Assembly (NCBI RefSeq): GCF_009914755.1
Contig: NC_060946.1
Length of the DNA: 64,000 bases
Strand: one strand, 5' to 3'
Source: the human T2T-CHM13v2.0 reference genome, Homo sapiens
The position numbers and the translations under genes were made by a program. The notes under the pieces were generated by a model that worked only from the letters and a program-made list of their open reading frames with translations, did no database searches and was not told the DNA's origin. Below are positions 1 to 64,000 of this stretch, piece after piece. The stretch's first letter is position 1. Each line of letters opens with the position of its first letter.

Positions 1-201
<201 letters not shown>

Positions 202-261
202 TCAATTATTTTTTCTGACAGGAGTGGAAGAGTATTAAAAAATCAGTAACAGGAGGAATTT

Positions 262-1565
262 TTTTCCCGACCGTCTTTGGCTCCCTCTCTCGCCACCCTT
301 TTTCTTCCTCCATCTACCCCAAAACTTTTTCCCCACCATTTTTTCCCCACTGTCTTTTTGCAAAGCCTTCTATACTTTACCGCTCACTTCCGTTTTCCCC
401 ACCCATCTACCCCAAAACTTGTCCCCACCGTCTTTTCTCCCTCTCTCTCTGGCCACCCTTTTTTTCCGCCTCCCGCTCTCATCATCCTCTTTTGCTCCTT
501 CATCTCCCCAAAAACATTTCCCTCATCTTTTCCCAAAGCCTTCTCCCCACTCCTGCTGCTCGCCACCCTCTCTTTCCCCTTCCGTCTACCCAAAAACTGT
601 TTCCCTATCGTCTTTTTTCCCTTCCTCCTTGCCACCCTTTCCCTTCTCCATCTACCCAAAAACATTTTTCCCGCCGTCTTTTTACAAAGCCTCTTCTCTA
701 CTCCTGCTCACCACGCTCTTTTAACCCATCTACCTCCCCAATTTTTCCCTGCCATCTTTTCACAAAGCCTTCCCCTCTTCCCGCTCTCCCTCTTCTTTCC
801 TCTTTCCTTCTTGCCACCCTCTTTTTGCCCTCCATCTACCCCAAACTATTTTCCTCATCGCCTTTTTCCAGTCCTCTTTCCCCACTTCCTCTGGCCAAAC
901 TTTCTATTCTCCCCCCGCTTGTCACCCTCTTTTCCCCCTCCATCTACCCAAACACTTTTTACCCACTGTCTTTTCTTTCTACACTTTCTTTTCTGCCTAT
1001 CGTCTTTTCGCAAAACCTTTTCTCTTTCCCGCTCGCCACCCTCTTTACCCTTCTCCCACTGGCCACCCTCTTTCCCCCCTCCATCTACCCAAAAGCTTCT
1101 CTCCTCACTGTCTTTTTGCAAAACCTTCTCTCCCTCCTGCTCGCCACTCTCTCTTCCCCCTCCCTCTCTGCAACCTCTTTTCTCCTCCCACTTGCCACCC
1201 TTTTGCCCCCTCCATCTACTCAAAATCTTTTTACCCACAGTCTTCTTTCCCTTTCTTCTCTCCCCACCATATTTTTGCAAACCTTCTCTCTCCTTCCTGC
1301 TCATCCCCGTTCCCCTCTCACGACCCTCTCTTACCCCCTTCCATCTACCCAAAAACTTTTTCCCCACCATCTTTCTGTGAAACCTTCTCTACCTCCTGTT
1401 CACCACCCTGTTTTTCCCCCTCCATCTACCCCCCAATTTTTTTTTCCCCAACATCTTTTCCTCATCGTCTTTATGCAATGCCTTCTCCGGCTCACCATCC
1501 TTTTTTCCTTTTGGCACTAACCACCCTCTTTACCCTTCCATCTATCCCGAAACTATTTTCCCCTT
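262..1565 (+). repeat. Degenerate modular C/T-rich tandem repeat (CCATCTACCCAAAA / GTCTTTT / GCAAAACCTTCT / GCCACCCTC modules)
   Basis: CCATCTACC-type anchor at about 310, 403, 500, 582, 648, 726, 832, 940, 1081, 1212, 1341, 1422 and 1538 (spacing 66-141 bp); + strand strongly G-poor. Confidence 0.9.
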
Positions 1566-1749
1566 CCTACCTTTCCAGCCACACTACAGTGTCTGTCGCC
1601 ACCAACTGCAGGGAGGCCAGCCACGGTGCAGCAGGCTACGGCCTCCAGTCTGTCCTGGTCCTCTAAGCCGGGCTCGGAGCAGCTCGGTGAGCAGACACAG
1701 AAGAACCTGGAATAGCCTGACTCTTCTTCAGCACCATTTATGTACTGAA

Positions 1750-1990
1750 GTTATGCATATGCGGTTCGTGGACTACACGTTCCAGGATTGGATAAGAGAA
1801 AGCCCAGAGGCCTACTCTGATTGGACTTTGTTATCATGTTCTGTTTGGATGAAAGAAAGTCTTAGGAAAACCAATCAGTGTATGAAAATAAAGTCCAATC
1901 AGAGAAGGCCTAGAGATTTTCTCTCACCCAATCAGAACATGTAGTCCAGAAACCATGCGCGTAACCCCATGTGCATGCTGAGGAGGCCTC
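1750..1990. promoter_or_regulatory. BAGE promoter: clustered CCAAT (NF-Y) boxes in both orientations plus ACTACA-type and GCGCATG-type motifs
   Basis: ATTGG at ~1787 and ~1820 (degenerate TTTGG ~1845); CCAATCAG at 1871, 1895 and 1928; GGACTACACGTTCCAG at 1770 with its mirror at 1932-1947; lies directly upstream of exon 1. Confidence 0.7.
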
Positions 1991-2108
1991 ACGCCAGTTT
2001 AGGGTCTCTGGTATCTCCCGCTGAGCTGCTCTGTTCCCGGCTTAGAGGACCAGGAGAAGGGGGAGCTGGAGGCTGGAGCCTGTAACACCGTGGCTCGTCT
2101 CGCTCTGG

Positions 2109-2150
2109 ATGGTGGTGGCAACAGAGATGGCAGCGCGGCTGGAGTGTTAG
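2109..2150 (+). other. Upstream ORF in BAGE 5' UTR (MVVATEMAARLEC*), in-frame ATGs at 2109 and 2127
   Basis: ATG GTG GTG GCA ACA GAG ATG GCA GCG CGG CTG GAG TGT TAG; the second ATG is in strong context (GAGATGG); the stop is 41 nt before the main ATG. Confidence 0.6.
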
Positions 2151-2240
2151 GAGGGTGGCCTGAGCAGTAGGATTGGGGCTGGAGCAGTAAGATGGCAGCC
2201 GGAGCGGTAAGAGTGCAGCCTGAGCGGTAGGAGGGTGGCT
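2141..2240 (+). repeat. 20-bp minisatellite, 5 units (KGAGCRGTARGA...GCY)
   Basis: ggagtgttaggagggtggcc / tgagcagtaggattggggct / ggagcagtaagatggcagcc / ggagcggtaagagtgcagcc / tgagcggtaggagggtggct. Confidence 0.85.
2192..2206 (+). CDS. BAGE: BAGE coding exon 1 (MAAGA)
   Basis: AAG ATG G (strong Kozak); ATG GCA GCC GGA GCG followed by donor gtaaga; phase 0. Confidence 0.88.
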
Positions 2241-2389
2241 GGCAGCTGGAGCTGCTCTTGACCGGCTAGAGGTCTAGGAGAAGGTGGGGACCGTGCCCAA
2301 CACTGGCGGCTGTAGCCTTGGCCACCGCGGCTCGCCTGGCTGCAGTTGGAGGTGGCGACGGAGACTGCATCTCTGTTAGAGTAGTAGAA

Positions 2390-3160
2390 AGGTGGCAGGG
2401 TAGGTGCGCTCTCTGTGGCTGCACTGCCCGCTTGCGGGGTGGTGGGGGAGCGGGTTTGGTGTGCTTTTGGAGCTGCACTGCCTGCCGCAGGGGGCTGGTG
2501 GGTGGCACTATCAGGTGTTGAATTGCTGGCAGTGGGGCAGGTTTGCTGCGCTATCAGAGTCTACACTGCCTAAGGTGGTGGGGGGTTGGAGGCAGGTTGT
2601 GTGTACCGTCGTGCACTGCCAGCAGCGGGTGGTGGGGGATTAGGGGCATTATTAGCTGCTACACTGGCTGATGCAGGGGGCGGGTTTGGTGAGCTATCGT
2701 GAGCTACAATGTCAGCAACAATGCCAACTGGCAGGCAGTCGGGGGTGCTTTAGGGGAGCTGTGAAATGTTGCATTGTCTGTGGGGGAAAGGGGAAGGTGG
2801 GGTCCAGGGGTTTGTTGGGTGCACTACCCCGGGCGTTCACTGCCTGCGACAGGAGCAGACTGGGGGCGCTATCTGGGGCTATACTGCTTGTGGTCCGGGT
2901 GGGGGGCGGGTTTGATGGGGTGCTATTTGGTGCTGCAACACCCATGGTGGGGATAGGTTGTGGACACTATCAAGTGTTACACTGCCAGGAGCAGAGGGGT
3001 CATTTGGGGGCGCTATCAGTGTTACACTGCCTGCAGCAGTCTCTGGGTGTGTTGTGGGCACAATCCGGGGGCTAAGCTTGTGGTGGAGGGGGCAGGTTAG
3101 GGGCGCTATGGGGGGAAGCTGCACTGCTGCTTCCAGCGGCAGGTTGTGGAGGTGGCCACG
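2390..3160 (+). repeat. Highly diverged G-rich tandem repeat (~45-60 bp, GGCGCTATC...CACTGCC...GGGG) in BAGE intron 1
   Basis: Recurring GCRCTATC / CACTGCC motifs separated by G-runs, e.g. ~2506, 2548, 2692, 2820, 2866, 2963, 3009 and 3102. Confidence 0.65.
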
Positions 3161-3675
3161 ACAGTGGTGGCCTCTGAGGAAGGGGCCCTTCTCCTCTTCC
3201 CGGACTCAAGGCTCTAGAGTGTGAACAACTTCTGCTCGTGTTGGAGCGTGGAGGGTGCACAGAGTTTTTGTGGCAATCCTCTGACCACCGCAGGGCCCTC
3301 ACACCCACCATGGTTACTCGGCCCTTGCCCTCTTGCTCTGTGTTGTGGGGACCATCTGGGAGCCCCAGGCATGGAGTAGTGGGCACCACGGGGGCTCAGG
3401 GTCCTGTGGGTGGAGGAGTAAGGAATGGGAACTGGTAATTGGGTTGGGAGGACTGGCTGGGTCTGAGTTTCTGCTGTTCTTGCTCCCCAAGGAGCTGCGG
3501 ACACTGTGGTGTCTCCAGTCCCCACCCCAGGTCAGGAGGCCAGCTCGGTCTAGGAGGAGAGGCTGGACTTTGGAGGGTGGGTGTAAGTGCCTTCGCTGAA
3601 ACTGGCCCCAGCCACCCAGTGGGCAGCATGACAGGGTGAGGCTCTAACACTGCCACTTTCTGCATCCTATTGTAG

Positions 3676-3780
<105 letters not shown>

Positions 3781-4744
3781 TTCATCTTCTGCGGTTGTGG
3801 CAGCCACGGTGATGGAGACGGCAGCTCAACAGGAGCAATAGGAGGGTACCCATGGAGGCCAAGTGGTAGGATCCTTGGAGGGTGGGCAGGTGCATGGAAG
3901 GTGACAGCAGCGCTGATTCCTTTGGTGTCGGCGCAATGGTGGCAGCAGCAGCAAGTCTAGGGGCCAGGAAGGGGAAGTAGGAGAGCTTTGGGGCCCGGCC
4001 TGGCCTGGGGTGGGTAAGAAGCTGCTGGTTCTGTACTGCAGGCCTCAGTGACAGTGGTGGAGGTGCAGCCAGGGCAAGGAGGAGTCCTCCCCCTTCTCCT
4101 GTGGTCTCTGGTCTCTGGAGGGTGCCCTCCTTCTGCTAGCATCTGAGTCAGGTGTGAGTGGCAGCATTGTTTCATTCTTAACAGAATTTAGGGGCTTACT
4201 ATTTGTGTATCTTTTTGTTTTTGGTTGTGATAACCCTTAAGGGACAAAAGGCTTCTTTGGCTGGGTTTTGGTGTCATGGGATCCCCCCATGTAAGACACA
4301 GGGTGCTTTCCTGGCAAGCTGTGTGTTGGAGGGAGTTCCCCAAGGGGAAGAAAGGGAACCTCTCAGGAAGGTGGCTGCTGTGGCAGGTCCCCTGCCTCTG
4401 GGCACCCTTTGGGCCACCTAGTTTCCCCTGTGGAAGTGGGGAGGCTTAGACCAGTATCACTTGTATCATCAAAGAGGCATCCTGGCTGGGCCAGTTGATT
4501 TGACCTTCCCACTTCTTCAGCCCACCTGCCCATGGTGTCACCTGGGGAAACTGGAACCTCAGGCCACAGGGGCAGAGGCTTCTTCGGCAGGCTGATTGCT
4601 ATAGAGGATTCTGTTCTGCCTGCTGCTCAGGAGGGCTTCTATGGCCACCGATCACTGCAACCTCCGCCTCCTGAGATCAAGCGATTCTCCTGTCTTAGCC
4701 TCCCAAGTAGCTGGGATTACAGGCGTGCTACCATGCCCGGCTAA

Positions 4745-5032
<288 letters not shown>

Positions 5033-5097
5033 TGAGCCATCGCGTCTGGCCTCATACATTTTCTAAATGAGTTTTGTAAATTTTTTTTTTTTTTTGA

Positions 5098-5262
<165 letters not shown>

Positions 5263-5729
5263 TAGACAGGGTTTTGCTATGTTGGCTAGGCTGGTCTCGA
5301 ATTCCTGACCTCAGGTGATCCACCTGCCTCGGCCTCCCAAAGTGCTGGGATTACAGGTGTGAGCCACCATGCCCGGCCAATTTTGTAACTTTAAAGAGAA
5401 CAAAAATCCTGAGATGGAAACTTATGTAGAATTTTATTCATAATTGAAGTTAGTTACATTACAGTGGGAATAAAAACTAGAAAGTTACATTGTATCTTCT
5501 AAACATATGTATTTAACATAACTTCACATTTCATTATAGATGGTTCTTTGGAATGACATTTAAAAATTTTGTGGCTGGGCGCAGTGGCTTACACCTGTAA
5601 TCTTAGCACTTTAGGAGGCTGAGGCGGGTGGATTGCTTGAGCTCAGGAGCTCAACAAGTCTGTGCAGCATGACAAAACCCTGTCTCTACAAAAAATATGT
5701 AAATTATCCAGCTATGGTGGCCCTCATTA

Positions 5730-5825
<96 letters not shown>

Positions 5826-6589
5826 CTAGACAAAGTGAGACCCTGTCTCCAAAAAAAGAAATTGTTATAATGAAAGAATAGATTTACATTGTTTGTTTTG
5901 TTTTGTTTTTTTTCTCAGAAGTGTAGAGTTTGTTCTTAGTCTGTCCATCTGTATACAAGCATGAACTGTACAGTCAACTGCCTTGTAGAGAGGGGCTGGT
6001 TTTTGGTTATGTCTTAAATCTTAACTCCTTTTAATTATTCTGAATTTTAGTGGGATTCCTGTATCATTGTAGATTTGGAAAGTATTGAGTAGGAGATGAT
6101 AATCTATAATCAGGGTTCTGAGTTGGTAAGATTTTATAGATCTGAAAAAAGTAATTTCTTGACCTTGGCCTCAATAAGAAAGTCAGAACTTGACCCTTAT
6201 TTACCAGCACCATCCCCCTCCCCCCACAATATTTAAAGTGTTTAAATCATTTATTTTGAAATTCTTATGTGATCCAAGACCACTGTTCACTTAAGCTAGT
6301 TTATTCGTTTATTAAAACAAAAGAAGTAGCCTGCAGTTACGTGTTTCTTTTTTTGTTGTTTGGTGTCAGGAGTAGAATACATTTGGCCAGCTTCATGAGA
6401 GGATTAGAAAGTTGGAGAAGGAAAAATAGAATTGTTTATGGAGCCAGGAGAATAATTGTCTATAATTATAGATGCTTGTTTTGAGGTTTGGAAAAGGTGG
6501 TTTAAAAAACTTTTAAGAAAAACCATGATAAACATCTATAAATATGAGGAAGAAAAATTGGTTGCAACATTTAAAAAAAATTGTTTTGA

Positions 6590-6896
<307 letters not shown>

Positions 6897-7960
6897 TAAA
6901 TGAAAATTTTCCTTTGTTAAATGGAAGAAAATAAGCTCTGTTTGGGAGAGTGAGGCCCAAGTAGGACATCCTTGATACACATTGAAGATCTATTTATTTA
7001 TTTATTTAAATTTTTTGCTCTGCAAAATTGACCAGAGTATTAAGATCATTTTAATTGGTTAGTATTTAAGTTTTGACTTCCTGGCCAGAGATAGTAGATT
7101 GGAAAGGATTTAGAGATTTACTGAGGGAGTTAACCCAAGATTTTAACATTGTGATGCAAAATGATGTTAAAACGCATTTGTTTCCCTTTTATTATTTAAA
7201 GAAATCCTAGATTTCTTTAAATAATACAAAGTAATTAAATGGACCTGTTGGGTTATTTGAAATTAAGCAGTAGACAGGGGAAGTTCTTGTAAGTGGTTAC
7301 TAAAGCGTTAATCTTAGAGGCATTCTCCACTGGCTGTCCGTAGCAGCGTCCCTGATGTGGGCTTTGGAGAAATCCATCCCACCTTTTTTAGGTGCCTGCT
7401 TTACATCGGATCTACTTTCTCTACTGGTGCCTTTTCTTCCACCTTCTTCCCCCTGCTCTTTCTCATAGATGGTGTGGAGGTGGGAGAGAGGGAGGGAGAG
7501 GGAGATCAATTGATTGATTGTGTGTTGAGGGGGTGGGGGGGTGGGAGATTCTCAGGGCCATAAAAGTTGCACGAAATAAAATGCTCTTTTTTTTTTCTTC
7601 TGTGGGCCCTGCCATGAGATCAGGTTGTCAGGACTTGATTGGGAGCCACGGATCCGGCCCTACTGAAAACATTGTTGCAGGATGGGATGGGATGAAGCTG
7701 AAAGTCTTATCAAGTGGTATTATATCTGGCACAACAAACGGCCAGAACCCCAAAATACCCTAAGGATAAAAAGTTTTTGTTTGATACAAAAAGTTTATAT
7801 TTGATACAAAAATATCATAGGATATTTTTGTATCTGGTTTGGAAGGATGACTTGAGTTGGATTGTACTGTTAAAGACAAAATGAACGATTGTATTTATTA
7901 AGTATTTAACCTTATTAAAGCATTAAGTATGATAGCACTAGTTATAGAGAATTGTTTGCG

Positions 7961-8016
7961 TATGCACACACATACACATATATATATACATATACACACA
8001 TACATATATACACACA

Positions 8017-8069
<53 letters not shown>
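7961..8069. repeat. (CA/TA) mixed tract followed by pure (TA)n at an Alu tail
   Basis: Pure AT alternation ~8019-8069. Confidence 0.95.
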
Positions 8070-8074
<5 letters not shown>

Positions 8075-8483
8075 AGACTTGGTCTCGCTCTGTCATCCAG
8101 GCTGAAGTGCAGGAGTGAGATCTTGGCTCACTGCAGCTTTGACCTTCCGACCCCAGTGATCCTTCCACCTCAGCCTCCCAAGTAGCTTGGGCCGCGGGGA
8201 TGTGCCATCACCACCAGCTAATTTTTTTATCTTTTATTTTTTGTAGAGACGGCATCTCTCGATGTTGCCCAGGCTGATCTCGAGCTCCTGGGTTCAAGTG
8301 ATCCACCCACCTCAGCCTCCCAAAATGCTGGGATTATAGGCGTGAGTCACTGGGCCCGGCTGAGATGTATATATTATATATACATCTCATATACATATAC
8401 ATATATACATAATCTCATACATAAAAATTATACATAATATATATAATATTTATAATATAATATATGTAATATATATAAATTAA

Positions 8484-8836
<353 letters not shown>

Positions 8837-9266
8837 TAGTAGAGATGGGGTTTCACCATTTTGGTCAGGCTGGTCTTGAATTGCTGATCCGTGATCTGTC
8901 TGCCTTGGCCTCCCAAAGTGCTAGGATTACAGGCGTGAGCCACCATGCCTGGCCTATATTTTTAATAATGAAATCAGAACTAGGTTTGTAAACAGGGAAA
9001 GAACAAATAATCATAAAAGTTTTATGTTCTGGATTTGGAAGTTGGTTGATTTGAGAGTAATGAGAATAAATAATATCCCCTCCCCCTTTAGTTCTCAAGG
9101 TTTTCCACTTAGTTTAAGTAGTTTTATTAGCTATAGTAGAGTAACTCAGCATTTTGAAATATTTGTATAATTTGAAAAGTCTCTGAAAGAACACTGATTC
9201 AGGTATAGCATTGCAAGTTTGAGGGGTTTCAACAGATTTCTTCATGTGTGTTTAATTCCATGATGA

Positions 9267-9589
<323 letters not shown>

Positions 9590-9786
9590 TGATCTGCCTG
9601 CCTCGGCCTCCCAAAATGCTGGGATTACAGGCATGAGCCACTGCACCTGGCCCACTTAACCAGCATTTTAACATATTCTGAAAATCTGATTGCCAGAATT
9701 TAATGACATTAGAAGAAATTAGAAGAAATTTTTTAAAAAGCTCATAACTATTACGTAGCAAGTATGTTTTCAAAGAACTTGTTTTA

Positions 9787-9984
<198 letters not shown>

Positions 9985-10284
9985 TCAGGTTGAGCTCTGG
10001 AGGTCAAGACTGCAGTGAGTTGAGATGGCGCCACTGCACTTAAGCCTGGGTAACATTAAGCCTGGGTAACAGAGGGAGACTCTGTCTCAAAAAAAAAGAA
10101 ACCCACCCAGTTTGATGAATTAGATACATGTTAAGTGAAACTATTTTTCAGATAGTGTAGAATTAACTTCATTATGTTCACAATTAAATTCATATTAGAC
10201 TGTTACCTATTCTAAGATATTTGATATTAACCCTCAAGGGACATTGGCTACATTTTGTTTTTAACAAAACCTTGTAGTTTATGT

Positions 10285-10638
10285 CAGTGGTCTCCAAACT
10301 TTTTGGCACCAGGGACTAGTTTTGTGGAAGATAGTTTTTTCCACAGACCCCAGGGGGAGCAGGGAGGGGATGGTTTTGGGGTGAAACTCTTCCACCTTAG
10401 GTCATCAGGCATTAGTTAGACTAGTTAAATTCTCATAAGAAACACACAGCCTAGGTCCCTTGCTTGTGCAGTTCACAATAGGGTTTGTGCTTCTATGAGA
10501 ATCTAATGCCGCTGCTGATCTAGAGGAGGCCGAGCTCAGGTTAATGCTGGCTTGCCTGCCGGTCACCTGCTGTGAGGCCTGGTTCCCAACAGGCTACCGA
10601 CTGGTATTGGTCTGCAGCTAGAGGTGGGGGGAACCCTG
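10285..10638. mobile_element. MER1B (hAT-Charlie non-autonomous element)
   Basis: cagtggtctccaaactttttggcaccagggact…tatgagaatctaatgccgctgctgatct…ggggaaccctg. Confidence 0.85.
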
Positions 10639-10721
10639 AGTACGATAAACTATCTTCTAGAATAATTTTTTTTAATATATTGAAGCAGTAGTGCCTAGTT
10701 TATAAGTAGACATATGTGTAG

Positions 10722-11006
<285 letters not shown>

Positions 11007-11355
11007 TGATCCGCCCGCCTCGGCCTCCCAGAGTGCTGGGATTACAGGTGTGAGCCACCCCACCCGGCCACCTTGGCCACTATTACAAAAGTAAAGCTAA
11101 ATAATACTGAACTATATGTTCCATGTTTTGTAAGCACTGTTGATTTGGAAACAGTGTATTCTAACAATAAATTTTAAATGTAACTAATAGTATATGTTTC
11201 TGAATAAATAGGTTCTACTTCTAATATAAAGTGTCATATTTCTTTTAAAATCATTGCTCAAGTTGTATAGTTGTTTTGGGCACATATTTTCAACTTCCAG
11301 ACCAATACAAAATGTAAAATAAGTAAAAAACGTGATATAGTTGTATCCTTTCTAA

Positions 11356-11715
<360 letters not shown>

Positions 11716-13926
11716 TAATCCAAGTGTCAGATTATTCAATAGCTTCCTGTCTTTTGGTTTGTGGGAAGTTTGATACATCATTTTTTAATGTTTCTTAGCC
11801 CTTTGTTATATTTCATGGATAGTGGGGAAGTGAGTCTGTGACTTGATTGAAATATATTGTACAATGCGTTCATCTGCATCATAGTCACTTGGCTTTTAGT
11901 GGTGAAGTGGAAGCTAAACTTCTCCTTAGGAACAATTGCACTGATTTATTTAACTGATATTGATGACGCTCCATAAAGATAAAAATGTCATTGCATGGAG
12001 TCTTACTTGTGATGTAATTTGTATTTTGGAGAAGTAAATCATAGTATGATTTTAGATGTTTTATTAACATCTAAAATGTTTCAGTTTCTAGAGTAGAATA
12101 TTGTTAAACAAAATGGTAAACACTGTAAACCATAATACTACAGCAGTCCCCTTCAGCTGTCTTCTCCTTCCCAAGAAGAAACCATTACCACCACTACCTC
12201 TTCTCCCTCCAAAACAGAAACCATTACCACCTCCACCTCTAACAACAGAAAAAAAAAACCCAAAAAATAAAAAAACCCTTTTTTGGCCCCACACTGTGGC
12301 TCACACCTGTAATCCCAGCACTTTGGAAGGCCAAGGCAGGATCCTCTTGAGACCAGGAGTTCGAGCCCAGCCTGGGCAACATCAGGAGTCCTCATCTCTA
12401 CTAAGAAAAAAAAAATGGCTGTGTGTTGTGATACACCGATATTCCCAGTTTTTTGGGAGGCTGAGGCAGAAGGATCACTTGAGCCTAGGAGTTCAAGGCT
12501 GCAGTGAGCCATGATTGTACCACTGCACTCCAGCCTGGGCAGCAGAGAAGGACTCTGTCTCAAAAAACAAACAAGAACACCTTTTTAATCTGTTAACTCA
12601 TGGTTTGTTTAAGATTTTCTTTTGGCCATTTTTGATGCCTTTTTTTTGAGACAGATTCTCACTCTATCTCCCAGGCGGGAGTGCAGTGGTGTGATCATGG
12701 CTCATTGCACCCTCGACTTCCCAGAATCAGATGATTCTCCTACCTCAGCCTCCCAAGTAGCTGGGACTGCAGGCACACACCACCATGTCCAGCTAATTTT
12801 TGTATTTTTTGTAGAGACTGGGTTTTGCCATGTTGCCCAGAGTGGTCTTGAACTCCTGGGCTCAAGTGATCCACCCACCTTGGCCTGTCAGAGTGCTGGG
12901 ATTATAGGCATATGCCAGCTGCACCCAGCCCATTTTTGATATCTAAAATCTTTCATCATAGTTTAGTCAGCCATATTTTTCCTAGAATTTTTTTAAAACT
13001 ATTTTGTCTTGCTATCAAGCTATTACTCTGTAGTTTTACATACATTCTTTATTTTAACTAAACTGTTATGAGCAATAATTTGTGATAACTTTTTTTTTTT
13101 TTGAGACAGAGTTTTGCTTTTGTTGCCCAGGTTGGAGTGCAATGGCACATGTGATCTTGGCTCACTGCAACTTCCGCCTCCCAGGTTCAAGCGATTCTCC
13201 TCCCTCAGCCTCCCGAGTAGCTGGAATTACAGCCATGCGCCACCATGCCTAGCTAATTTTTTATTTTTAGTAGAGACTAGGTTTCTCCAAGTTGGTCAGG
13301 CTGGCCTCAAACTCCCAACCTCGGGTGATCTGCCCACCTCGGCCTCCCAAAGTGCTGGGATTACAGGCGTGAGCCACCACGCCCTGCCAATTTGTGATAA
13401 CTTTTTAATCTTTTTGTATTGTGTATTTAAACTTTAAGTTCTTTTCCCTGTCAATTTCTGACAGATTAAACAATAATAATCTTTATATTACTTAAAAGCT
13501 TCTTCTAAAAGGTACAAAGGAAAAAATGGAATGAAAAGTGAACTAGGCAGCGTGTAGTGGCTCCTGCCTGTAATCCCAGCACTTTGGGAGGCCAAGGTGG
13601 GCAGATCACATGGGACCAGGAGTTTGAGACCAGTCCGGCTAACATGGCGAAACCCCGTCTCTACTAACAATACAAAAATTAGCCAGGTGTGGTGGTGCAT
13701 GTCTATAATCCCAGCTACCTGGGAGGCTGAGACATGAGAATCACTTGACCCTAGAAGGTGAAGGTTGCAGTGAGCAGAGATCGAGCCACTACTCCAGCCT
13801 GGGCAGAAATTAAAAAAAAAAAAAAAAAGTGAAGTTGAACTAAATTAGGTCTGGTGAGTTTGAAATGATGGTTGTATATACCTCTAAGATCAGTAAAACC
13901 TAAATCAATCTAGAGAACAGGTGTTA

Positions 13927-14283
<357 letters not shown>

Positions 14284-14474
14284 TTAAAATTAGGAAACTA
14301 TGGATGAATTGGATGTTTTGGTCTGGTCGAAGTACTGTGAATTAAATTTTTGGTTACACTTTACTTTGATAAGCAGTGACGGTCCAGTAATTTTGATGAT
14401 AGTCTATATATCATGTAACTTGACTTATTTAGTTGTCTACAAATATCTTTTTTTTTTTTTTTTTTTTTTTTTGA

Positions 14475-14579
<105 letters not shown>

Positions 14580-15337
14580 TGAGTAGCTGGATTAGAGATG
14601 TGCACCACCATGCCTGGCTAATTTTTGTATTTTTAGTAGAGACAGGGTTTCAGCATGTTGACCAGGCTGGTTTGAACTCCTGATCTCAGAAGATCTGCCC
14701 ACTTTGGCCTCCCAAAGTGCTGTGATTACAGGCGTGAGCCACCGCGCCCGGCCTACAGATACCTTTTAAGGTGGTTCTAAAGCCTCAGAAATTGTTTATC
14801 CTGAAGAGGAAGGTTAAACTAAAGTTTTATTCATTGCATTATGGGGGAAAGTTTAGGCAGAGTATCTTACGGTTTTGTTTTTCATTAAAAGATCAGTATT
14901 CTTTCAGATTTTAAGTCCATTTAAAAACTTCAAATAGTAATATATGTACGTAGTTGAAAAAAGTCTAATAGCCCAGAATGCTTGTAATAAGGATCAAGAA
15001 TTCTGTTTCACTCCTTAGTGCCACTCTCCAAACAACTTTTTTGTATCAATTTAAGGGCTACAGGTGCAGTTTTGTTACATGAATACATTGCATAGTGCTG
15101 CAGTTTGGGCTTTTAGTGCATCCATCATCCAAATAATGTACATGTACCCATTCAGTAATTTCTTGTTACTCAGCCTCCTCCCAGCCTCCCAACCTTCTGA
15201 GTCTCCAGTGTCGTTATTCCACACTGTGCCCACATGTACACATTATTTTGCTTCAACTTATAAGTGAGAACATGGCCTCCAGGTCCATGTTGCTACAAAA
15301 GACATGATTTCATTCTTCCTTTATGACTGAATAGTAT

Positions 15338-15338
<1 letters not shown>

Positions 15339-15379
<41 letters not shown>
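15339..15379. repeat. (TG)n microsatellite
   Basis: About 20 uninterrupted TG units. Confidence 0.95.
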
Positions 15380-15385
<6 letters not shown>

Positions 15386-15554
15386 CCCAATTTTTCTTTA
15401 TCCAGTCATCTGTTGATGGGTATGGAGATTGATTCCCTATCTTTGCTATTGTGAGTGTTGCTGTGATAAAGGTACGAGTGCAGTTATCTTTTTGATATAA
15501 TGATTTATTTTCCTTTGGGTGTATACCCAATAGTGGGATTGTGGGATTGAATAG

Positions 15555-16010
<456 letters not shown>

Positions 16011-16198
16011 TAATAGTGGCCATTCTGATTGGTGTAAGATGATATGTCATTGTGGTTTTTATTTGCATTTCCTCGATGATTAGTGATGAGCATTTTTTTC
16101 ACATACCTGTTGACTGTTTGTCTTCTTTTGAGAAATGTCTATTAATGCCCTTTGCTAACTTTAAAATTCTTAAAAATTTTTTATTTAAATTTTTTCTT

Positions 16199-16330
16199 AA
16201 GACCAGTTAAGTGCAGTAGTGAAAGGTGAGTAAAGAGTATAGAACAAGGAGTTTGATTGGTAACTGACTGTGAACCATCAATTGGGATAACTCACTACCA
16301 GTTATCAGTAGTGAGGTATTCAGAACAGCC
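16199..16330 (-). pseudogene. RNY1: Y1 RNA (RNY1) retropseudogene with degenerate A-tail (16163-16198) and TSD
   Basis: The reverse complement matches hY1 (GGCTG...GTAGTGAGTTATCYCAATTGATKGTTCACAGTCAGTTAC...CTCCTTGTTCTA...CACTACTGCACTT...GTCTT); TSD ctttgctWacttt at 16150-16162 and 16331-16343; 19-nt internal insertion. Confidence 0.9.
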
Positions 16331-16967
16331 CTTTGCTTACTTTTTGTTGGGATTATTTGAGTTCCTTGTAAATTCTGGATGTTAGTACCCTGTCAGATAC
16401 ATAGTTTGAAACTATTTTCTCCTATTCTGTAGGCCATTTGTTCAGTCTGCTGATTCTTTCTTTGGTTATGTATAAGCTTTTTAGCTTAATTAAGTCTCAT
16501 TTGTCTATTTTTGTTTTTGTTTTTTTGCTTGTGCTTTTGAGGTCTTAGTCATGAATTCTTTCAATTCATGAATTCTTAGTCATGAATTGTATAGAGCAGT
16601 GTCCAGAAGAGGTTTTCCTAGGTTTTCTTCTAATGTTTTTTGTAGTTTCAGGTCTTTGGATTAAGTCTTTAATCCTTCTTGAGTTGATTTTTGTATATGG
16701 TGAAAGATAGGGGTCCAATTTCCAAAGGAAACTTTCAAATTATTTCTTCCTGTGGTATTGTTGTGACTATATAGTATACGTATGTTATGATTTATGATTT
16801 ATGATTGATTTCTGCTCTGATAAAGGAGGATTTGGCTTCTTTACATCTACTTCTCCAATAGATTTTTAAAAAATCACTTTTAATTTCTTTGCTAGTTATC
16901 TCTGCAGTTTATATCAGAACTTTCCTTCATGTTATATAGACTGTCGATCTTGATTTACCAATCAGTA

Positions 16968-24945
<7,978 letters not shown>

Positions 24946-25807
24946 TCAGGCACAATGTGATATCATTTATAAATATTAGAGAATGTAGTTCTAAAAAGTG
25001 AAGGCTTAAGAAAAACCTAATACCACCATCATACTCAAAAAAAAATTGACAGTTAAATCCATAATATCATCAAATATTCTATGTTCAGGTAAACATGTCT
25101 CAGTTTTTAAAAGTATTTGAATAAGGCTTACATATTGCGATTAAGTCTCTTAATCTGTAGGTTACCACCTTCCTTTTTATTCTCGCACTTTATTTGTTAA
25201 AGAAATGGGTTATTTGCCCTGTAGAGTTCCCGTAGTCAGGATTTTGCTGATTCCTGAGATTCAATACCAGGTTTATCCCTGATATTTCTCTATTTTCTGT
25301 ATTTCCAAATGAGTAGTTGGAACCAGAGGCTTGGTCAGAGTCAGGTTCAGTCTTATTTTACAAGACTGCTTTGTAGTTGTGGTGCATTCTTTCATCAGGA
25401 GGCACAAAATGTGATTGTCTCTTTTTGTGACACTAGCAACTGTTGGTGACTAATGCCTAGATCCATTGATTCATTAAGGGTTGTAAAATGATAATGTTCT
25501 AGTTGTGTTACTCCTTTATTTTATTATCTGGAATACTGTTTTATAAAAAGAAAAGTTTCCATCACCTCTTACTTGGTTGCCCAGTGTAACTGTTCATATG
25601 GGAAAGGCAGAATAAATGTTTGCTTGTTTACCTTTCTTTACCAGTTTCCAGTGTAGTCAGTAGGTTCACTGTATTTTCCAGCTGTGATTAATAAATTTTT
25701 AAAACTATTATTTTTAATGTATCTGTTACTGTATAGGACAGTATCTGGAAATACCCAAAGACAAGATCTCTAAAGAAGTCATTGGCTAGTGGTGGATCAG
25801 TGCAGTG

Positions 25808-26825
25808 TGGTGGTGGTGGTAGCGGTGGTGGTGGTGGTGGTGGTGGTGGTGATGGTGGTGATGGTGGTGGTGGTGGTGGTGATGCTGGTGGTGGTGGTGG
25901 TAATGGTGATGGTGGTGGTGATAGTGGTAGTGGTGGTGGTGGTGGTAGTGGTGGTGGTGGTGGTAGTGGTGGTGGTGGTAGTGGTGATGGTGGTGGTGGT
26001 AGTGGTAGTGGTAGTGGTGGTGGTGGTGGTGGTCGTGGTGGTAGTGATGGTGGTAGTGGTGGTGGTGGTGGTGGTGGTCATGGTTTTAGTGGTGATAGTG
26101 GTGGTGGTGGTGATGGTGGTGGTGCTGGTGGTGGTAGTGGTGGTGGTGGTGGTGGTGATGATGGTGGTAGTGATGGTGGTAGTGATGGTGGTAGTGGTGG
26201 TGGTGGTGGTGGTGGTAGTGGTGGTGGTGGTGGTAGTGGTGGTGGTGGTAGTGGTGATGGTGGTGGTGGTAGTGGTAGTGGTGGTGGTGGTGGTGGTCGT
26301 GGTTTTAGTGGTGATAGTGGTGGTGGTGGTGGTGGTGGTGGTGATGGTGCTGGTGCTGGGGGTGGTGGTGGGAGTGGTAATGGTGGTAGTGGTGGTAGTG
26401 ATGGTGGTAGTGGTGGTGGTGGTGGTGGTGGTAGTGGTGGTGGTAGTGGTGGTGGTGGTAGTGGTGATGGTGGTGGTGGTGGTGGTAGTGGTGGTGGTGG
26501 TAGTGGCGATGGTGGTGGTGGTGGTAGTGGTGATGGTGGTGGTGGTAGTGGTAGTGGTGATGGTGGTGGTGGTGGTGTAGTGGTGGTGGTGGTGGTCGTG
26601 GTTTTAGTGGTGGTGGTGATGGTGGTGGTGCTGGTGGTGGTGGTAGTGGTGGTGGTGGTAGTGGTGGTGGTAGTGGTGGTGGTGGTAGTGGTGGTGGTAG
26701 TGGTGGTGGTAGTAGTGGTGGTAGTAGTGGTGGTGGTGGTGGTGGTAGTGGTGGTGGTGGTGGTGGTAGTGGTGGTGGTGGTGGTTGTGGTTTTAGTGGT
26801 GATGGTGGTGGTGGTGGTGGTGGTG
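25808..26825 (+). repeat. ~1 kb (GGT)n trinucleotide array with AGT/GAT/GCT/CGT/TTT variant triplets
   Basis: Direct reading; triplet phase is kept throughout except for one phase shift near 26577. Confidence 0.98.
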
Positions 26826-29800
26826 TTATGCACAGGGGGGATAATACAGCAGAGGCATTAAGCTTGAAATCAGGAAAGAGCTCTGGAGTTATCCTTGAGC
26901 TGTGTTTTGAAGGTTGAGTAGCAGTTTGCTATTGGAGGAGGTAGAGGTTACTTTTCAGGCAGAGGGAGCAGCATGTGCAAAGGCTCTGAGATGTGAGAGT
27001 TTGCTAATGAAGAAATTTGGTAGGGCTGGAAGCTCAGTGAGCTTGGTGCGAGAGAGTCAAGAGATGAGGCTTTAGAAGTAGTATGGGTTTTAAGTCATTC
27101 CAAGGAATAGTTTTGATTTAACTCTGAAGGCCATGGAGAGACATTGAAAGGTTTTATCCAAGTGAATGATGGAAGGAGCAAACTGTGGAACCCTTGGGGC
27201 AGCACTGAGAAGAGCGACTCATGATGCCCCTTTTCTGAACTGCTTATACAGATTTGATTCTCATTCTTGGCATTACTCCTGATTCCTCCTTCGTTTACAT
27301 GCACACGCACCTACACACACACAAAGACACACAGAGACACACGTCTGCCTCTCGGATCTCCTTCTAGAGTCTTAGTTCTTGTTTTTTTCAGAATTTGGGC
27401 AACTAACAAGGCTAGAAAGGAGGCCATCTAAAAAAGCGATTGGTGTTGAAAAGTTGCTGCTCCCGTCCTAGCAGCACAACTCTTCACTTCATAGTAATGG
27501 GAGTAATGACGATGATGAGTGTGGACAACTAATGAGCACTTAACTGTAGTACCAGGGACTATTCTCAGAATTCATTAGTGTGACAACCCTCTAAGGTAGG
27601 GTCTGTTATCCCCATTATACAGATGTGGCAGAAACGGCAGGGAGAAGTTAAGTGACTTGCTTAAGGTAATAAACGTAGTAAGAAGCAGAGGTGGAATTGA
27701 ACCTGAACAGTTTGCATCTAGAGTTCATGCTCATAACATTCTATTTATTGCCTTTCTGGTTTTATGACCCCCTTCTTATCTAAGTGTATGCTCTGTGCCC
27801 CGCACATACAAACTAGTTCCCATAACATGTGTAATATAATCCCTCCTTTCCCAGGGTTTCCCGGCTTCCTATCCTTCCCCTTAGCTTTCTGTCATCAGTT
27901 TTTCCTAGGATTTCTGGTTCAGCCTATGTCAAAGTGAGATTCACCAACATAGTTGATGATAAATACTGTTTGATTACAGGAATGTAGGAAGATGCGCAAG
28001 CATTCTACTAAAAATGCTTTTCCCACAGATAGAGTAAACCAAGGTTGTTTAGGTTTTGTAAGACTGGCATTCAACTATAAATAGGCCTTATGTATGTTTA
28101 CTAAATCAGAAAACATTTAATATAGCTAAATTTTAAATAATCAACAACAGAAAATAAAAATATTTTGCCCCACCGTCTTAAGGTTACAAAGACTTAGAGG
28201 TATATTTTATTTACATGCATGCATACACACACACAAACACACAAACACAAATCATATATAGATGTGTAGAAAATATAGAAAAGTAGAAAAATGTATACAA
28301 ATATTTGAAATACATTATGTGGAATCATGTTTGTATTTTTTTAGCTTAGGAAAGAAAGCCATTAAAAGACTTACATGTCAATAACCATGATACTATAGGA
28401 TTTTAGTAGTTGCAGAGTATTACATTACTTAAATAAATGATTCATGGAATAGTCTTTTTTTATTGGACAAGGGATTTTCCCCTCCCCCTCAATCTTTGAG
28501 AGTTAGAAACAATGCAGAGATGAGTGTCTTTATAGTTAAACCTTTGTACATTTCATAATTTACTCATGATAAATTTTCAAGTTGAATTCCTAGGCCAAAG
28601 GGTATACAGATTTTAAAGACTTTCAATGTTGGCAGATATCACTGTAGGATAATTATACCAATTTACACTCTTAACAGTAATATATGAGTGTATATATTTA
28701 CCTATTCCTTGCCAGTTCTGGAAATTGTGAATTTAACAGAATCTTCCAAAAAGCATTGAAAATTGGCCTGGGAATGTAAATATCCTTTTCTTCCCCATTC
28801 AGCTTACTAATGAATCTATCATAATCTCAGCTGTCTGAATCTAAAAGAGAACCAGTAAAATTGAGATAACAAGTTTATTGCAAAATAAATGACCTGAAAG
28901 CCACAGGGATTGGGTGGGGTAGGAGAAGGGCAGGTAGTGGTGACTGAGGTGACTCTGTGTTTGGGTTTTTGAAAAGATTGTAGATTTGAAGGATAATGAG
29001 TTCAGAGAAGTAGAAAGGCAAATAGGGGCTGTTATAAATAAGGACAGTGGCATGAGCCAACGGGCTTATCTCTCATATTTAAAGAACATGGCTAGATCTG
29101 GTTTCCCTATAAGTTGATTCCTTACTGTTATTCTGAGTTGAATGCATATCTTTTGTCTCAGTGAAGCCTGAATGGCTTTTGATGTCTCTGATCTGGAAAG
29201 GTTGTTTGTGTATCTCAGAATAAGTCATTTTGCTAAAAAAGGCTACTCCTGAGGGAGAGCAGTGGAAAAAAGAGTTGGAAAAGTGGATTGTAGCTAGTTG
29301 AAAAAAGGATTTGAATGTCAAGCTTTAGGAATTAGGTTCTTATTTGGTATGTTACAGGCAACCATATGGACTTTTGAGCAGGTGAAAAGTACAGTATTAA
29401 TGGGTAGGGATAGCTTGGGAGGGAAGGAGACATGGACATTGAGCTTCAGAAAAACCAGTTAGTAAAATGTTTCAGATAATACATTGGTAATAGAAAAAGA
29501 TCCATTGAAATGTGAGGCATTCACATGGAAAGAACTGGCAGAATGTGGTAATTAACAGCTATAAGGACCCCAAAATAAAAGGAGTAATCAAACATCACTC
29601 AAAGCTTTTAGCACAGTTTTTGAGAACAGTGTCAGAAGGAGAAGACAACTTTGTTCCTAAAAGTTATATTGTAAAATAAATGTAGCTTATACATTTTTGA
29701 AAGTGAAATCTCAGGATTCATGGTATCATTACTTCTACTTGCCAAATTATTAAAATGGTGTTATATTTCTTAAGATATTTTAAAGCCTCTATTGTAGAAC

Positions 29801-29876
29801 AGAAATAGTGGAAAATGGAACTAATGTTTATTAACAGTTACTATGGAAGAGGGAATAGAAATGTGTTGCTCTTGAA

Positions 29877-30114
29877 CAGGTTTATTCAACTTTGGCACTA
29901 TTGACATTTTGGGCTAGCTAATTCCTTGTCACGGGCAGTATGTCCTGTGTGTAGGATGTTAAGCAGCATTTCTGGCCTCCACCCACTAGATATAGTAGCA
30001 CACCCGCGCCCCTCCCCTCCTCCCTGCCCCCGTGACAACCAAAAATGTCTTTAGACATTGCCAGATGTCCCTTGGGCAGCAAAAATTGCTCCCTCTTCCC
30101 AGTTAAGAGCCATA
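29877..30114. mobile_element. MER20
   Basis: ggcactattgacattttggg…gtaggatgtt…agcagcat…gtgacaaccaaaaatgtct…agacattgcca…tgtccc. Confidence 0.85.
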
Positions 30115-30631
30115 GTTCTAGAGTACAGAATTAGTACCACTAAATAAATGTTATTGGTGTGTTTAGAACAGTGCCTAGCACATAGCTGGTACTCAAATAT
30201 TTGTTGAATAAATGAGTAGTCAGATTTTCATTGTGAATTAAAAACAGAACAAAACTTGATGTCTGACCTTTCAAGTTGCTTTTACAAAAGAAATGGGATG
30301 TCCATTGAACATCTGTTTTAGATCTGATTTCCCAATCTGGATTATTAAAATGAGGAGGCTATTTTTTCCCAGTATATAAATGATTCTAATACTTTTTGCT
30401 GTAAAACTTTTGGAGTCTCTCTGCTAAATTATGTTCCAGTTTCTTAGCTTGGGATTCAAGTCATAAATATACTAGGTCTGTCTTACCTTTCAATGCTTTT
30501 ATTTGTTCCCTTTTGAACATGGCTGAATTTTACCTTTCTGTCTCCCTGCCCGCCATTCTTGCTACCCCTCCTTCCTTTTTCCACTCTCATCTTTTTCCCA
30601 TTTTCCAGTCTGTAAATCCTACCTATCCTTT

Positions 30632-32445
<1,814 letters not shown>

Positions 32446-33047
32446 CTTAACTACATATTTTTTACATCTGCACAGTGTTTTGGAAAAAGTGGTTCAACTG
32501 AAAGAATGAAAAGTTGGGGGCAGAATTTGCTTTAAAAAAAAATTAAAAAAAGGGCATTGAAAAAAGTTTCAGTGGTGTTGGGAGGGCCTTGGAACAAGGA
32601 GTGAATGGAAGATGAGGGAGTGGAGGGAGGCCATGTATGGACTCTTTCTACAGACCAGGCTGTTGAAGGAGAGAGGGCTAACAGGAAATGAAGTGCAGGG
32701 GGAAGTTTTTTGAAGATGGGAGAAAGAAGACAACTTTTATATATTTCATTTCATTTGATTCCTTATAAATTTGTAAGGAAGATAGAGCTTGTATTATGTC
32801 AGTGAAGTTGAAAATAGAGTACAGAAAAATTAAGATACAGCACCCCCAAAACTGAGAACTTCTGACATAATACACTGTTGGAAATATTTATTTCAGAGTG
32901 AAGAAAATATTGGAAGTTAGGCTTGTTAATTGGTCTGCATGGTTCATAATTACTCTTTCTTATTAACTATTTAAGGAACATGAGACCAGGAAGTTAAATA
33001 CCCAGGTATATGCAGATGTATATCTAGAATTGGTACCAAAGTAAATA

Positions 33048-34651
33048 CAGGCATACCTTGGAGATACTGTAGGTTCCATTATAGACTACCACAATAAAGT
33101 GAATATCACCATAAAGCAAGGCACACAAATATTTTGGTTTACCAGTGTATGTAAATATTATGTTTATATTCTACTGCAGTCTATTAAATGTTCAATAGCG
33201 TTATATTTAAAAAACCAATGTGCATACTTTAATTTAAAAATACTTTATTGCTAAAAAATGCTACTGATCATCTGAGCTTTCAGTAAATTGTAAGATTTTT
33301 TGCTGATAGAGGATGTTGGTGGCTGCTGACTGATCCCAACAGTGATTGCTGAAGGTTGGGGTGCCTCTGGCAGTTTCTTACAATAAGACAACAATGAAGT
33401 TTGCTACATTGATTGCCTCTTTCTTTCATGAAAGATTTCTCTGTAGCACTTGATGCGGTTTGATAGCATTTTTTACCCAAAAGTAGAACTTTTTTTCAAA
33501 ATTGGAGTCAGCTCAAACCCTGCCACTGCTTTAACAACTAAGGTTATATAGTATTCTAAATCCTTTGTTGTCATTCAATAATTTCACAGCCTTTTCACCA
33601 GGAGTAGTTTCCATCTTTAAGAAACCACTTTCTTGGGTCATCTGTAAGGAACAACTCCTAATCTGTGCAAGTTTTATCATGAGATTGCAGCAATTCAGTC
33701 ACATCTTCAGGCTCCACTTCTAATTCTCTTGCTGTTTCCACTACATCTGCAGTGACTTCCTCCACTTGAGTCTTGAACCTCTCAAAGTCATCCATGAGAG
33801 TTGGAATCAACTTCTTCCAAACACCTGTTCATGTTGATATTTTGACTTCCTCTCATGAATTATGAATGTTCTTAATGACATCCACGGTGGTGAAGTCTTT
33901 CCAAAAGGTTTTCAGTTTATTTTGCCCAAATCTGCTACAGGAATCACTTTTTTTTTTTTTTGAGACAGAGTCTCTCTTTGTCGGCCTGGCTGGAGTGCAG
34001 TGGTGTGATCTTGGTTTACTGCAACCTCTGCCTCTTGGTTCAAGAGATTCTCCTGACTCAGCCCCCCGAGTATCTGGGACTACAGGTGTGTGCCACCACG
34101 CCTGGCTAATTTTTGTATTTTTAGTAGAGATGGGGTTTTGCCATGTTGGCTAGGGTGTTCTCGAACTCCCAGCTTCAAGTGATCCTTCTGCCTTGGCGTC
34201 CCAGAGTGCTGGGATTACAGGCATTAGCCACCATGCCTGGCCGAAATGTATTTCTTAAACAGTAAGACTTAAAAATTGAAATTACTCATTGATGCATGGG
34301 CTGCAGGATAGATGTTGTATTGTACCTGCAGGCATGAAAGTAACATTCTTCTTTCTGAACATATCCATCAAAGCCCTCGAATGACATGGTCCATTGTTAG
34401 TGAGTGCTAATATTTTGAAATGAATGTTTTTTCCTTAGCAGTAGGTCTTGACAGTGGACTGAAAATATTCAGTAAGCCAACCTCTAAACAGATGTGCTGT
34501 CATCCAGGAGACTGTTGTTCCATATGTAGACAGCAAGCAGATTAGATATAGCATAATTCTTAAGAGCTCTAGGACTTTTTGAGTGGCAAATGAGCATTAG
34601 CTTCAACGTCAAGTTACCAGCTGCATTAGCCCCTAACAAGAGAGTCAGTTT

Positions 34652-34692
<41 letters not shown>

Positions 34693-35403
34693 AAAGAGAC
34701 AAGAGTCTCACCTTGTTGTCCAGGCTGGCCTTGAACTCCTAGGCTCAAGTGATTCTCTCACCTTGGCCTCTCAAAGTGCTGGAATAACAGGTGTGGCCCC
34801 AGCCTGATCTTTGAAGCAAGGCATTGATTTTCCCTCTCTAGCTGTGAAAGTCCTAGATGGCATCTTCTTCTAATGGAAGGCTCTTTTGTCTACATAAAAC
34901 ATCTTGTTTAGTATAGCCACCTCCAGCAATGATCTTAGATAGATATTCTGGATAACTTGCTACAGCTTCCATGTCAGCACTTGCTGCTTCACTTTCCACT
35001 TTTATGTTATGACAAGAGCATTTTTCCTCATGAGCCAACCTCTACTTGCTTCCAGTTTTTCTTCTGCAGTTTTCTCACCTCTCTCAGCCTTCATAGAACT
35101 GAAAAAGGTTAGAGCCTTGCTGTGGATTAGGCTTTTTGCCTAAGGGAATGTTGTGGCTGGTTTGATCTTCCATATGGACCACTAAAACTTTCTTCATATT
35201 AGCAATAAGATTGTTTCATGTTCACTGACATAGTGCTTTTAATTTTATTCAAGAATTTTTCGTTTACATTCATAATTGGCTGAGTGGTACAAGAGGCCTA
35301 GTTTTAGGCCTTTCTCACTTTTTGATATTCCTTCCCCACTAAGATTAATCATTTGTAGCTTTTCAGTTAAAGTGAGAGGCATGTGACTTTTCCTTTCCCT
35401 GAA
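33048..35403 (-). mobile_element. Tigger1 DNA transposon, one end intact (TA|CAGGCATACC), other end missing; interrupted by Alus at ~33948-34242 and ~34650-34805
   Basis: Terminal repeat caggcataccttggagatact…; decayed transposase remnants on the - strand (ORF 34853..35038). Confidence 0.88.
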
Positions 35404-36860
35404 TTGTTTGGGCATTATATATTACTTCTGTTGCACTACAGTGTCAGAGTTGGTTGCTGCAGAGAGCACATTTATTTCAAATTGCTGCTCTGCATGCTAC
35501 AAATCACAATGACATAGTTACTGTTTGTCAGTATGTGTGTGTGTGTGTGCACCACACATATTGCCCTGGCATCTTATTTATTTCTCTCATTACCAGTGCA
35601 TACCTACCTATCATGTTAAAACAAGAAAAGGAGAAAAGTGGACTTTATATGTAACACTTTAGAGGCATAGTGGAATGTATATTATTATTAACAAATTAGA
35701 TAGCAAAGCATTATATTTGTTATGCTAGAAGACTATGGCTGTGCTAAAAGAATATAATATATGTCAACATTGCCAGACTGGGCACTTCTCACAATATTCC
35801 CAACCAACAGGAATAAAACTAAAGGTCAGAAAAAAAAAAGTAAATTAAAACAAAATTTTATCACAGCAGAATTTCTTCTCAAAAACAAAAAATGGAAATT
35901 AGGCTATAATTAAAGTAAGTTTTTCAATGGCTTGTTAGCCAAGCAAGGAAAACCATTACCAACAGTAGTTAATTAAATTATGTTTTATTATGGTAACCAA
36001 AGATGTGTCCATAGAAAATAAACTTTAAAAAAGACTATTAGCCTTTCAGCAAGAGTAATTGCTCTAAAAGTTAAGGACATTGGGAGTAATATCAAGTCAT
36101 TTTGGAAAGAAGGGCGAATGATTTTTCATGGTTTTCTTAGGCTTTTGATGGATGAATAGGTGTTACCAGTACTGTTCAGTTGTTACATATTCCAGAAGTC
36201 AGTGCTGAGTTTGAAGTGATTGAAGAATTAGTATTTATGCATAGTCTATGTGAAACAACTACAAGAGAAAATATTTTCAGAAAAGTTGAGCAAACACTAA
36301 CTTAGTACAACCTGAAGTGGAATCCGCTAAGATGCGTTACAGTTGATAGTGGCAAAAATAACTGTGGAGCAGAAAGACTTGAGTTGGACAAATTTACAAA
36401 GCTTGTTAAATGTCAGGTGTTTAAAGCCTGATTATTTATTGTATTATTTATTAGCAGGTACTTTGCAGAAAATATTTAAATCTGTCATGTTTTAGTGAAC
36501 TATTATATAATAGTGTCAGCAGTGATTTTGACTTGCATTTGTGGACTTCATCATCATCAAATCCTATGAATTTTTGTTAGATATAGAGGCAGAATATACT
36601 GAATTGCCATTATACAGAGCAATTTAATGACTTGGCAGTGGGAAAGTTTTATTTCAGTTTTTTGCGCTGAGGAATGAGATTGAAATTTTTCTGAATAATA
36701 TTGCCCTCAACTGTTAAGTCAAATGCTTAATAGCTTTGAAAGTTGGCTTTTCCTATAGATTTCATAATATTTTGTAACAAATTCACCTAAAATTACAAGG
36801 CAGAACAGTGATTATAAGTGAACCTTATACTGTGGTAAGGTCACTTCTACAAGAATAATG
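35404..36860 (+). mobile_element. Old hAT-Charlie transposase fossil (Charlie2-like)
   Basis: Decayed GTF2IRD2/SPIN-like transposase start (…gagaaaagtggacttt…gctgtgctaaaagaatataatat…gccaagcaaggaaaacc…gactattagcctttc…). Confidence 0.7.
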
Positions 36861-37139
36861 AATCATGAAAATCAAGAGAAAGAACAAATAGTAGGAAAAT
36901 ATCTTCCAATTCCTTTTGGCCCTTCATATTTCCACCTAAACTCATAAGCTTTTAAAAAGATAATTATTTTTATTTATACTTAAAAAGATAATATAGGATA
37001 ATATTTTCGTAAAAGAGTTCTTGAGATACAGCACTGAATATAAAGAAAATATTGGAGCATTCAACTACATTTGAGAAATAACTTCTGTTTATTAAAAGAT
37101 ACTGTAAGAATGAAAGCACAAGCCCTAATGAATATTCCT

Positions 37140-37549
37140 GTTTGATACTAAACCAAAGCTTGAGAAGTGGTAGTTTCTCAAGTTTTTCAAGTGGTTTGGT
37201 GCAATCTGAAGACTGCAATCCCATCAATGAACTTTATATCTTTACCCTTTAAAATTATAATTTATGGGCTGGGCGCAGTGGTTCACGCCTGTAATCCCAG
37301 CACTTTGGGAGGCTGAAGCGGGTGGATCATGAGGTCAGGAGCTCAAGACCAGCCTGGCCAAGATTGTGAAACCCCGTCTCTACTAAAAATACAAAAATTA
37401 GCCAGGCATTATAGCAGACACCTGCAATCCCACCTATGGGGGAGGCCAAGGCAGAGAATCACTTGAATCCAGGAGGTGGAGGTTGCAATGAGCCGAGATT
37501 GTGCCACTGCACTCCAGCGTGGGTGACAGAGTGAGACTCCATCTCAGAC

Positions 37550-37581
<32 letters not shown>

Positions 37582-38585
37582 TATAATTTATTAGACTACC
37601 TTGCAATTTCAGGGGATCTTTTACCCATATATGATTTTATTAGATTACTAAGTGGTCTTTGGAAAATATTGATTCACTGAGGGATCCAGATATTCCAACT
37701 ATTGATACGGTTGTTTTTGTTTGTTTGTTTTGTTTTGTTTGAGACAGAATCTCACTCTGTTGCCCAGGCTGGAATGCAGTGGTGCGATCTCAGCTCACTT
37801 CCATCTCCTGGGTTCAGGTGATGCTCATGCCTCAGCCTCCTGAGTAGCTGGGACTATAGGCATGCACCACCAGGCCCAGCTAATTTTCATATTTTTAGTA
37901 GAGATGGGGTTTCACTATGTTGGCTAGGCTGGTCTTGAACTCCTGACCTCCAGTGATCCCAAAGTGCTGGGATTACAAGTGTGAGCCACCTTACCTAGTC
38001 CTACATATTTTTAATAAATAACAAAATTCACATTTGTTATAATCGACTGATCTCATCAGAAAAGTCTTTAAGTATTGGAATTAGTTAAGCTTACATTGTT
38101 GGTTGTAAGTCTTTCAAATCTTCTTATTGTCCACTCATGTTCTAAGTTGTTTTCCTTGAAGTGACAGGCTCACTTTATTCATTTTTGAAGAAATATGTCA
38201 GAAAATCAAGTTTTAATAATTGTGGTTTGTTAGTTGTTCTTACATGTAAAAACAGTGTTCCATGAAAAAGCAGTTATTTCAGTTTATAAATCACATGATC
38301 ACAAATTCTTTCCTCAAGAAAAACTATGGTGTAACAATAATTTTATGCTTTATTTCTCGTTTTGTCACATAGATAATTAAAAGATGTGTATTCATGGATC
38401 AAGACTTAAAACATTAAAGATTTTTGCTGCTTCATCAGTGATATTCTCAATGATACTCTACATTATTTTTACTGTAGTTGTAGTGCCAGTTGAGAATGTG
38501 ACAACTTCTAATACAGCTTGGTGCCAGCTGCCTTCAGTTTTGGAAATGCATCAACAGTATTACCCACCATAGCTTTTGCACCATG
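37140..38585 (-). mobile_element. Charlie1-like hAT fossil split by two Alus (~37267-37565 +, ~37710-38000 -)
   Basis: gatactaaaccaaa…gatctcatcagaaaagtcttt…ccttgaagtgacaggctcactt…ttggtgcca…ttacccaccat…gcttttgcacc. Confidence 0.75.
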
Positions 38586-38589
38586 TAAC

Positions 38590-43560
<4,971 letters not shown>

Positions 43561-44951
43561 AAAAGATTTTTTTTTCAAAATCATGAGTTGATATTTATGT
43601 TTTCAGTTTAATTCAATAGCACAATTACATATCTTTAAAACAATTTTATACCTGTAGCTAAGCTATAGTTGTATATTTTCTTTTAATATCATCTTTCCTA
43701 TAACTGAAAAAGTCATTAAAAGAAGAAAAGATTATTGTTTTGTTTCAATTTCAAAGTAATCAAAACTAAGTGTACTAGTATTAAATAGTTAAAGCTAGTA
43801 GATCAATAATGAAATTTAATGTTATTGCTTTTTGCTATCTTTTTTGAGTTTACTAGTGATGTAAAAGATTTGAGTTATTTGCTGTGATTATATAAATACT
43901 CTTTTGATGCATAATTCAGCTGTTAACATCATGTTAATTTGTGGCATTAATAATTTTACTGATAGCCCTTCTGTGATTCTGATTTTTGGTAGTGGTTTTT
44001 ACCTGGTAAGTAACGTTTTGTCAGCTGGCAGGTACTGGAAATCTGCTTTATCACTTCTTTTTTAAGAAAAGTGGAAAACACAAACAGTTTGTTCACCAAA
44101 GTTATATTTCAAGGATTCCATTCGACCAGAATCTGGTTCACCTTATTAACTTAACTTGGGGGTATATGTACTATATTTTTACATACATCTGTTTGGAGAA
44201 ACTTGTTTTATCTGTGTAATGTTTGTAAGACCAGAAGTTCTTTTACTGTTCTTGAAATAAAACTTTTAAGAAGCTGAGTATTCTTCTGTTAGTTTCAAAT
44301 ATGGACTATAATTACACCAAGGTTTTGGACTAAAGAGGAAGCAAATAATATGTTCTTATGTTCTTAAAAGACATGATTTAAGTGTATCCAACTAGATTCT
44401 TAGTGTGTCTGTGTTTACTCCTACTCAAATGAAAGCTTTTAAAATTTTTCCCACTTTTTGAAGTATTTAACTCTTCTGTAATATGCAGTGTCTTCTTATT
44501 AACTTTAAAGTTGTGTTAAGCAAATATGTTTAAACTCATATTTCAATTTCAAAAACCCTAATTTGAAACAATAAATTTTATCATTGTATACATTATGAGC
44601 TTTTAAGAATAACCAAAAAAATGGGGGTGGATGTTTTATGTGGAAGTTATGTGTATCCCTTTTCTGCTTTTGGCTGAGGACAGATATCTTAGAATTAGCT
44701 TTATGATGCATTCATCTATCTGATTATTTCAGTTAATATCATCTTAATATAATACAGGTTACTTGAGAAGAAAAACTCTTAACCCAGTATTGGAGAGATG
44801 CCAGGTAGGATACTAACCTTGATATAGGATTTCATGTGAGAAAGAAAAAGGAAAATATTTTCCATTAAAAGTTGAGTTTTTATCTAAAATTCTCTTAATT
44901 TTCTAAAAAAACTTAATTTTTCTAAAAATATGTTGAAGAATTATATATAAA

Positions 44952-45030
44952 ATTCACTTTGCTATATATATAGCTATATATATAGAGAGAGCTATATAGT
45001 TCTCTCTCTCTATATATAGAGCAAGTGAAT
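44952..45030. repeat. AT-rich imperfect palindrome
   Basis: ATTCACTT…TATATATAGAGAGAG C TATATA G T TCTCTCTCTCTATATATA…AAGTGAAT. Confidence 0.8.
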
Positions 45031-45415
45031 AATAGGTACACATTTCTAGGAATACCCCAAATATTAGAACCTACATACTAAAATCACATCAGGAAACAAA
45101 TAATAGTGCCCCAGACATTCCATTCAAGCCTCCTGCTGGTTACTATTCCTAACTCCCCAGAGACATGCACTATCATCTAGTAACAACATAGATGAGTCTT
45201 GCCTATGTTTGTACTTTGCGTAATTGGCTTCGTACTTTGTATAATTGAGCTACTAAGTACTGTTTTCTGTCATCTTTCACGTATATATTTGTGAGATAAA
45301 TCCAAATTGTTCCTTCCAGTCATTTATTTTTCTCATTGATATATAGTATTCTGTTGTTAAGAGTACTATAATTTATTTATTTTACCGTTGGTCATTTTGA
45401 GGACTTTCAATTTGA

Positions 45416-45829
<414 letters not shown>

Positions 45830-46164
45830 TGATTATATGTTATTTTCTTACAACCTAAATAAAAACCATTATGTAAACAAGACAAAATACTCAGTACATT
45901 TCCATAGTCGATGAATTTGTCTTTATTATTTGTATATAAATAATTGTGAACTCCTTGAGTTCAGTTCCTTTTTCATTTCCTGACTCTATGGACTTGAACA
46001 AGGAATTTAACCTCTCTGCTTCATTTGTAAAATGAAAAATAGTGATATCTACCTAAAGTGGTGGTGGTTAGATGGGAATAATTTCTTTTTTTTTGTTTTT
46101 GTTTTTGTTTTTGAGATGGAGTCTCACTCTGTTGCCCAGACTGGAGTGCAGTGGCACGATCTGA

Positions 46165-46404
<240 letters not shown>

Positions 46405-47059
46405 TAAAGTAATTCTTATAAAGTACTTGGCTTAGCTGCTGGCAAATAATAATGCTTACTGATTCTTGCATATTACCCATAGTTTATTGGCTAACTTTAT
46501 GTCTTCCTTAAATTATGAAATTCTATAAAGTATCCTTGTCTATTTTAAAATTATACTCATTTTTATAACTTACATGCTTTATTTGTATATATCCAGGATA
46601 CTAGATATTTGCAATCCAAATTGGAGATTACTTTTTGTCATTTTTTTTTTTCTGTAATGTGTGTTCTCACCACATAGAAGTTTTTACATTTTTATGTAGT
46701 CAGATTTATTCATGTTTTTATTTATGGTTATGTTAAAGATTATAGCTATTAGGGACCTATTTCTTCAGGGTTTATAATTTGTGTATGTTGTTACAAATAG
46801 AGAAATTATTTTTTCTTTGACCCAATAGGTAGAGGGCACTTTTGTGGACTCAGAAATCTTGCCTCTCCTATTTTATTTTAGGAAAATTTCTGAGATTCTG
46901 CCTCCTCATTTCCAAGCCAGAGTTTAAAATATTTACATTTTTACTTCATAGTGTTAAGACATTGTGTAATGTAAGTATAATGTGTAAAAAAAAATCTTAA
47001 AAATCTAATAGTGATTTGGCAGAGACCAAAGCATGGAGGGCCTTGAAATGCTGCTGCTC

Positions 47060-47991
<932 letters not shown>

Positions 47992-49262
47992 ACATTCTGT
48001 ATTGAGGGGTTTGCGTGTGATTCAGAATATATTTGTATTCCTTTAGAAAGATTGCTGTGGCAGCAGGGAGGAGGATGTGGCAGAAAGGAAAGATACTGGC
48101 AGGAGAAAAATCCCACTCTTAGCAGTCTCCATTTTGATTTTGTAATGTCGTTTGATGTTATTTTTTTAGCAGATGTTTCAATCAGAAATGTGTGTTTAAT
48201 AGTATGCCAACTAGAATGATTAGCCTGGACCAGAAAAAGAGTCATGAGTCAGTCATTGAACTGTTCATTACTTCAGGTCAATTCATATACAGAATAATTT
48301 CATAGATTAGGTTTTATTTCAGTCAGCTTTATTTCATTTTCTAAAGCGAACAGTTGTTTAAATCTCGGATCTCATTAACAGCATTTTAATAAACACAGTA
48401 TTAGGGTGGGTTTACTTACCTAGATTGCGAATCTCATGGATTATATATTGATTCTTATAGGCTTAATTTTTGAATCGGGCATTATTTATTGTAATTCTTT
48501 AGTCTTACAGTTTTGCATGTTTGAAGCTATATTTTTTCCTCTGAATACCACATTTGCCATGTCTCAGAGATTTTTTTGATGTTTCTTAATCATTTAAAAA
48601 TAATACATGATTTTTCTTCTTGATTGAAACTCTGCCATTATATAGAAAGGACTTTTAAATTTTGCCAGTGGATAGATTTGGGAGTTTATCCTTATATTGT
48701 GAATTTCTAATTTTTATTGTATTAGTTCTAGGGACGCATCTGCTTTTACTGGATATAACCTAGGAAATACCTGCTTTTTAAAATATTTGGACATTTCCTT
48801 ATGACCATACATGTGAATTTTTTTTTGAAAATTCTATGTACATTTGAATAGAATGTTTTCTCTATTTTTGGAATTCAGAGATCTGTGTGTATTTTATGTG
48901 TCTGTTTGAATGAAACCCGATCATTTCTATTATTTATTTCATATCTACTTAATATCCTGATTTGAGAGCTATGTTAAAGTCTAATCTATGCATGTTATTT
49001 CTACTCAGCTTTACTTTCTATATGTGACATATATTTATTAGGTGTATAAACTTTAATGACTATGGCTTCTTTTGGAATTTACACTGTAACATAAAACTTA
49101 TGTTATTATGAATTATTATCTGTGACTTATTCACTGCTTTTTAAATTCTGTTTCTTTGCAATTATTGCTATACCTGCATTTTTTTGGATAGCGTTTGTGT
49201 TTTTTCCCCTCAAGTCTGTTTTTGAATTGTGTATGTCACTGTGCATTGTGCATATGTATGAA

Positions 49263-49293
<31 letters not shown>

Positions 49294-49296
49294 ATA

Positions 49297-49895
<599 letters not shown>

Positions 49896-51186
49896 TTTTA
49901 TATTATATATGTGTACACACACACACATACATAAATGAAGTCTGTAGTATAGTTACATGTAAAATATGTGTATGTGTTAAGTAGTATATTTTGCATATTT
50001 TGAAAGTTGCTGTCTTTTACTAGAGAATTTAACCTATTTACATTTGCTATCCATGGACTTGAATGTTAGCTTAACAGACATTAAAATTTTGGTTTTAAAT
50101 AATTTTTTATAGACCTAGGAAAATAATGATTTTTTGGGGGTTTCTTTTTAATTCAGTATTGGTAATGAGAACTGATGCCCGATTCTTCTTTTTTTGTAAT
50201 GATCTGTTTTCTTTTTTATGTGGCTCCAAGAATTTTCCTTTTATCCTTGTTATTTCAAACTTTCTGGGAAGTTTTTACCTGAAGCTGCCATTCAGGGAGT
50301 TTAAGGAGGCATTGTTACAGATCAAGAGTGAGTATTTTTGTAGGGATATAGAGATAAGTGGAACAGTGATAATGACTCTTTGGGTTTTAGGTTCCTCATC
50401 TGTTGAATGAGGATTATGCTTAATTAAATGTTAGCTTTTATTATTAGATATAAACATAATTTTCCTTTAGAATTTTGGTGATTATAATCCCTCCTATTTT
50501 CTCCCTTTCTGGTACTCATATAAAACAGACGTTGCACCTTCTGGATCAGATTTTCGTGTCATTCTGCCTCTTTCTCTTGCTTTCCATCTTTGTTCTTTAT
50601 TACTGCATCCTGGGAGAATCCTAGTTGCCTAACACTAAAAACAGATTGGTGAAGATTAAAAACAAATTTGGAGCATGGGGATCCTTACAATACTTATTTA
50701 TTAGAGCACGTAGCCTAAAACCATTGCTATATCTGGTACAGAATTAATACTGGATAATTAATTAAATGAACTGTGGAATATTTAACTTCTTGGTATTTTT
50801 TTATGATACAACTTTAATCTCAGAAATTTTGTTCATTCTGTTGTGTTTTATAGATACATTTTGACAGATTATTTCAATCTATTAAATAAAAGTTTTGAAA
50901 ATTCCTCAGACTCATTCTTAAAATTGGTAATATGAGTTCTCACTGAGTTTTTGTTATTGTGTTCTTGGATTAATATGGGAAAATATTATTATAACATGTT
51001 GCTTTTTTCCTTTTCTTACTCCCTGTCTTTTCAATGATGAATAAAAGTAAAAAGAAAAAATGCTGTCTAGGAATTTTCATTATTGATTCAAATAAACCGT
51101 TTAGTTGATAAACCATTTAAGGGCTTTTTTTTAAAAATTTTTATAGACAGGTTCTCACTTTTGTTGCCCAGGCTAGAGTGCAGTAG

Positions 51187-51517
<331 letters not shown>

Positions 51518-52524
51518 TAACTTGCTTGATTTCTTTTATGTGTAGTGTATAAGAGTGTTGACATTTGAGAAGTTCCCTGTAGAAATCCATTCTTTGATAT
51601 TGTCTATGATTTTACAAGTACTTTTTATTTGGTTTAGGAAGATACATTCCAGACTGTGTATATATAGTAAACATTTTCTTTTAATGCCGAGTGCTCTTCA
51701 TTAGCTATTTAATTGTAACATATGGGTTTGAAGCGTTCCCCTAAATGTAGTGTTTTATTTTCCTTCTTTTATTCACTGATATCTTTATATGATATTGTAA
51801 ATTAGTATGTTAGATATATTCCAGTACTTTTCATAATAGTTTAGCTAATATAATATTTTTCATTGCAGATATGATTAAGAGAACATATTGGTGTTTCTAA
51901 AATGAGAAAGACATTGAGAAGCTGGTCAATTTAAATTATTTTCTGTTATTATATACTTACCTCTCATTATATTTTATCTGCCAAGATTATTTTTAGTGCA
52001 AAAGGCTTCTGCAAAACTTGCCATATAGTATCAAAATAAGCGATTTTAGATTTTAACAATTTAGCAGAAATTAGTTATGTTAATGAGTTGTTATAAACAT
52101 TTTTCAACAGATTGATTGTACTTTTTCTTTCGACATTTACGTGACCTTTCTCTTTGGACATTTAGACTACCAAGGTGTTGTATTTGCAGTTAATTCTGGG
52201 TTCTGTTAATGCACTAAACATATTTAGATACCTTGGGAGTTACAATATAAAAAATTACCTGTTTTGTAAAAGCTGGTTATTACACTTTATCAATGAAGAC
52301 AAATATTTATTTTTTTGTGTTTCTAATGCATTAATACCCTTGAGTGCCAAAATAGCACTGAAATGTTATTCTGTATACTTATAAATATTATATAAAATTA
52401 AAGTGTCACAACAGTAATTAGTGTTTATGAGTTATTTAGAAGCTTCTCCTGCTTCAGCCTCCTGAGTAGCTGGGACTACAGGTGCCTGCCACCACATCCG
52501 GCTAATTTTTTGTATTTTCAGTAG

Positions 52525-52615
52525 AGATGGAGTTTCACTGTGTCAGCCAGGATGGTCTCGATCTCCTGACCTCGTGATCCGCCCGCCTTGGCCTTCCAAA
52601 GTGCCGAGATTACAG
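52525..52615 (+). other. Exonised antisense Alu (91-nt BAGE 3' UTR exon)
   Basis: Acceptor ttttcagtag|AGATGG and donor TTACAG|gtgtga inside a partial antisense Alu (52444-52636); matches the Alu segment I recall in BAGE1 mRNA between exon 2 and the KMT2C-derived exon. Confidence 0.75.
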
Positions 52616-54022
52616 GTGTGAGCCACCGGGCCGGCCAGAGTTTTGTATCTCTTTCTTTTCTTCTTTCTGATTCAGCCCTCAGCAGTCATTTAGCTTTGTT
52701 ATGTTGATTCAATGCAGTAGACTGATGACAGTGAGGAAGAGTTTGATAGTATGTGAGATACAGATTTACACATAAAACATTGAAAACAATTATAATTTTA
52801 ACTACTGTAGTCCCTGGTTAATTAGCAGAATATAAAGTCAGTGTAGTAACATGTGAAGATATCCACAGTAATGTTAGCAGGGTCCAACTGTCTCTGCTGC
52901 GTGAGGCTCCAGTTATCTCAGCTAAGCTGTTTATGAGCCACACTCACAAACAAGATCACCAAAAGTTAAGTCTTTTTGGTATATGTATAGGAACACCTAT
53001 CTATTAGGGCCTGTTTGAAGCAGCATTTTTGGTGCTTTGGATACAAAGATAGTATGGTGCATCAACTGAAGGATCTTGGATTAGGATGAGAAAAAGGTAA
53101 ACTGATCATGTAATGGCATAAGCAAGTAGGTACCATGTAACGGTGTAAACAAAAATTTATGTTAGATAGTCATTTCCCACAGAGAGATTTCATACTGTAT
53201 AGTACAGGGCCCATCAGACTCTCTTCAAAGAAAATGATGCTCAAAATGGACTTGGGAGAATGAGGAAGAGTTTGTGAATCATTCTAAGGGAAAACTGAAT
53301 AAGTAAATGCAACATTTTACATAATTTCTTCCGACTTCTTATGTGTTCACTTGCCCTAGACTGCCCCTCTTGTTTGGGGCTTATTTCTGTGCATTTTACC
53401 ACTTGCAAGATAATGGAGGCAGGTTGAAATGGGAAAGATACCAGATGACTAATTTTTTCCCCCACATTTCCATCTTTTGTTAAGAAATTTGAAGTTGATT
53501 GCTACATTGAAGTATGTAGTTTTGTTTTTTTTGTGAGTCTTTAACCATTTGTGTCCCTGTTAACTTATAATTGATGAATTTATTTTGTATTTATTTTTAG
53601 GCAGGGTAAAAAATAGTAATATGTCTCATAAATAATATATGTTCCTATTACTAGTTTTGGTAGGATTTAAAAACTTTATAATAATCCTCAATATAGAAAC
53701 CTGCCCCTTTAACCATATTACTATTTGCTTTTAAAAAAAATTTTAGGTTTTGTTTATAAAATGCTTCACAATTTATTTTTGAAAATATAAGGAATGAAAT
53801 TCTAACTTTCTAATTTGAATGGAAGGATGAGTTGGTAGCACACGAAGCACAAAATTGAGTAATGTAGATTTTATTATTTTTAATGAATCCTTTGTTTAAT
53901 ATTTTGCAGGTTCAATTTGTTTACTTGTGATGTACAGAGAGTTTTTTATACCTTCCCAGCTTACATTTGAATATTCCTTTTCAAGGTTTTATAAAGAGAT
54001 TTCTCTCCTTTACCCCTTTCAG

Positions 54023-54185
54023 CGATGTGCATTTTGTAAGCACTTTGGAGCCACTATCAAATGCTGTGAAGAGAAATGTACCCAGATGTATCATTATCCT
54101 TGTGCTGCAGGAGCCGGCTCCTTTCAGGATTTCAGTCACATCTTCCTGCTTTGTCCAGAACACATTGACCAAGCTCCTGAAAGAT
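54023..54185 (+). pseudogene. KMT2C: Duplicated KMT2C (MLL3) exon (163 nt, exon 7 by my recall) encoding a PHD finger; reused as a BAGE exon
   Basis: Frame 0: RCAFCKHFGATIKCCEEKCTQMYHYPCAAGAGSFQDFSHIFLLCPEHIDQAPER (KMT2C ePHD). Shifted frame: DVHFVSTLEPLSNAVKRNVPRCIIILVLQEPAPFRISVTSSCFVQNTLTKLLKD (BAGE2/3-type C-terminal part). Polypyrimidine tract+AG and donor gtaagt are intact. Confidence 0.93.
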
Positions 54186-54404
54186 GTAAGTTTACTACGG
54201 ATAGACTTTTAAACTTCAACCAATGTATTTACTGAAAATAACAAATGTTGTAAATTCCCTGAGTGTTATTCTACTTGTATTAAAAGGTAATAATACATAA
54301 TCATTAAAATCTGAGGGATCGTTGCCAGAGATTGTTGGGGAGGGAAATGTTATCAACGGTTTCATTGAAATTAAATCCAAAAAGTTATTTCCTCAGAAAA
54401 ATCA

Positions 54405-54410
54405 AATAAA
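54405..54410 (+). terminator. Polyadenylation signal of the read-through terminal exon
   Basis: AATAAA followed by GT/T-rich sequence (gtttgcatgttttttattc), 220 nt past the KMT2C exon donor. Confidence 0.7.
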
Positions 54411-56207
54411 GTTTGCATGTTTTTTATTCTTAAAACATTTTAAAAACCACTGTAGAATGATGTAAATAGGGACTGTGCAGTATTTCTGACATATACTATA
54501 AAATTATTAAAAAGTCAATCAGTATTCAACATCTTTTACACTAAAAAGCCATCCAGTTGAAGAATTAGAAGACAGTTCACTCAGGTGTTATTTCAGGATT
54601 TACGTTAATAGGAACACCAAACACTTCTGAAATTCTTGGAAATTGTGTATCCCTGATAGGTGTGATAGAAATCTCTGCTAGCACCTTTTCATGATTCATC
54701 TATCTTAGTCATCTGTAATCTGCAGTTGTGCTGTTTTTCTTTCTTTTCCAAATAGTATTTTATAATTCAATGAAAATGTTTAAATGCTTGAAATTTACAT
54801 TATACAGGAAATTATAACTCTACTATTGTATCATTAAATAGAGATCTCTCCTTTTTCTTACTAGGTGTTTTCCCAATGAGCATGTATATTTTGGGATCTT
54901 TTCTCTCCTAGTCTATTGAATTTCCAATCTTATTATGAAACCTCCATGATATTTTATTCAGTCTTTTTTATGTCACCTCTTAGTTACCTAATGTTAGCTT
55001 TTACCTGTTCCTTAGCAATGTTGATAAAAGCTTTTTTTTCCTATCTTCTCAAGGTCTGTGAAACATAAGTATAGCTACCCCAGGCTTAAACTAATCTCAA
55101 ATACGGTTAGTGTACATGATCATTACCCTTTATCTTTGTTGAGTACCCTAATTTCATTTTCCATTAAAATTATTTTGTATCCACATATGTAATCATATCA
55201 CCCTTAGTAACCTAGTGTACAGACAAATTATAGGTACGGCAAACTAAAATTTTAAATTATATTTAAGCTAATAAGGGATTTAAAGTTTTAAAATCCTTTA
55301 GATTGTACACTCTTCAATCTGGAAGAGAAGAACTTTCATGCACAGCAACTGTTGTGGCTACTATTTATGTACTGAGTTACTTCAGCAAGTGCATACACTG
55401 GCAGTTATCAGAGTGGATTATATTCTGGATGGCATAATAAATATACTTTGTCATCTCAATAAAACAATTTTATGTGTATGTAAGAATCTGAATTTTATTC
55501 AGCCTTTTGTGTAGTCATGCTTTAGACCTCAGTAAACAACATGCAAACTTGTATAAGAATGTTGCTCTAATGTTAGAACTTTTTTTACTCAATGGCAGTG
55601 CTACTTTCTACTGAAAACTGTGTTCTAATAGTGTATACCTTCAGTTACATGTTAGCAATCATAAATCAGTTTGTAAAATAATAAACTAAATACTGAAGTG
55701 AGATAATTTGCTGTTGTTGATCATGTATATAATGAAAGGTTTATGGCAACATAAAGCTAAAAGATATACTAAAATTATGAGTACTCTGCCTTTTTCCAAA
55801 ATAGACTTATGGAGACTCATAAAAATACATGAGCAATAGGATAAAACTAAAAATAAGTAAGGAAATTTGGCAATGGAAAATTTAGATAGGATAAATATGA
55901 AGATAATAGAGAGACCCCCAAAAATATGTAATTCCAGACAAACCACAAATTTGGCCCCATACCTTTTCAACAGTCAATACAAAGAAGGACATATGAGCCC
56001 TTAATCTGATTCTTACTATTTATAACATCACTTGATATAATGATATAATAATAAGACATCCCTTGATAGAATGCAATGAAAAATTGTCTTAAAGTAGCCA
56101 CCTTGCAGTAGGAAAATACCAGTTTCATAGGGCTGTTTCTTATAGCAGCCTTCAAACTAAGTCAGTGGTATAAAATCAAGGCCTAAATGACTAAATTATA
56201 TTTCTTT

Positions 56208-56249
<42 letters not shown>

Positions 56250-58058
56250 AGATGGAGTCTCGCTCTGTCACCCTGGCTGGAATGCAGTGGCATGGCCTTG
56301 GCTCACTGCAAACTCCGCTTTCTGGGTTCAGGTGATTTCTCCTGCCTCAGCCTCCCAAGTAGGTGGGATTACAGGCGCACATCATAACACCTGGCTAATT
56401 TTTTGTATTTTTAGTAGAGACGGGGTTTCACTATGTTGGCTAGATTTGTCTCGGACTCCTGACCTCGTGGTCTGCCCGTCTCAGCCTCCCAAACTGCTGG
56501 GATACAGAGGTGTGAGCCATCGTGCCCGGCCTCCTTGGGGATCTTAAACAGTGCATTCTAACTACACAGCGTTCTGACCCATCTGTTAAGAAGATCATAA
56601 TCTTGGATTAAGTTCCAAGGATATAATTTAAAGAATATTGCAGATAGGATGTTTTGTCACATTTTTAACATCTTTTATAAATATTTCTTCCTATCCTAAT
56701 TGTGTGTCATGGCAGAAGTTACTTTTTATGCTTTTAAAATGATACTGTCTTAAATCATAGTGTTATTATGAGGGTTAAATGAACACAATGAATGGAATTC
56801 ACATAACATTGTGCCTTGTATATATTAATTGCTTTAAAAAGGGTAGTTATTTTACCTCATATCTAAGGCTTAAGTTATGAGAATGATAATACATATTGAG
56901 TATATGTATTTTCTGATGCTTCCTAAAGGGCAGAGCAGTAGCTGTGATAGTTGACTGAGTTAGGAGTAAGGTTGACCTCTTTTTATAAAAGTTGAGAAAT
57001 TTAACAAAAGCATGTATCTCATTATAAAGAAATCCACTAAAGAGAGTATCTGTGAAGAAGGCCAAGATTTTCATCAGGAAACACTTTTAGGGTGCTCTGT
57101 CATAGGTAAATGGCTGGTCATTGTTGCAACATTATTTTCATGATGATACAAGGATACATTAACCTTGTCTGGAAATTTTACACTAAAAATCCATCTAGGA
57201 GATACAACCAGATATACTTCCTGAATAGGAAAACTGAATGGTAAGAAACCAATCATGCAAGATAAGAGGAAAGAACATTCCAGGGAGAGGGAACAGACCA
57301 CTACACAGACCTTGAGGAGTGGACTTGGCATGATTCATGAACAGACAGCATGTCATTTTACTTGGAGCATAGTAGCCTACTAGGTGAGGGTAGTAGAGAC
57401 ATCATCAAGGCGAACAAAGGCTAGATCATGTAGGCTTGTAAGCAAGGGAAGGAGTTTGGGTTCTGTTCGGTCTGCAATGAGAAGTTTTTGCAAGGTTTAA
57501 ACATGGAAATGCTACATATCTTAATTCACCCCCTGTTCCTCAATGTATTTACTCATCATTTAGCTTTAATTCCTTTTACTTCACTTAAGATTTAACTCCA
57601 GCTTCTTTTCTTTGGTTATCTTTGTATTTCTTGACATTAAGTCCTGCTGCTTTTCTTTTGCCCTAAATTCTGTCAGTCCTCTGACCTTTCTTATCTACCT
57701 GCCAATGATACGGTCTAGCCTCTTTGGATGACATCCATGATTTATTTTTTCTTTCCAGAGATTCTCTTTTATAGACAAATCACTCAGCCCAGTGTCCTGC
57801 CAGTAATGAAAATTGGCAGATGATAGGGTTTGATGGAAATTAGAAAGCAATGCTGATTTGGTCCTTCTTCAATTTACACTGTATGACAGCTATTTTGACT
57901 TTTCTTGCTGTTCACCAATGCTTTTATTCTTTTGTGTTGTCTGGACTTTCTTAAGCAATAGTTTCATCAAGTTTAAGGATCTGTGATAAGCTCTGTTCTA
58001 ATTTAAGCTCAATGTTTTTGTCTTTTTTATTTATCTCTTCTGTATTTGTGTATCTGAA

Positions 58059-58441
58059 CACAAATACACCATGGAATACTATGTGGCGATAAAAAAGGAT
58101 GAGTTCCTGTCCTTTGTAGGGACACGGATGAAGATGGAAACCATCATTCTCAGCAAACTATCGCAAGGACAAAAAAACAAACACTGCATGTTCTCACTCA
58201 TAGGTGGGAATTGAACAATGAGAAACATGGACACAGGAAGGGGAACATCACACACCGGGGACTGTTGTGGGGTGGGGGGAGAGGGGAGGGATAGCATTAG
58301 GAGATATGCCTAATGCTAAATGACGAGTTAATGGGAGCAGCACACCAACATGGCACATGTATACATATGTAACAAACCTGCACGTTGTACACATGTACCC
58401 TAAAACTTAAAGTATAATAATAATAAAATTAAAAAAAAAAA
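58059..58441 (+). mobile_element. 5'-truncated young primate L1 3' end (L1PA3-like) with A-tail
   Basis: Close match to the L1PA ORF2 end and 3' UTR (…gggatagcattaggagatatgcctaatgctaaatgacgagttaatggg…cctaaaacttaaagtataat) plus poly(A). Confidence 0.92.
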
Positions 58442-59854
58442 CTGTGTGAACAAGGAATTCTTTGTCACATCTGTGCTTTGGTCAGTAATAGACCAGCAAG
58501 CAATTCATCCAGTCATCGTGGGCGTGGCTCCAGGAGGACTTCCTGCGTCCATGGAAGGGATCATCCCTGGAGGCATCCCAGTGACTCACAACCTCCCGAC
58601 AGTGGCACATACTTCCCAAGCGCCCTCTCCCAACCAGCCCACAATCACGAGGACAATCGAGAGCACCCCAACGAGAAATAGTAGTGAATGCCAGAAGGTA
58701 ATCATTTTGATACACTTGGGAACAAGGACAGTGAAAAATAGATGAACTAAGAGAAAAAGAATCTGACACTCTTTTTAGCTGATTCTGGACATATGCATCA
58801 TTGATGTTGCAGTGTTAAAACTACAAGAGTTAGAAAGCTGAAGATGTTGTCTGTTTACGGAAGCTCTGAAAGACTAGGGTGTGATTTATTAACGACCAGC
58901 TTCCGTTATTGTGTGTTAAGTTTTTCATCTGTGCGTCAAATCACAAAGAATAAATAGAACTTTTTCCTTTATCAGTCCCTTGGGCACAGCAGGTCAGGAA
59001 AACCCTGCTCAGAATGTTGCATCAGGACTTCAAACATCAAAATAAAAACCATGAGGAGGAAATCCCCATCTTGTCACTTGAGTCCCTTCAGTGTACAGGG
59101 ACTGGTTACAGCTTTTTGCTAATAGGAAGATCACATTATTAGAAAATATGGAGTAAACTGTTTGCCTGTGGTAGACACCTGCACGCATAGGATTGAAGAC
59201 AGTACCGGCTCCTGTAAAGAGAAGCGTCTCTCACATCTGAACTGCATGCTGAGAGGGCAAGTTGGTTGTAAGTTCAGAAAAAGCCTCCGATAATGCAAAA
59301 AAAAAAGCAGTATTAAGTTTCACAAGCTGTTTGTAATCAAAAATATTTTCTCAGTTTCAGATGCTCTGCTATTTTATTGAGTGGAAAGTCTTGCACTAAA
59401 AAGACTCAAGAAAAATAATGTTGCTTTTTCTTATGTCACAAGAAACACTTTTAATGGTAACTTGTCAGATTGTCTATGAACAAATCCACTTTTTAAGACA
59501 CTGATAAAGTCTTCTTCACGTTGTATTTTATACAAGAACACTTCAGATGTATTGGATGTGACTGATGTTAACAAATCCTATTTGATTTGCATCGATTAGT
59601 TACATGTTCTGTTCATAGTCTTTTGTGAATCATTGCCTTTTTGTTTAAAAAGATGGCCTATTTTGATCTTTTGATTAGGTACCTTCCTGTTTTTGTGACA
59701 AAAGAAAAACTTTAAAATTGTCACAAACAGAAAAATAATGGCTATCAGAAGTATGCTTTATTTTAGTGCAAGTTACCGTTACTGTAGTTGTTTATTGTAA
59801 AGATGGACATTTAGCATTCAGTGCAGTTTTCAATAAAATGTAATTAGAAAAAAA
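58440..59854 (+). pseudogene. CTBP2P: 5'-truncated processed CTBP2 pseudogene (C-terminal CDS plus 3' UTR)
   Basis: Translates as NCVNKEFFVTSVLWSVIDQQAIHP-VIVGVAPGGLPASMEGIIPGGIPVTHNLPTVAHTSQAPSPNQPT, then a 1-nt frameshift into HEDNREHPNEK* (TAG 58679-58681), matching the CtBP2 C-terminus; followed by a long UTR, AATAAA at 59832 and a short A-tract. Confidence 0.92.
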
Positions 59855-59859
59855 CTGCT

Positions 59860-62800
59860 TAATTAACAAAAACAGAGCATAGACAACAAAATAATATTAG
59901 AAGTGATACATAAAGAAAATGAGATATCAATAAAAAGATTTTTAGAAACCAACAAAAACTGTGAATCTGAATAACACAATAACTATATTAAAATTTCAAT
60001 CAAGTCACAAAAGCAGACTAATAAAGTAGAAAAAATCATACAATTTATGACACTGTAGTTATAAATACTGAGTCATGAAAACAAATTATTTAAACAGAAT
60101 AGAGAAAAAAATATGGGACGTACTGCACACCATCAAGTAGACCATTGTATTTATAAAAGGAGTCTTAGAAAAAAAATACAGCAGAAAAGTAATAAAGAGA
60201 TTATTTTTAAAAAGTAGCTGAGAAATCCCCAGATGACAAGGTAATTAAACAAGAAGATATACTGCCAAACAAAAACCTTCAACTGGAATAATTTCACTTC
60301 AGAAATAAAAAAAAAAGCCTTTCCAGAATAAATAAAAGTTGAGTGTGTTACTAACCACTAGATCAGTCCTAAAGGAAATGTAAAAGAAAGTCTATCAAGT
60401 CCAAAAATGAAATGATGCTGCACAGCATCATAACAGCATATGAAAATAGAAAGTGCTATATTAAAGGTAAATATACAAACAGGTATAGAAATCTCTACTG
60501 TCATAATGATGGTGCACAAAATTTTCAAAATATTGCTATGGAGTTTAAAAAATGAAGCACAAATCTGCATAAATGTGTGTTCATAGTTACTCAATAAGAA
60601 AAGATAATATGTGATATTAATAACACAGTGGGGGTATGAAAAGGTACAACTTTGCATTCATTTGAAATATGGTTGTTATATATTGTCATAACTGTAAGAT
60701 GATTTATGAAGTCTATTTCTCAAGATGATTACCAAAAATACCTGTAGACCTCTGGTCGTCCTCCCACTGCTACATTCCCACTAGCTCCACCACAGTTTAC
60801 AAATGCCATGGCAATATCAGAAATTTACCCTACATGGTCTTAAAAAAAAAAAAAAAAAGGAGGCATAAATAATCCACCTCTTGTTTAACATATTATCTAG
60901 AAATAACCATAAGAATGGGTTACCAGCAGCCCTTGGGCTGCTCTGTCTATAAAGTAGCCATTCTTTTATTCTTCTATTTTCTTAATAAACTTGCTATCAC
61001 TTTACTCTATGGAGTCGCCCTGAATTCTTTCTTGCACCAGATCCAATAACCCTCTCTTGGAGTCTAGATCAGGACATCTTTCCTATAACAGAAGGATGGG
61101 AAACAACTGGAACCTTCATCAACAGCTGGCAGAGTGTAAACTGATACAGCCACTGCAAAATTTTTAGCAGTATCTCCTAAAACTGTACGCATGCTCTATA
61201 AAGCACTTGCACTCCCAGACACAGATCAAATTAAAGTACACACGTGTGCACCGAAAGGTAAGGACAAGAAAGTTCAGGGCCGGGAACAGTGGCTCATGCC
61301 TGCAATTCCAGCACTTTGGGAGGCCGAGGCAGGCAGATCACCTGAGGTCAGGAGTTCGAGACCAGCCTGGCCAACATGGCAAAACCCCGTATCTACTAAA
61401 AAAAAATTAGCCAGGCGTGGTGGTGGGGACCTGTAATCCCAGCTTCTTGGGAGGCCGAGGCAGGGAGAATTGCTTGAACCCAGGAGGTGGAGGTTGCAGT
61501 GAGCTGAGATTGTGCCATTGCACTCCAGCCTGGGTGACAAGAGCAAGGCTCCATCTCCAAAAAGAAAGAAAGTTTATAATGGCATTACTCATAATGGACC
61601 CAAGCTTGGAAGAACCTGAATGTCAGCCAACAGCAGAACAGATAAACATATTGTGCAATATTAGTAAAGCTGAATGCACACAACAATAAACAAACCACTG
61701 CCATGTGCAACACCATGGATAGAGCTCACAAGCCTAAAGCTAAGAAAAGCAGCCAAAAGAAAAGATCCCACTTATAAAGCGAATAATAGGAAAACTAATC
61801 TATAGTGTAAAAAGTCAGAATAGGAGATACTTTTTGCTTGAGCCCAGTAGATTGAGCTGGGTGTGGCATGTGTGCCTCCTGTCCCAGCTACTCAGGAGGT
61901 TAAGGTGGGAGGATCGCTTGAGCCAGGGAGATTGAGGCTGCAGTGAGCCATGATCATGCCACTGCACTCCAGTTGGGGTGACAGAGCAAGACTCTGTCTC
62001 AAAAGACAAGATGGTCATTTTAGGCCAGGCGCGGTGGCTCATGACTGTAATCCCAGCACTTTGGGAGGCCAAGGCAGGCAGATCACCCTGTCTTGGGAGG
62101 AGGTAAGAGCAGCAACTAAAAGAAAACAGAAGAGAGACTTCTGGGTTGCTGGTCATATCCATTTCTTAGGTGTTAACTATGTGAAAATTTTGAGTTGTAC
62201 GTTCATGATCTCCTTACCTGTATGCCTCTTATACCACAATAAAAAAATTAAGTATGAGACTAACATAATAGAGCTTAAAATGTGCAGAAATTGAGGGAGC
62301 TCGCCCAAGGAAACCATTACTAAACAGATACTAAAAGATTTCAGACAGGAGGAAAATGATCCCAAGTGGAAGATCTGGGATATAAGAAGAAATGAAGAGC
62401 AGGAAAAAGACAGGTGAATATATGGATAAAACTAAACAAATGTGAAATGTATAAAACAATAGAAGTAATGTCCCATGAAATATAAAAAGAAAAATGATAA
62501 AATATATCAAAACAACTTTGATGGATCATAAGATAATTATGCTGAATAAAAAAACTCAATCTCAAAATATTAGACAGTGTGTGGTTTCATTTACATGTGT
62601 TCTTGAAATAAAGTCACAGAGATGAAAAACACATTAGTGGTTGCCAGGGGTCAGGAAGTGAGGAACGTGTTTGTGACTATAAAATGGGTAGCACAAGGGA
62701 TCCATCCTTCTGATGGAACTGTTCTGTATCTTGACGATGGTGATGGTGGTTAGGTATCTAATCTATGTACACGATAAAATTTCATAGAACTAAATACACA

Positions 62801-64000
62801 AAAAAACCTAAAAGTGCACATAAAACTGGTGAAATCTGAACAAGGTAGTTATGCAAGACGTTACCATTGGGAGAAACTGAGTGAAGACTATATTGGATTT
62901 CTTTATTTCTTAAAAGCACCTGTGAATCTGCAATTATGTCAAAACAAAAAGTTGAAAATATACTGTTGTAGCATAACTCAAGAGGAGTTTAATGCAATGA
63001 AAGTATTCTTAAGTTATCCTATCACCCAGGAGGAGGATAAATTTTCAACTTTCATAACTTAAATATGCACATTTAAGTTAGCATGACAGTTACTAAAAGA
63101 ATATAAACAAAGACTAACTTAAAATGACTAGAGAAGAAAAAAAATCCCACCAATTGAAAAGAAGGCAAGAAAGGAAAAAAGAAATATAAGTAGGATAAAT
63201 AGAAAGTGACAAAATGACACAAACACACATGCATGTACATACACACCACTCACCATCTATACAGAATCCAAGTATGTCAGAATACAAATACATGCAAATG
63301 GACTAAGTAATCCAGTTAAAGATGGATAAATTGTTAAAATCCCATTCCATGCTATTTATAAGTCATATTTAAAATACAAAGATATAGAATGATTTTAAAA
63401 GGTATTAAAATATGTATCAGAGGAGCCGGGCTTGGCGGCACATGCCTTTAATCACAGTGACTCAGGAAGCAGAGGTGAGAGGATCACTTGAGACCAAGAG
63501 CTCAAGACCAGCCTGGGCAATATAGCCAAATTCTATCTCTAAAGAAATAAAAACAATTATTTGGCAGTGGTGGCACACATCACTCTAAAGACTGAGGTAG
63601 GAGGATCATTTGAGCCCAGGAGTTTAAGGCAGCAGTGAGCCACAGACACGTCTGTGAACAGCCCCTGCACTATAGCCTGGGCAGCACAGTGGAAAAAAAA
63701 AATACACACACACACACGTGAAAGATACACAGTGCAAAGTCTAACCAAAGTTACTATAGCTATATCATACATAATGTTGAAAGCATACATAAATGAAGGA
63801 AAACATTTCATTTTGATAAAAGTTCAAATTAAAAAAAAAAAGATGTATTTTTTTGAATCATATGCACCCAAGTACAGCCTCAAAAAGCAAAAGTTGACAG
63901 ATGAGGAGACAGACAAATCCATGCTTCTAGTAGGATATTTAATATATCTCTCAGTAAATAAAGTATAAAAATAATTAGGGAGGATGAAGATTTAAAATTA
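59860..64000 (+). mobile_element. Old sense-strand L1M/L1ME fragments with MER41 and Alus (~61278-61570, 61834-62085, 63423-63700)
   Basis: A-rich decayed ORF1, ORF2 and 3' UTR-like sequence (e.g. attagtggttgccagggg…gatggaactgttctgtatcttga). Confidence 0.65.
60746..61090 (+). mobile_element. 5'-truncated MER41-type LTR (MER41A-like)
   Basis: acagtttacaaatgccatggcaa…ttaccct…aataatccacc…aataaacttgct…aaccctctcttgg…taaca. Confidence 0.8.

What the first reader, a model, noticed from the sequence alone, without database searches (positions are those of the whole stretch)
1566..2151. BAGE promoter and exon 1 form a ~590 bp ancient palindrome: a mirror-symmetric, potentially bidirectional promoter
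Seen: the sequence folds about ~1857. Perfect pairs are 1653-1672/2036-2055 (20/20) and 1815-1829/1890-1904 (15/15), and gapped similarity runs continuously to 1566/2151. Each arm carries its own outward-facing series of CCAAT boxes, a GGACTACA(C/T)GTTC motif resembling the ZNF143-associated ACTACAnnTCCC element, and a GCGCATG-like motif (CpG-decayed to GCATATG on the left arm). The left arm (1566-~1716) is therefore an inverted copy of the BAGE 5' UTR. Inference: the promoter arose by fold-back duplication and should have a mirror TSS near ~1715 firing leftwards into the G/A-rich strand of the 1.3 kb repeat. It could also extrude a cruciform, or yield long dsRNA if transcribed through. I do not recall this architecture being described for BAGE.
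Basis: partly seen in the sequence, partly recalled or inferred. Interest (0 to 1): 0.8.

Follow-up and report, generated by a model that had tools for sequence, protein, structure and literature searches.

The report
BAGE promoter sits in palindromic repeat
The mirror-image DNA at the start of this BAGE-like cancer-testis gene is real, but it is the core of an old multi-copy human repeat (very probably the one catalogued as REP522) that carried a two-way promoter long before BAGE existed.

Summary
The palindrome is real. Window 1562-2155 aligns to its own reverse complement (E 2.7e-56; z 35 against shuffles), centred at 1858/1859, with arms 75% identical. It is not specific to BAGE. The T2T genome holds at least 40 loci with this sequence: 10 BAGE-type copies and 30 diverged ones. 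36 of the 40 are themselves palindromic. In a tree of 72 arms, all left arms separate from all right arms on a single branch, so the inverted duplication happened once, before the copies dispersed. The shared unit spans window 259-4232, which covers the BAGE promoter, exon 1, intron 1 and exon 2. It joins KMT2C-derived DNA at an Alu (4648-4694). In the family consensus, each arm read outward has three CCAAT boxes, an octamer-like site, a TATA box and an initiator-like site, so the ancestor was a symmetric divergent promoter. BAGE uses the right arm, which has lost its TATA. The left arm keeps a weak TATA, which predicts a minus-strand start near 1713; this is untested. Print describes REP522 as "largely palindromic", enriched in cancer-activated promoters and present at the BAGE locus. 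I could not align the window to a REP522 consensus. Cruciform extrusion is unlikely. Novelty is low.

The parts
259..1561 (+). C/T-rich degenerate tandem array, the left part of the shared repeat unit. A leftward transcript would run into it.
   Evidence: The boundary q259 recurs in most diverged copies. GC skew is -0.75 to -0.81. Direct repeat families D2, D3 and D8 lie here. It is not the mirror image of the right flank (z -0.7; AT skew is negative on both sides).
1562..1858 (.). Left arm of the palindrome. The outer module is 1562-1708 and the inner CCAAT region is about 1749-1858.
1859..2155 (.). Right arm of the palindrome. It holds the BAGE-side promoter and most of the 5' UTR.
1787..1824 (-). 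Two intact CCAAT boxes of the left arm (ATTGG at 1787-1791 and 1820-1824). The third, at 1844-1848, reads TTTGG, a change private to this chr22 copy.
   Evidence: The third left box is ATTGG in 9 of 10 BAGE-type copies.
1871..1932 (+). Three CCAAT boxes of the right arm (1871, 1895, 1928; all CCAATCAG), at about -90/-86, -66/-62 and -33/-29 from the RefSeq starts 1961/1957.
   Evidence: These boxes are intact in 30 of 30 right-arm sites of 10 BAGE-type copies. Family retention is 0.78-1.0, against a mean of 0.56 for neutral 5-mers.
1770..1782 (+). GGACTACACGTTC motif. Its mirror is at 1935-1947 on the minus strand.
   Evidence: Inverted pair I6. The block is conserved in the family consensus.
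1736..1760 (-). Core-promoter remnants of the left arm, read on the minus strand: an octamer-like site with one mismatch (1760-1753) and the weak TATA CATAAAT (1742-1736). The initiator-equivalent A falls at 1713, so the predicted leftward start is about 1713.
   Evidence: positions read. The start site is inferred, not observed.
1954..1978 (+). Right-arm counterpart of the octamer/TATA segment. It reads CATGCGCG where the family has the octamer-like site. The TATA segment is missing, so this arm is about 6 bases shorter here.
   Evidence: The BAGE and chr5 clades both lack the right-arm TATA.
1957..2206 (+). BAGE3-like exon 1 (RefSeq predicted starts 1957/1961; coding from 2192).
   Evidence: Hub annotation table supplied with the finding.
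2125..2242 (+). 20-bp minisatellite that grows out of the outermost unit of the right arm. It holds the BAGE ATG (2192) and the exon-1 splice donor (2207).
   Evidence: TRF period 20 over 2158-2229; D1 and D11. The ATG and GTAAGA are present only in BAGE-type copies and L012, and absent from the 9 more diverged copies inspected. q2158-2222 is missing from chr5 copies.
2232..2399 (+). Second, direct copy of the outer-arm module.
   Evidence: 2001-2159 vs 2232-2396: 114/152 identical. Left arm 1562-1698 vs the reverse complement of 2235-2399: 106/132 identical. I3.
2400..4232 (+). Remainder of the repeat unit: G-rich degenerate repeats to about 3130, then a tail that contains BAGE exon 2 (3676-3776).
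   Evidence: The boundary q4220-4233 recurs in diverged copies. GC skew is +0.3 to +0.4.
4648..4694 (.). Junction, inside an Alu, between the repeat-bearing segment and KMT2C-derived DNA.
   Evidence: Window 4233-4647 matches C5:181.844 Mb at 93%. Window 4694-14232 matches C7:153.58 Mb at 94%.

Best explanation
Window 1562-2155 is the palindromic core of one copy of a primate repeat or duplicon family, very probably the RepeatMasker family REP522. The two arms arose by a single inverted duplication in the ancestor of the whole family. Since then they have diverged independently, with no arm-to-arm homogenisation. Each ancestral arm, read outward from the centre, was a complete Pol II promoter: three CCAATCAG boxes of the NF-Y type, a GGACTACA motif, an octamer-like site, a TATA box and an initiator-like site. 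The core was therefore a symmetric divergent promoter. A copy whose nearest non-BAGE relative lies in the 5q35.3 subtelomere was joined, at an Alu, to a KMT2C (MLL3) fragment. That copy supplied BAGE with its promoter, exon 1, intron 1 and exon 2. The BAGE start codon and first splice donor came from a lineage-specific 20-bp minisatellite at the outer end of the right arm. BAGE uses the right arm, now without a TATA and probably driven by the CCAAT cluster. The promoter is kept silent by DNA methylation and fires when demethylated in testis and cancer.

Shown here: the palindrome, its single origin, the family, the motif layout and the junction. Taken from papers: methylation control, and REP522 as a cancer-activated promoter. 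Inferred: NF-Y dependence, and a leftward start near 1713 that would give an unspliced, purine-rich RNA.
For: Palindrome statistics.

Family: the query 1562-2155 found 100 matches at 40 loci on 13 chromosomes in the window's own genome. This is a lower bound, since 69 candidates were found and 40 scored. Ten loci are 94-100% identical and 30 are 69-93% identical. Most of these loci also match on the opposite strand. 36 of 40 loci show a self-overlapping palindrome.

Orientation: flanks fix the orientation independently of the arms in 39 of 40 loci.

Tree: 72 arms from 36 loci. I dropped L012, L017, L034 and L035, which lack an intact pair of arms. Left and right arms fall on either side of one branch (SH-aLRT 97). 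That is 1 label change, against a shuffled mean of 24.1, and 0 of 500 shuffles were as low. The left and right subtrees are nearly congruent.

Shared unit: window 259-4232.

Consensus: the inner arms are nearly identical between left and right, with three CTGATTGG per arm. TATAWAW occurs in 16/21 left and 10/21 right arms, with weaker YATAAA in 2 and 3 more.

CCAAT retention, in the 18 representative copies that keep the tail, the window's own included: 0.94, 0.94, 0.78 (left) and 1.0, 0.94, 0.78 (right). Neutral tail 5-mers average 0.56 (sd 0.22), and only 3.9% reach 0.94.

BAGE-specific parts: minisatellite, ATG and donor. Junction.

[quoted passage not shown] BAGE loci are hypermethylated in normal tissue and hypomethylated in 98% of cancers (abstract start of PMC3757347). 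hsa-miR-5701 overlaps the Rep522 repeat (bioRxiv 10.1101/2021.12.09.471935).
Against: The name REP522 rests on papers, not on an alignment, because no Repbase or Dfam consensus is available in these tools. The shared unit here is about 4 kb, against the ~1.8 kb quoted for REP522. Only about 0.6 kb of it is palindromic in this copy. The hub's list of the 20 longest masked stretches includes none inside 259-4232.

No expression data could be consulted. The RefSeq table shows no minus-strand gene at the left arm. The minus strand from 1715 to 1 has no AATAAA/ATTAAA and no AGGTRAG donor.

Within the 10 BAGE-type copies the inner arms vary about as much as the neighbouring DNA: variable columns are 0.100 (inner left), 0.127 (inner right) and 0.123 (3131-3650). 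Across diverged copies the window's inner left arm is no better kept than the tail (median identity 0.80 vs 0.79). The inner right arm is only moderately better kept (0.86). High CCAAT retention could partly reflect low mutability of CpG-free sequence.

That the large palindrome at C22:32.586 Mb reflects the same event as the core palindrome is inferred, not shown.
Confidence: 0.75

Rival explanations
1. One reading: a fold-back duplication at the BAGE locus itself created the BAGE promoter, so the palindrome is a BAGE-specific invention.
For: The arms are truly homologous. All 10 BAGE-type copies share the structure.
Against: Thirty non-BAGE loci carry the same core, and 26 of them have both arms. 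Left and right arms of all 36 usable loci split on one branch, so the arms had already diverged before the BAGE clade arose. BAGE-type copies are 94-100% identical to each other, while the arms are only 75% identical.
Confidence: 0.02
2. The ancestral palindrome was not a fold-back of one sequence. It arose by head-to-head juxtaposition of two copies of an older promoter-bearing element, the way inverted Alu pairs make palindromes. It was then copied as a unit.
For: Six other 600-800 bp palindromes in this window arose this way, from Alu pairs. The outer-arm module exists as three copies in the window (one inverted, two direct) at 75-80% pairwise identity. This shows that the module could be duplicated separately.
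Against: No locus with a lone, unpaired full arm in a different context turned up among the 40 loci. The four without a palindrome look like deletions of the same unit. The inner arms of the left and right consensus are nearly identical right up to the centre, as expected for a fold-back. The copy at C22:32.586 Mb is palindromic over about 3 kb per arm, with an Alu inside the arms. That fits a large inverted duplication.
Confidence: 0.12
3. The symmetry is kept because the hairpin itself is the functional unit, either as an RNA (a miRNA or endo-siRNA precursor such as the miR-5701 annotation) or as a DNA cruciform.
For: As RNA, 1562-2155 folds into one long hairpin of -339.5 kcal/mol, z -17.2. 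The central 148 nt folded as ssDNA give -35.2 kcal/mol, z -8.4. A preprint places hsa-miR-5701 in Rep522. The inner arms are the best-conserved part.
Against: The arms have drifted to 75% identity with 26 gap columns, with no sign of homogenisation in the arm tree. Rfam gives only sub-threshold generic hairpin hits, best 31.9 bits against a gathering score of 100 in the window and 47.8 against 100 in a chr15 copy. The annotated BAGE transcripts start inside the right arm and cannot form the hairpin. The same preprint treats such repeat-borne miRNAs as doubtful. What is conserved is the CCAAT boxes, not the pairing.
Confidence: 0.04
4. The core is a non-autonomous DNA transposon (MITE-like) with long terminal inverted repeats that inserted upstream of BAGE.
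For: The element is palindromic and multi-copy.
Against: Homology among copies runs straight through both ends of the palindrome into shared flanks, from window 259 to 4232. The inverted repeat ends are therefore not element ends. Several copies also share flanking Alus, and the loci lie near centromeres and chromosome ends. Both facts fit spread by segmental duplication. I did not search for target-site duplications.
Confidence: 0.02

Closest known systems
REP522 (RepeatMasker/Repbase repeat, listed as Satellite/telo or unclassified interspersed)
   Same: The published description fits: 'largely palindromic', interspersed, enriched among cancer-activated CAGE promoters (passage), and reported at the BAGE locus (passage). 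The family found here is palindromic in 36 of 40 loci. It lies mostly near centromeres and chromosome ends. It carries promoter motifs.
   Different: Identity with the REP522 consensus could not be tested. The unit shared among copies here is about 4 kb including variable tandem arrays, against the quoted ~1.8 kb. In this copy only the 594-bp core is palindromic.
Divergent histone H2A-H2B promoters
   Same: The layout is similar. Four human H2A-H2B intergenic regions fetched here show central CCAAT boxes. Three have ATTTGCAT, and in one of them (L043) it lies just upstream of a TATA box. This matches the outward-read family arm.
   Different: No sequence homology. All 32 arm-versus-promoter local alignments fall within the range of mononucleotide shuffles (best 125 against a shuffle maximum of 128). 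In the histone case the two halves serve different genes and are not inverted copies of each other. The repeat has no histone coding sequence.
LTR12-type repeat-derived promoters (from my own knowledge, not from a call)
   Same: These are repeat-borne, CCAAT-rich promoters said to be NF-Y-dependent. They are silenced epigenetically in somatic cells and active in germline and cancer, and they donate first exons to host genes.
   Different: LTR12 is a retroviral LTR, unidirectional and not palindromic. The present family shows no LTR features, and no relationship was tested.
Large inverted repeats holding cancer-testis genes on the X chromosome (from my own knowledge, not from a call)
   Same: Cancer-testis genes are associated with palindromic DNA.
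   Different: In those cases the arms are tens of kilobases, nearly identical, kept alike by gene conversion, and hold whole genes. Here the arms are about 0.3 kb, 75% identical and not homogenised, and the palindrome lies within the promoter.
Inverted Alu pairs
   Same: They produce palindromes of the same size and arm identity. Six occur in this window.
   Different: The BAGE core has no Alu similarity (0 of 92 Alu hits). The same paired structure recurs at 36 loci.

Membership tests
REP522 repeat family | Sequence match to the curated REP522 consensus or profile | not testable with these tools
   No Repbase or Dfam library is offered. Rfam holds no such family. The name rests on passages.
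REP522 repeat family | Largely palindromic unit | tested here: met
   The window core is palindromic at E 2.7e-56. 36 of 40 family loci have a self-overlapping palindrome. One locus is palindromic over about 3 kb per arm.
REP522 repeat family | Unit of about 1.8 kb | tested here: inconclusive
   Homology among copies spans window 259-4232, about 4 kb including length-variable tandem arrays. Which part the curated consensus covers is unknown.
REP522 repeat family | Multi-copy, dispersed, enriched near chromosome ends or centromeres | tested here: met
   At least 40 loci on chromosomes 2, 5, 7, 9, 10, 13, 14, 15, 17, 18, 20, 21 and 22. Most, by their coordinates, lie near centromeres, on acrocentric short arms or at the 5q end. 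The regional labels are my reading of the coordinates.
REP522 repeat family | Reported presence at BAGE and promoter activity in cancer | not testable with these tools
   Literature only: passages in PMC3560060 and PMC4896275. The primary paper (Kaczkowski 2016, Cancer Res) is not held.
Bidirectional (divergent) promoter | Two outward-facing core promoters within about 1 kb | tested here: inconclusive
   Met for the family consensus and many copies: TATAWAW in 16/21 left and 10/21 right arms. In the window the left arm has only a weak CATAAAT and the right arm has none.
Bidirectional (divergent) promoter | Transcripts initiating on both strands | not testable with these tools
   No CAGE or RNA data are available. 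The RefSeq table lists no minus-strand gene at 1-1750.
NF-Y-type CCAAT promoter | CCAAT pentamers with favoured flanks about 60-100 bp upstream of the start site | tested here: met
   CCAATCAG at 1871 and 1895 lies 62-90 bp upstream of the RefSeq starts 1957/1961. The flank preference is established knowledge, recalled.
NF-Y-type CCAAT promoter | NF-Y occupancy and dependence | not testable with these tools
   Needs ChIP and mutation assays. The only indirect support is above-neutral retention of the boxes.
Cruciform-forming palindrome | Near-perfect arms with a very short spacer | tested here: not met
   Arm identity is 75% with 26 gap columns. The perfect runs of 20 and 15 bp are separated by 363 and 60 nt. 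The tip of the predicted ssDNA hairpin is poorly paired.
MITE-like DNA transposon | Element ends coincide with the ends of the inverted repeat | tested here: not met
   Inter-copy homology continues across 1562 and 2155 into shared flanks. Target-site duplications were not searched for.
Histone H2A-H2B divergent promoter (by descent) | Detectable sequence homology to H2A-H2B intergenic regions | tested here: not met
   All 32 comparisons (8 arms x 4 promoters) fall within the shuffle range.

The most novel reading that the evidence does not exclude
The palindromic core of this repeat family is a selection-maintained, symmetric two-way Pol II promoter cassette: three NF-Y boxes, an octamer-like site and a TATA box on each side. 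Segmental duplication has spread it through pericentromeric and subtelomeric DNA, where it can seed new germline or cancer-expressed genes. BAGE is one such birth, with its ORF start made by a minisatellite at the arm's edge. In BAGE loci the unused left arm keeps TATA- and octamer-like elements that the sense arm has lost. It still fires when demethylated, giving a roughly 1.4-kb purine-rich antisense RNA from about 1713.
Probability: 0.3. Interest if true: 0.55.

Novelty: already known. Interest (0 to 1): 0.3.

Why it matters
This result moves the question from BAGE to a repeat family. The mirror symmetry is not a quirk of one cancer-testis promoter. It is the inherited design of a multi-copy element whose copies are reported to switch on in many cancers and at the 8-cell stage. 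That explains why BAGE has a methylation-gated promoter although the rest of the gene derives from KMT2C introns and exons. It also shows how a gene can be assembled from a portable unit of promoter plus first exons, a minisatellite-born start codon, and a captured gene fragment. For practice, reads, methylation assays or CAGE tags from this region are multi-mapping across at least 10 near-identical and about 30 diverged loci. They should be interpreted at family level. The fine anatomy may be worth a short note: six CCAAT boxes, paired octamer/TATA elements, and a single origin for the arms. No paper in the searchable library holds both 'REP522' and 'CCAAT'.

Tried and rejected
(1) Extending the palindrome into the flanks. 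The C/T-rich array on the left and the G-rich repeats on the right are not mirror images (z 0.1 and -0.7; AT skew is negative on both sides).

(2) Another copy within the 64-kb window: none found.

(3) Rfam. Only the Alu/SRP match and sub-threshold generic miRNA-hairpin hits appeared at the palindrome centre, both in the window and in the chr15, chr22 and chr5 copies. No mir-5701 family appeared.

(4) Descent from histone H2A-H2B promoters: no alignment above mononucleotide shuffles.

(5) Extra constraint on the inner arms within the 10 BAGE-type copies: no signal, and power is low.

(6) Linking the core to hsa-miR-5701 by sequence. I recall a resemblance between the mature miRNA and the inner arms near the third CCAAT box. 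It stays an untested lead. The supplementary tables of PMC9365560 may hold that sequence.

(7) Primary papers not held: Ruault 2002 and 2003, Grunau 2006 and Kaczkowski 2016. My statement that BAGE arose from a 7q36 MLL3 fragment by juxtacentromeric reshuffling is supported here and by a citing passage.

(8) The search of earlier findings was not open.

(9) Literature checks for prior description. 'BAGE'+'promoter'+'palindrome' returned 12 papers, none relevant by title. 'BAGE'+'bidirectional promoter' returned 28 papers. The one relevant paper uses the phrase for DSCR4/8. 'REP522'+'CCAAT' returned 0. 'REP522'+'bidirectional' returned 2: one is that DSCR4/8 paper. The other is a multi-abstract meeting volume, where I did not look up 'bidirectional'.

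(10) No structure, protein or complex tools were used, because the feature is non-coding.
Full report
OBSERVATION. The reported palindrome exists, at the stated place, and is far beyond chance. blastn of the window against itself returns one continuous minus-strand self-match, 1562-2155 vs 2155-1562 (68.8% identity over 619 columns, 50 gap positions, E 2.7e-56). No other copy occurs in the 64 kb. A Smith-Waterman comparison of 1566-1859 with the reverse complement of 1860-2151 scores 638. Two hundred dinucleotide-preserving shuffles gave 98.7 +/- 15.6, so z is 34.6. The inner and outer halves are each significant (z 19.6 and 19.5). The same-strand control scores 126. A global arm alignment has 284 aligned columns, 213 of them identical (75%), with 38 transitions, 33 transversions and 26 gap columns. 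The Kimura distance is 0.31, or 0.27 without CpG columns. The symmetry does not continue past 1562 and 2155 (z 0.1 and -0.7). The left flank is C/T-rich and the right flank G-rich, but AT skew is negative on both sides, so the flanks are not mirror images. As a base-rate control, the window holds seven self-overlapping palindromes of 600-800 bp. The other six are inverted Alu pairs, while 1562-2155 has none of the window's 92 Alu-like hits.

THE PALINDROME BELONGS TO A REPEAT FAMILY, NOT TO BAGE. The window's own genome (T2T human; the window is C22:11098001-11162000) was searched with 1562-2155. It returned 100 matches at 40 loci on 13 chromosomes. This is a lower bound, since 69 candidates were found and 40 scored. 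Ten loci are BAGE-type (94-100% identity; chromosomes 22, 13, 21, 15, 9 and 18). Thirty are more diverged (69-93%). Most of these loci also match on the opposite strand. I fetched all 40. Thirty-six show their own self-overlapping palindrome. The exceptions are L012, which has a central deletion, and L017, L034 and L035, which keep one arm. Homology between the window and the diverged copies runs well beyond the palindrome. It starts repeatedly at window 259 and ends repeatedly at 4220-4233. The shared unit therefore comprises the C/T-rich array, the palindrome, the G-rich repeats and a tail. It contains the BAGE promoter, exon 1, intron 1 and exon 2 (3676-3776).

SINGLE ORIGIN OF THE ARMS. 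The flanks fix the orientation of 39 of 40 loci independently of the arms. I extracted left and right arms from the 36 loci that keep an intact pair of arms, dropping L012, L017, L034 and L035. I reverse-complemented the right arms and built a maximum-likelihood tree of the 72 sequences. All 36 left arms and all 36 right arms fall on opposite sides of a single branch (SH-aLRT 97). That is one label change, against a shuffled mean of 24.1, and 0 of 500 shuffles were as low. The two subtrees have nearly the same shape. The inverted duplication therefore happened once, before the copies dispersed, and the arms of a locus have not been homogenised against each other since. The branch separating left from right is short compared with later branches. 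This suggests the ancestor was a near-perfect palindrome shortly before dispersal. [10 protein letters not shown] with that, the inner ~150 bp of the left and right consensus sequences are almost identical.

AGE (inference). BAGE-type copies differ from each other by up to about 6%. The window's tail is about 79-80% identical to the diverged copies, and the arms are 75% identical to each other. The palindrome is therefore far older than the BAGE family. One early-branching locus, C22:32.586 Mb, is palindromic over about 3.0-3.4 kb on each side. It carries the 'right-flank' sequence in both arms, and has an Alu inside the arms. Arm identity there is 82-91% in the outer part. If that large palindrome reflects the same event, which is an inference, the duplication postdates an Alu insertion and so is of primate age. 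The BAGE-type unit would then be a derivative whose outer left arm was replaced by the C/T-rich array.

WHAT THE ARMS ENCODE. I read 21 representative copies outward from the centre. The family consensus of each arm runs as follows: three CCAATCAG-type boxes, a GGACTACATGTTC block, an octamer-like ATTTGCAT, about 8 bases, a TATATAAAG-type TATA box, then GCATGCTGAG and an initiator-like TCATTTC. A TATAWAW match is present in 16 of 21 left arms and 10 of 21 right arms. A weaker YATAAA is present in 2 and 3 more, and none in 3 and 8. The ancestral core was thus a symmetric pair of outward-facing Pol II promoters sharing a central cluster of six CCAAT boxes.

The boxes are kept better than neutral sequence in the same copies. 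In the 18 representative copies that keep the tail, the window's own included, box retention is 0.94, 0.94 and 0.78 on the left and 1.0, 0.94 and 0.78 on the right. Five-mers of the tail average 0.56 (sd 0.22), and only 3.9% of them reach 0.94. Mean column conservation is 0.90-0.91 for the inner arms, 0.86 for the tail and 0.74-0.76 for the outer arms. This fits purifying selection on the CCAAT cluster. Lower mutability of CpG-free sequence is a possible contributor.

THIS COPY. The right arm has three intact boxes (1871, 1895, 1928). Two of them lie 62-90 bp upstream of the RefSeq starts at 1957/1961. In the BAGE and chr5 clades the right arm has lost the TATA segment. Where the family has the octamer-like site, it reads CATGCGCG in 6 of the 10 BAGE-type copies. 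The left arm keeps two intact boxes. Its third reads TTTGG, a change private to this chr22 copy, since 9 of 10 BAGE-type copies have ATTGG. On the minus strand the left arm also keeps a one-mismatch octamer (1760-1753) and a weak TATA, CATAAAT (1742-1736). The position equivalent to the consensus initiator A is 1713, 27 bases downstream of the TATA (positions read). The mirror image of the RefSeq starts is 1758/1754. A leftward transcript would be 77% purine. It would meet no AATAAA/ATTAAA and no strong donor before the window's start.

HOW BAGE WAS ASSEMBLED. The outermost unit of the right arm has expanded into a 20-bp minisatellite (2125-2242). The BAGE ATG (2192) and the exon-1 donor (2207) lie in this array. 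The ATG and GTAAGA occur only in BAGE-type copies and in L012 (5q35.3 end). The 9 more diverged copies inspected have no such array and lack the ATG; only one (L014) shows a GTAAGA at all. Chr5 copies lack window 2159-2217. Window 4233-4647 still matches C5:181.844 Mb at 93%. From 4694 onward the window matches C7:153.58 Mb, the KMT2C region, at 94%. The junction thus lies within the Alu masked at 4648-5046. This fits the published account that BAGE arose by juxtacentromeric reshuffling of an MLL3 fragment. I saw only a citing passage for that account, because the primary papers are not held. The outer-arm module occurs three times in the window: 1562-1708 inverted, 2001-2159, and 2232-2399, at 75-80% pairwise identity.

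COMPARISON WITH WHAT IS KNOWN. [quoted passage not shown] Ward et al. [quoted passage not shown] It is marked by H3K9me3 in human liver, and by H3K4me3 and Pol II in Tc1 mouse liver (passage). Other passages place REP522 mostly in telomeric regions with a burst of expression at the 8-cell stage. They also place hsa-miR-5701 inside Rep522, and cite REP522-driven cancer-specific lncRNAs. [quoted passage not shown] BAGE genes are expressed only in testis and cancer (passage). The family found here fits every descriptive feature of REP522, but I could not align it to the curated consensus. In addition, the shared unit is about 4 kb rather than 1.8 kb. I put the identification at about 0.8.

The motif layout resembles divergent H2A-H2B promoters. 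Four of these, fetched from the genome, show central CCAAT boxes. Three have ATTTGCAT, and in one it lies just upstream of a TATA box. There is no sequence homology: all 32 comparisons fall within the shuffle range.

STRUCTURE-BASED IDEAS. As RNA the whole region would fold into one long imperfect hairpin (-339.5 kcal/mol, z -17.2). As single-stranded DNA the central 148 nt fold at -35.2 kcal/mol (z -8.4). The annotated transcripts begin inside the right arm, so the hairpin needs read-through from upstream. With 75% arm identity, 26 gap columns and a weakly paired tip, cruciform extrusion from duplex DNA is unlikely; this is an inference from the known requirements for extrusion. Rfam offers only sub-threshold generic hairpin matches.

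WHAT COUNTS AGAINST MY READING. The name REP522 is not verified by alignment. There is no expression evidence for either direction beyond the RefSeq models. No minus-strand gene is annotated at the left arm. Within the BAGE clade the inner arms vary about as much as neighbouring DNA (0.100 and 0.127 variable columns against 0.123). The window's inner left arm is no better conserved against diverged copies than the tail (0.80 against 0.79). Whether the ancestral event was a true fold-back or a head-to-head juxtaposition of two older elements cannot be decided from one genome.

VERDICT. It is wrong in place and time: the structure is inherited from a multi-copy repeat and was not created at BAGE. 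Palindromy and cancer-linked promoter activity are already in print for the repeat, and its presence at BAGE has been noted. What may be new is the fine anatomy and the single-origin result. No paper in the searchable library holds both 'REP522' and 'CCAAT'. The two that hold 'REP522' and 'bidirectional' are the DSCR4/8 paper and a meeting volume that I did not check for the word. Interest is modest.

Noticed in passing
window 2125-2242: A 20-bp minisatellite at the outer edge of the right arm holds the BAGE start codon (2192) and the exon-1 donor (2207). Unit number varies among BAGE-type copies. The 9 more diverged copies inspected have no such array and lack the ATG; only one (L014) shows a GTAAGA. 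The coding start of BAGE thus looks minisatellite-born.
   Followed up: partly
window 2127-2150: The first minisatellite unit carries its own ATG, followed by six codons and a TAG (read directly). This is an upstream mini-ORF in the annotated 5' UTR.
   Followed up: no
window 4648-4694: The breakpoint between the repeat-bearing segment (93% to C5:181.844 Mb) and the KMT2C-derived segment (94% to C7:153.58 Mb) lies inside an Alu. This suggests an Alu-mediated join. Some other BAGE copies have about 2 kb extra here, with q462-820 duplicated.
   Followed up: partly
L041/L042 (G000:C22:32575945-32595944): This is a large old palindrome of the same family, in what by its coordinate should be euchromatic 22q. 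The arms reach about 3.0-3.4 kb from the centre and are 82-91% identical in their outer part. An Alu lies inside both arms. It may preserve the ancestral form of the element.
   Followed up: partly
L012 (G000:C5:181838500-181844015): This is the closest non-BAGE relative of the BAGE 5' module (87-93% identity from window 1 to 4647). It lies near the end of 5q. It lacks window-equivalent 1796-1864, which is a deletion at the palindrome centre, and has a longer 20-bp array.
   Followed up: partly
window 1844-1848: The third left-arm CCAAT box is mutated (TTTGG) only in this chr22 copy; 9 of 10 BAGE-type copies read ATTGG here. One chr9 copy (L029) has a different left box mutated. All 30 right-arm boxes are intact.
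   Followed up: yes
window 5084-5861, 9376-10055, 12306-12908, 13088-13830, 17387-18012, 37278-37989: Six inverted Alu pairs form palindromes of 600-800 bp, with arm identities of 67-76%.
   Followed up: yes
L023 2633-2766 and L032 2570-2700 (chr15 copies): The palindrome centre of the chr15 copies gives the strongest generic miRNA-hairpin scores (up to 47.8 bits, below the gathering score of 100). From memory, the hsa-mir-5701 genes lie in this part of chr15. This was not tested.
   Followed up: no
window 1562-1748 and 1969-2155 vs 3300-4232: The outer arms evolve faster than the presumably neutral tail. Median identity to diverged copies is 0.72-0.74 against 0.79, and the gap persists when CpG/TpG/CpA columns are excluded. 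The cause is not established.
   Followed up: no
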